Source: Eledone cirrhosa (Eukaryota). From it: 64,000 nucleotides of DNA. Shown in pieces: positions 1-64,000 of the stretch (position 1 is the first letter of the stretch; every line of letters begins with the position of its first letter). The notes beneath the pieces are model-generated. The model was not told where the DNA came from. It did no database searches and saw only the letters and a list, made by a program, of their open reading frames with translations. A program made the translations under genes and the position numbers. Where the stretch lies: positions 68,200,001-68,264,000 of the forward strand of contig OZ024742.1 of assembly GCA_964016885.1 (NCBI GenBank). Reading direction: 5' to 3'.

Positions 1-289
1 ACATACATGTGTGTTTGTGTGAGTGCATGTGGATGCTTATTTTCATGTACGTAGAAACGAGGTTTCAACGATTACATCCACTAAGATAAATTCAAGAATT
101 CAAGAAGTACAGTTAAATACATTTGTTTATTGATGACTGGCTTACAGAGTTATATTTCTGCTTCAATCCTTGTAGATTTTTTTAATCGGGTAATCTAGAT
201 TTGTGGAACTCCTGAATAAATTGTTTAAAGGGAAAGTAAAGGAACAGAAACAAAAGGGAAAAAGATAAGCATCCGGATCGAATAACAGC

Positions 290-1085
290 AACAACACCAG
301 ACTAACAATGATAAGGTAGATATGTCATGACCATCTTTGCAACATTTAACCCGCCTTTTAATAAATGTACTGAGTGGGGCAGCGTTTCCGTCCTCACCCT
401 CTTTTCCCTTTCCAAGTGAAACTTCAAAAACATGATGAATGATTGACCGAAGAGGAAAGAGTCTGATTTCAGTCCTTTCAGCTCAATCCACAACACAACC
501 TCTTTCGCTACCGCCACCAAGCAGTGGAAAGCTCCTTTCCCTTCCCAGCTAAAAGAAGGTGGTGGGGCGAGTCTCCCAATGGAGTCGACTGATAGCCGGA
601 TCCTTCCTACACATGATAACAGCTGTTCGACATAATTCCACAAGTCAGTAATGCACGCACACTGGACGAGCGCGTGCAGAACGGTCTCGTCGCTCTGCGC
701 ACATCTTGGACAGATCCATCTGACTGCACTTTCCTCCTCATCTGCAGATGGACCTCCTCATTAATGTAACGGGTGCAAAGTACGATGGTCAGGCGGTAAT
801 AGATGACCGATGCGATGTATGTGATCGCCATCTCCGCTCGACATTTCAAGGATACCTTTCCCTCGACCCATTTTTGGGGTGAGAGTGACCACCCTGATCG
901 TTACCTCATCCGAGTTCTTATCCACCTGGAGGTCTAGTCGGGACCAGTAACAACTTCACCGGTTCGTCCGTCCAGCGTCCCACGACGCTGTTGATCGGCA
1001 TGGATTTTCCTCTCCAGGTGCTGAGGCGCAAACCCAACGACGTTTCCGGGTTCAGTTTTGCTTCCGTCATCTTTTGATATTCCTC
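290..1085 (-). mobile_element. L1/Tx1-like non-LTR retrotransposon ORF2 remnant (post-RT region plus C-terminal CCHC zinc knuckle), internally deleted
   Basis: Minus-strand translation across frames gives AKLNPETSLGLRLSTWRGKSMP, QKWVEGKVSLKCRAEMAITYIASVIYYRLT, then jumps to CPRCAQSDETVLHALVQC...LWNYVEQLL (C-x2-C...H-x4-C knuckle). Frameshifted. Confidence 0.8.
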
Positions 1086-1454
1086 TTATGAAATGACATT
1101 GAGCACGCTTTTCTTCCATTTGTTGTGAACAATAATGTAGTCAACCTGAGAACGATGACAAGCTGAGTGTTGTTTTTTTTATTTCGGTGATTTCAAGAAT
1201 CTTGTGTTGATTATTGTATTCTTTAGCTAGATCGACCAGTTTCCCACTGATGCAATCGGTGTAGGTGTTATTTGTAAAGAATCATGAGTGTCGATTTGGG
1301 CATTCAATTCTCCAGTCATTAGCGGACGTTTAGGATATATCGGTGGCTTTGGTACGATTGTGGCATGAAACAAGTGTTACTTTTGGGTTGCAGTTGTATT
1401 ATGTAAAAAATCCAACAAAGAAAATACCACACAAGAAATCCCACACACACATAC

Positions 1455-1522
<68 letters not shown>

Positions 1523-2969
1523 TGTGTGTACACGCTATCGGATGACAGTTAACTCTCCTGCTTTCCTCCGCCATTTGTCGGTGGGAGGGGGGGATTCCAG
1601 GGGTTACATTAATTCCCCCACCCCCTCACCAAGCAAACTTGGTGGTGCTGCCGGTTTAGTCGCCGACTCCACTAGCTTTGAAAGCAACATCATCCATGTC
1701 ATTCCTTTATCTCAAGTGATAGTCTGTTAACAAATTGGAGTCGGAATTTTTACTATTCTGTGATCACATCACTGCCAGCCAGGAGACTACCAGCTACCAG
1801 TTGATCTATTGTATGTATAATCATCGTTTGAAGCTTTCATAGTAATGGAAACCATCCGCTCGCCAAGTTATATCAGACAAACACATATTAAACACACAAG
1901 CACATACATACATACGTATTTACCAAGTTGGTGTCTTGTTTCTATGTTAGAAACTGTGTTTCTCTCTCTCTCTCGCTCACCCTCCCCCCCCCCCCCCCAT
2001 ATCTCTCTCTCCATTGGTGAAAATGTATAATATAATAAACTAGTACATACATATATACAAATGTGTGAGAAAGAGTGTATGTTTACATATGAAATAGATG
2101 GATAAAATTGTGTTCATAATTCATTATACAACACTGAAAGGAAGTGTTAAGGAAAACTCCATTTCACGTTCTATTAAACCAACCATAAAAGTGGTTTATA
2201 TTTTCTTCACCAAAAGATTCGTTTATTACTAAGAATGGTTTATATAGAGATTTATTGTATACCCTTTCTCTCCATCTAAAATGATTTCTTCACATAATTT
2301 TGTAGTTGGAGAGTGTAATCGTTTATTAATGTAAGTATTGTTCATGCTGGGAATACGTATAGTGAATATCCTTCTAATGGTCAGGTAATAGCCTTTCGTA
2401 GTATTGAAATACCAGTACAGTAAATGATCAAATGAAAGTATTTTATGTTGTACATTCGTCTACGTAATGGTCAGTTCATGATTAGTCAAAATATTACAAA
2501 GACAGGATTTAGATAGAAGTATTCATGTTATAGATGTGTCCAGTGAATTCCCATATTATGGTAGGTAAGTGTATTAAATTAGAAACCGGTCAAGTAGAGG
2601 TAATATTGATTCAAATTATCTCGGGTATCGTTAGAAGAATTTACGCATCTTCCATTAAAAAGGATACATACATAGAGAGAGAGAGTGTGTGTGTGAGTGT
2701 GAGTGTGTGTGTGTGTGTGGTGTGTGTGTGGTGTGTGTGGTGTGTGGTGTGTGTGTGTGTGTGTGAAAGAGGGAGGGGGAGATACAAAGAGAAAAAGACT
2801 CACAAGCAGGAGCACATATAAGTGTGGTATTTAAACGTTCATTTATAGGCAAGTAGTTTGACAAGCATGCACGCATACATTATTTGCGTCGTTAGATTAG
2901 TAACTATGTGACAGTTTTGTCCATCTTTGAAATTGGATGTTTTGATTATTATCATTTATATAACAATTG

Positions 2970-3177
2970 AGTGTGGTGGATTGGCAGTATCAGTAGAGCA
3001 TTGGACACGCTTACCAGCCTAAAGTTACATTCCTTTACGTACTGAGTTCAAATTTCACCGAGGTTACCTTTGCCTTTCATTCTTACGCGGTCGATAAAAT
3101 AAAGTACCACTGGGGTCGATTTAATTGATTTCCCCTTCCCAAAAATTGCTAGACTTGTGCCTAAACAGGAACCCATT
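2970..3177 (+). mobile_element. tRNA-derived SINE (family A) with 16-bp TSD
   Basis: A-box-like TGGCAGTATCAG, B-box-like GAGTTCAAAT, shared core TTTGCCTTTCAT...GGTCGATAAAATAAAGTACCA. TSD ATTTATATAACAATTG at 2954-2969 and 3178-3193. Confidence 0.85.
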
Positions 3178-3344
3178 ATTTATATAACAATTGCAGTTAG
3201 ATGAATATGTAGAAAGACTTAGATTTTAATTTTCATTGGGTTTATATATTTGTTTTATTGTCGTATTCTTCTTACACTTCTCCAATATGCCGAAGGTATG
3301 ATGATGTCGACCCTCGAAGAGATGATCTTTAGCAAAGGTTGGCT

Positions 3345-3475
3345 TCTGATTTAGACACAAGTCTAGCAATTTGGGGGGAGGGGAAAGTCGATTAAATCGA
3401 CCCCACTGGTACTTTATTTTATCGACCCCGTAAGGATGAAAGGCAAAGGTAACCTCGAGGAATTTGAACTCAGTA
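3345..3475 (-). mobile_element. SINE family A, inverted copy
   Basis: Reverse complement of the core: TGGTACTTTATTTTATCGACCCCGTAAGGATGAAAGGCAAAG...ATTTGAACTC. Confidence 0.85.
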
Positions 3476-3489
3476 CGCAACGTGATGTA

Positions 3490-3636
3490 ACTGCGTTCGG
3501 ATCTAGCTGTCGAAACGACCGGAGAACAGCCGTCGAGGTCCTGACGCTTTTCCTATTACCCACTCTACTACCCTAAGTATTGAGTACTATGGTGCGTTAT
3601 GGTCCATCTGGTATCTTACCACACCCTCTTTGTTAT
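3490..3636 (+). mobile_element. Solo 3' terminal fragment of the PLE family at 17.6-21.2 kb (3' half of the hammerhead plus the 80-nt tail)
   Basis: TAGCTGTCGAAACGACC...CCTATTACCCACTCTACTACCCTAAGTATTGAGTACTATGGTGCGTTATGGTCCA matches the reverse complement of 17641-17770 and ends in (TA)n. Confidence 0.8.
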
Positions 3637-4820
3637 ATATATATATATAGGAAGGAATGTAATTGAAGCCTGCGACAATGTGAAAGTTGTGGTACGATTT
3701 AAGATAAAAGAAGACAACAAAGCTGATCTGTCTTACGTGTTCTTTATTCAACAACGACCTTAATTTTCGAGATAAAATGTCCTCATCAAATGTCAAAAAC
3801 ATTGGAAAATAGAGAAAACGTAATTGTTTGTATGTGCCATCTTTTCTTTCTGTTTATGCATTTACTAGCCGGAAGTGGTAGTAGGGGGCTTGAGAAGTGG
3901 TAACGTATTTATGTGTGTGCCACATCCGCCCGACATTTCAAGAATAGCTTTCTCTCGACCCATTTTGGGGTTTGTGTTGCTTTTTTAGATACACACGCTT
4001 CATCCTTCAAGAAACTCAGAGAAAAATACAGAAACAACAACAAAAACATAACAGTTATGATTGAGGCTAGAGATTGAAACTAAGGAAATCTTAGAATTAA
4101 GGAAGTGATTGTCAATAACAAACTCGCACCATATATCAACAGCAGATGAGAACTTAATACACAATTCCTACTTTAACCAACCCCACACGCCACCAACAAT
4201 ACATGATCAAAGCTCTAAATATACAACATATTTAATACAAAAACAGCAGACTAGCGACAAGTTACAGTCTGGTACAATGTACATATTACATAACAATACC
4301 CAGTGTACAATAATAACACATTTATATATGTTTGGCACAGTGCCTATCAGAACTTAACGCACAACACGACCTCCGGCTGGTAACACTGTATAACATACAC
4401 ATATGCCTGCATGTGTGCAGGTGCGCGCACGCATCTTTCCTTGACTCGTATAGAGGTGTGTTTGTGTCTGCATGTATGTATGAAAGAGCTATAATACACA
4501 TTTAATGCCCATTGCATAACAACGCAACACCCATTATAAAATTATACCTACATTCTTTGTGCCAGACATATATTAAATAATAATAAATAACTAAATAAAT
4601 ATATTAAATAAGTAGATTAAAAGATATAATATTAAATTCAAAACAGGAAAACGCATACATACGCACTCGTTCTATATAGGCCAGACTACGCACTTTTAGC
4701 ACCATTTTTCCTTGGACATTCTCTGAAGAAATACGTTTAATATTATTTATTTGTATGGAATAAGGGATTGGGTAATAATGTAGATTTCACATACCGATAC
4801 GTAACGCAGTATTTAATAAC

Positions 4821-5011
4821 TGGTAAAAACCAGTTAGACCATTACTCACCAGAGTACTCGATACTTGGGATAGCAGAGTGGGTAATATGAAAACTTCGGG
4901 ACACCGACGGCTGAGCTCCGGTCGTTTCAACAGCTAGATTCGAACGCTGAGTTCGGCTCTAGCTGTTGAAACGGCCGGAGCTCAGCGATTGGGGTCCCGA
5001 ATTTTTCATAT
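4821..5011. mobile_element. Miniature fold-back copy of the same PLE terminus
   Basis: Tail 4821-4884, then inverted arms 4885-4945 and 4951-5011 carrying the GAAAC/stem III half of the HHR. The right arm runs into (TA)n. Confidence 0.75.
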
Positions 5012-5643
5012 ATATATGTATGTCTGTATGTACGTATCTATGTATATATATATAAATGCATGGTCACCATTGTCCAATAGGAATTGTATAATACAAACGT
5101 CTAACAATCGACAATTGGTCAAAATGATTCCTTTATACTGTTCAACATGTCGAGCTATAATAATTTGATGGTGAGATCTTGAATTCGGTTAAATTGTTTG
5201 CGAACTAAATTCAAACAAACATTTCGTCGCCAACGGACATGAAGACGAGAGAAAACAATCAACATTGACTAAGTGCAGATGGTTTTAAAACCAATAATAA
5301 TACTGCAAGTGAAATATTGTCTATAAATAGACGAATTAAAAACTTTATAATTTTAATTTTATAAATGGAATGGCGTAATAATTTATTAAAAAGGTTATTA
5401 GATGCATAACGTGAATTTTAGTTGTACTTGTTATTTTGGAAGAATGTACTTGTGTAAATTTTCTATGGCTGCTGTTCAGGATTTCTTTCTAAACGCCAAT
5501 GTAATAATGGAGTTTTAAAAGGATGTATTACACCTCCATGTTAGAATCCCAAACTGTACCATCTTAGCATTAATTAGCAACAATATTTGGTCCTTTGTAA
5601 CAGTCTATGAGTACATATTAATGCAACATATCTTTCTCTCCCT

Positions 5644-5684
<41 letters not shown>

Positions 5685-8018
5685 CCGTAGAGACAGAGAT
5701 AGAATAGCTGTGCCTTTCAGTGAATTACACAAATAGAAAAAATAAAATATGCTACAAACCAAAGTGCACCAACTGGAAAGGAAGAGAAAGTAGCGGTGTT
5801 TGGTAGTTTTATCCAAAGGAGAGAAAAAAAAACAGAAATGAGAGAAACAGAAAAATCGAAACTGTTTATTATATGGACCTCAGTCCATCGTACAGAAAAA
5901 GAAGAATAAAACTGAGACGTAATGGGTAGGAAGGGCGAATAGGTGAAGACAGACCGAGGGGTGTAACGTCGAATATTTGGTAGGTACAAAAAAGGCCACG
6001 TGGCTAAGACTTTTGAATATGAAGCAAAATCAGAGGGCGCACAGGAGAGAGGCAGCGGAAAAACAACAGAAAAACAGATAGTCCCTTCACCCCAGCCAAC
6101 CTCCGGAAATCACTATAGTTTCAGTGTATCAAGGTTGTTTCTATCCATTCCAGTACACCTATGGGCACAAAAAAAAACAGATAGAGACAGAAACAGGTCG
6201 AGTTATGCCTTTTAGCGAATTACACAAATAAAGACGAACAAAGAAAAAAGAAAAAAATACTACAAACCAAAGTGCGTCAGCTGAAAAGGAAGGGAGATGT
6301 ATTCTTTTTGTTTCTATTTTTCTTCTTTCCATATTTATTCTCCTTTTGCTAAGCTACCAGGCACCGGTATATATATATAATGGTGTAAACACTGCCCCGA
6401 ATAATAACAAGTGACACCTGCAACCTCAGTCAGGATGCATTCCTCTCGATTTTGCGGGGGAGAACGGGATTCCTGGGACTGAGGACGCCGGAGATCTCGC
6501 CGGAGACTGACATAAAAAGGTTGATGTTCAGCCAGAAAACCGGACACTGTCACTCGTAACGTTGTGGGGCGAATATTAAAATATCGGGATTCGACCAGTC
6601 ACTTTCTTTTCGAGCCGGTTGCTGGCAACAGCTCTGGTGTTCTCGGACCCCAATCTTTGCAAAGTACTTCAAACTACCCTTCATTGCCATATTTACAAAT
6701 CGTGAGTATTTTCTGTCACCTATGTTTAAAGAGACCAAATTATATATGTTAAAACTGAATATCAACTTTATAAAAGCTCACCATAGTAGTAGGGCCTGTA
6801 GATCTTTCGGTCACGTTATATATAAACAAAAATTAAGAATGAAATTAACCATATATATCAGGCATACAATGATATATTCGCATCCAATTTGTCATTATTT
6901 TGTCATAACAATGTATATTAATAGGTAGAACTTTAATGATATTTTACTTCACTGTAATGGTTACGTGATAAATAGAGGTTTGAAGGGATTTGCACTATAT
7001 ACGTATGTGTGTAAATGTATATATATAAATATATTTACTTATGAGTGTGTGTGTTTGCGGTATCCAACACTAGTCAGTGCGCTTAAAAACCAATACGATT
7101 GCAAAAAAGTGATAACAATGAGGTTTGAAAAGAAGTTTTCAATGCTGATGTGCAAAAGAATAAGTTATTTTCATTTTAAAGATGGCTGCCATAAAATAGA
7201 ACGAAGCCAAATATCAGCAAATACACGTTGGCAGTTATCTTTACTTTTATGATTACTGCAGTGTTCATCAACATTTCTCTTTTGTCAGGAGTAAACTACG
7301 GAATATTTGTACTCAGGTTCAAGTATAACAAAAGAAGCAAAAATAAAAATACATTAAATAATTTTCTATTTAGTAACATGGTTAATAGATATACGTGTAC
7401 AACGGTACAACCCATATACCTGTAGGTAATGATCTTATTGTGTGATCCATTCATCAATATTCCAGCTACACGAATATCGTATGAATTCAATTAATAAATG
7501 CTGGGAAAATCTCTACCAATCTATGGTTAATGCTGATAATAAACGTTTTGGTTTTAGCCAATAATCCAATATAATAATACGAATCCTACATCGAAATACA
7601 TATATATTAATTTTTCTGGTGAGCATAACTTTTTTATAAAATTCCTTTCTATATATCTAGCTAGCTATCTACAATTTTATTCATCCCCCTTTCTCACTCG
7701 TACGACTTTACTAAACGTCTCTCTATGCCTGTTTCTCATAGACGCTCTACATTTATACTGTGAGGAGAAAAAGATGGAATTAAATACAGAAAGAGATTAA
7801 AAGCAAGAGAGATAGAGAAGAATGAGGAAAATCAGAGTGTGTGACGTCACAAATGATATGCAGTTGTTATGCGTAATATAATAAGAGGGAGAGAGAAAAC
7901 GAAATAGAAAGAGGAGAAACACAAAACAAGAGAGGGAGAGAAAGCGGTACAGGAGAATGGAAGTCGTGTAAATAAATTAGAAAAAAGATAGGTATTTAAA
8001 ATAGCATTATTTCTGTGG

Positions 8019-8177
8019 ATTGGCAGTATCGGTAGATATGCATAGAGTTACGGCCCTTTCCATTCTGAGTTCAAATCCCGCCGAGGTTAACTTTGCTTTT
8101 CATCCTTACGAGGTCGGTAAAATACAGTACTAGTAATGTACTGCGTAATTGCTGGCCTTGTGCCAAAAGTAGTAACA
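8019..8177 (+). mobile_element. SINE family A with 13-bp TSD
   Basis: Same A box, B box and core. TSD ATTATTTCTGTGG at 8006-8018 and 8178-8190. Confidence 0.85.
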
Positions 8178-9617
8178 ATTATTTCTGTGGTTCAAAATAC
8201 AGTGTTTACATTAAAAATATATTAAGTATATATTAAGTAATATACCGACGCATATTAATAAGTAATTACTCTCTAATTTACTTCTAGCGACGTATATTTA
8301 GAAGGTCCATTCCCCTCTCTTACGTGTCACTTCATCCATTGTTGGGCATATGCATAAATGTTCATATATACACATAAACAGCCCTTAACTTTGACGGTGG
8401 TGGCTCACATGCAACATGCAAATTTACGCCATATAAGTTGAATGTTAATAATAATTCGCAATAACAATTGTCTTACGAGCATTTCAATAAGTGTTCTACG
8501 TCTACTTTTATGTGTTGAAGCTATATATAAAAATCAAATGTTTCCTACCATGTTCAGTTGTCATCTGTCATCTAGTACTATGTTAATTCTTCCTCGTTTC
8601 GCATAATCGGTGAATAAAAAATAATATATTATATTAATTAATATTACTATGATTAATATATATTAATATGAGTATAATAATATATATTGATTATAGTCAC
8701 ATTAATTATTAGGGAATAAAAAGCCGAACAATTCATATGATATACGTGTTAAACATGATTTTGTTCAACAATTTCTATTGTAACAGACTCTTTAATAGAA
8801 TGATAACTTCCGATGGCAAATCTCAACCATTTTAGCCCGAATTTAATACATTATCATGGAGCTCATAGCATGACACATGACCCGGTGGCAGGAGGCGAAC
8901 TGTGGTCAGAAGTATAAACATAGACAAGCAGGCAGCAGTAATAGTAGTATTAATGAACGAAAGAGAAAGGACAGGAAGAGATGGGTAGAGAATGAAAGAG
9001 ACTGAGTGTGAATGAGAATCAAGAGGTGGGAAGAAAGAGATAGAAATTCACAATGAAGAACTCAGAAGAAGGAAATTACAAAGCCATATTTTGTCACGAA
9101 TTCAATCAAAATAACTTTCCCTTTGTTTTCTAGCCGTTATAAAGTTTTACTACTCACGTGTCTTTGTGGCTGTGTGCAACTTCCGTTGTTTAAATATTGT
9201 GTGAAACTTCCGTTATTTAAATCTTTTGTGTAACTTCCGCCATTTAACCCTTTGGCATCTCAGCAAGTACAAACATATTCTTCATTCTTTCCTCATATCT
9301 CCCCTCTCCAAAGAATCTCTACCACGCTGCTTTAAATCTCTTTATCGACATATTCACTATTTCCTAACTACAAAATGCTATATTGCCAATAATTAAGTGC
9401 TGCTCACAGACACTTCAAGGGAGAACACATGCATGCTATACACACAACAAATAAACAGATATTATAACATAAATATATTTATTACGTACACATATACACA
9501 TTCTAGTTAATATCGAACAAGATATATACTCTAAATTTAAACGCAATATTCATCAATAGTCCACAATATTTCATTAACTTGAGCCATCAGGCAGTTTATA
9601 CTATTAATACTACAGCG

Positions 9618-9773
9618 CAGACACGTCAACTCTCCCCCTCCTACGGGGATATCGGAAAATGGGTATAGCCTTCATTATCTAAAAACTCCCCATTTAGCCT
9701 CATTTCCCAACCGTTCTGGAGCACTTTTTTTCATGGTACTCTCTGTTAGGGTTTTTAGGGGTTGGCAGGTCTG
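9618..9773. mobile_element. MITE (hAT-like TIRs), degenerate copy
   Basis: Termini CAGACACGTCAAC and GTTGGCAGGTCTG; internal sequence homologous to 15077-15274. Confidence 0.65.
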
Positions 9774-10113
9774 ACTACGATCGCCGTTTATCAGCAAGTG
9801 TTAACTCATTTCGTTCACTTATACAACTCACGATATTAGTGATTTATCTTCATGTTAATTCCATTTTCACAGCCACAAAAGTAACACTACAAGCAACTTG
9901 TCCTCGTTGTCCATACTTCCCGCTGCACCTATCCTCCTGGATCCTTTGCTTAACAATAAACGAGTTATACATCAGTTTTTCTTCAGCCACATACATTTCA
10001 CAGCTCTTACCCTTATTTTCATTTCGTTTGATCATCTAATCCTCTCTCTCTCTCCCTCTCTCTTTCTCTCCCTCTCCCTCTCTATCACTCTCCCATCCCT
10101 TTCTCTTTATACT

Positions 10114-10146
<33 letters not shown>

Positions 10147-10150
10147 TCAT

Positions 10151-10186
10151 TCTTCAGATGAAAGACTAGCGTCCGAAACGTTAAGA
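10151..10186 (+). ncRNA. Minimal type I hammerhead motif (mutated core) in a PLE-type terminal repeat, family H2
   Basis: TCTT-CAGATGA-AAGACTAGCGTCC-GAAAC-GTT-AAGA. Homologous to 35059-35094 and 45471-45506; core U4 is changed to A. Confidence 0.6.
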
Positions 10187-10284
10187 CTCTCTTCTTGTTA
10201 TATCAAACGTTAAACTAATATATTCCTTTCATGTACTATACCTTTTGTTTTCTTATTTTTGTTATTTCTGTTTACCTTTTACAC

Positions 10285-10409
<125 letters not shown>

Positions 10410-11051
10410 GTATATATATATAGCTTTCTCTAGTATCCTAATCAGATATGCCTAATTTAATTTATAAATTTGACATTCATTTCTTCGTAGAACTATATGT
10501 TCATCGTCAAAAACGACGGAGGATTCATGAGTTCTAGCAAGACGCGGAATTACGTAGTGGCTCGCACATTGACACAATTGCCTAGATATGTTAGTGTTAT
10601 AAATTAAATCAATTTCTGAAAATAATTTTGCAATCAAGACAAGTCTAAGCTAAATTTTTAATCACTTGTTAACCTTGATATTCTAAAATCGCTTTTAGTT
10701 TCAAGAAATCAATAAAAATCAATCATTTTTATGGAAATACCAATATATTTTGAGATTTTTGTGGATCTCAATATTATTATTTTATAATGCAAATGGAGTC
10801 ACTTAAATTGAATATAAATATAATGAAAACGAATTTTTTTCTCATTAAATATTTAAATCAGTTAAGTAAGTTAAAATATTTTTTTTAAATTATATTCTAC
10901 AAAATGAAATAACGAAAAGTAACATGTAGAGGCAGTGCAGCTACATTATACAAACTTATATACAGACACACATACGTACACACACGCACACACACGTGCA
11001 CGAACACGAACACACCCTATTCACACACACACACACAATCTGTTTATCCCT

Positions 11052-11474
11052 ATTCAAGTATATGCCAGAAAACTTGAAGATTGTATCGCTTTGAATAGTG
11101 AAACAACTCGAAAGATTTTTTTCCTCCTGTATTTAAGATGCAGTTGAGTAAGTCCAATATCTTGAGTTTTCCAGTTGCGTCTAGTTGATAATGCGTGCTA
11201 CGACTATTCTAATTTTCATGAATGCTCGATCAAACAGATAGTCATGCTGGCCTCTAATGAAAATCACATCTTAATTTCAACTGTTTTTTTTGTTCCCGAA
11301 TGACACAGGATGAAATAATCTCTATATAAAAGGAAGTTTTATTGCAAATGCAAATCTATACAACAAACGTTGAACCTACTCAACCTCATCTTAAATACAG
11401 GAGGTAAAAATCTTTCGAGTTGTTTCACTATTCAAAGAGATTTAATATTCAAGCTTTCGGGCATATACTTGAAT
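11052..11474. mobile_element. Fold-back element or MITE with ~105-bp terminal inverted repeats
   Basis: 11052-11158 is the reverse complement of 11370-11474 (e.g. TTGAATAGTGAAACAACTCGAAAGATTTTT / AAAAATCTTTCGAGTTGTTTCACTATTCAA). Confidence 0.8.
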
Positions 11475-11809
11475 CGCAAATTGGCTGAATCAACAACTGA
11501 TACGTGAAGTAGAAAGTGATTCGTCATTTTAAGCTAACTTTTAAACTAAACTCTGAATTTTATTATCAAATATGGACGGCAGATTCGCAGAATTGATAGA
11601 TTTTCTGACAAATTGCTTTGTGGCGTTTTAGTTACGTTTTGTGTTCAAAACCTATCGAAGACAATTTTGCCTTTCATCCTTCCGTGGGTCGATAGATTAA
11701 AGTAGCAGTTAAGTACTGGTCTCGATATAATCGACTTCTTCCACGTTACATTAACTATAGCGTCGGGTGGATCCATACCTTCAGGGTGAAATTTTGTAGG
11801 CGGGAGTTA

Positions 11810-11995
11810 TTTGCAAACCCGTCATATGGACTGTACCTGTAATTCTAAGGGCCACGCTTGCCACAGACTGTGTCACGCTGAATCTCACTGAGAATTATGT
11901 TAATGGTAGACATGTCTGTGGAATGCTCGGTCACTTACACCTTAATTGATCGAACAACTGGAACATTTATCGTTGAATCTGACGGAGGTCAATCA
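11810..11995 (-). repeat. Dispersed repeat family B (SINE-like)
   Basis: Similar by eye to 42430-42625 (+), 28950-29130 (+), 22795-22910 (-) and 24615-24745 (-); shared blocks such as CTGTGTCACGCTGAATCTC and TGATCGAACAACTG. Confidence 0.55.
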
Positions 11996-12620
11996 ATAGA
12001 CCCCTGACTTCAAAAATCTCAGACATACGGTGTATCTACCACAAACACAATTTTACACAGCCCCATCTTAATCGCACCTTATCATCTCCATAACATCAAA
12101 TGTAATGCTCTTCCAAATAGTTTCCCCCTACCCAATTTCACTCACATGACATGGGTTGATCCGACGCTTTGGGAAACGACATTTGCTCATGATTTCACGC
12201 AGTGAAATCTAACCTTGGGTTTAATTATGGCGAAGCAAACGTCTTAACAAATTGGCCATGCTGCATCTACATCAAATATAATTGTTTCTATAGTAACAAA
12301 TATAACTTTCTAATCGCCGTGACAGCAAGACTAAAATTATCGTTTCTGTGACAACAAACCTAACACCTTTCTTTTCTCTATAAGAAAACTTATATTATCG
12401 TTTCGTGCGAACAAATATAACCTTATTGTCACCATAACAAGAAAGCTTTGATAGTATTAGTCAACTGACGCTGTAGTTGATTATATAGAGCTGTGAGAGA
12501 AATTCAGCTAAAGATAGTAAAGATACCTGCAATGATAATTTGGGTCTTTAATTAACCAGTTGTGACGTCATCAGTATCACCAGACAACATGGAAACATCG
12601 AGAATAAACGAAGAATGAAT

Positions 12621-12623
<3 letters not shown>

Positions 12624-12657
<34 letters not shown>

Positions 12658-12810
12658 CTGTTGTTGTTGTTGTTGCTGCAACTGCTATTGTTTTTGTTTT
12701 CGTTGTTGTTGCTGCTGCTGCTGCTCTTGTTGTTGTTGTTGCTGTTGTTGCTGCTGTTGTTGCTGATGTTGTTGTTGTTGCTGCTGCTGCTTTTTTTGTT
12801 GTTGTTGCTC
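12624..12810. repeat. Compound trinucleotide microsatellite (GTA/GTT/GCT)
   Basis: Directly visible; explains the polyQ and polyT ORFs. Confidence 0.95.
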
Positions 12811-13929
12811 TAAGGGTGCTAGATACGGTGTTAATCTTAGCAGTACTAACAGTAGTAGAAAGCATTGTTGTGATGGCAACATGTTTTTTTCTGGTTGTAG
12901 TTCAAGTAAAAGTCGTACGAGAGTAATATTATAATATTCATCACTTATTTATTATCTATATGTTTCTTAACTTCCAATTGAAATTCGACAATGTAATCAA
13001 ACTGTCAGCGACCTCATGAATCACACATTCCTTTTCCTTCATCACACATGTTGCATCCAATTCCGTTGGTCTTGCACTAAACACTGCACCCAGTGTTTTC
13101 TTTGCAGTGTGATGTAGCCCTAGAATTCTTTCCAGTCATGTGTCTTTCCTGTGTTATAGACTTCTCAACAATTTAAATTTAACATTATCAGAATCGATTT
13201 TATCTGTTTCATAGGACCTGCAGTAGCTATGGGCACTGCGCCACCACCCTAAATAATAAAACAACAATAATTTGGAAATAAATGAATCATTAATGCACTG
13301 AGAGCGATTTAATTGACTTTCCCGTTCCCCAAAATCACTTGCCTTGTGCATATAGTAGAAATCATTGTTATTAATATTATTGGCTGTCAGACAGTGAAGA
13401 CGTATATTTGTGAGCTCCGCAAAGTATTTTTTTTTTTAAATGATTTTGTTTGGGGGGGGGGGTCAATTGTAATAGTTGATATATCTTTGCAAAGGGGTCG
13501 TAAGACTTCCGACTTTACCGTGTGAAGGGGAGATGTTATAATATTTGAAATTTGTATATTTTTTCTCATTTAAGAAAATGGACGAAACACGTCTCCCAAC
13601 ATTGTCTGGCGTCTCAGGATAGCGAATTAAAAGTTGAGAGGAGGAAACAAACAATTATGGACCAAAAACATTTAATTACAAACACAATATGCAACAAGGA
13701 ATTAGCAACACTACCAACATGAACAACGACAGCAACAACGAACTACAACAGCGAAAGCAACAACAACTGCACAAAGAACAACACTAACACGAACTGCAAC
13801 AGCGACAACAACAACACCAACAACAAGAGGAATTTAAGAAGAGTGAAAGCAGTAACAACAACACAAACAACAACAACGCTGCAGTGTGGTAACAAAACAA
13901 TAATTCAGTCTTTGACGGACCGAAACGAA

Positions 13930-14950
13930 CGTGTGCTGAACGATTCCAAGCAAGATGTGTGAGGCCTTTCGTCTGTACTTTGCTCAGCTGTTCGGAAGGA
14001 GTGGGTAACCGGAGACGGTAGTGGATTTCAGTCCCTTCCTTGACGGGCTACTGCGTCTCTCGCCAGCCGATGCTGAGTTCTGCGAAAAGCCAATAACTTC
14101 AGTCGAGATTCGAGATGCCCTAGTCGGCTACACGCACGAGGCATAAGTCACTCGGTTTGGATGATCTGCCTTACGAGCTTTATGTGGACATGCCAGACGT
14201 GTCCTCCGATCTCTTCGACGCGCTCTAATGCAACTGACAGCAGAAGGGGAGTATTTCCAGTTCGATGAGCCGGGTCGTAGTGATGCTGATGAGGAAAGAT
14301 GAGAACAAAAGGGATACGTTAGATAACTTCATGCCCATAACTCTGCTACACATATGTTAAGATGTTGGTCAAGATGTTAGCGAAGAGATTGGCGCTTATT
14401 GTCGAGGATTTGATAGTGGGGACGCAAACATGCGCAGGTCCATACACAACTGCCTCCACCTCGTGCGATACACCATAGAGAGGGTTGGGTGTAAACATGG
14501 CTTTGGTGGGGTTCCGATCAAGTCAGATCAATCTAAAGCTTTCGATGGGGTCGACCATTGAAACATGGGGGCTGTCCTCAAGGGTTCTGTCCCATCTTCA
14601 GAGGTTGGATCGCTGCAATGCACAGCGGCATCTGCTTGGTGGTCAAAGTTAATGGAATCGTTTCAGATCTCCCGATTGGTCCGTCAAGGGTGTCCCCTAT
14701 CTTCCCTTCTGTACGTTTGTTACTCTCGAGCCTTTACTGCAGAAGCTTGAGCTGTTGCAGGGCATCCCGCAAGAACCGAGACGTGAAAAGGCTGGGTCGG
14801 CATACGCGGACATCACCGTGATTGTTTCGAACAACTCAGAAATCGATGTGGTCGCCACCTTTTCGCAGAAATATGAAAGGTTGACGGGAGCGAAACTAAT
14901 CCCGGAAAAGTCGGTGGGTTTGCAGTTCGGGACCTATCGAGTGCAAGTAG
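13930..14950 (+). mobile_element. L1/Tx1-like ORF2 reverse-transcriptase remnant
   Basis: Frameshifted translation: RLSPADAEFCEKPITSVEIRDAL, DDLPYELY, RKDENKRDTLDNFMPITLL, DQSKAFDGVDH, VRQGCPLS, YADITVIVS, LTGAKLIPEKS. Homologous to 53620-54600 (-). Confidence 0.85.
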
Positions 14951-15076
14951 AAGATCACGACCAACTTCATACGCAGCAGTAGAAGCCATATTTACGTTGT
15001 GCAGAACTGTTATAATCTGCATTATTAACATTGTTCTTGCTACCTAAACAACTATTAGGTTCATTCATCATAGACT

Positions 15077-15274
15077 TAGACCTGTCAACTCTCTCCGTGG
15101 GACGGGGAGATCACCCCGTTTTGGCTCATTTCCCCCTTTCTCCCCGTTTTTTGTGGAAATTGGTATAGCTTTCACTACTTAAAATCTCCCCGTTTTGTCT
15201 CATTTCTCTCCATTTTGAGGCACTTTTTTCATGGAACTGCTCCCCGTTCGGGTTTTTAGAGGTCGGCAGGTCTG
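15077..15274. mobile_element. MITE with 13-bp TIRs and an apparent 6-bp TSD
   Basis: TAGACCTGTCAAC...GTCGGCAGGTCTG, with TAGACT on both sides (15071-15076 and 15275-15280). Confidence 0.7.
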
Positions 15275-16394
15275 TAGACTCAGTTTCTAATTTCATCAAC
15301 TAATACTCTATGTTACTGCATCTTAGTATGATATGCTTATGCATGACTGAGTTTCTCTACTCATTAGTTACTCTTTGATTCTAGTATTGGCCAATAATTT
15401 CCTTAGAGCTACGAAATTCTGTGGGATTGCATGCTTGCTTAAGGTTGTCCATTCTTTTATACTCATCCTTTGGAACATAAATGATTAGTTGGAGAAGTCA
15501 TCCCTAACTCTGTGAGCAGCCTTCTTTTCTTGCTTCTCCTTGTAGTGCTGAATGTCTTTTTCTTCCAACTATTGAACCCCTCTCCAACTGTGAGACAGCC
15601 AACAGTTACTTATGTATTACCTTCATATGACGGTGGTGCACGTTTACAAGGAGGAATTTTAAAGACGTCTTTATTTGTCCACCTGAACATTGGCGGTAAT
15701 GTTGTTGGCCGCAGAAGATCCTAAACAGGAAATTCCAGTCACTCAGACACTACGCACAAAGAATTGATAGTTGAATGGGCTGCTATGTACATATTTATGT
15801 ATCAGGAAAATGTTATGATAGTTGTCTTTGGGAAAATGTGTTTTCATAACTAGCTGGTACGCCATGGATTAAGTATTGATGTATAAGCGATGATGTATGT
15901 ATCCCATGTGTAGGCACACAAGTAACACATTAGTAGGTACAATAGGTTTATGTGACATCTGTTTTAGCGAGTGAATATAAACTGAAAAGAAAAAAATTCC
16001 GAAACCAAATACATCTAATATTATCGGAATAGTAACAGAAGTTTCAGAATGTAAACGACGCCAACATTGTATTTATAATCACATTAGGAACTTTCAATCA
16101 TTTTCAAAATGTAACTTTGACAGTAAATTAAAATCTAATAAAAGAAATAATGAAATGAAAAAACTTTCAGTCAAGTAATAATATTCTTGAGTTTGGTCTT
16201 GAATGATCTCGAACAAAAAATCATTCATCACGAATTGTATTAATATTTTAACTGAGATCTATCAAACTTCTTCCTCTTGCTTCTTGCTATAAAATATGTT
16301 ATAATAACAGGGAGAACGGAAGAGCCTTTAACAAATCACGCACACGGACACACGCACGCACACACACACAAACACACGCACATATATATATATA

Positions 16395-16432
<38 letters not shown>

Positions 16433-16894
16433 ATGCATGTATGTATATATATATATATATTATAGTAAATTTTGAAGTAGTATTATGAAAGGATAATGTT
16501 ACGAACAAAGTAAAGATTGCGTAACAGATTAAATGGAGGAAATATTTTATATATTACATTATGGTTAAGGTTTCCTAATGTTCATATAACTTCAGGTTTC
16601 CTACTAAATCTAATAACAATCATTCAATAGTATACGTCGCTCATAGGCCAGAGTAATACTGTTTATAGACACCAGTATATCAAATCACTAGTACTCAGAA
16701 GGTTTCCATTGATCACAGATCACACCACTATTTGAATTACTGCTTTATATATAAGAGCCGTTGTTTATGAAACCAAAAGCGACGAATATGTGGTAGGAGT
16801 GTGGAATGTAAGAGTTAAACAGAAGTCAGAGTGTTAGATACCTCGGGAGAACCCAGCTGTGTTATGAACATATAGCCTCAGTATTATTTGTAAG

Positions 16895-17076
16895 GTGGAT
16901 TGGCAGTATCGGTAGAGTATCGGACGCCATGCTTTGACGCATAGAGTTACGGTCCTTTCCATTCTGAGTTCAAATCACGCCGAGGTTAACTTTGCCTTTC
17001 ATCCTTACGGGGTCGATAAAATAAAGTACCAGTAATGTACTGGATAATTGCTGGTCTTGTGCCAAAAGAAGAAACA
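16895..17076 (+). mobile_element. SINE family A with 12-bp TSD
   Basis: Full copy. TSD ATTATTTGTAAG at 16883-16894 and 17077-17088. Confidence 0.9.
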
Positions 17077-17735
17077 ATTATTTGTAAGATACACAAGTAG
17101 AGTGCAACAGATTTTAATGACTTTCCATCTCAAATTAAAGATTTCTCAGTTGGGAACTCAGTAAATAGAGAACACGGTAATTCATAATGTTTAGAATAAC
17201 CAAAGGTTGCTACATGACAAATATGCAACAAAAGTAAACACCTGAAAAGGTTCACAGCAGAAACATGTTTAAGAAACACCTAATTCACAGGCCTGAGTAA
17301 TACAGTTTCTAGACTCCCAAATGTCAAGACGTGTGTCTTCAGCAGGGTTTTGAAGGGAACCCACAAGCACAGAGCATAGTTATATACAGAAGAGTATTTT
17401 GCAGTAAAGCAGGAAGTCACAGTTCCCAACGAAGAAACATATTTCGGTTAAGACGAAACAATTTCGCTCGACTTTCATTAATTCGTTTCTTAATTCAGTT
17501 AAAACTATTTCCTACTCAGTAGTTATCGTACGGTTGCTTTCGCGCTAATATATTCCCTATCACCTCATATTCTTTTTCTCTTTCGCTTTTTCTTAAGAAA
17601 ATATAATGACACACACAAATATATATATATATATATATATATAACGAAGGAAATGTGGTAAGGAACCAGGTGGACCATAACGCACCAAAGTACTCAATAC
17701 TTGAGGTAGTAGAGTGGGTAATAGGAACCAGTAAG

Positions 17736-17829
17736 ACCCCGACAGCTGAGCTCAAGCCGTTTCGACGGCTAATTCTGGACTAAATGAACATTTATCCTGG
17801 TATTTAAATAGCCGATCTTCTCAAGGGGT
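17736..17829 (-). ncRNA. Type I hammerhead ribozyme (U3-A8 core variant), left-arm copy
   Basis: Reverse complement of 21135-21228. Confidence 0.75.
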
Positions 17830-18927
17830 AATTCCATATATGGTCAAAGTGATTGTCAAAAATCAGTAGTAATTCTGTGGTTGCAAATTAGTAGGGGAGA
17901 TGGTGGCTAAACCTGCCAGTAGGAGAAAGAGGGGAGGGGGTGGATTAGACCCAATCAAGCGTTGGTAGTGCCAGCTACAGCTGGGCATGAGGTCAAAGAA
18001 GATACAGGGGAGGGGGAGGGGGAGGAAGTCGGAACGGTAGGTAGAACAATGGGGGGTAAAAATAGGAAAGAAAAAATACTGAGAGTGAAGAAAAGCAAAT
18101 AAGTGTAAAGAAAAAATTAAATTCTACGACCTAGGTGTCAGGCTATTGTTAGGCGAGAATAAAATAAAGAAAGAAAGAAAGAAGTAAATAAATAAATAAA
18201 TAAATAAATAAGGAAATAAGTAAAAGAACTAGGTGGGACGAATTAGGCAAGGACCCTTTTAAGAGGTATAAGTACGTAAATGATACGGTGACTGGTCAAC
18301 AAAAGGGGCCAAAATACTAAAGAGACTACCACGAAATAAACAATAAAGGTTTCCATCCCGGGCCAGCAACGACCCAGTGCAGCAAAGTGAACTTGTACGA
18401 CATAATAATTCTGAGTCCCGGGAAAAATATATACTAATGCTAACTCTAAAAGATCTAAAACAAGCTACATGAAAGTTCGTACGAAATAAAGGTAGAATAC
18501 GGAGAAATAAGTTCAGAATCCACCCCGCCCAGAAGAAAAGCGAAGCAAGAAATACTGAAACGAAAAAATAAGGCATAAGTGCCACTAAGAAATATAGAGG
18601 GCACAGAGAATAGTGGGAGCGGTCGGAAAAGGGGGGCAAGTATCCGGGGTCTAAGCCAACTGCTATAAAGGGCGGAGTCCGCCAAATCTATCAAAGACTA
18701 GGGGAGGGGGGAGTGGGGGTACTAAGGCTACATGGGGCCAAAGGGCAGCCTCGGGTGGGCGAGAAAAGACGCCGACAAAGGAGAAGAGCTGGGGTAGAAG
18801 GACAAAGGAGAGAGGGGGGAAGGAAATAAAGGATGCGATAAAAGAATACAAAGAAGATCTAACGTCTTCCTTGGCAAGCAGGGGTTACCCATTGTAAAAT
18901 AGGCAACTGGGGTGTTATAGCCCTAGT

Positions 18928-19566
18928 CTACCCCCCCGGGTCATTATGGGGTTTGAGGGCGAGGTAAGTCCTACGCAATCTATGTTTACATGCAGTAACC
19001 AGTTCATCTTTCTTGTTTAGGAGTTGGTCCGTCGAAAACAGCATTTGTAAAGTTTCCTCCGAGCATAAATTGCACGGACGGCGTCCTCCCGTGTAAGAAT
19101 TGGCTCTGGACAGTAATCTCCAAGTGAGATCATAGGTGATGTTGTTGTCCTTGAGGTCCCATATGTGGCCCGAAAGTGTAGTGGCGTGGCGCCGGGCCGG
19201 GTTTCGGAAGGTATGTCTATGTTGGTATAGCCGGGTCTTGAAGTCACATGCGGTAAGTCCTATATAGGCTTTGTTGGAGGTATCCGTCCTCACGTTGCAC
19301 TGGTAGATCACATTACGGTCTCTGCATCTATTGTCGAGTGGGCAAATAGATCTATCCGGGCAGTTACACCTCCTGGTCGGTTCTCCACTGCTATTTAGGT
19401 TATTTCTGCCATCGGGGTTGAGTTTTTTGTTGTTAGAGGAGACGATGTTTTGTGCGAAGTTTGGTGTAGTGCTGTAAGAGAGTTTGATGGTATTTTTGTT
19501 AATTATGTTGTGGTAGCGGTGTTGTAATAGGAAGTGTTTTTCAATGAGCCTAAAGAATAGTTTCCC
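18928..19566 (-). CDS. PLE ORF C-terminal fragment: linker, Cys-rich motif and GIY-YIG endonuclease (5' truncated)
   Basis: Open frame GKLFFRLIEKHF...NKNTIKLSYSTTPN...CNCPDRSICPLDNRC..NVIYQC...YIGLT..FKTRLYQH...LSGHIW...CNLCSEE...LLNKKDEL..CKH, typical of PLE endonucleases. Confidence 0.9.
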   Translation of the reverse strand, partial: GKLFFRLIEKHFLLQHRYHNIINKNTIKLSYSTTPNFAQNIVSSNNKKLNPDGRNNLNSSGEPTRRCNCPDRSICPLDNRCRDRNVIYQCNVRTDTSNKAYIGLTACDFKTRLYQHRHTFRNPARRHATTLSGHIWDLKDNNITYDLTWRLLSRANSYTGGRRPCNLCSEETLQMLFSTDQLLNKKDELVTACKHRLRRTYLALKPHNDPGG

Positions 19567-20036
19567 TAAATAGCAGTGGAGAACCGACCAGGAGGTGTAA
19601 CTGCCCGGATAGATCTATTTGCCCACTCGACAATAGATGCAGAGACCGTAATGTGATCTACCAGTGCAACGTGAGGACGGATACCTCCAACAAAGCCTAT
19701 ATAGGACTTACCGCATGTGACTTCAAGACCCGGCTATACCAACATAGACATACCTTCCGAAACCCGGCCCGGCGTCACGCCACTACACTTTCGGGCCACA
19801 TATGGGACCTCAAGGACAACAACATCACCTATGATCTCACTTGGAGATTACTGTCCAGAGCCAATTCTTACACGGGAGGACGCCGTCCGTGCAATTTATG
19901 CTCGGAGGAAACTTTACAAATGCTGTTTTCGACGGACCAACTCCTAAACAAGAAAGATGAACTGGTTACTGCATGTAAACATAGATTGCGTAGGACTTAC
20001 CTCGCCCTCAAACCCCATAATGACCCGGGGGGGTAG
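19566..20036 (+). CDS. Inverted second copy of the PLE GIY-YIG endonuclease fragment
   Basis: Same protein from LNSSGEPTRRCNC onward; ORF track 19653..20036 is identical to 18928..19311. Confidence 0.88.
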   Translation, partial: LNSSGEPTRRCNCPDRSICPLDNRCRDRNVIYQCNVRTDTSNKAYIGLTACDFKTRLYQHRHTFRNPARRHATTLSGHIWDLKDNNITYDLTWRLLSRANSYTGGRRPCNLCSEETLQMLFSTDQLLNKKDELVTACKHRLRRTYLALKPHNDPGG

Positions 20037-21134
20037 ACTAGGGCTATAACACCCCAGTTGCCGATTTTACAATGGGTAACCCCTGCTTGCCAAGGAAGAC
20101 GTTAGATCTTCTTTGTATTCTTTTATCGCATCCTTTATTTCCTTCCCCCCTCTCTCCTTTGTCCTTCTACCCCAGCTCTTCTCCTTTGTCGGCGTCTTTT
20201 CTCGCCCACCCGAGGCTGCCCTTTGGCCCCATGTAGCCTTAGTACCCCCACTCCCCCCTCCCCTAGTCTTTGATAGATTTGGCGGACTCCGCCCTTTATA
20301 GCAGTTGGCTTAGACCCCGGATACTTGCCCCCCTTTTCCGACCGCTCCCACTATTCTCTGTGCCCTCTATATTTCTTAGTGGCACTTATGCCTTATTTTT
20401 TCGTTTCAGTATTTCTTGCTTCGCTTTTCTTCTGGGCGGGGTGGATTCTGAACTTATTTCTTCGTATTCTCCCTTTATTTCGTACGAACTTTCATGTAGC
20501 TTGTTTTAGATCTTTTAGAGTTAGCATTAGTATATATTTTTCCCGGGACTCAGAATTATTATGTCGTACAAGTTCACTTTGCTGCACTGGGTCGTTGCTG
20601 GCCCGGGATGGAAACCTTTATTGTTTATTTCGTGGTAGTCTCTTTAGTATTTTGGCCCCTTTTGTTGACCAGTCACCGTATCATTTACGTACTTATACCT
20701 CTTAAAAGGGTCCTTGCCTAATTCGTCCCACCTAGTTCTTTTACTTATTTCCTTATTTATTTATTTATTTATTTATTTACTTCTTTCTTTCTTTCTTTAT
20801 TTTATTCTCGCCTAACAATAGCCTGACACCTAGGTCGTAGAATTTAATTTTTTCTTTACACTTATTTGCTTTTCTTCACTCTCAGTATTTTTTCTTTCCT
20901 ATTTTTACCCCCCATTGTTCTACCTACCGTTCCGACTTCCTCCCCCTCCCCCTCCCCTGTATCTTCTTTGACCTCATGCCCAGCTGTAGCTGGCACTACC
21001 AACGCTTGATTGGGTCTAATCCACCCCCTCCCCTCTTTCTCCTACTGGCAGGTTTAGCCACCATCTCCCCTACTAATTTGCAACCACAGAATTACTACTG
21101 ATTTTTGACAATCACTTTGACCATATATGGAATT

Positions 21135-21228
21135 ACCCCTTGAGAAGATCGGCTATTTAAATACCAGGATAAATGTTCATTTAGTCCAGAATTAGCCGTC
21201 GAAACGGCTTGAGCTCAGCTGTCGGGGT
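21135..21228 (+). ncRNA. Type I hammerhead ribozyme (U3-A8 core variant), right-arm copy
   Basis: Stem I ACCCC/GGGGT; core TTGAGAA; stem II GA(T)CGGCTA/TAGCCGTC with a long loop; GAAA; stem III ACGGCT/AGCTGT; predicted cleavage after GTC (C21223). Confidence 0.75.
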
Positions 21229-21238
21229 CTTACTGGTT

Positions 21239-21304
<66 letters not shown>

Positions 21305-21724
21305 TATATATATATATATATTTATGCGTGTGTGTGTGTGAATGTGTGTGTGTGTATCTGGGTGTGTGTGTGTGTGTCCAGTTCTAGTCTATTGTTGAAT
21401 TGGGGGGTTCAGTTTGGCTATTAATATAAATTTCAGGTATTCCTCAGAAACGTTATAAAATATTTAAATGTCAGGGAAACGCACCCTTGTATCGCAACAA
21501 TAACATAATCAACGAAAAGTAATGTACTTACATTAATAACCGTTAAATACAAACGTAACATTTTAAATAACTTCGGTGTCATTATATTTTCTTAAGAAAA
21601 AGCGAAAGAGGGAAAGAATATGAGGTGATAGGGAATATATTAGCGAGAAAGGAAATAGTTTTAACTGAATTAAGAAACGAATTAATAGGATATTGCAGAT
21701 TATATATAAATATAGTAAAATATA

Positions 21725-21908
21725 TAATTGTTTCTACTTTTGGCACAACGCCAGCAATTATCACAGTGTATTACTGGTACTTTATTTTATCGACCCCATA
21801 AGAATGAAAGGCAAAGTTAACCTCGGCGGGATTTGAACTCAGATAATAAAGGGCCGTAACTCTTTGCTGCAAACCATGCGTCCGATCCTCTACCGATACT
21901 GCCAATCC
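21725..21908 (-). mobile_element. SINE family A
   Basis: Full reverse-complement copy ending ...TACCGATACTGCCAATCCA. Confidence 0.88.
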
Positions 21909-22967
21909 AAACAAATACAGTCGTGAAAACAAGGGTGAGAGCAGGAGTCAAGGTTTATTTGTATGAAGATTAATAATTAACAATCTTTGTAAGCAATATA
22001 TGGAATACCACAGGATACGGTGAACCATAATTTTCAACGAACTAATATTTAACAAAAAAATGCTTTTGTTTCATATTGTGAGTATACAGAGAAAGGAAAA
22101 TATAGGAGATTACGAAGATAAAAATAATCGTATGAGAATCCAAATTTATTGATTAACTTGACAAAGGTAAAATACATGTGTTTGTATGTGTGTTTATGTG
22201 TGTGTAAGGGAAAGAAAGAAAGAGAGTGTGAGAGTGTGAGTGTGTGTGTGTGTGTGTGTGCATTGTGAGAGTGTGAGTGTACACAGGCGTCGTATTTTTT
22301 TGTAGGCGGGAATGGAGGGGGGCTTAATGCTATTAGTGTCATGAAATAAATTTAAGAGAAGGTAAATTAATGAAATCAAGTGTGAAACAATGAAGCAATG
22401 ACTCCACCATCACGTAATTTCAACATGTCTGGCGTCTTTGTTTAAATTTCAATTCAGTGAATGTGCTTACTGAAAATAATTCCTCGGATCATATTCAATC
22501 TGTTTCGTATCAACACCTACTTCAAGATATCCAATCATTGCTCATATTCTCATTACGTTCAGTGACATCATAATTTTAAATAATCTATGATGCAAAAGAG
22601 ACATAGAAAAATGACTAAGAATTGTTTCTACTTTAGGCACAAGGCCAGCAATTAGCCAGTAAATGACTGAGAATGATGATGATTAAATTTCCTGATATAT
22701 GAAGAGGTGTGAAAGTTACTTTATTTCAAGTTGTTCTAGTTCATTTAGATAGCAAAAATGTCAGCTTTTTCATACACATTGTCACGCTCAAGCGTTGGGA
22801 GTATTACGTTAAAGGTGCACGTCTCTATGAAACGCTCAGCCACATGCACATTAATTTCACAAGCAGGCAGTTTCGTTAGTCAGACAACAGGTGCACTCAT
22901 CGTCAGAGCCAAGAAAGGTCCAAAACACATAGAAAGACAAATGAACATTATATTGAACATTATTTTA

Positions 22968-23103
22968 TACGGCCCTTTCCATTCTGAGTTCAAATCCCGC
23001 CAAGGTTAACTTTGCCTTTCATCCTTACGGGGTCGATAAAATAAAGTACCAGTAATGCACTGGGGTAATTGCTGGACTTGTGCCAAAAGTAGAAACAATT
23101 ATT
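22968..23103 (+). mobile_element. SINE family A, 5' truncated
   Basis: B box and core present; ATTATTTTA on both sides. Confidence 0.85.
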
Positions 23104-23223
23104 TTAGTGAATTTTAAAATAAAGTATTTTTTTTAAAACAACAGGGTAAAAAGAATATTGAGTGAATTTATTTAGTGTTTGATGGAATGTCGAATGTTTG
23201 CATAATCTGTTTATGTACGGATA

Positions 23224-23293
<70 letters not shown>

Positions 23294-23376
23294 ATAATAA
23301 TAAATTTGAAGACTAAAATACAAAGAGGGATCGATAAGGATAAATATATATCAAATATATAAGAACCGTAGAGCAA

Positions 23377-23493
23377 ATATTTATTAAAAAACAGATTAAA
23401 GTTTAAGCAAAGAATCGGTGCTTTCACCCTTAACGAGATCCCGTTAAGGGTGAAAGCAGCGATTCTTTGCTTAAACTTTAATCTATTATTTTA

Positions 23494-23501
<8 letters not shown>
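23377..23501. repeat. Palindrome (~60-bp arms) between (TA)n tracts
   Basis: ...AAGCAAAGAATCGGTGCTTTCACCCTTAACG-AGATCC-CGTTAAGGGTGAAAGCAGCGATTCTTTGCTT... Confidence 0.9.
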
Positions 23502-23528
<27 letters not shown>

Positions 23529-26139
23529 ACATGGATTTTACCCCACGTTGAAATCTACCCGCTGTACCCTTGGATTTTTACCACCCACACACACACTGAC
23601 CAACAACCATACAGAAACATAGACACATTCAGACACTTGCACCATTCCCGCACACACACAACTACACACCTTACTCGAACCCACATCACCTACATACATA
23701 CAACGCATCCCCTTCTTTTAACCAGACACACACACACAAACGCACATCTACACATACACCCACACTTCACCCCACTCCGCCTCCAGATTTGACACATTTT
23801 CTTCCCATCCCCTCTTTCCAATACACACGCACATATACACCAACACCCATACGGGGACTATACACGCACAGACATACACTCCACCTCAACACACACACAA
23901 TGTTTTTTCAGAACCTACATTCACATACACTCGCTTCCTTCCAGACTCTCACACTTACATCCACACATAATCACAGCCCGGACTCTGATTTTCTCGTCTC
24001 ACCCCCTTTCTCTCTCCTTCCACCTCAACCCACCCCTATACACACTACCACACCCCTGCCATCCTGGACCTGTACACACTCCCACTCCCTTTATTTTCAA
24101 ATTTTTTTTAATTCTGTGTGCGTGCGCCCGTGTGTGTATTAGTGTGTGTATTTGTGTATGTATGTATATTTGGGTTCATATATTTGTGGGACACTTCATT
24201 GACTCTACCACTCATTTCCTTTGATGATCCTTAAAAATCTTGTGTAAAGTGTTCTGTGCAAAATCGGCAGCTGCCCATGCCACTAGAGATAAATGCAACG
24301 CGTCCTAAAACCGAATAAAAAAAAAACAAGAATATTGTACAAGATACGTTCTAAAAGGACCAAGTATGCTACTTTTATTGAAAATAGCAGGACAATTTCT
24401 AGACAATTTTGATAGTAAGAATAAGCAAAAGCTCCCACCCTTCACAAACACACATATTTTGCCAGACTAAAATATGTAAAATATTGTAAATACCTTTCAT
24501 AGGAATGAAAACACTTTTCCTACGTTTATATAACAGTTTTGAACATGGAATGAATACATTGCGAGATAGTCGCAATGTTTGGAAATCCGTCGGAGGGACT
24601 CTAGTTATAATTGGAATGAGTCACGCCGATCGCCCTGAGAATCATGTTACGGTTACACATGCCTGTAGAACTATTAGCAAATTACAGGTTAATATCACAA
24701 GCAGACTGATCGAACACTCATCCTCAAAACCGATGGTGTTCAGGGATCGATCTGACAATCAACTTACGCGTAAGATTTTTTTCTTGGATGTTCCAAACAT
24801 CTACTAATATTATTATTACTTCTTCCCATTATTGTTAGTACTACTAAAGGTTATTATTATTATAAATAATAAAAGTAATATTAAAATAAGTGATGGTTTC
24901 ATCTTTTGCTGACTATTTTATTGTTTGTTATAATTGAAACCTCGCGCCTTATTCAGGGATGTTTCAAGGAATCCACATTTATATTTATTTGTTATCACTG
25001 TTGTTTTTTTTTATTGTTATTACCGTCTTTATTGTTGCTGATGTTCTATCTATTGTTGCTGATATAGAATTGGAGTTTATCCAATTAACTGTTGCGTGTT
25101 CCGTTAGATATCCCATCAAAATTTATTAATTTAAAACAAAAACAAAACGGTAAAATTATTAAAGTTGTATATTTAATAATTTGAATTATTGCCAAGATTA
25201 GAATTGCTTAGAAATATTTCCCATTTTCATTCTCCATTCTTGTGAAAATCTTAAACTGAATACAAGTCATAAATTGAAAATATAAGCAGAAGACTGGAAG
25301 TCGTAAAGCTAAGGATCTATGTTTAAAGGTCAGAGTTGGACATATATTTGGAATTAGTTTATTATAGTTTCGTCACTTGTTTCAGCGCCATTAAATTTGT
25401 GAGACTCTCAATATGGGAAGTGATGTTAGGACATCAATTTTAATGTAATGAAGAAACCGTTTAAATAACATTGGAGTTACATGTGTAAATATAACTTTTC
25501 CAGCCTCAAGTCTCTCATCGTGGTAATTCATATACTAGACGAGAATTACAAAATATCTATTATGTGAGAAAGTAGGTCTAAGTGTAGTGTCTCGTATAGG
25601 TCTTGGAAGATAGACATAATTTGAGAAACGACAGAAGAGATGTGTATGCCGGAGAAAGTTTTGGGGAAAGTGATATGAAAACTGCTATATCCAAGAATCA
25701 GGGGTTACTGTAGCAGCGACAGTATTGCAGAAAAAAAGAGACAGTTCGTAAAAGTGCCTGTAATTGAAGTGTCTTTTTGTGACTTCGTTGCCTTTCTTTA
25801 ATGGCTACCTAGAATCTCTTTGGGTGTAGCAACAGTAACGTCCAAGATGAAGGAGCAGTATCCAATGTGATTCTGACATGAGTTTTGTAAAGAGTTAATA
25901 GGTGTTGGAGATAAAATGTTAGAACACCCGAGAGGAAATACAGTCTTCCTGATGGACTCGTTTGTAAAGTGAAGAAGTGTGCTCGCTAAGAGAGACACTC
26001 ATTGGTACAGCATTTATAATAACACTACTCTCCTTATTTATGTTACATATTTACAGATAGTTTGTATTGTCCTTGCTAATATCCCTTTATTTATAGGACC
26101 TGTTTCATTAAATGTCTTCATTTTATAACTATAGGGCAA

Positions 26140-26434
26140 TCTTGAGATTGTGAGTTCGATTCTCGGACCGAGTGATGCGTTGTGTCATTGAGCAAGACAC
26201 TGTATTCCACATTGCTCCAGTTTACTCAGTTGTAGAAATTAGTTGCGTCGTCACTGTTGCCGAGATGTATGGGTTTTCTTTTGCCTTTTCCTTGAACAAC
26301 ATCGATAGCGTGGTGAGAGGAAATTGGTATGCATGGGTGACTTCTTACATAAACAGCCTTGCCCGGACTTATGCATAGGAGGGGGAACTTTCTAGGTGCA
26401 AATCCCATGGTCATTCGTGACCGAAGGAGGTTTT
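26140..26434 (+). mobile_element. Second tRNA-derived SINE family
   Basis: B-box-like GAGTTCGATTCTC followed by GTGTCATTGAGCAAGACACT, a motif common in animal SINE central domains. Confidence 0.6.
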
Positions 26435-26744
26435 TACTCTCCTTATTTATGTTACGTATTTACTGGTAGTTTGTATTGTACATGCTAATATCACATTGTT
26501 CATGGTACCAATTTCCTCAGCAGTCTCCATTTTGCACATATTTAGCTACCCATCGTATCTCTTTAATAGAAAAAATTAGACTTCGTCCTGGTATATATTT
26601 AAAGCTAGTCGTACTGCATTTTACCATGCTACCACATTTATAATTTCCTTATTCGAAATGAAAAGTACCACCCATTAAGAGCGACGTAAGCTGTATACTA
26701 ACCTACAAATTTCACTACAAAATATTTATATTGTACTAATGAAT

Positions 26745-26945
26745 GTTTTCTGATATAGGCTCAAGGCCAATCATTTTGGGTTAGGATAAAGTTGATTAAA
26801 TTGACCCTAGTTAGTTACTGGTACTTTATTTAATCGACCCCGTAAAGATGAAAGGCAAGGCTAACCTCGGCAGGATTTGAACATGAAGGGACATAACTAT
26901 CCGCGAATCATGTTGTCCGATGCACTACCGATACTGCCAATTCAA
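26745..26945 (-). mobile_element. SINE family A
   Basis: Reverse-complement core plus TACCGATACTGCCAA head. Confidence 0.8.
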
Positions 26946-28047
26946 CTACCTTTATTGGCAACTAAAACCATTTAGATAAACGGTACTTCCGCATATTTTC
27001 AGCCAGATATATCTGACTTCATTATCAGCCCCTTAACCATGCTTACATTTTATCGCCTTTACTAAATTTGGAACCATGAAGCTTTGTCCAACAGATGTCT
27101 TCATAAGATCCTCGATCACCCAACCAAATAATCAGAAAAAAGTGCGAACAATATAACATTAGATTACAAAGTGATTTATGGTATTGATCTGCTTTATCGA
27201 TTGATTTTTGCATTCCTTTATTTGATTTTAAATTTTCTTTCTATTTATATTTTATGTTTTTATCTAATTTATTGTTTGATTTATTTATTTAGTTAGTTCC
27301 AATAACAAACATAAAAATCACCATAGAATGTCCATTAGGAAGGCCAGAGGAAAAGAGAAAGAGAGAAAACTAGAAAACCAATGTTTCTTTATACACGAAA
27401 CTATGCAGATTTAATGTACGTTGCAGAGCTAACCCATGGTTAAAGCAAATAGCCTGAATAGAGGGAAACAATTTGGAGCTAATTGCAATTAGACGGTGAC
27501 AAAAGAAGAACTATAAACCTTTTGAATCTCTAATTTGGAAGAGCGATTTTCTCTTGTCAACATAATCACAGGATGGATTCAGAGTCTATTGTTCACTGCA
27601 CTATATCAACCGCTCTCCTCTCTCTCTCTCTTCTATTACTCTCTCTATTTTTTCTCTAATTCTTCTGTATCTCATATTTTGCTCTTTAAACAAATGTGAA
27701 AAGTGTATTTGGAAATGAATATAAAGGGTGTAGGAGTTGTAGTAATAGTAGTGGTGGTAATTGTGGTATGTGTAGTAGTAATAGTAGGGGTTTTAGTGAA
27801 AATATGCTAAAAAGAATATAAAGTTTTTGTACTGGACCTAATGACATTTTTTTACATTGCTGCAGTTGTTTTTGTTATAATTGTCATTATTGTTGGTATT
27901 GTGGTTATTATTGTTCTTGTTGCTGCTGCGTCCATTAGTTACCCTGGTCTTACATTCTTGCATTGTTATGTTGTGCTATTGTTTATATAACGTCACCTTG
28001 TTAGTGCTCACATTGTCGTATTGTTTACACTGTGGTTGATATTGCAG

Positions 28048-28086
<39 letters not shown>

Positions 28087-28190
28087 GCTGTTGCTGCTGT
28101 TGTTGTTGTTGCTGTTGCTGCTGTTGTTGTTGTTGCTGTTGCTGCTTCTTCTGCTGTTGTTGTTGTTGTTGCTGCTACTGCTGCTGTTTT
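28048..28190. repeat. (GTT)n/(GCT)n microsatellite
   Basis: Directly visible. Confidence 0.95.
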
Positions 28191-30176
28191 CGTTATTACA
28201 GCTGATCTGGTCGTTGCTATTATTTAGCCCCAGGCCTAAAATTCAATATATTCCAGACTTGAACATGCATTCGTTTTAGATATATCTATAACTACATTTG
28301 TTTTTTTTATTTGTCCTTTACATTTGTTTCTAGGAGGTCAGACGTGGGATGTTTTGCAGTGTGGTAGAGAGATGTTGGGTAGTAAGGTCTAGTTGTATGT
28401 ATTTTTCTTTGGTGTAAAGCCATAGCGAACAATCAGAAATTCAAATCCATTCTAGCCGTAAGCATTCCTTCTGTTTATATCTAAAACTATATTATCTAAT
28501 GTGTCCTTCCTTACTTCAGAGAAATAGAGTGTAATTTGATAGATGTTCGCTAATATTCATAGGAGATTCAATGACCTCGTAGATACAGTAAGTTGTAGTG
28601 ACGTTCTGTAGAATAGTGTACTGATGTGTTGTAGGCTTGTTCATTTTGTTATTGTTTAGCCCTGGTCCGCCCTCCTCAAGCAGACATGATTATTCATATG
28701 TGGAAGTTTGATCAGCCAGAAATACAAGCCATATCTTCCGAAAAAGTCAAATATTATGCAATATGATTCAAAACCTGATTGGATGAGCAAGGTTTGACTA
28801 CCTTTCGAGTTGTGGTCTTCCCAATAAGAGCCAACCTAGGTATAAACAAACTAAAAGCAACAACAGAAACCTACCAATCACAAAACCAGCATATGTGTTC
28901 TTACATTTAGAAAATCGATAATGGATCTTCTGTGAATTTCGAAAATGTATATCCAATCGTTGATGAACTTAACGTCCGACTCGGGAATTATCGTCTAAAT
29001 GGTTCAGTAATCTATAGACACGTATCCCTTTAAGTTTTCTCAGAAACTATGTAACACAAACGGTGACAAAACTGGACCTTTGGAATACAGATACAATGCT
29101 ATTTTACTCACAGGATTTGGAATGACCCGAAGCTACTGTAAAAAGCATGTCTGTCTGTTTCTCTGGGTCTGTGTGAGTGCGTGGGTGCATATGTGTGTGT
29201 GTATGCGTATGTGTGTCTGTACATGTGTGCCCGTGTTTGTACGGTTAGGCCCTTTCTATGAGTTGACTGCGTCCATTCACGCACTAGCGTGCGTGTTTAC
29301 GCATCTATATATACGCACGACCCCATAACCACACATTTTCTTACCACCAACCCACACCAGAAATAGCAGTCAAAACTACAACAGAATACATACTTCCAGC
29401 TATACTCTCAGAACATCGGGAACAGATTTCAAAAACAAGAACAGGTTAACATCATTGGGTGCAATCGAGTCATAGGTTTTACATCAGAGTTTACCTCTCC
29501 TGGAATTATGTCCTAACAAAAATAAGATCTCTCACTCCCGGTGGGCTAATCACTGGCTCAGGCGCCAAACCGAATATTTCCATAGTCCCGCGCATACATA
29601 CATACATACATACATACATACATACATACATACATACATACATACATACATACATACATACATACAAATACACATGCATACATATACACATACATATATA
29701 CACAAATACATACATCCCTCCATCCATACATCCCTCATTCCATACATAGATAGATAGATACATACATACATGGTGGCTGCTAACTCGTTTTCGAGTACGG
29801 CCACTACTTTATATCCATGTAGGAGAACCCCTACCAATGCGCTGAACGAGTGTGACTTTTTAGTCCAGCCAGCGACTTGATAACTCTGGTACAAACACTA
29901 CACTTGTGACAATTATTGACACATAGTACTGTGCCCATTCTACCATGTGACGACAAGTGCAGAGACATCTCCAGATATAAAGCAATGCCTGTGCCGTGAA
30001 GCCTTTATTGTGAGTAAAGGCCCAGCACAACGCCAGTCCCACTCTCTTAAACAACTTGATATTTACCAAAAAGAAGAACAAGTCAACATCATTGGATACC
30101 ATCATACATACATACATACATACATACATACATACATACATACATACATACATACATACATACATACATACATACA

Positions 30177-30610
30177 TGCATACTCCACCCTGATTACACC
30201 TTCAGATTTATGCCTGTGATTATTGGTACACTGGGATATGTTAGTAACTGCCTAAATACAAATCTTGAGAAGCTAGGCTTCACAGAAACAGAAAAAACAC
30301 AACTAGTTAGGAAATTACAAGTACAATCCATTAATGGAACATTAAAAATATGTAAAACATTCCAAAAATTTTACATCTATTAACTGCATGTACACATGTA
30401 CAGATACAAAGCATATGTACATACACACATACAACTCAAAACATACACATCCACACATACAACATCCATATCTACACATGCAGACATGCAGACATAATCT
30501 ACCTAGTTGATGTTGTGTAAATTCCAATGAGAGAGTCTTGTGTCTATGATAGAAACCGACTCTCTCTCTCTATTGGTAAAAATTTGTGAAATTATAAAAC
30601 CAGAAGAACA
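30177..30610 (+). mobile_element. 3' fragment of the R4/Dong-like LINE (same family as 48518-51797)
   Basis: Closely similar to 51376-51797 (TFRFMPVIIG..GYVSNCLNTNLEKLGF plus the 3' UTR). Preceded by (CATA)n and followed by CATACATA. Confidence 0.9.
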
Positions 30611-31550
30611 TACATATGTGTAGCTATGTCTTTATCTGTAAACTCATCTATGAATACATTTTTGTTTTAGTAAAGATGGATTTTTGTAAAGATCTACCTA
30701 CACATTTATATATGTGAATATAAATACGTATGTTTATGTCATATGTTTGTATGTGCATGTGTGGCTATGTCTATACAGCTTTCATTGATATTCATACATA
30801 CACATATTAAGAAAACTTTGTCGCATTAAGAATGTTTCACATAAGTAAATCCTCAAAGGAGCAGCAGGATTGGTTTTATATAAAAGCTATTTGTAGAAAG
30901 AATGAGAGAAAAGATTATTTCTGTTTATATTTTACTCTCTTGTAATTTTCATGAACAGAAATATTTTATGGAAAACCTTGGCATAGATTGTTGTAAAAAT
31001 CGTATAAAACTGAGAACAAATCTCTGAGGAGAGACAAGTGAGATATAGAAAAATACATGTGTTGACAACAGCGAATGTCAGCCATTTTTTTGTATATGGC
31101 GTAAACAATGTTGCTACAGTCGTGTGTGTATGACATAGTGAATGGAGAAGACATTGCTTATTTATTCGTCCAACAGATAAAGTGGAATTGCCGATATGCA
31201 AAACAATAAAACTAATTCAGGAAAGTACCAACTGGTGATGACGAGGATGGAGCTGACTATAATGGTGTTGAAGCTAAGGATTATGGTGACAGCTGCGATT
31301 GTGGGAAGGGTTTGGTGAGTTTTATGGTATAGGTGGTGATGTTCGGAGTGTTAGTACACGTGTGAGAGCATGAGTGATTATAAGATGGAAATAGTTGCGA
31401 GGATATGTGAGAGAGTGCTCGTGCGTTATACCATATAGTGCCTTGCCATCACCAAATCTAGTAAAATTCTAATACATGTATTCATGTATGCATGTATATA
31501 TATATATATATTTGTGTGTGTGTGTGCATTTGCGTGCGCAAATATCTATG

Positions 31551-31588
<38 letters not shown>

Positions 31589-31601
31589 TATTATATATAT
31601 G

Positions 31602-31667
<66 letters not shown>

Positions 31668-32269
31668 TATATCTATATATATGTGTGTGCGGGTCTGTAT
31701 CCCGGGTTCAATCGGGGGTAACCACTGTAAGTAAGGTACTGAATACATAATAGAGTATATAAAATATTTGATATAGAAATGACTTCTACACCACTAGAAC
31801 TGTTTCATTCGAATGAGTCTTCTAGAAGCCATTTGTATATTAAATATTACAAACAAGTGTGTGTGTGGGGGGGGGTCTGTGTCTGTGTGTGCGTGTTACA
31901 CGAGAAAAAGTTCAAGCATAGAAAGGTATGCTAACAAAGTTTCGAGTTCAATGTAGCTTCGCGATCAGCTAAATAAGTCGAATTGATTTATCACAGGTAT
32001 AACCTCTCGGGTATTAAGAACAAATCTTCAAGTAAACGAATTCTACATGTATGAATGTTGAGGTAAATCATATGGATAATATGATGAGAATGTTATGCCT
32101 TAATTCGTTTATTTTATCTAAAGTATTCTGGTGACTAGTGTTGTAATTGGTAATAATCCATGTATTGCTTAAAAATATTGTGTTGTTTTTAATCTCTATA
32201 GTACTAGCATATTTCTCTTCTATTTCACCTCCATGCTTATCAAATTGTGTATATTATTATATATATATA

Positions 32270-32872
32270 TTAGCTGACGTATGCAGCTTTGCCCGGGTAA
32301 ACAGATGATAAGAGAAGTCAGGTAAAACAGAAAACGACTGTATTGGATGCATTGTCTGGTTTAAAGTATGAAGCAGGACACCATGGTGTGTGTGGGGGGG
32401 GGGTGTATGGGTGTGTGTGTGTGCGTGCGTGCGTGTGTGTGTGTGACAAAAAGAAATAGTAAAAATCTTCCAGATACACCTAATGTTTTTTCATCGTTCG
32501 TGCATAATATATGAACATTTCTATGTGTTCCTAATCGTGAACAACCCACATATAACTGTTCATAGGTAAAAACTGATTCTCTTAATTTCAACCCTACAAC
32601 CTTGAGACGCTGCCCCCGAGCTTTCTTTATGGTCATAGCAAAACTAGTTCTAAAAGGGAACTGAAATCTTGAGAATTTGAACAGCAGCTCTGTATACAAA
32701 CGGATGTGAGGAAACTTGCAAATAAATACATTTTCTCCTTGATGATTGCCTCCTAGTACAGTGACCTCTAGGAGATGGTTCATCATCCGACTGCCAGTTA
32801 AGCATGTATCATTGCATAGGCGGGGTTGGTCCACGTTTCTCGAAGGGATGATGGGAGTTCCAATCTTTTATA
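32270..32872 (-). mobile_element. Helitron remnant: PIF1-family helicase C-terminus plus degenerate 3' end
   Basis: KIGTPII..RNVDQPRLCN...RFQFPFRTSFAMTIKKARGQRL..VGL.L...FTYEQLYVGCSRLG matches late PIF1 helicase motifs. Minus-strand ACCCGGGCAAAGCTGCATAC...AGCTAA resembles the 3' hairpin plus CTRR. Confidence 0.85.
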
Positions 32873-32893
32873 TTATATATAGATATAGATAAT

Positions 32894-32979
<86 letters not shown>

Positions 32980-33371
32980 GGGTGTGTGTGTGCATGTCCG
33001 TGTGAGTGTGGGCATGTGCGAGTGCCTCAAATTGTGCGTGTGCGTGTGTATATGTGTGTATGTGTAAATCAGCGTTCAAATCCACGGAGATGCTGGCCGC
33101 GAAACGTGATCGTCACTGACAACGAACGCGCAGAGAGCCGTTATGGTTGATACCCAATCTACTAGAAATAGCAGTCAGGCTGGTTAGCATACCCGGGGTG
33201 TTCTTCTTCTTTGATGGTATGAAATTAGTATCAATAAACCTACCCAGATATACCCTTATTCCATTGCTGTACTTCCTTATATATACATATATGTATGTAT
33301 ATAAGTATGTGTGTATACATATATATATATATTGGAAAATGTGTGAAATCTTTCGTACAGTTAGGTATATT

Positions 33372-33556
33372 TTTAAAAAAAGGAAAGGAATGACTTCACT
33401 TGTAGTTCTAAACAATTTAATTTAATTTTATAATATGATTTTACAATTTGGTTTTGTAAATCTACAAAACCAAATTGTAAAATCATAATATTATAAAATA
33501 AAATTAAATTGTTTAGAACTACAAGTGAAGTCATTCCTTTCCTTTCCTATTTTTTA

Positions 33557-33558
<2 letters not shown>
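33372..33558. repeat. Palindrome (~90-bp arms) between (TA)n tracts
   Basis: AAAGGAAAGGAATGACTTCACTTGTAGTTCTAAACAATTT...TTTTGTA-AATC-TACAAAA...AAATTGTTTAGAACTACAAGTGAAGTCATTCCTTTCCTTT. Confidence 0.92.
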
Positions 33559-33632
<74 letters not shown>

Positions 33633-33819
33633 AAAATGGAGTGCTGCGTTATGGGTTACATATGAATAAAATTAGTCCTTCATCAGTGATCTTCCAACCA
33701 TCATTGGTATTTTATCGCTTTAAAAATCATATACCTCTAGGTGGTGCGAGCAATAACTAAATAAAGCCATTGGGACAAGTAAAATAGGGTGAAGCGAGCA
33801 ACGGATAAACAGATAATAA

Positions 33820-34090
33820 TAATTGTTTCTACTTTAGGCACAAGGCCAGCAATTACCCAGTGCATTACTGGTACTTTATTTTATCGACCCGGTAAGGATG
33901 AAAGGGGTCGATGAAATAAATTACCAGTATATATAATAATAATAAAAGTATATCTTTCATTTATTACTATTATTATCACAGTCTGAGTTCATTTCCTGCC
34001 GAGGTCAACTTACGGGGTCGAAAAAATAAAGTACCAGTAATGCACTGTGTATTTGCTGGCCTTGTGCCAAATGTAGAAACAATTATTATC
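33820..34090. mobile_element. Two SINE family A 3' halves in opposite orientation
   Basis: 33820-33905 minus and 33985-34090 plus, with a short extra core fragment between them. Confidence 0.75.
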
Positions 34091-34307
34091 ATAATACTCC
34101 AGATAAATGTTATTTGTCGAGTGCTTCGTATCTGGTATGAACATAACTCAGTTGATTAGATATCAACAAAGTCTTTAACTCATTGTTTATATACATATAT
34201 ATGTGTGTGTGTCTGTGTGTGTGCGTGTATGTGCGTCTGTCTGTGTGTCTGCCCCTCTCTCTGTCTGTCTGTCTGTCTCTATACATATATGTAAATATGT
34301 AGAGGGA

Positions 34308-34512
34308 GAGTTAATTTCACAACAATTACCTAACCATACATGAGAACACACGTCTCCCCTAAAAAAGGACAATCGACTCGTGTATGGTTATGGTGTGAGC
34401 GGATGTATTTCAAATCCATCCATCATACTATAACCATATACGAGCTGGTTATTCCTTTTGGGTGAAACGCGTGATCTCATGTATGGTTTGTAACTGATGG
34501 GAAAATAAACTC
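34308..34512. repeat. Degenerate palindrome (~100-bp arms)
   Basis: AACCATACATGAGAACACACG...TCGTGTATGGTTAT / ATAACCATATACGA...CGCGTGATCTCATGTATGGTT; centre near 34411. Confidence 0.75.
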
Positions 34513-34651
34513 GTCTGTTGGACTGCGTTCTTTATCAACTTTGATTATAATCTTCTGATATTTCACTACGCTATATATATATAATTTATGTGCGTTCTCG
34601 AATGGTGTCTGAAGAAAGGTACTTAATACGTTGGTAGAGTATAGGAATCTT

Positions 34652-34682
<31 letters not shown>

Positions 34683-34707
34683 ACTTCTACAGTACTAGAA
34701 GTGTATT

Positions 34708-34744
34708 ATTACTGATGATTTCATACGGATGAAACAGTTTTAGT
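34708..34744 (+). ncRNA. Candidate minimal type I hammerhead motif
   Basis: ATTA-CTGATGA-TTTCATACGGAT-GAAAC-AGTT-TTAGT between (TA)n tracts; the stems are weak. Confidence 0.4.
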
Positions 34745-34789
34745 CCTGCAGAAGTAATTTCTATATATAATAAAGGCATATATATATAC

Positions 34790-34860
<71 letters not shown>

Positions 34861-35058
34861 TGTGTGTGTGTGTGTATGTGTGTGTGTTTGTGTGTGTGTG
34901 TGCGTGTGTGCGTGTGTGCGTGTGTGTGCGCATGCGTGTGTGTGCGTGTGTGTGTGTTCGTATGTATGTATGGAAAACGTAAACAGAAATTTCAACGCAA
35001 ACGACGCAGTACAATGAAGAATCACATTAATGTAATGCTTGAAACAATAGAAAGAGGG

Positions 35059-35094
35059 TCTTAACGTTTCGGACACTAGTCCTTCATCAGAAAA
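35059..35094 (-). ncRNA. Minimal type I hammerhead, family H2, intact core
   Basis: Minus strand TTTT-CTGATGA-A-GGAC-TAGT-GTCC-GAAAC-GTT-AAGA, with palindromic ACGT stem III. Confidence 0.7.
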
Positions 35095-35204
35095 TAGAAT
35101 GAGAAATTTAAGAAGAAACAGAAAGACAGGGGAGAGTAAGCAGTAGCAGAAACGAAAACAAAATTCTTAGATATATTATTGTGTGTGTGGGGTGTGTGTG
35201 TTTG

Positions 35205-35241
<37 letters not shown>

Positions 35242-35884
35242 TACTTTCTTTAGTATCTTGGGAACAGTATCTTTATCATCTTGGGAATTTCAATCTTGAA
35301 TTAAAAATCATTGAAAGATTTTTATATTCCATTTTTCATGATTTTCTCTTGAAATATTTCCTTTCATATTCTTTAAATAATTTACTGAACCATTAAATAT
35401 TTTCATTGGTGGTGGAGGTTCTTTAATACTTTTTCTATTCTAATTATTATTTTTTTTTTTTTTTTTTTGCTCCGTTAGCAATGAATCTTTTCTAATGTTA
35501 CTTATCTATTTTATGAAATACTTCTTTATAATTATCAATACGATGCATTTATTTTATTATTAATGTTTTCGACCGATATTTGGTTTTTGGTTCAATTTAA
35601 AATAGGCGGGCAACAGACATATTTTGTGATGTGCGTTTTTATTTAATTCTCAATAATCATATACATAGATGCTTGACACACGCACGCATATAAACACGTA
35701 AATATGTATATTATAATACAGACAAATGGATGCAAGGAAGAAGACATGCTCATACACGGAAGTACATGATACATTCACGATCAAACATGTAAACTAACCT
35801 TTCCAATGCTGTGCACATAAACATAGTAAGACACATATACACAAGTATGCATTTATGTCTCATTATATCTATGTATGTGTGTGT

Positions 35885-38985
<3,101 letters not shown>

Positions 38986-40586
38986 ACTTACAATATACAA
39001 TTGCGTGATAGGCACTTATACACACACACACACATACATACATACACACACACACTAATACATACACACCCACTCACACATACTCAATAAGGTATTATGG
39101 CCAGAAGCCAACCACCCTCTTCTCATAGATCAATCCAACACAATATCGATCTGCCAAATAAGAAGAGACTCACTCTTCAGTGTGTGGAGATTTGTTTGTT
39201 CCCGAAAGACTTATGGCAATAACGGAAGGAATTTCACCATAATTGGATTTTTGTTTCTACATTCTGTAGAAACCTCACAAACAAGTAGAATATCATCATT
39301 ATCATCATCCACATGATGATGATCATCATCATCATCATCATTACCACCAGCAAAACAACCTCCACCACCAAGTAGTAGTATTTTCCTTGGGTAAATATTT
39401 GTCCATAGTAAATTTAAAACAACGTGTACTGATGACTCCTGCGTTGTAAATATTTGTAAAGGAACAACTATAACAATAACATCTTCTGATTGGCTTTGTA
39501 TTGACTTGAACTTTATTTTGTTTCCCCTTGTGGTAAAAAGAATATTATATATGAGAGGTGTTTTCTCACGATGATTATTAATCTTATTTTGATACTATTG
39601 CTTTCTCTTCCCTATTGCACAGATCAAATTTGGGTTGAGAAATGTTGATTGAGGGGAGAATTGAAATCCGTCAGCTACTGGTACTTACTAAAACTACGTC
39701 TCGAATTCAACTCCTGCCATCGTCAGCTTTAACATTCGTCCTTCAGGTGTCGATGAATGAGGTGTGAATCTAGGAGAGATAGACTGGTGAAATTATTAGA
39801 TCGTTGAACGAGATACTTTGAATTATCCACTTCGGCCTTTTGTATTTTGAGTTCCAATCCCGCACCTTATTCAATCTACACATGGACAAGTATGCCTAAG
39901 ATGAAAACAATTGCTGTGGCCTATTCCTAGGCTGTAACCTGTTGAATAAAGATTAAAACTGCCCGATTGTGTAACTTACTGAATTTTCGTATATGCCATT
40001 GTGGTATTTGTTCTGGCTCTTTACATACTTATTTCAAATTACGCCGATGTCAGCTTTGCCTTTCATCTGTCCGAGGTCGATAAAATAATGTACAAATTAA
40101 ATACTGAAGTTGATTTAATCAAATTTGTCTTTCCCAAAGATTTGTTGGTCCTAAGCTTAAAATAAAATCATTAATATTCTCCAAGTACTAGCAGTAGCAA
40201 ACGGGCAGCAACGTGGTGTGTCCTAACACAAACATGTAGTTCACTTCCTTTTGTGAGTGGGCATCTATAAATGTTTTGTATGTACTTTCTAAAATAATGT
40301 CTTATAAAGTTTATTATGTATTTCCCTATCTTTTTTCTCTTTTTTTTTACACACGTTATAAAAGGGTCTCTTTATATAATTTGTTTGAACCATCCAATCC
40401 GTTTATATATGACATTGACTCGACCATACCATTGCGTTTTATGATCCCTCTCCTTTTTAACGATTCGTGTAATTGTATGTATGAATGATAATGAATTCAA
40501 TTGTCATTGGGGGCTAGATAAAGACATAATTATCATCATTATCGTCATCATCCTCACCATCATTGTGTTGGTTTTTATTAGTATTA

Positions 40587-40778
40587 TGGATTGGCAGTAA
40601 TGCTAGAGGGTTGGACGCCATGCTTTGCAGCATACAGTTACGGCCCTTTACGGTCTGACTTCAAATCCCGCCGGGTTTAACTTTGCCTTTCATCCTTATG
40701 GGGTCGATAAAATAAAGCATCAGAAGTACACTGGTATAATTGCTGGTTGTGTGCCAAAAGTCGAAACATTTATTATTA
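40587..40778 (+). mobile_element. SINE family A
   Basis: Head TGGATTGGCAGTA, core, and ATTATT tail. Confidence 0.85.
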
Positions 40779-40929
40779 TATGTGAAAGTTCCTTTGAATT
40801 CTGCTTCTTGCCGAGTGTCAACCTGATACCTGAGGCAAAATTTGATAATACAATCATTTGGCATACAAACGATATCATAAACAAAACAGTATATATCTTT
40901 GCGAGGTATTTAAATTGATAATACCCTTC

Positions 40930-42150
40930 TCGGGTCATTGGCATTATCAGTCTGTACTAGTTTCTATATTTCTTTCCAGACATCTGGTACAAATACTTTT
41001 CTGTTTCATTTTTATCATTCGAAGTGCACCGACTATCATTGGTATTGTGCAGGCATTAAGATGCCACATTTTCTCAATTTATATTTATTGAACATTTGGA
41101 ACACTTTCTAGTAGATGTTACGAGCCAATGGTATGCTCATGTCAATTAAGAAGCATGCTTTCTTTTTACATCATAGTTATATCGGGTCTATTTGCTTTGC
41201 ACATTTTGTAGGTGCTCACAGGAAATTGTCGCATTGTCGCCTCCTTTTACAGCATCTAACTGATGCTTGTAACATGTTTTCTGCTTTGATGCCGTAAATC
41301 CTTCACAATACCCAGTGTAAACATTGCCCTACTCTATCATGCCTAGTATTATACTCCTGGGAAGCTAATACTTTGTAGCCGGAAACCAGAACGTCATTTC
41401 TTTAAACCTGCTCATGGCAAAATTGACAAGGCGTCAGTTCCATTTTGGGATCACATTGACTTGAACATTGCGAGTTGAAAATCACTGGTTGTGTGCAGCC
41501 AAAATAAAGCTATCACTCTCTAATGTTTACCCCAGAACCCAGCGGCTATTGCTGGTTAATAGTTTGATCTATGTCAGATTCCTCACTATGGAGGACATAC
41601 TGCCCATGCTTCTCTTCCCATTTTGGTGCAGTTTCAGTTGACCTCCATTTTCGCCAGCATTTTCTTTTCAGCCCTAACTGCAGAATCGCCATCATTTTCA
41701 AATTGTTCTTTATATATTCCTAATTATTCTGAAAACTTTCCTTCGTGATTTGTCTTCCTTTCATATCCTGCAGCCACTTTCAATATCCAGTCATCTATAG
41801 TTTTAGGATATTGTTCGAGTCCAATATTTGATATTTTGCATGACAGCACAAGCTAGATTATTCCTCTACTTCTACTTTATCTACGGAGATAGAGGCGATT
41901 GACATCTACTTTTCGATGATATTGTTTATTACAGAAGTTTCCTGATTTTGGTGACCATTTTCTCTATTTCGTTAACGTCCCAATTTATGATGTTGAAACT
42001 ATAGGTTACAACTGGAATTGCAAGAGCATTCATAGCAGATATTTTATTCTTTAAGTATAGCTCAAGACAGCACATACTCTCCTGTAGTATTCCTTCCTAA
42101 TTTTCTCTTTCATTCTGGTACGATGGATTTCTTGGCATTCACTTACCCAT
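40930..42150 (-). mobile_element. Old R4/Dong-like LINE remnant (post-RT, zinc knuckle and REL endonuclease region)
   Basis: Minus strand NKISAMNALAIPVVTYSFNIINWDVNEIEKMVTKIRKL and VSGYKVLASQEYNTRHDRVGQCLHW (RHD motif); many stops. Confidence 0.8.
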
Positions 42151-42429
42151 AAATACTAGTAAATTTGGAAGGCAAACCCGTACTGGAGTATGGTCACAAA
42201 AATAGTTTGGTTGTTTTTTGTAATATTTTTATATTTTTTCTTCGTAGAGTTTCAGCATTATAACGGTGTCTCACTACACGGGCCCCAACTTCAAAACAAA
42301 TTCTACCGAATAGAGCAAAACACTTCCCAAAATACCTGCAACACATTATGTAATACAGAGACTTGCCGGATTCAAAATATGAAACACATGAAATTTCACT
42401 CTAGTAATAACCTTACAGATAACAAATAC

Positions 42430-42625
42430 TGATGAGCGTCCATCGGTTACAACGACGAGTGTTTCATTTGCTCGAGCAACGGAACACCCTACTCATAATA
42501 TTAATCTGTAAGTGACTGGGCATTCCTGACAGACGTGTATATTTAAACTATTTCTCAGAAAGATACAGTCTAACACAGTGTGTGATGTCTGGCCATTTAA
42601 ATTAGAGGTGCAGTCCATCTGACGG
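42430..42625 (+). repeat. Dispersed repeat family B (SINE-like)
   Basis: TCCATCGGTTACAACGACGAG...CAACGGAAC...CAGACGTGTA...TTCTCAG...ACACAG; similar to the reverse complement of 11810-11995. Confidence 0.55.
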
Positions 42626-42994
42626 ACTTCCAAGCAGATCCCGTCAACGTAATTTCATTTACGTGACATTAGTCGATCCAAAAGTATGGTTAATTACACA
42701 TGCCCAAGATTTCACACAGTGAGATCGAACCAAAACATTTAATTATTGTGGAGAGAATCTCTTATCCGATTTGCTATGCCGTGTTCACAATACCAGCCAA
42801 CATTCGCGCGCACACGAATTTGTCAAACGAAAATGTTTTAAATACAAATCAGACCCCATCGTTTAGGCGTATACTTTCAAACACAGATCCCTAAATATGA
42901 GTTCGAATGTATTATTTACAACCTTCATGGGTGATGTAGAAACAAAAGCGCACTCAAAATTAATTGTGTTTTTTTTTGGCATAAGCATTGATTT

Positions 42995-43180
42995 ATAATT
43001 TAGGCACAAAGCCAGCAAATTTGGGGGAAGGATAAAATTGATTAAATAATTCTCAATATTTAACTTAATTTTATCGATCCTCTAAAGAACGAGGGGCGCG
43101 ATTTGAACTCAATGTAAAGCCAACATAATACGTAATTGAATTTTATCCGAAGCTTTATTAATTCTGCCAATCCACCACCA
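42995..43180 (-). mobile_element. SINE family A, degenerate
   Basis: TAGGCACAAAGCCAGCAA...ATTTGAACTC...TTCTGCCAATCCACC. Confidence 0.7.
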
Positions 43181-43384
43181 TTTGTGAGGCATAAACACTA
43201 ACATTTCCTTCCATGATCATTATCAGCATCAGTAAAAGAACAATCCTCCTTTCACTTCTCCCCATCGTAATTATTGCGGCCACTATCATCACTAGCATCA
43301 ACAACATAATAGTTACATTCAGCCACATTGTCATTATCTTTATCATCATCACCACCATCATTATTATTATTATTATCATTTGGG

Positions 43385-43565
43385 GCAGTATCGGCACAGC
43401 GTCAGACACCATACTTTGCAGCATAGAGTTATGGCCCTTTACGTTCTTAGTTCAAATCCCGCCGGGGTTAACTTTGCCTTTCATACTTACAGGGTCGATA
43501 AAATAAAGCATCAGTAATGTACTGGGGTAATTGCTGGCCTTGTGCCAAAAGTAGAAAATAATTAT
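43385..43565 (+). mobile_element. SINE family A
   Basis: GGCAGTATCGG head, GTTCAAATCCC B box and core, lying in an (ATC/ATT)n tract. Confidence 0.85.
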
Positions 43566-44532
43566 TATCGTCATCATCATCAGCATCATGCAAATTACCG
43601 TTTTTATCATCAGATAATCTCCATTATATATATGGTGATTAGTACATTTTAATAAATCTGGGTGATGAGGTCACAGCTATACCTTCTCGTCTATCTCATA
43701 TAGTTGACCTTCATTTTCATAGGTCACTATCAATATAGAAAATAATTTATGCAAAATAACCATATACATATACACATAATAGGCATACTATATATATGGG
43801 GGGGGTGCGTCTGTGTGTGTGTGTACGGGCAACGATGAATGAATGGAGAATAAATGCGTTCATAAGAACAATAATGATAAATGGCACGTATAAACATATA
43901 CGAAAACACGCGTACATATACATACATAGACAGCGGTGATTCGGCTGAACCTCGAGGACAAAATGGCAAAAGCATTTCCGCGGACAATAGTTACTATCGA
44001 TCCGATTTTACGGAGGTCAGCTGTCCGAGGTCAGAGGACGCCTGAGGTTTCGACACCGACTGGTGCAAAGGCGAAGTATCTGGACAATTATGTGAGAACA
44101 CCAGAGCAAAGAGAGCGTTGAAGAAATATTGAGAGTGGAGAAGAGAGAGCTTTAAAAATGAAGTAAAATATAGAAAAGGCTGAGAAATATAATTGTCCGC
44201 GAACGTACCGTTTAAGGACTATATATTTTACTGAATATGTGAGTGTGTTATATAGATAGATATGTTTCTTTATTAGCCACAGGGGCACAAAAGAAGGGGA
44301 TAAATATATAGATAGATAGATAGACAGATAGATAGATAGTTATAACGTCATAGGACAATGGTATTGATGAGTTAATATCTGTATACAACAACTACAACGG
44401 TACGCGATGGGGCCCACCCACAACCCCGGCGGACAGAATGGAGAAGGCGTTTCCCCGGAGGACAGCAAGGGAGACGCGCTGGAAAAGCCACTCCATTATT
44501 TAATTATGTTTACTGCATATATGTATGTATGT

Positions 44533-44569
<37 letters not shown>

Positions 44570-44652
44570 CACACACATATATCACATATATCACATATAT
44601 TTATGTATGTTTATTGTATATATGTATGTGTATACATCTACGGAAATACTTA

Positions 44653-44697
<45 letters not shown>

Positions 44698-44706
44698 GAT
44701 TGGTGT

Positions 44707-44788
<82 letters not shown>

Positions 44789-45242
44789 TTAGTTATACTA
44801 TTTATGGTTATGTAAACACAAAACCTTAAGCAGTTGTAAGTATTTTACATTAATGCTTATAATATTTCTCCACACACAGACTATATCAATCATATAAAGA
44901 CTTTGCCACCATATCTACCAACCTAACACTCTTATTTACCTACGTAAGTGCCTCTACCACACATATCTCTCTGCCACACTATATAAACAAGACGCACATG
45001 CGTGCCACACATATAACATTTGCACTATATAACCACTTATCTACATGTTGTACTTTAACCTATATCTTTGATTTTTGATTGTACCTATTAATATAAATGT
45101 AATCTCGAAGTGTGTACTGCCACTCTAAATTCTGTAATGAATGTTGACCCACAATGTTTGAATATGTATCAATGTTTGAATATGTATTGGTATGTCTCAC
45201 GGCTGAAAAGGAGGTCATATAACTGTCCATGCATTAATAAAT

Positions 45243-45289
45243 TGCTCCGAAGAATCCAAACCTCGGTTTGGAGGAAACAGCTGTAAGCA
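45243..45289 (+). ncRNA. Type I hammerhead motif with a single core mutation (U4C)
   Basis: TGCT-CCGAAGA-A-TCCAAACC-TC-GGTTTGGA-G-GAAACAG-CTGTA-AGCA: stems I, II and III all pair; a short tail and (TA)n follow. Confidence 0.65.
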
Positions 45290-45329
45290 CAATAATGTTT
45301 TGAACAGTTCTTTGATTCTTATATTTCAT

Positions 45330-45380
<51 letters not shown>

Positions 45381-45383
<3 letters not shown>

Positions 45384-46370
45384 AAGAGCAAACAAAAATA
45401 ACAAAGCAAACGACACAGTTCAATGAAGTAATATATAAGTAGTTTTGCGTTTGATATAGTAGGAGAAGAGTCTTAACGTCTCAGACACTTGTCTTTCATC
45501 AGAAGATAGAATGAGAAATGAAAGAAGAAATAAAACGATTGAGGAGATAGGCAGTGTGTGTGTCTTGCCATCTCTCTGACTATTGACCACACTCACCACA
45601 CACACTCTAGCACCATCTTCTATAAGCCCACTGATTCCCACTGTTACCTCGACTTCACCGCCTCCTATCCAATCACACCAAACTCTTCATACCCTACTCC
45701 TAATTCCTCTGTCTTTGTCTGATCTGTATCAAGGACCACGGTTTCGTAACCCACTCACTTCACATGGCCTGCCGTTTCATCCAGCGTGGATATCCGACCA
45801 CCCTGATCCAAGTTGCCCTCACCCGTGCCCGTGAAACCGACCGTATGACAGCCCTCTCACCTCACCACTGCCCTCCCATCACCCACCTTCCTTTCCCTCT
45901 CATCTATCACCCCATTCCCTTCCTCTCCTCTCTATGACTCCACCCGGCGCTCACACCTGCTCTCATGCCCGCTGTAACACACTCTCATGTCATTTCTAAC
46001 GGCACCACTCTCACAGGCACCAACAGTTCAGTTCGTATACGCCACTTCTTCACCTGCACCTACAGCCACAGCCACATAGTCTATACCCCCTTCCGGTGTT
46101 ACCTTTATGGGTCCCTTATACATCGGAAAAACAGGACGCCGTTTGGTGGTCCGTTTTGCTAAATATTTGAGGGACATACGACTCGGTATGGATACTCACG
46201 TCGCTCGTCATTTCCGTTCCCCAGGTCACTCTTCGCTACATGTCTGACTCCTTGGTATCCTTTTACACCACGGATCACAGGCCTCATACAGCAGGACAGA
46301 GCAGAGTCTGAATTTTCGCCTCGGGTCCGGTTTTCCCACTGGACTCAATTCCCCTCCCCAATTTCTTTAA
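45381..46370 (+). mobile_element. Degenerate Penelope-like element (second lineage): inverted HHR-bearing terminal repeat plus RT-thumb/GIY-YIG remnant
   Basis: 45381-45550 carries the H2 hammerhead on minus (45471-45506). Plus strand RFIQRGYPTTLIQVALTRARE, HFFTCT, YIGKTGRRL..RF..YLRDI...HVARHF, EQSLNFRLG..FPTGLN, stop at 46368-46370. Confidence 0.8.
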
Positions 46371-47437
46371 CCTTACACACATACGCCCGTGCTTAATTCT
46401 CTACCCCTTGCCACCGTCACATTTACCCCGCCCGTTTCCACACACGCGCGCGTAATTTCACCCCTAGTTTCCAATGACACTGTTATGGTCAAAAACTATG
46501 CTTTTATATAAACCAAAATGATATATATATATGGGGGGGGGGCGTATACATGCATTATACATATAACCTATAGCATATTCATACAATGCACACATCATAT
46601 ACAATATTTACACTCACGTGCACACATGCCCACATCTATTTTCAGAAATTCCACGATGAATATATTTTCAGTTTTCCTTCAGTCATAAACGTAGCTACTA
46701 AACAATAAAAACAATTGAAACAAATCTTTTCCTGGTTTCAATCATAGACATGGACTGCGTCCATACTGGGCACTGTCTTCAGGAGTTTCGTCGATCTTAT
46801 CGATTTTCATACTTATTTCAACTTGGTATTTTTTATTGATCTCTATTTGCTCAACCACTAAGTTGAAAGATAAAAACAAGAGCAAGAAAACAAGAGAGTG
46901 GGGAAGGAGAGAGAGAGAGCCAAAGACAGAGAAACAGAGAGAGGGAGAAAGAGAGAGATGGACTAACAACTGTCCAAAATAGTAGTTTACTTCTGTGCAT
47001 ATGCGTTTTACTCAACTTCGTGACCGGTTTCATCCGGTATGCTGTTGAGACAGACTTAAGCTCTTTTCAATTCAAATTGTACATAGATATATGTTTAAAG
47101 GGTATCCTTTTGTGTTTACGTTTACAGTTTGTTTATGTTCCGAAACCTAGCAGTTCGACAAAAAAGAAATCAATGAAATAATTATCACACTTGAAAAGGC
47201 TTCGATATGCTGGACTATAAACCCTTAGTGCGACTCACCAGTATGTCTACGGTCTACTAACTGAAACCATTAGAATAATAAAAGAAAGAATACGCATACA
47301 TACATCCATATGTATTCACAACACATTATCATGTATGTCTCGTGATCTGAATACGTACCTATCTATTTATCTAACTATTTATCTATCTGTCTGTCTTTTG
47401 TTTATCTATTTATTTTATCTCTATATCTCTGAATCTG

Positions 47438-47471
<34 letters not shown>

Positions 47472-48212
47472 AATATGCCATCTTAACACTTTCACCAGCT
47501 GAGATCTTATCTATAAAACCTGCTTGGATTAGTTTGTTTGTTTTTCTTTTATTTGATTGCTTGTTTGTTTATTGGGTTTTTTTTCGTTATTTTTTTTTTT
47601 TTTTTTTGTCGTTCACTTATTGCCAAACCTTTTATAATATGTAATCATATGAACTAAAGGGATATGAACTTGAGGTCAATTATAAGGATGAATATGTTCG
47701 CCTACGTCTCTATCGTCATTCAAGAATATACAAATGGTCTTATTTTGAATAGGAAAGGGTTGATTCGATTACATCTACTTTTAATTTGATTTACACAATG
47801 AAACTAATCTATTTTTTAATGGAATATCTTGGTTTATCCTGAAACACTACTGGGCGGTACAAAGTGCGACGAATTAATGCGGACGTCACCGGTCTTCAAT
47901 ATAATACAATGATATACAACGAAAAATATGTTTATACAGATAACCGGTTTACTTAGCAAAATTGGGAAAATTTGAAATGTAGTTTTACAAATGCAAATGA
48001 TTATATTAGTAGTTGAGGATTCGGAATGAGAGTGTATATATATATATATATAGAATGAGAAAATGCGAAGTAGAAAATGCGAAGATGTTAAAGTCCTTTA
48101 TTGGTAATGATGTGATACATATTTCAATGACGACAGTGGCCACATGATTCTGTGTACCCAGTGCCGTGACGTCATCAGACAGCTTCTTATATAATAAGAA
48201 GAGAGAACGGCT

Positions 48213-48277
48213 TCTTATATAATAAGGCAGGAGAACGGACAGGCGAACCAAGAACACACGCCTTGTCCGTTCCCTAG
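48213..48277 (+). mobile_element. Possible minimal non-autonomous Helitron
   Basis: 5' TCTTATATAATAA (duplicated just upstream), hairpin GAACGGAC..GGCG/CGCC..GTCCGTTC, ends CTAG followed by T. Confidence 0.4.
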
Positions 48278-48488
48278 TCGTTTCTGTTTGGATTGCCCTC
48301 AGAACGTAACCTCATTATGTGTGTGTGTGTGTGTGTGTATGTGTGTGTATATACACACACGCGCACATATATATATATATATATAAGTATTTATATAAAT
48401 ATATATGTATGTATATATATATATATGTATGGCATATACATACATACATACATACATACATACATACATACATACATACATACATACA

Positions 48489-48517
<29 letters not shown>

Positions 48518-48519
<2 letters not shown>

Positions 48520-51500
48520 CGATAATGATAATAATCAAAAGTATAAAAAATTGAAAATTTCCCTCAACGAAATCTTCCAAAGAGAAATTAATTCATGTAT
48601 AAATATCTCTCTTGCTGAACGTATTAAAACGACAATGTTTAATAAAAAAAAAACCTAGATAATGAAATATTACGTGTTATTGATGAAATAGCGGATGAAT
48701 ATTTACAACGGATAAAAACCCCCAACATTCTGGCAAATCAACGCCTGTTTATATGCCTTAGCAACGACAGTGAGGCATTATCTTGGTGATAGCAGAGATA
48801 TTAACAAGAATAAAACACCACCAAAAATACCATCATATATAACTAAAATAGAAAAAAAGATTGCTGACCTACGAAAAACCATAGGATATGTGACAATGCT
48901 CCTTACATGCAAACAAACACAAAAAATCCTCACTCCTCACCAACAAAGAGTGAAAAATAAAATAGAGACGATTTTTGGTAACAGTCGAACCAGAATTCTT
49001 CAATATAAGCTGATCACCCTCAAACAAGAATTGAGAGCTGTTAGCGAAAAACGCCGATACCTGAATAAGAGAAAAGTGCTTTATAAAAGATTCAGACGAA
49101 ACCAAACATCGGTCTATAGAGATATGAAGAACAAAATAATAAGTGTCACTGAGGTCCCATCCCAGAAAGACATAGATTCCTTTTGGAGCAAAATATGGGG
49201 TAAAAAGAAGAATTTCAACCAAGATGCAGTGTGGCTAAGAGAAATCCGAAAGAACTATTTCTCCTACACTACAACAAAAACATACGAAATATGTTAGGGT
49301 ACCCTTGAGACTGTGATAGGAAAATTCCAAGATAAGAAAACACCAGGAAGAGACATGATTGTCGGCTACGGGTACAAGAAACTGATATTCTATCGAGGTA
49401 TCTTACTGAGCTCTACAAACAAGTTCTTAAAGGAGATACACGTATACCAGAATGGTTGACATTAGCACAAACATTACTGGTCCCCAAGAACAAAGACATC
49501 CACTTGGCAAAAACCTACCGACCCATTGTATAAGATGTATACAGCCTGCCTGAACCTATGTGAAAATAATAACATCACCACAGATGAACAAGCAGCTGGA
49601 AAGAAAGGGGTTTGGGGATGTGCTGAACACCTCCTAATCAACAAAACTGCGATGTCGGAGGTACGACAACTTAAGAGGAATATGGCTACAGTCTGGCTGG
49701 ACTACAGGAAAGCTTTCGATTCTGTTCCCCATTCTTGGATGATAGAGGCCCTCCAACTTGCTAAAGTCCCAGACATTATTGTCAGAGCCATAGAGAGGCT
49801 GTCTTCTTCTTGGGCTAATATCCTAAGGTTAAATACACAGAGGGAGGACTCTATTTTCACTGATAAAATAAAATATTGCAGGGGTATATTTCAGGTGGAC
49901 AGTCTCTCTGTGATATTATTTATCTTGTCATTAAACCCCTTGTCCTTTCTGCTCAAGAAATGTGAGGGATACATCATTGGCTCACAGGAGCACAGAAATA
50001 CGAACCTAAACCATAATTTCTTTGTGGACGATCTGAAACTCTATGACAAGAGCATGGATGGGATGACGAAAAATCTTGACCTGGTTACAACGTTCTCAAA
50101 GGATATAGGAATGGAGTTTGGCCAAGATAAATGCTCATACATGACTGTAAAGCGGAAAAAACAACAACCCAATCTAGCAACATTGTCATCAATGGTCTAA
50201 CTGTTTCACCGATATCTGATGAGGACTGCTACATATACCTGGGGATAGATGCCTATAATGGTATCTGTAATAAGGAACGCGTAACTAGGGAATACTACAC
50301 CCGATTAAGAAAGATTTGGTCATTGGAACTCTCTGCGCAAAACAAAACAGTGGCTCACAATGTGTTTGCTGTGCCTGTCCTAACACCAACGTTTGGAATA
50401 CTCAATTGGACGATAGACGAAATCCGAGCAGTTGATGTTGGAACTCGAAAAATACTAAACAACACCGGAAACTTCCACATCAACAGTGATATAGACCGCC
50501 TTTACTTGAAACGTAAACAGGGAGGCAACGGCCTAACATCAGTCCAGACAGCATTTGAATGTCGCATCATATCCCTCCGACATCTACGAACCTCGAAGCG
50601 TAGGAGCCCGTCTCTCGAGCATGTCTATCTGCATGAAACAGATAAGATCATGAGAGTTGGGAAGGAACTCCTCGAGAGATGTTCCCTGTGTGATAATCAA
50701 AAACTCATACCCAGGGATGTCGCTCAGCAGTATCGCAGTGGATCCATGGATGAAAAGCTGCATGCTTATCAGCAAAATATCATGCATGGATATGTTGCCA
50801 GGAAGCTCCAGCGTGAGAGTAATGTAGATAAGGAAAGTAGTCTATCTTGGATCAACAACCGCTATATTGGCTCCCACTTTGAAAGATACGCTTTTGCAAT
50901 CCAAGAACAGGAGTTTAACACGAAATACCTGATTCACAAAATAGATAGGGATGCATGCAAAACACCTAGATGGGATAACAAGTGCAGACTCTGCAGAACT
51001 AACATCGAGGATATCACCCATGTCATCAGCAGCTGTCCAAAGATTTCATCGCGGTACTATCTACCTATGAGGCATGATGTAGTGGCCGAAACACTGTACA
51101 TTGCAGTCCGTAAAAAAGATAGTCCCGATAATAAACACATTAAAAGCTACAGCAATGTGGAAGACATCCATGTACATAATACGAAAGAGTACTGGTGGAA
51201 TATTCCAGTAAAAACCCCAATAAAATGCAGGCATAATAGACCAGATATTATGATATGGGACAGGGAGAAGAAAGCATGTACAGAAGTTGAAATTAGCTGC
51301 CCAGCAGATGCCAATATAATATCAAAGATTAGCGAAAAGGAGAATATTTATGCAGAACTGATGAGAAATTTGCAGATACTCCACCCTGCTTACACCTTCA
51401 GATTTATGCCTGTGATTATTGGGGCACTGGGATATGTTAGTAACTGCCTCAATACAAATCTTGAGAAGCTGGGCTTCATAGACACAGAAAGAACACGACT

Positions 51501-51797
51501 AGTTAGGAGATTACAAGTACAATCCATTAATGGAGCAGTAACAATATGTAAAACATTCGAAAACTTTTGCATCTAATAACTGCATATACCCATGTACAGA
51601 TACAAAGCATATACACATACAACTCAAAACATACACATCCACACATACAATAACATCCATATCTACACATGCATGCATACATACATATCTACCTAGATAA
51701 TGTTGTGTAAATTCCAATAAGAGAGTCTTGTGTCTATGTTAGAAACCGACTCTCTCACTATTGGGAATTAATTTGTGAAATTATAAAACCAGAAGAA
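48518..51797 (+). mobile_element. R4/Dong-like non-LTR retrotransposon (RT, CCHC and REL endonuclease), disrupted, flanked by (CATA)n
   Basis: RT motifs EQAAGKKGVWGC, WLDYRKAFDSVPH, RGIFQVDSLS, FVDDLKLY; CRLC...HVISSC knuckle; RHD and RPD...E.SCP...K..IY REL motifs. 3' UTR stem-loop CCAATAAGAGAGTC/GACTCTC..CTATTGG. (CATA)n at 48439-48517 and 51798-51833. Confidence 0.93.
49526..51576 (+). pseudogene. Frameshifted RT-REL ORF of the R4/Dong-like element
   Basis: ORFs 49526..50200 and 50131..51576 overlap in different frames; the upstream part is in 48770..49297. Confidence 0.88.
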
Positions 51798-52333
51798 CAT
51801 ACATACATACATACATACATACATACATACATAGTGGCCAATCATATCTATATTAATAATGATTAGCTATTTCAAAGCTACATGTGTGGTCTGATCAACA
51901 GAAGTAGACAGATGTTAACTGACTAAATTAATTTTTCGTGCAGTTATTTTCATTAAATGTAAAACGCGTTGAATTCGAACTGACAGGAGAACGAAGAATT
52001 GGTAATCTTTCTACAAAGACTTGCCTATTCCATATACTTGAGAATAACTTTCTTACCCGTTTTATTTAATAAGTAGTTAATTCCTGGAAAATGCTAAGCG
52101 GTGATGGAGCAATTGCGTCGTCTGGAAGATACAGTATTGAATCGTGTATTCTAATAAAATATTCACACGCTAATAAAGAGGTGGAAAATTAAATAAACAA
52201 ACCTATACACACACTTACAAAAGCACATGATCGCACAGACACAGGCACACACAAATGCATACTCATACTACATACACCACTATATGTCGTTCTAGAGAGG
52301 AGAGTTATTCATCATATAAGTATGTATATACAG

Positions 52334-52410
<77 letters not shown>

Positions 52411-52599
52411 TGTATGTGTGTGTATGTATATATATATATATATGTGTGTGTATGTATGTATATAGAATAAAAAAAATAAGAATCCCATAACGCCTTATGG
52501 AATCGTAAAGACACCGTCATACGGCGTGTCCAGGGCCCTTTTAAACTTGATGGAGCGCAACCCTCTCCAGGTCTAACCACAGCCGATTTATTCTACAGA

Positions 52600-52680
52600 G
52601 GAAGAATCGACCTCAGTACTGGACTGGTACTTTATTTATCGATCTCGAAAGGATGAAAGGCAAAGTTGACCCCGGCGGGA
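52600..52680 (-). mobile_element. SINE family A fragment
   Basis: TGGTACTTTATTTATCGA...GGATGAAAGGCAAAGTTGACCCCGGCGGGA. Confidence 0.75.
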
Positions 52681-52746
52681 CGAATACACAGGTGGGATGA
52701 ATACACAGACACACAGACACACACAGGAATATATATATATATATAT

Positions 52747-52854
52747 ATAACGAAGGAAATGTGGTAAGGAACCAGATGGACCCTAACGCACCAAAGTACT
52801 CAATACTTAGGGTAGTAGAGTGGGTAATAGGAACGAGTAGGGGTCCTACTCGTT

Positions 52855-52859
<5 letters not shown>
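52747..52859. mobile_element. Smallest fold-back copy of the PLE terminus, in (TA)n
   Basis: 80-bp tail nearly identical to 17641-17720, then ATAGGAACGAGTAGG-GGT-CCTACTCGTTCCTAT; (TA)n on both sides. Confidence 0.88.
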
Positions 52860-52912
<53 letters not shown>

Positions 52913-53619
52913 CAAAAGGTATATTCAATTTGTTGGTAATTCAACAAATATAAATGTTTATAACTGATTCACAGCACTCGACAAGTCTTCTGGAGTATAA
53001 TATTCAATGATATTAAATAAATTGAAACTATATTTATAAAACCATATTTATTCTATTTTATATATTTCAAGGGTACCAAAACTTTGGTACGCTCTCATCA
53101 GATAAAATACAAAGTTTGTTTTATAAATTTTGACATAACCAAGAAAATATACCTTAACAGTTCAAGTTTTTCTTGGATAGTGAAGGAAAAGAGAAGAAAA
53201 GTCAGATATTTCAAATTATTAAGATCAGTATGCAAATGAGGTTGAAGTATAGGGCTGAAAAAACGTTATTTTTAGACGCTATGCAGAATTTAAATAATTA
53301 AGATATATGTATGTATAAGTAGGAAGAAGAAAAAAAGAAAGAAGAGCTTGTATTTACGTTAATTTAAAAGGAATTAACAATTTGCGGGAATGGTGGAATA
53401 TAATTCCAGAATTTAAATTTATTTAGCTATATTATGAGTTATAATATTGTATATATAATCAGTTAGATTATATGAAGAATTATGGTTGTAAGTAGATTTT
53501 ATCTTATTACATTACAATAGGTTGTAAGTATATAAATATCTATATAGATTAATAATTGTGCATGTATAAGTATTATAGAGATAGAAGTAACTTACTCTTA
53601 TTAGTTGTTTACATTTCTA

Positions 53620-56600
53620 ATATGCCCCTGTAAACGTTTCGTATTCCTCCAGTAAGGTGCCGATGACCCCGATTTCCGATGTGGTCGACACCATTACTCT
53701 CACGTCATCGGCATAGGCCAGCACCGCTTTCCGCAATCCCGGTTCCAAAGGGATGCTCTGTAACAACTCCAACTTCCGCAGCAGTGGCTCTGGGGCCAAT
53801 ACATACAGAATGGAGGAGAGAGGGCATCCCTATCGGATGGACAGCATGATTTCGAACGGCTCCGAGAGGTAGCCGTTCACCTTGACCCTAGAGCAGATGC
53901 GGCTGCTGTGCATGGCAGTGATCCAGCCCCTGAAAACGGGTCCGAAACCTGCTGCCACTAGCACCGCATCCAGGTAATGATGGTTGACCCTATCGAGCGC
54001 CTTAGATTGATCCAAGTTGATCAGGGCCCCACCAAAGCCGGATTCGTTCCCAACCCTCTCTATGATGTATCGCATGAGATGGAGGTTGTCGTGAATGGAC
54101 CTGGACGGGATGGCGCATGTCTGCGCATCTCCAACCAGGTTGCCCACTACAAGCGCCAACCTCTTTGCTAACACATTGGCCAAAATCTTTAACTCTGCTT
54201 TAGCAGTGTTATGGGCCTAAAATTACTTATTTCATCCCCCTTGTTCTCATCCTTCCTCACTAGCGAGACTACGCCCTTGGTCACAGAACAGCGAATTCTC
54301 CCGTTCTGTTTCCAGTTGCAGTAGACCGCTTCGAGGAGATCGAAGAACAAGTCCGGCATACTTAAATACAGTTCGTATGGAAGACCATCGAGGCCCGGTG
54401 ATTTGCGTCTGCCGCATTGGCTCAGCACGTCCCTTATCTCAGCAGCTGAGATCGGCCTCTCGCAGGACTTCGCCTCCTCGTCCGAAAGACGCGGCAGCCG
54501 TCGAGGTATGGACCGAGGTATACATCCCCATCCGGCTCCTCGTCCCTTCCGAGCAATCGGGCAAAGTGCCTTTGAAAGGCCTCGCACATCTGCTTAGGTT
54601 CAAGGATCACCCGTCCATCCTGGTCTCGCAAAGACCGGATACTGGATCTAATCCCACTTTTGGCTTATGTCACGCGGGCCCAGCTAGCAGGTTTGGTCCC
54701 CTCGTTTTCCAGAGCACATTTTGCTTCGGACAACGCAGTCTTCGTATTTCGCGTCGAAGGACTGGCCCAAGGCCGTTCTCGGCGCTAGCACTCTGGCTAC
54801 GCCGCCGCTTCTAATTGCCTCTTCTACACTATCTACCAACTCCCTTTCCTTCCTATTTCTATCTAAGGCTAACTCCTTACTAACTCCTATTGAAGCTACA
54901 CTAGTCTCTCTTTTGAGAGAGCCCCACCATCTGCTGTTGACAATGGCGCCCGTCAACCGCTCCTTAACTAATGTACTAATCTGGTTCCTGTAAGCTTTAC
55001 TTGCCGGTAAGAACAAGTTGAGCTTCCAGTAACCGTGTCCCTGTCTATGCGTTCTATCAAGGTTGACCATGGAGGTCACTAACTTGTGGTCTGAATAGAC
55101 AACCATGAGGTTTTTTTTTGACAACTTAAAAAGTCCCTATCCTTATTTCTAACTAAGAACCTGTCTAGGTACGATCTAGATTGACCGCTGTGGTTTCTCC
55201 AAGTCCAGGTTGGCACAGTTGGAAAATCTAGTCGATATCTATCGGCCAGGTCGAATCGGCCGATTAACCCATTGAGGCTGTTACAACCCCCTCTATCAGG
55301 ACATGCCCCTACATAGTCCCAACGTACATCTAGGATACCATTCCAGACCCCACTAAAAGTCTGCAGACGATGGAAGAAGTCCGGCCGCGTTGACCCAAAA
55401 GGCGACCAGCCTAAAAGCTCCGCCTTCACCACTGCCAATGTCCAGAACCACTAGTCGACCCTCCGGGTCCAAGTGTACCGTCTGTGTAGCGAGACCCAGA
55501 TGTTTTTGCAGCAGAACAACAACCCCACCCCACCTCCGGGCTGACAGAGAGATGCGTGCATCTCAAAGTCATCAAAGGTGGGGGCCAGCTGTCGCACGCT
55601 GCTGATCCGGGCCTCGAAAATAACCATCACATTTATACATCGTGACCTGAGGTCATTTAGAAGCATTGCTTGCTTCCAAGGTGAGCCCAGGCCACGCGTA
55701 TGTTGGTGGTAAAGAGACAAGGCACTTACCTCTCTGCGTCCCGAGGACCGGGCCGCACAATTTCCATGGGGGTGGGGGATGGGTTGTTGGGGGGTGGGGG
55801 TTGTGGAAATGTAGGGGCATCAGTGTGTGGTGGGGTTGGGGTGTTTGGAGTTGTGTGGGTGTCTCGGTGGGGGAAATTTTTTAGGAGGACACGGTTAATG
55901 GGTCTGACGCTGGAGGGCCCCACGTCCTCTTTAAATCTGTCTTTTAACGTTTTGTAAATGTCCATTGGGGATTTTATCATTTTTAGATGGGGAAGCCCCG
56001 TTGCTTCTGCGAAATTCTAACTTTCTGTTTTTATTAAGTTGTTATTATAAATAACGTTTAACAGTTTTTTGTTTATTGTATTTATGTAAGTATATGCATA
56101 TTTTTCTTTTTGAGTGATGTTTTTGTTTGCTGTTGTTGTGTGTTTTTTTGTGTTGATGTCTGTGTTATGTCTTGGGGAGGGGTTGTTTGTATTTGTGTTC
56201 CTGTTGTGTGTTTTCTTTTAACTTTATGAAAGTCTGAAAGTCCCCCCCCCCCCCTCGTCTGACGTCAAAAGAGGGTAAATTCCGTATTCGAGGGGAGGGG
56301 TTCATTTCCGGCTAGTGTATGTGGTGTGGGTGTTATTGTATTTGTTTTCTGACTGGGGGGATGGGTGGGATTGTTTTCAGTTGTGTTTTAACTTGTGGCG
56401 TTAGTTGTTTTTGTGGTGGTGGTGGAGGTTGTGTTGGTAGTGTTGTACTTGTTGGTGTAGGCAAAATCGGTGTTTTTTTGTTTTCTTGGGAACAGGCAGC
56501 CCTCAAGTGACCTCTGCCACTACAGAAGTAATAAGCGCGTCGTCTACCCTCCACTGTGATGTGTAAGTAGGCAAGCCCATCCAGCAATATGCGGTCGGGG

Positions 56601-57400
56601 ATCCTAGCAATTCGTTCTGGCTGCATTTGTACCAGAACTTGCAGGCTAGTTCCACCGAACACGTTGCTGGAAGACTTACCTACCGAAATTACTGCATCCT
56701 CTTTCAAGTCGAGGAGGCCACACAGTACCACCCAGAAATCAATATCTGGATCGATACTGTGTATGGTCAATCTTTGTGTTTTTCTTCCCAAATAAGTGGG
56801 GAAGAAGGTAAATAAGGGGGACACAATTGGGGCCAGGGAATGTTTTTCGGCCGTCAATTTATCTTTCATTCGGATGGATAGACTACCGTAGAGTCTATCC
56901 TTCCGAATGAATACAAAGTTTTTCAGATGATCTTTTAAAGCCAGTTCAATCTCTGTCTGTGTGAGTTGTACTGGCTTACGGGTTTTTTGATATTGTCCTA
57001 TAAATAATAGTTTTTAAGCTATTTTCCTTTTTTAGCTCTGGGGGAGAATTTAAAGAAAATAGACCATTCTCCTCCAAAGTTATATACTTCCGTGCATTTT
57101 CTATTTGCTGGGCCATGTTCGAAATGTCAATAGGTTCATACAGCGAACGTCATTTTGTTCGCCCCCTCTCTGTTTATATTTCTCGAAATGAGGTTGTTTT
57201 CTTGTTTTTTTTTTTGTTACAATTATCATTTTTTGTTGTGTTTGTGTTATTTATGTTGGTGTATGCGTTCACACCATTTCTTCAAAAGGTTCACTTATAT
57301 TTTCAGTATCTGAGAGACTTGTAGTCACAGCTACTACTTCTCTTTCAGCTTTGCTCGTGGGCGTGACACCGTGAAAAGTCGAAACGGCATCCATTAATGT
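53620..57400 (-). mobile_element. L1/Tx1-like retrotransposon: ORF1, APE endonuclease and RT, truncated after the YADD motif
   Basis: ORF1 remnant with knuckle-like YYFCSGRGHLRAAC (56333..56869); APE motifs NTRGL-like HTRGLG, D.YR, TW...SYLDRFL, SDHKLV; RT motifs KSPGLDGLPYELY, NFRPITLL, DQSKALDRVNH, YADDV. The 5' boundary is approximate. Confidence 0.9.
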
Positions 57401-57487
57401 TCTCCGAGTCAATTTTTTTCACATATTTTTCATTTGGGTTAGGCTCCATTTTTTCAATATTTCTAATAATCATTATTCTTTCAATAG

Positions 57488-57656
57488 TATCAGTAGAGGG
57501 TTGGACGCCATGCTTTCCAGCATAGTTACGTCCCTTTATGATCTGAGTTCAAATCCCGCCGAGGTTGACTTTGCCTTTCATCCTTACGGGGTCGATAAAA
57601 TAAAGTACCAGTAATGCACTGGGTAATTTGCTGGCCTTGTGCCTAAAGTAGAAACA
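57488..57656 (+). mobile_element. SINE family A with ~16-bp TSD
   Basis: TSD ATTATTCTTTCA(A/G)TAG starting at 57472 and 57657. Confidence 0.88.
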
Positions 57657-58859
57657 ATTATTCTTTCAGTAGGGAGGCTTGTTGCCTCCGCTACCCCGCT
57701 CTCCTTCAGTTTGTTTAGTGGGCGTGTCATCGTTACCTGTGGTAATGGCTTCCGTTACCATTAGCGTAGAGACAATTACAAGATTTTTAGGATGAAAGAT
57801 TTCACCCCAAAAGGGGTGAAATAAATTAACCCTAATGTCCGAAGACCCAGGCAAGGGGGTTAATTAACACAATAACGCAACAATACAGACAAACACTTAG
57901 TGTTAACACGTAATATCTCCAATACTCGAGGAGCCGATGTGAAGAACGTTTATACCATCCAGAGATAGATAGATAGAACAAATATCACAAGACGGAATAC
58001 TTGCACGCACACACACAATATGTATATATGAGTGCGTGTGTATGTATCAGTGTGTGTGAGTGTTTGAATGCAAGTATACATTAATGTGTAATACAACTTG
58101 ATATAAATTGCAATAATAATAAATCTGTATATTATATTTCATTTCAGTCCAGTGAATTTGACAAAATACATTTACTATATAGATTGATTGCATTTATCTA
58201 CTTTAATCTCCTTACATTTGGGATACTATCTTTTTATACTCTTATATATATGGACATACATGTAAAAGGGATTAAACTGACGCATGTAACAAAATGCACA
58301 ATCATATAAAGAAACATATGTGAATATATGTATAAGCCCACTCACATACACCTATTCATGCAGAGGCAGGCTCACACACACGCATTCCGTACCACTATAC
58401 ATATTTATCTAAATTTCTATATATATATATGTGCGTGTGTGTCTTTGCGTGAGTGAATGTGTGTGTAGGAGTAGGCGTGTGAGCGTTTATGTGTAAAAGA
58501 AAGAGAGAGAGCGGAAGAGAGATACGCAGAGAGAGGGATGTTATAATCATTTAATCATTTAAAATATGACCAATACATCGTAAATGCGAACGTAGAGCAG
58601 AATTCTAAACGAACTCATTTATGCCTGAGCTCCTGCGTACATGGTTAAACAAAGTAGTGATAGAATGACATTCAAATGTGAGTGGATGCGTTACTTTACA
58701 TATGTGTGCGTGCGTGTGTGTGCAATCATGCTATCATGCTATCGTGCGTGCGTGTAGGTGCAATCATGCTATCGTGGGGATATGTCGCTGGTCATGTATT
58801 ACTATTCAGTTGTGATACCAGCATACATATCACGTCGGTGGTATTGGACCGTTGTTACC

Positions 58860-59076
58860 TCAAGTTATAGCTGGACAACACTATGACACAGATGATAACA
58901 TCATAGATGATATGGACCTATACCTAGAGGACCAAACAAAGGAGTTCTACTTCAGCGGTATCCAGTTACTGCTGCACCCATGGAAGTAGTGTGTCAATTC
59001 AAGGGGAGGCTATGTTGAGAAATAAAACAAGAAAACCTTTTCATAGAGGCTCAAAGTTTTTCAGTCACCCCTCGTA
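58860..59076 (+). mobile_element. Tc1/mariner remnant: transposase C-terminus plus right TIR
   Basis: HYDTDDNII...QTKEFYFSGIQLL..PWK*CVNSRGGYVEK*, matching the mariner FY..GI..L..RW.KC...G.Y C-terminal pattern; TIR end TTTTCAGTCACCCCTCG-TA. Confidence 0.8.
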
Positions 59077-59243
59077 TTTACATATATATACCTGATTGTA
59101 TTTTCGTGGTTTTGGTGAATTATGTGGCTAAGCCTCCTTGCCGCAGTTTTCAATGCGTCACGCTATCTAACGTATATATATATATCTAACATATATATAA
59201 ATATATATATATATATCTAACATATATCTAAATATAAATATAT

Positions 59244-59309
<66 letters not shown>

Positions 59310-59697
59310 CGTTTCTGAATTTGTTTAGCAAGATTCTTTATCTGAAATCGTGTGTTGAAACTGATATTGTTATACTTTGGGAGGGTCATGTTGCCAATAA
59401 GAAACACACGCACCAGTTGCTTTCACTTCAATTTATTATAATAAATTTATAATAAATTTATAAATTTATAAATTTCTGGTTGGTTGGTTGGTTCCACAAC
59501 TATCTGGTTGTGGAACCAACCAACCAACCAGAAATTTATAAATTTATAAATTTATTATAAATTTATTATAATAAATTGAAGTGAAAGCAACTGGTGCGTG
59601 TGTTTCTTATTGGCAACATGACCCTCCCAAAGTATAACAATATCGGTTTCAACACACGATTTCAGGTAAAGAATCTTGCTAAACAAATTCAGAAACG

Positions 59698-59781
<84 letters not shown>

Positions 59782-60011
59782 TTAGATATATGTTAGATAT
59801 ATATATATATTTATATATATGTTAGATATATATATATACGTTAGATAGCGTGACGCATTGAAAACTGCGGCAAGGAGGCTTAGCCACATAATTCACCAAA
59901 ACCACGAAAATACAATCAGGTATATATATATATGTAAATACGAGGGGTGACTGAAAAACTTTGAGCCTCTATGAAAAGGTTTTCTTGTTTTATTTCTCAA
60001 CATAGCCTCCC
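59004..60011. repeat. ~1-kb palindrome (arms 59004-59500 and 59507-60011, 6-nt loop)
   Basis: The arms are reverse complements apart from two transitions and (TA)n length differences. Confidence 0.95.
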
Positions 60012-60066
60012 ACTACAGTTATAAAAATATTTGCTTGTTGTATCCCAACAATTTAAATAGAACTTC

Positions 60067-60141
<75 letters not shown>

Positions 60142-60281
60142 GTGTATATATATATATATATGAATGTATGCATAGTATATTTGGCAATATACCGTATGTT
60201 AAATTTAAAACATTTTGAAGACCTATCATCTTAAAGTAGTGACTGTGTTACTTACTTCTTTTCGGCGAAAGAAAGCAGAGA

Positions 60282-60323
60282 AGCTAACAGTCTGTTTCAT
60301 GCTATTTGGCAATCATCAGAGCT
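60282..60323 (-). ncRNA. Minimal type I hammerhead of the retrozyme-like unit
   Basis: AGCT-CTGATGA-T-TGC-CAAATA-GCA-T-GAAACAG-A-CTGTT-AGCT. Confidence 0.7.
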
Positions 60324-60754
60324 ACGTACTGCTCTCTTCCGCCGAAATTATAGAAGCTTGATTCTTATAGAATTCCAGTAATAATCGGGAGCTGATTATA
60401 CAGAGCGATTGCCGGTTCAGAAAAAATTAAATATTAGGATTGGTGAAATAGCGATGTATACATAAATGTATGCATAGTATATTTGGCAATAATTAAAAAC
60501 ATTTTGAAGACCTTACGCTATCATTTTAAAGTAGTGACTATGTCACTTACTTCTTTTCGGCGAAAGAAAGCAGAGAAGCTAACAGTCTATGGTATATTGC
60601 CAAATATACTATGCATACATCGCTATTTCAGAGCACCAATCCTAATATTTAATTTTTGCTGGACCGGCAATCGCTCTGTATAATCAGCTCCTGATTATTA
60701 CTGGAATTCTATAAGAATCCAGCTTCTATAATTTTCGGCGGAAGAGGGCAGTAC

Positions 60755-60800
60755 GTAACTCTGATGATTGCCAAAGAGCATGAAACAGACTGTTAGCTGC
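60755..60800 (+). ncRNA. Minimal type I hammerhead, second copy
   Basis: GTAACT-CTGATGA-TTGCCAAAGAGCAT-GAAACAGACTGTT-AGCTGC. Confidence 0.7.
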
Positions 60801-60987
60801 TCTGCCTTCTTTCGCCGAAAAGAGGTAAGTGAAATAGTCACTACTTTAATAAGGTATTCAAAATGGTTTTAATTAAACATACGGTATATTGCCAAATATA
60901 CTATGCATACATTCATGTATACATCGCTATTTCAGAGCACCAATCCTAATATATATATATATATACAATTTAAAAGACAGAGCTATA

Positions 60988-61018
<31 letters not shown>

Positions 61019-61880
61019 GTTTTTGGCAACCCTTCACGGTGTGGCTCAATGACGAATTAATTAAATAATTAACAATCACAGCAATATATAAAAAGGTAAG
61101 TCCATAGAATCCTTAGATAAAATATATATACAGTATTTCTTCTCCCACTCAGCATAATCAACCACACAAAAAATCATTTAAACGAGGCTATAAGTTTAAA
61201 ATATACTTATGAAGAAATAATAGATAAATAAATGATAGCTTTTTATGCGCGATTCACATCCACAGAAAATTTACCTAGTATTTCTGATAGCCGGTAGAAT
61301 TGACTAGATATATAGCTAACCATACATAATTAGGTACACAATCAAAGTTAGAAGAAAAAATGTACATAAACATACCAAAATCATCAAAATCTATCTCTAC
61401 CCCACGGAGGTTTCATTCACTTTTTGGATATATCCGATCTTGGATAAATCAACGAGTTTGGAAATTATCAGGAGATAAACTCAATTGGACAAAGATTTTT
61501 CTTAAATGATCCCCGCCAGAAACGAATTCAAAATGGCTAAGAATTGTCACGTGGCCAGTGGTCAAGTCAGAAAGTTTGTGATTGGTGCCTGTCGGCGAGT
61601 AGGCTGGTTGCTAGAAAGTCTTATTCAAACTTACGGGAGTATATAAAATTTAAAAGTGTATATATATATATAAACTAGACAGAGCTATAGATATATATAT
61701 ATGTTTTTTGGCAACCATTCACGGTGTGGCTCAATGACGAATTAATTAAATAATTAGCAATCAGAGCAATATATAAAAAAGTAAGTCCATAGATGCATAT
61801 ATATACATATATATATTAACATACATATATATATATATATATATACACACACATATATATATACACACACACACACACAG

Positions 61881-61934
<54 letters not shown>

Positions 61935-62462
61935 TTTGTGTATATGTTGGTTGTTTACCGCCACCTCAGTATACAGATTGGAGCACTCGACGAGGTACGC
62001 TAGTTGGTTTGTTTACTCCGAAGGAATGTAAAATAAGTAAATCTTACTTATATATATATAATGATGCGTGTGGATGGAATTTAACAGACGTTGTGGACAA
62101 AGACCGAACTTTGCTGGCGTAAACTTTGACGAATAAGGCCAATAACTAATGGCGAAATTATAAATGGTGAATGAATTTTGTTTAAAATATTATTGAAGCA
62201 CAAAACAACCAATAGTTATTCACTAATACAAACCATTATAAAATACGAGATATCATCATATATCGTACGCATCGTGTGTCATTGTGTTAAACGTATATCG
62301 TATCTCATTGCATACAATCAATGATTTTATTGCGAGAGTTAATCTCTTGTGAGAATACATTTTATCTTAACACCATAAAACAGAACACATTACGTTCTGA
62401 GTCAGTAAAGATTTTGACAACACTGGAATTGATCTCTCTCTCTCTCTATCTATCTATCTCTA

Positions 62463-62495
<33 letters not shown>

Positions 62496-62536
62496 CTCAC
62501 TCTCTCTCTCTCTCTTTCACTCTCTCTCTCGCTCCC

Positions 62537-62583
<47 letters not shown>

Positions 62584-62603
62584 AGATGCATATATATATA
62601 TAT

Positions 62604-62664
<61 letters not shown>

Positions 62665-62807
62665 ACAGACGAATGTCTGTGTGGGTGGGTGTGTTTAAAC
62701 TCACATATGTAAAAAGTCGGCTATGATCTTCAGAATTAAAATTATTCTTTTATGCTAAAACATAAAACATGTGTGTGCATGCGCACGTGCGGATCAGTCT
62801 GTTTATG

Positions 62808-62838
<31 letters not shown>

Positions 62839-62919
62839 GAGTCTTTGTATGTATTATATATATATGCATATATGTATGTGTATGTAGTTATATATATATG
62901 TGTGTGTATGTGTGTGTAC

Positions 62920-62959
<40 letters not shown>

Positions 62960-63102
62960 TTACATGCATAGAGTATATAGAGATGTATGCATCTGTACAT
63001 ACGCATGCATATAGTTTCATGTACATGTGAATCGCTGTCTGCACACACGTACACATGCATAAATTATACATCTCTCTCTCACACTCTCTCTCCCTTTACA
63101 TA

Positions 63103-63146
<44 letters not shown>

Positions 63147-63494
63147 TGTGTGTGTGTATGTGTGTGTGTCTCTGTGTGTCTATGTGTATGTGTGTATTGA
63201 GAGGGAAAGAAAGGAGAGAGATACATTGATACATGGATATATGTGTAGTAATATATGTGTATGTGTGAGTGTGTGTTTGTGTATGTGTGTATTCACATCA
63301 TAAGGGAGTGATGAAAAAAGTATGATGATGTATAAGAAGTGTTATAAAATTAGAAGGAAGAAATCGGTCTCTATAGAATAATGAAAGTGTCAGTTGAAGA
63401 GTCATGAAATATGTCAAAGTGAAAGTTTACTATTGACATTAGTACTTAGAGGTAACACTATCATCATAGATATGAGATAAATGTGTATCTGTGC

Positions 63495-63665
63495 TGTAGC
63501 GGTGAATTTGTAGCGTCTTAAAATGGTCGAATAGAACGCTTCGCGGTATCCGTTATATCTATCTCTGCTCTCAGTTCAAATGCCGTCGAGGTCAACCTCC
63601 TCTTTCATCAATCCGGGATCGATAAAATAATGTACCAGTCAAGTACTAGGGTCGATTTATTGAAC
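63495..63665 (+). mobile_element. SINE family A, diverged
   Basis: GTTCAAATG...GAGGTCAACCT..CTTTCATC..CCGGGATCGATAAAATAATGTACCAGT. Confidence 0.75.
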
Positions 63666-64000
63666 TTTATTCAAATCAACAACCCTATACATATATGTAT
63701 GGTTTCTCTAGTTTAAACTGATGTAATCTCTTTCTCTCTATCTCTCGCTCTCTCTCCCCTCTCTCTCCCCCCTCTCTCTCTCCCCCCTCTCTCTCTCACC
63801 CCTCTCTCTCACCCCCTCTCTCTCTCCCACTCTCTCTCTCTCGTACACATATGTAGTTAGTCGAAAGTTGAATGTCACTAAAAGTCCTGCAGAAATAGTG
63901 CTCAAATTTGATTCCATCTCACTCAATGATGTTAAAAAATATCTAATTCATAAAACAAAGGATGATCAATTCCGTGATGCCTTTGAGCATAAATCTGTAC

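Follow-up and report, generated by a model that had tools for sequence, protein, structure and literature searches.

Several hallmarks of Penelope-like elements (PLEs), namely an inverted truncated copy, a one-sided tail and a bias towards (TA)n, have already been described in three sources (PMC8557442, PMC3846280, PMC2377424), the first of which names the formation of the inverted repeat and the tail as an open problem. Published explanations are self-priming on the antisense template for the inversion and nuclease resolution for the tail (PMC3846280, PMC8557442). The Hydra clade of C-terminal-endonuclease PLEs is marked, according to Craig et al. (2021; PMC8557442), by the motifs RWK and DKT, a CxCx5C linker, CxxC and CxH flanking E and N, and (TA)n targeting. 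Biochemical work on an anole PLE, Poseidon PAc of Anolis, found that both target strands are cut and extended in vitro and that reverse transcription starts at two internal sites bounding the tail, with the steps after priming left unvalidated; the paper neither assigns one start to each strand within one insertion nor explains the inverted arm (Frangieh et al., 2024; PMC11167929).

We analysed a 64,000-nucleotide stretch of the Eledone cirrhosa genome (hereafter the window) together with further copies of the same element genome-wide. Positions within the element are counted from site 0, the T that closes TTCC-TAT and with it the tail-less arm (window 21243 and 52859); the T that closes the tail is +80, negative numbers lead into the element, and one natural unit from locus L129 served as the reference sequence. 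The largest insertion, a 3.6-kb copy at 17641-21243, consists of an 80-nt tail (17641-17720, minus strand), a tailed arm carrying the pLTR and the 3' end of the ORF to about -1845 (17721-19566, minus strand) and a tail-less inverted arm from -1678 to 0 (19565-21243, plus strand). Its arms match over 1,679 bp each (17721-19399 and 19565-21243) with 4 mismatches, the 165-bp spacer is the continuation of the tailed arm, and (TA)n lies at both ends. A 5'-truncated ORF remnant with the CxCx5C linker and a GIY-YIG-type endonuclease domain occupies 18928-19566 (minus strand). The smallest insertion, 113 bp long (52747-52859), has the same parts in miniature: a tail from +1 to +80 whose outer TAT triplet fuses with (TA)n (52747-52826, minus strand), a tailed arm of 15 nt from -14 to 0 (52827-52841, minus strand) and a tail-less arm of 20 nt from -19 to 0 (52840-52859, plus strand), the two arms overlapping by 2 nt. 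With 20 nt against 15 nt the tail-less arm is here the deeper one, and it begins at the predicted hammerhead cut discussed below. The (TA)n target tract extends over 52857-52910 on the right of this copy, and a TA run covers 52729-52749 on its left.

A third copy at 4821-5011 belongs to an older subfamily (78-81% identical); its eroded tail and the adjoining arm lie on the minus strand, its arms measure about 60 nt, its turn is near 4945-4950 and its tail-less arm ends in TTCATAT at 5011 before a degenerate TA/TG run. The original prediction had given these three inserts a common layout of tail, arm, turn, inverted arm and (TA)n, with the long arm running 80 nt further in the two young copies. 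That extension is exact at 17641-17720 and 52747-52826, and the layout is complete in both copies; at 4821-5011 the arms and the short end could be confirmed, and the far tail end and any (TA)n on the tail side are unrecognisable. All three inserts are real. A fourth copy had been overlooked, a single arm with its tail running into (TA)n (3504-3636, plus strand), for which a search detected no inverted partner.

The window also holds other repeats. An unrelated short interspersed repeat occurs twice, by eye, just upstream of two of the Penelope copies (about 3385-3490 and 52600-52685). A frameshifted non-LTR retrotransposon ORF at 49466-51576 (plus strand) has an RVT_1 match followed by a cysteine knuckle and the RHD/RPD motifs of a restriction-like endonuclease, and presumably resembles the R4/Dong clade. 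Fragments of another reverse-transcriptase element, with a weak RVT_1 match, lie at 53830-57324 (minus strand), and 35894-38981 is a tract of some 3 kb of degenerate (TA)n that shows inverted similarity within itself.

Judged from their sequences, the three inserts are copies of an active Penelope-like retrotransposon with Hydra-clade motifs, which bears out the single PLE family first proposed. The unit is 3,531 bp long, near-identical copies with 784-codon open frames are found across the 3.0-Gb genome, some of them in tandem with a period of 3,531 bp, and the copy number is about 20,000 or more, mostly as palindromes of ~200 bp. Its single ORF, counted from the first ATG (+171), comprises 717 aa with a reverse transcriptase (RT) and, at the C terminus, a GIY-YIG domain; in one unit (L129:2318-2518) the open frame reaches a further 67 codons upstream from this ATG, through the 3' half of the hammerhead and the tail. 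The 717-aa ORF itself had no match in Pfam or PDB sequence searches, whereas its best homologue matches PF01541 in Pfam. Among 8,000 candidates scored, 2,049 were homologues, and in an alignment of 103 sequences YRDD, DKT, RW(K/R), the CxCx5C linker, YIG/R/E/N, CxxC and CxH were nearly invariant, with the RT motif YRDD invariant and the nuclease residues VIYQ...YIG, R, E and N kept in 101-103 of the 103 homologues. A structure model of the ORF (pLDDT 92.5) gave TERT as its top PDB match (3du5, E 1.2e-8), with DRT9 almost equal.

The Hydra-type motifs of the ORF are RWR (RWK in the family), DKT, C572-x-C574-x5-C580, C670xxC673 and C698xH700, and the GIY-YIG core has one Cys only and no CCHH. 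General PLE hallmarks are present as well, including tandem or partial-tandem units forming pLTRs, an adjacent inverted truncated copy and the tail. The family shares with the Hydra clade (Craig et al., 2021; PMC8557442) RW(K/R), DKT, CxCx5C, CxxC/CxH on either side of the catalytic E and N, the lack of a CCHH pair, insertion into (TA)n, a predicted hammerhead-like fold, partially tandem units, a neighbouring inverted copy truncated at its 5' end and a tail on one side only. It differs from what is described there in its 3,531-bp unit (generally under 3 kb there, as a tendency and not a rule), its 80-nt tail (30-40 nt there), a tail asymmetry that is near-obligate where the clade shows it 'often', a U3-A8 hammerhead core with no Rfam match, and the abundance of small palindromes given above. 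Membership of the Naiad/Chlamys PLEs, which have an N-terminal endonuclease and no hammerhead, is ruled out by the C-terminal position of the endonuclease.

Genome-wide, the family has two fixed outer ends. Exact matches numbered 22,699 for the tail end, 18,787 for an arm end consisting of site 0 plus TA, and 18,816 for arms running on into the tail, and the tail continued into the ORF leader at 308 places only; the reversed control gave 0 in each case. When 101 arms were chosen by an anchor upstream of both ends, and thus blind to the 3' end, 50 stopped exactly at 0 and 36 exactly at +80, and 84 of these 86 ran into TA (background 7.6%). By eye, small changes aside, a further 5 stopped at 0 and a further 6 at the tail end, and 4 stopped elsewhere. 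Both the fixed short-arm end at TTCCTAT with (TA)n and the 80-nt tail, proposed from the window copies, are therefore general features of the family. Pairs were sampled on contig C1, chiefly in its first 27 Mb, at the sites listed for three patterns, and counted as distinct by genome coordinate. This sample, on which the proportions of tail/tail, tail/no-tail and no-tail/no-tail pairs rest, leans toward 0 ends because one of the patterns demands a 0 end. It contained 136 distinct head-to-head pairs, 111 of which were +80/0 by automatic parsing. Inspection by eye of 26 exceptions in a nearly identical set of pairs showed that most were of the +80/0 type, with alignments that were broken or that had mismatches or deletions close to one end; three were interrupted, one was a two-tailed copy (L012) and none was a 0/0 pair. 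A further 40 stretches contained no two-tailed or no-tailed pair.

Raw Illumina reads from two other samples showed the same ends, with 3,181 and 2,772 reads having (AT)n loose ends exactly at 0 and 8,198 and 8,917 having loose ends exactly at +80, and strand-switch joints were present too; read ends piled up at one internal place probably mark the restriction site of a RAD library.

The target is likewise constant. TA was found on both sides in 99 of the 111 pairs, and flanked 105 of the 111 tail ends and 103 of the 111 tail-less ends (background 6%), in line with the (TA)n targeting originally suggested. New insertions are frequently found in the TA flank of an older copy, so that palindromes cluster within one tract (L118, L121, L126, L184, L267, L282, L296, L297). 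Flush duplications of 12-16 bp that include both terminal/priming triplets were seen in five copies, in one of which a target base replaces an element base, and informative duplications of any kind in 6 of 99 (shuffled mean 0.7, maximum 4). In the C1 sample a target duplication was seen in 3 of 88 testable pairs, with shuffles giving up to 3. A universal 12-16-bp target duplication failed validation in a new set (0/22), and several interruptions of the TA tract lying 7-13 nt from one end have no counterpart at the other, so that the stagger is either variable or its evidence eroded.

The three copies in the window, with turns at very different depths, had suggested scattered turn points. Tabulation beyond the window did yield the sharp peak of short-arm ends at TTCC-TAT, but the turn points also proved to have a sharp mode: in 91 of 111 sampled pairs the end of the deeper arm fell between -53 and -66, the distribution breaking off sharply at -64, and only 6 of the 111 went beyond -66. 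The edge coincides with an initiator-like TCATTT (21177-21182, plus strand; A at -64, 21179), which presumably resembles the initiator consensus and is a candidate RNA 5' end at which most cDNAs would stop. Among long tail-through-ORF copies with a visible 5' end, 0 of 9 start near -64. The position is thus unsupported as the start of the full-length mRNA; it is probably the 5' end of a short transcript and could alternatively be an RT roadblock. All 30 young small junctions compared were distinct, so each was made anew, as the proposed generation of a new palindrome at each insertion had implied. Among 41 young small junctions, 20 had an overlap of 0-1 nt, 6 an overlap of 2-6 nt and 15 had 1-9 inserted bases, and 4 of the 41 copies had loop-less perfect palindromes at the centre.

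A type I hammerhead ribozyme is predicted from the fold at 21129-21240 (plus strand; mirrored at 17724-17835, minus strand), with a U3-A8 core, which we take to be a compensatory variant, and a cut predicted after C21223. The hammerhead-like fold spans -114 to -3 and has three stems, GAAA and a GUC site, with the predicted cut between -20 and -19; it is no more stable than shuffles (z-score 0.2), and an Rfam search gave no match. The fixed TAT end does lie about 20 nt 3' of this predicted cut, as had been stated. In the 111-pair sample, 8 arm ends fell at -19 to -22, against 1, 3, 0 and 3 in neighbouring 4-nt bins, and the 113-bp copy belongs to this class; the cluster hints weakly at cleavage in vivo. 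The predicted cut is 5' of both fixed ends, so most templates must be uncut there.

We read each of these insertions as a head-to-head pair of pieces in (TA)n, its outer ends fixed at sites 80 nt apart and its origin being twin priming with end-joining, and give this reading a probability of roughly 0.7 on the evidence of finished insertions. The original prediction was of snap-back: a single cDNA begun at the tail would abort, fold over, serve as its own template and be cut or resolved at an internal TAT. Unequal arms would then stem from later deletions in the unstable centre of the palindrome. Self-priming has been proposed for inverted junctions (PMC3846280), and nuclease resolution for the tail (PMC8557442). 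Snap-back needs a tailed arm that is at least as deep as the other arm and contains all of it, and is therefore contradicted by tail-less arms that are deeper or richer in sequence. The tail-less arm was deeper by >3 nt in 35 of the 111 pairs, the tailed arm in 26, and the two were within 3 nt in 50; where the gap exceeded 10 nt, the tail-less arm was deeper in 24 pairs and the tailed arm in 8 (p=0.007). Eight of the 111 pairs do not overlap, the tailed arm never reaching 0, and 3 of these 8 tailed arms stop at +4 to +7, beside the second start site. Among kilobase pairs, chosen by their nuclease domain, the tail-less arm was deeper in 8, the tailed in 9 and neither in 1 of the 18 in which both ends were seen, the corresponding numbers in a second set of 12 being 3, 8 and 1. 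One insertion (L128-L129, G000:C1:437198000-437214400) opposes a tailed arm of 287 bp to a tail-less arm of about 12.5 kb made of three full units and a partial one, the units being almost 100% identical. Extra segments occur as well. The first 30 of the 308 tail-through-leader places comprise 26 distinct elements, 8 of them short chained copies whose outer segment breaks off at -57 to -63 (7) or at -19 (1), the sequence picking up again at +142 to +898; in one of them the -63 to +193 piece occurs twice. These chains read best as template jumps after run-off, because deletions would not share one breakpoint. Four of the 8 lie in the tail-less arm as extra element segments with breakpoints at -59/-60; on the template-jump reading, the tail-less arm is itself a separate cDNA. 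Separately, short head-to-tail chains of the first 250-300 nt (-63 onward) at L233:1306-2032 and G000:C2:356030077-356030699 resemble retrozyme-like arrays and suggest repeated copying of one short or circular RNA. Given also the loop-less centres with little microhomology, snap-back would survive only if every such copy had been rearranged later, and we regard it as quite unlikely.

What snap-back does account for is the likeness of the arms, whose depths are often close. In 82 of 90 pairs both arms carry one and the same subfamily haplotype (against a mean of 22 and a maximum of 36 after shuffling), a match that subfamilies active at different times explain in part. In 11 young deep copies the arms differ by 0.9 per 1.2 kb within a copy and by 6.4 between copies, and 13 of 17 checked variants common to both arms were absent from every other fetched element. 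Such private variants, the main point against the twin-priming model, fit copying of one RNA or one source locus, and would be explained equally by snap-back, many source loci or arm-to-arm conversion; they also occur in copies whose tail-less arm is deeper. The deep arms lie within 100 nt of each other's depth in 6 of 18 copies, so a coupling through one template is needed. This coupling and the copy-private variants tell against priming at two ends on two RNAs held by a protein pair, or the start of both cDNAs at the tail with one trimmed to site 0 by a nuclease. Two templates would more simply explain why both arms cover one stretch of RNA, a dimer is predicted for the anole protein (PMC11167929) and one two-tailed copy exists (L012), but 3 of the 8 non-overlapping tailed arms halt 4-7 nt short of site 0 as if blocked, and trimming alone leaves the priming triplet at both sites unexplained; we consider this alternative unlikely. 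Copying of the ~200-bp palindromes as whole non-autonomous mini-elements that inherit their short end would suit the uniform size, with 91 of 111 turns within 14 nt. It is very improbable given that the junctions of all 30 young small copies differ, that the sample holds no family of identical centres and that kilobase copies have the same two ends with centres that are all different. Long palindromes are a known artefact of long-read libraries. Almost no probability attaches to an assembly or library origin of these inversions, since the independent Illumina reads show both ends and the strand-switch joints and so bear out the inversions at family level, the arms differ by mutations (4 in the 3.6-kb copy) and artefacts would not produce a fixed 80-nt offset at about 19,000 places.

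Under twin priming, the GIY-YIG nuclease, whose family targets (TA)n, would cut both strands of the tract, in some events with a stagger of 12-16 nt. The two outer ends occur one of each per insertion, and to prime synthesis the UAU at +80 may pair with one target end (...ATA-3') and that at 0 with the other. Both cDNAs would then run toward the RNA 5' end, probably on one RNA or on RNA of one locus. Most stop near the observed edge at -64, probably the 5' end of a short transcript, and leave dead palindromes of about 200 bp; a few would stop at the hammerhead cut (-19), some would jump to a new template position, and arms of kilobase or multi-unit length would come from long read-through templates. 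A head-to-head joint, with 0-2 nt of microhomology or small insertions, connects the two cDNA ends, and each joined cDNA would template the second strand of the other side. The evidence argues strongly, if indirectly, that the second cDNA is primed independently on the RNA by the other target strand; against assigning each start to its own strand, no start-site difference between strands was seen in vitro for the anole element (PMC11167929). We put only slightly better than even odds on the broader proposal that twin priming is the normal integration route. Every insertion would then prime both cut strands on one RNA, at two programmed UAU sites separated by 80 nt, with the overlapping cDNAs end-joined and templating each other's second strand, and short transcripts from near -64 would make about 20,000 small palindromes in TA microsatellites.

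An inversion made by two primed strands has a precedent outside the PLEs. In L1 twin priming, attributed to Ostertag and Kazazian in 2001, each of the two target strands reportedly primes a cDNA on the same RNA, and the resulting inversion is joined by microhomology; this is said to be occasional, with a variable second site and cDNAs that cover adjacent parts. Here, in contrast, twin priming would be the rule, both sites are fixed and the cDNAs overlap. On this reading the family has in common with PAc the cutting and extension of both strands, an AT-rich target, two tail-bounding RT starts and an uncleaved RNA template. The start site of PAc is described as non-homologous to the target (Frangieh et al., 2024; PMC11167929), whereas each of the two sites here is a UAU triplet that fits the target end. 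In Pen2a_Av and in D. virilis Penelope (PMC3846280, PMC2377424) a head-to-head inverted pLTR of variable length, an optional tail on one arm and a palindromic junction are similarly found, with target duplications of 8-10 bp; self-priming on the antisense template is invoked there, and the data presented here argue against it. Passages from PMC13282606 and bioRxiv 10.64898/2026.07.22.740005 had no bearing on the structure. The architecture is already published, and genomic evidence of this kind for its mechanism was not found in the literature searched: among openly accessible papers, none was found that proposes twin priming for PLEs or assigns one start site to each target strand.

What the window contains is a known kind of structure, in a member that is new and extremely abundant. 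This family provides natural products by the tens of thousands, their ends exact, along with intact 717-aa ORFs, a defined (TA)n target and a pair of defined start sites; the published ideas on the inverted repeat and the tail can be told apart with it, and the question becomes directly testable. A single element seeds the genome with palindromes at microsatellites and, if the proposal is true, twin priming as the normal route would account for the inverted pLTR and the one-sided tail of PLEs generally.
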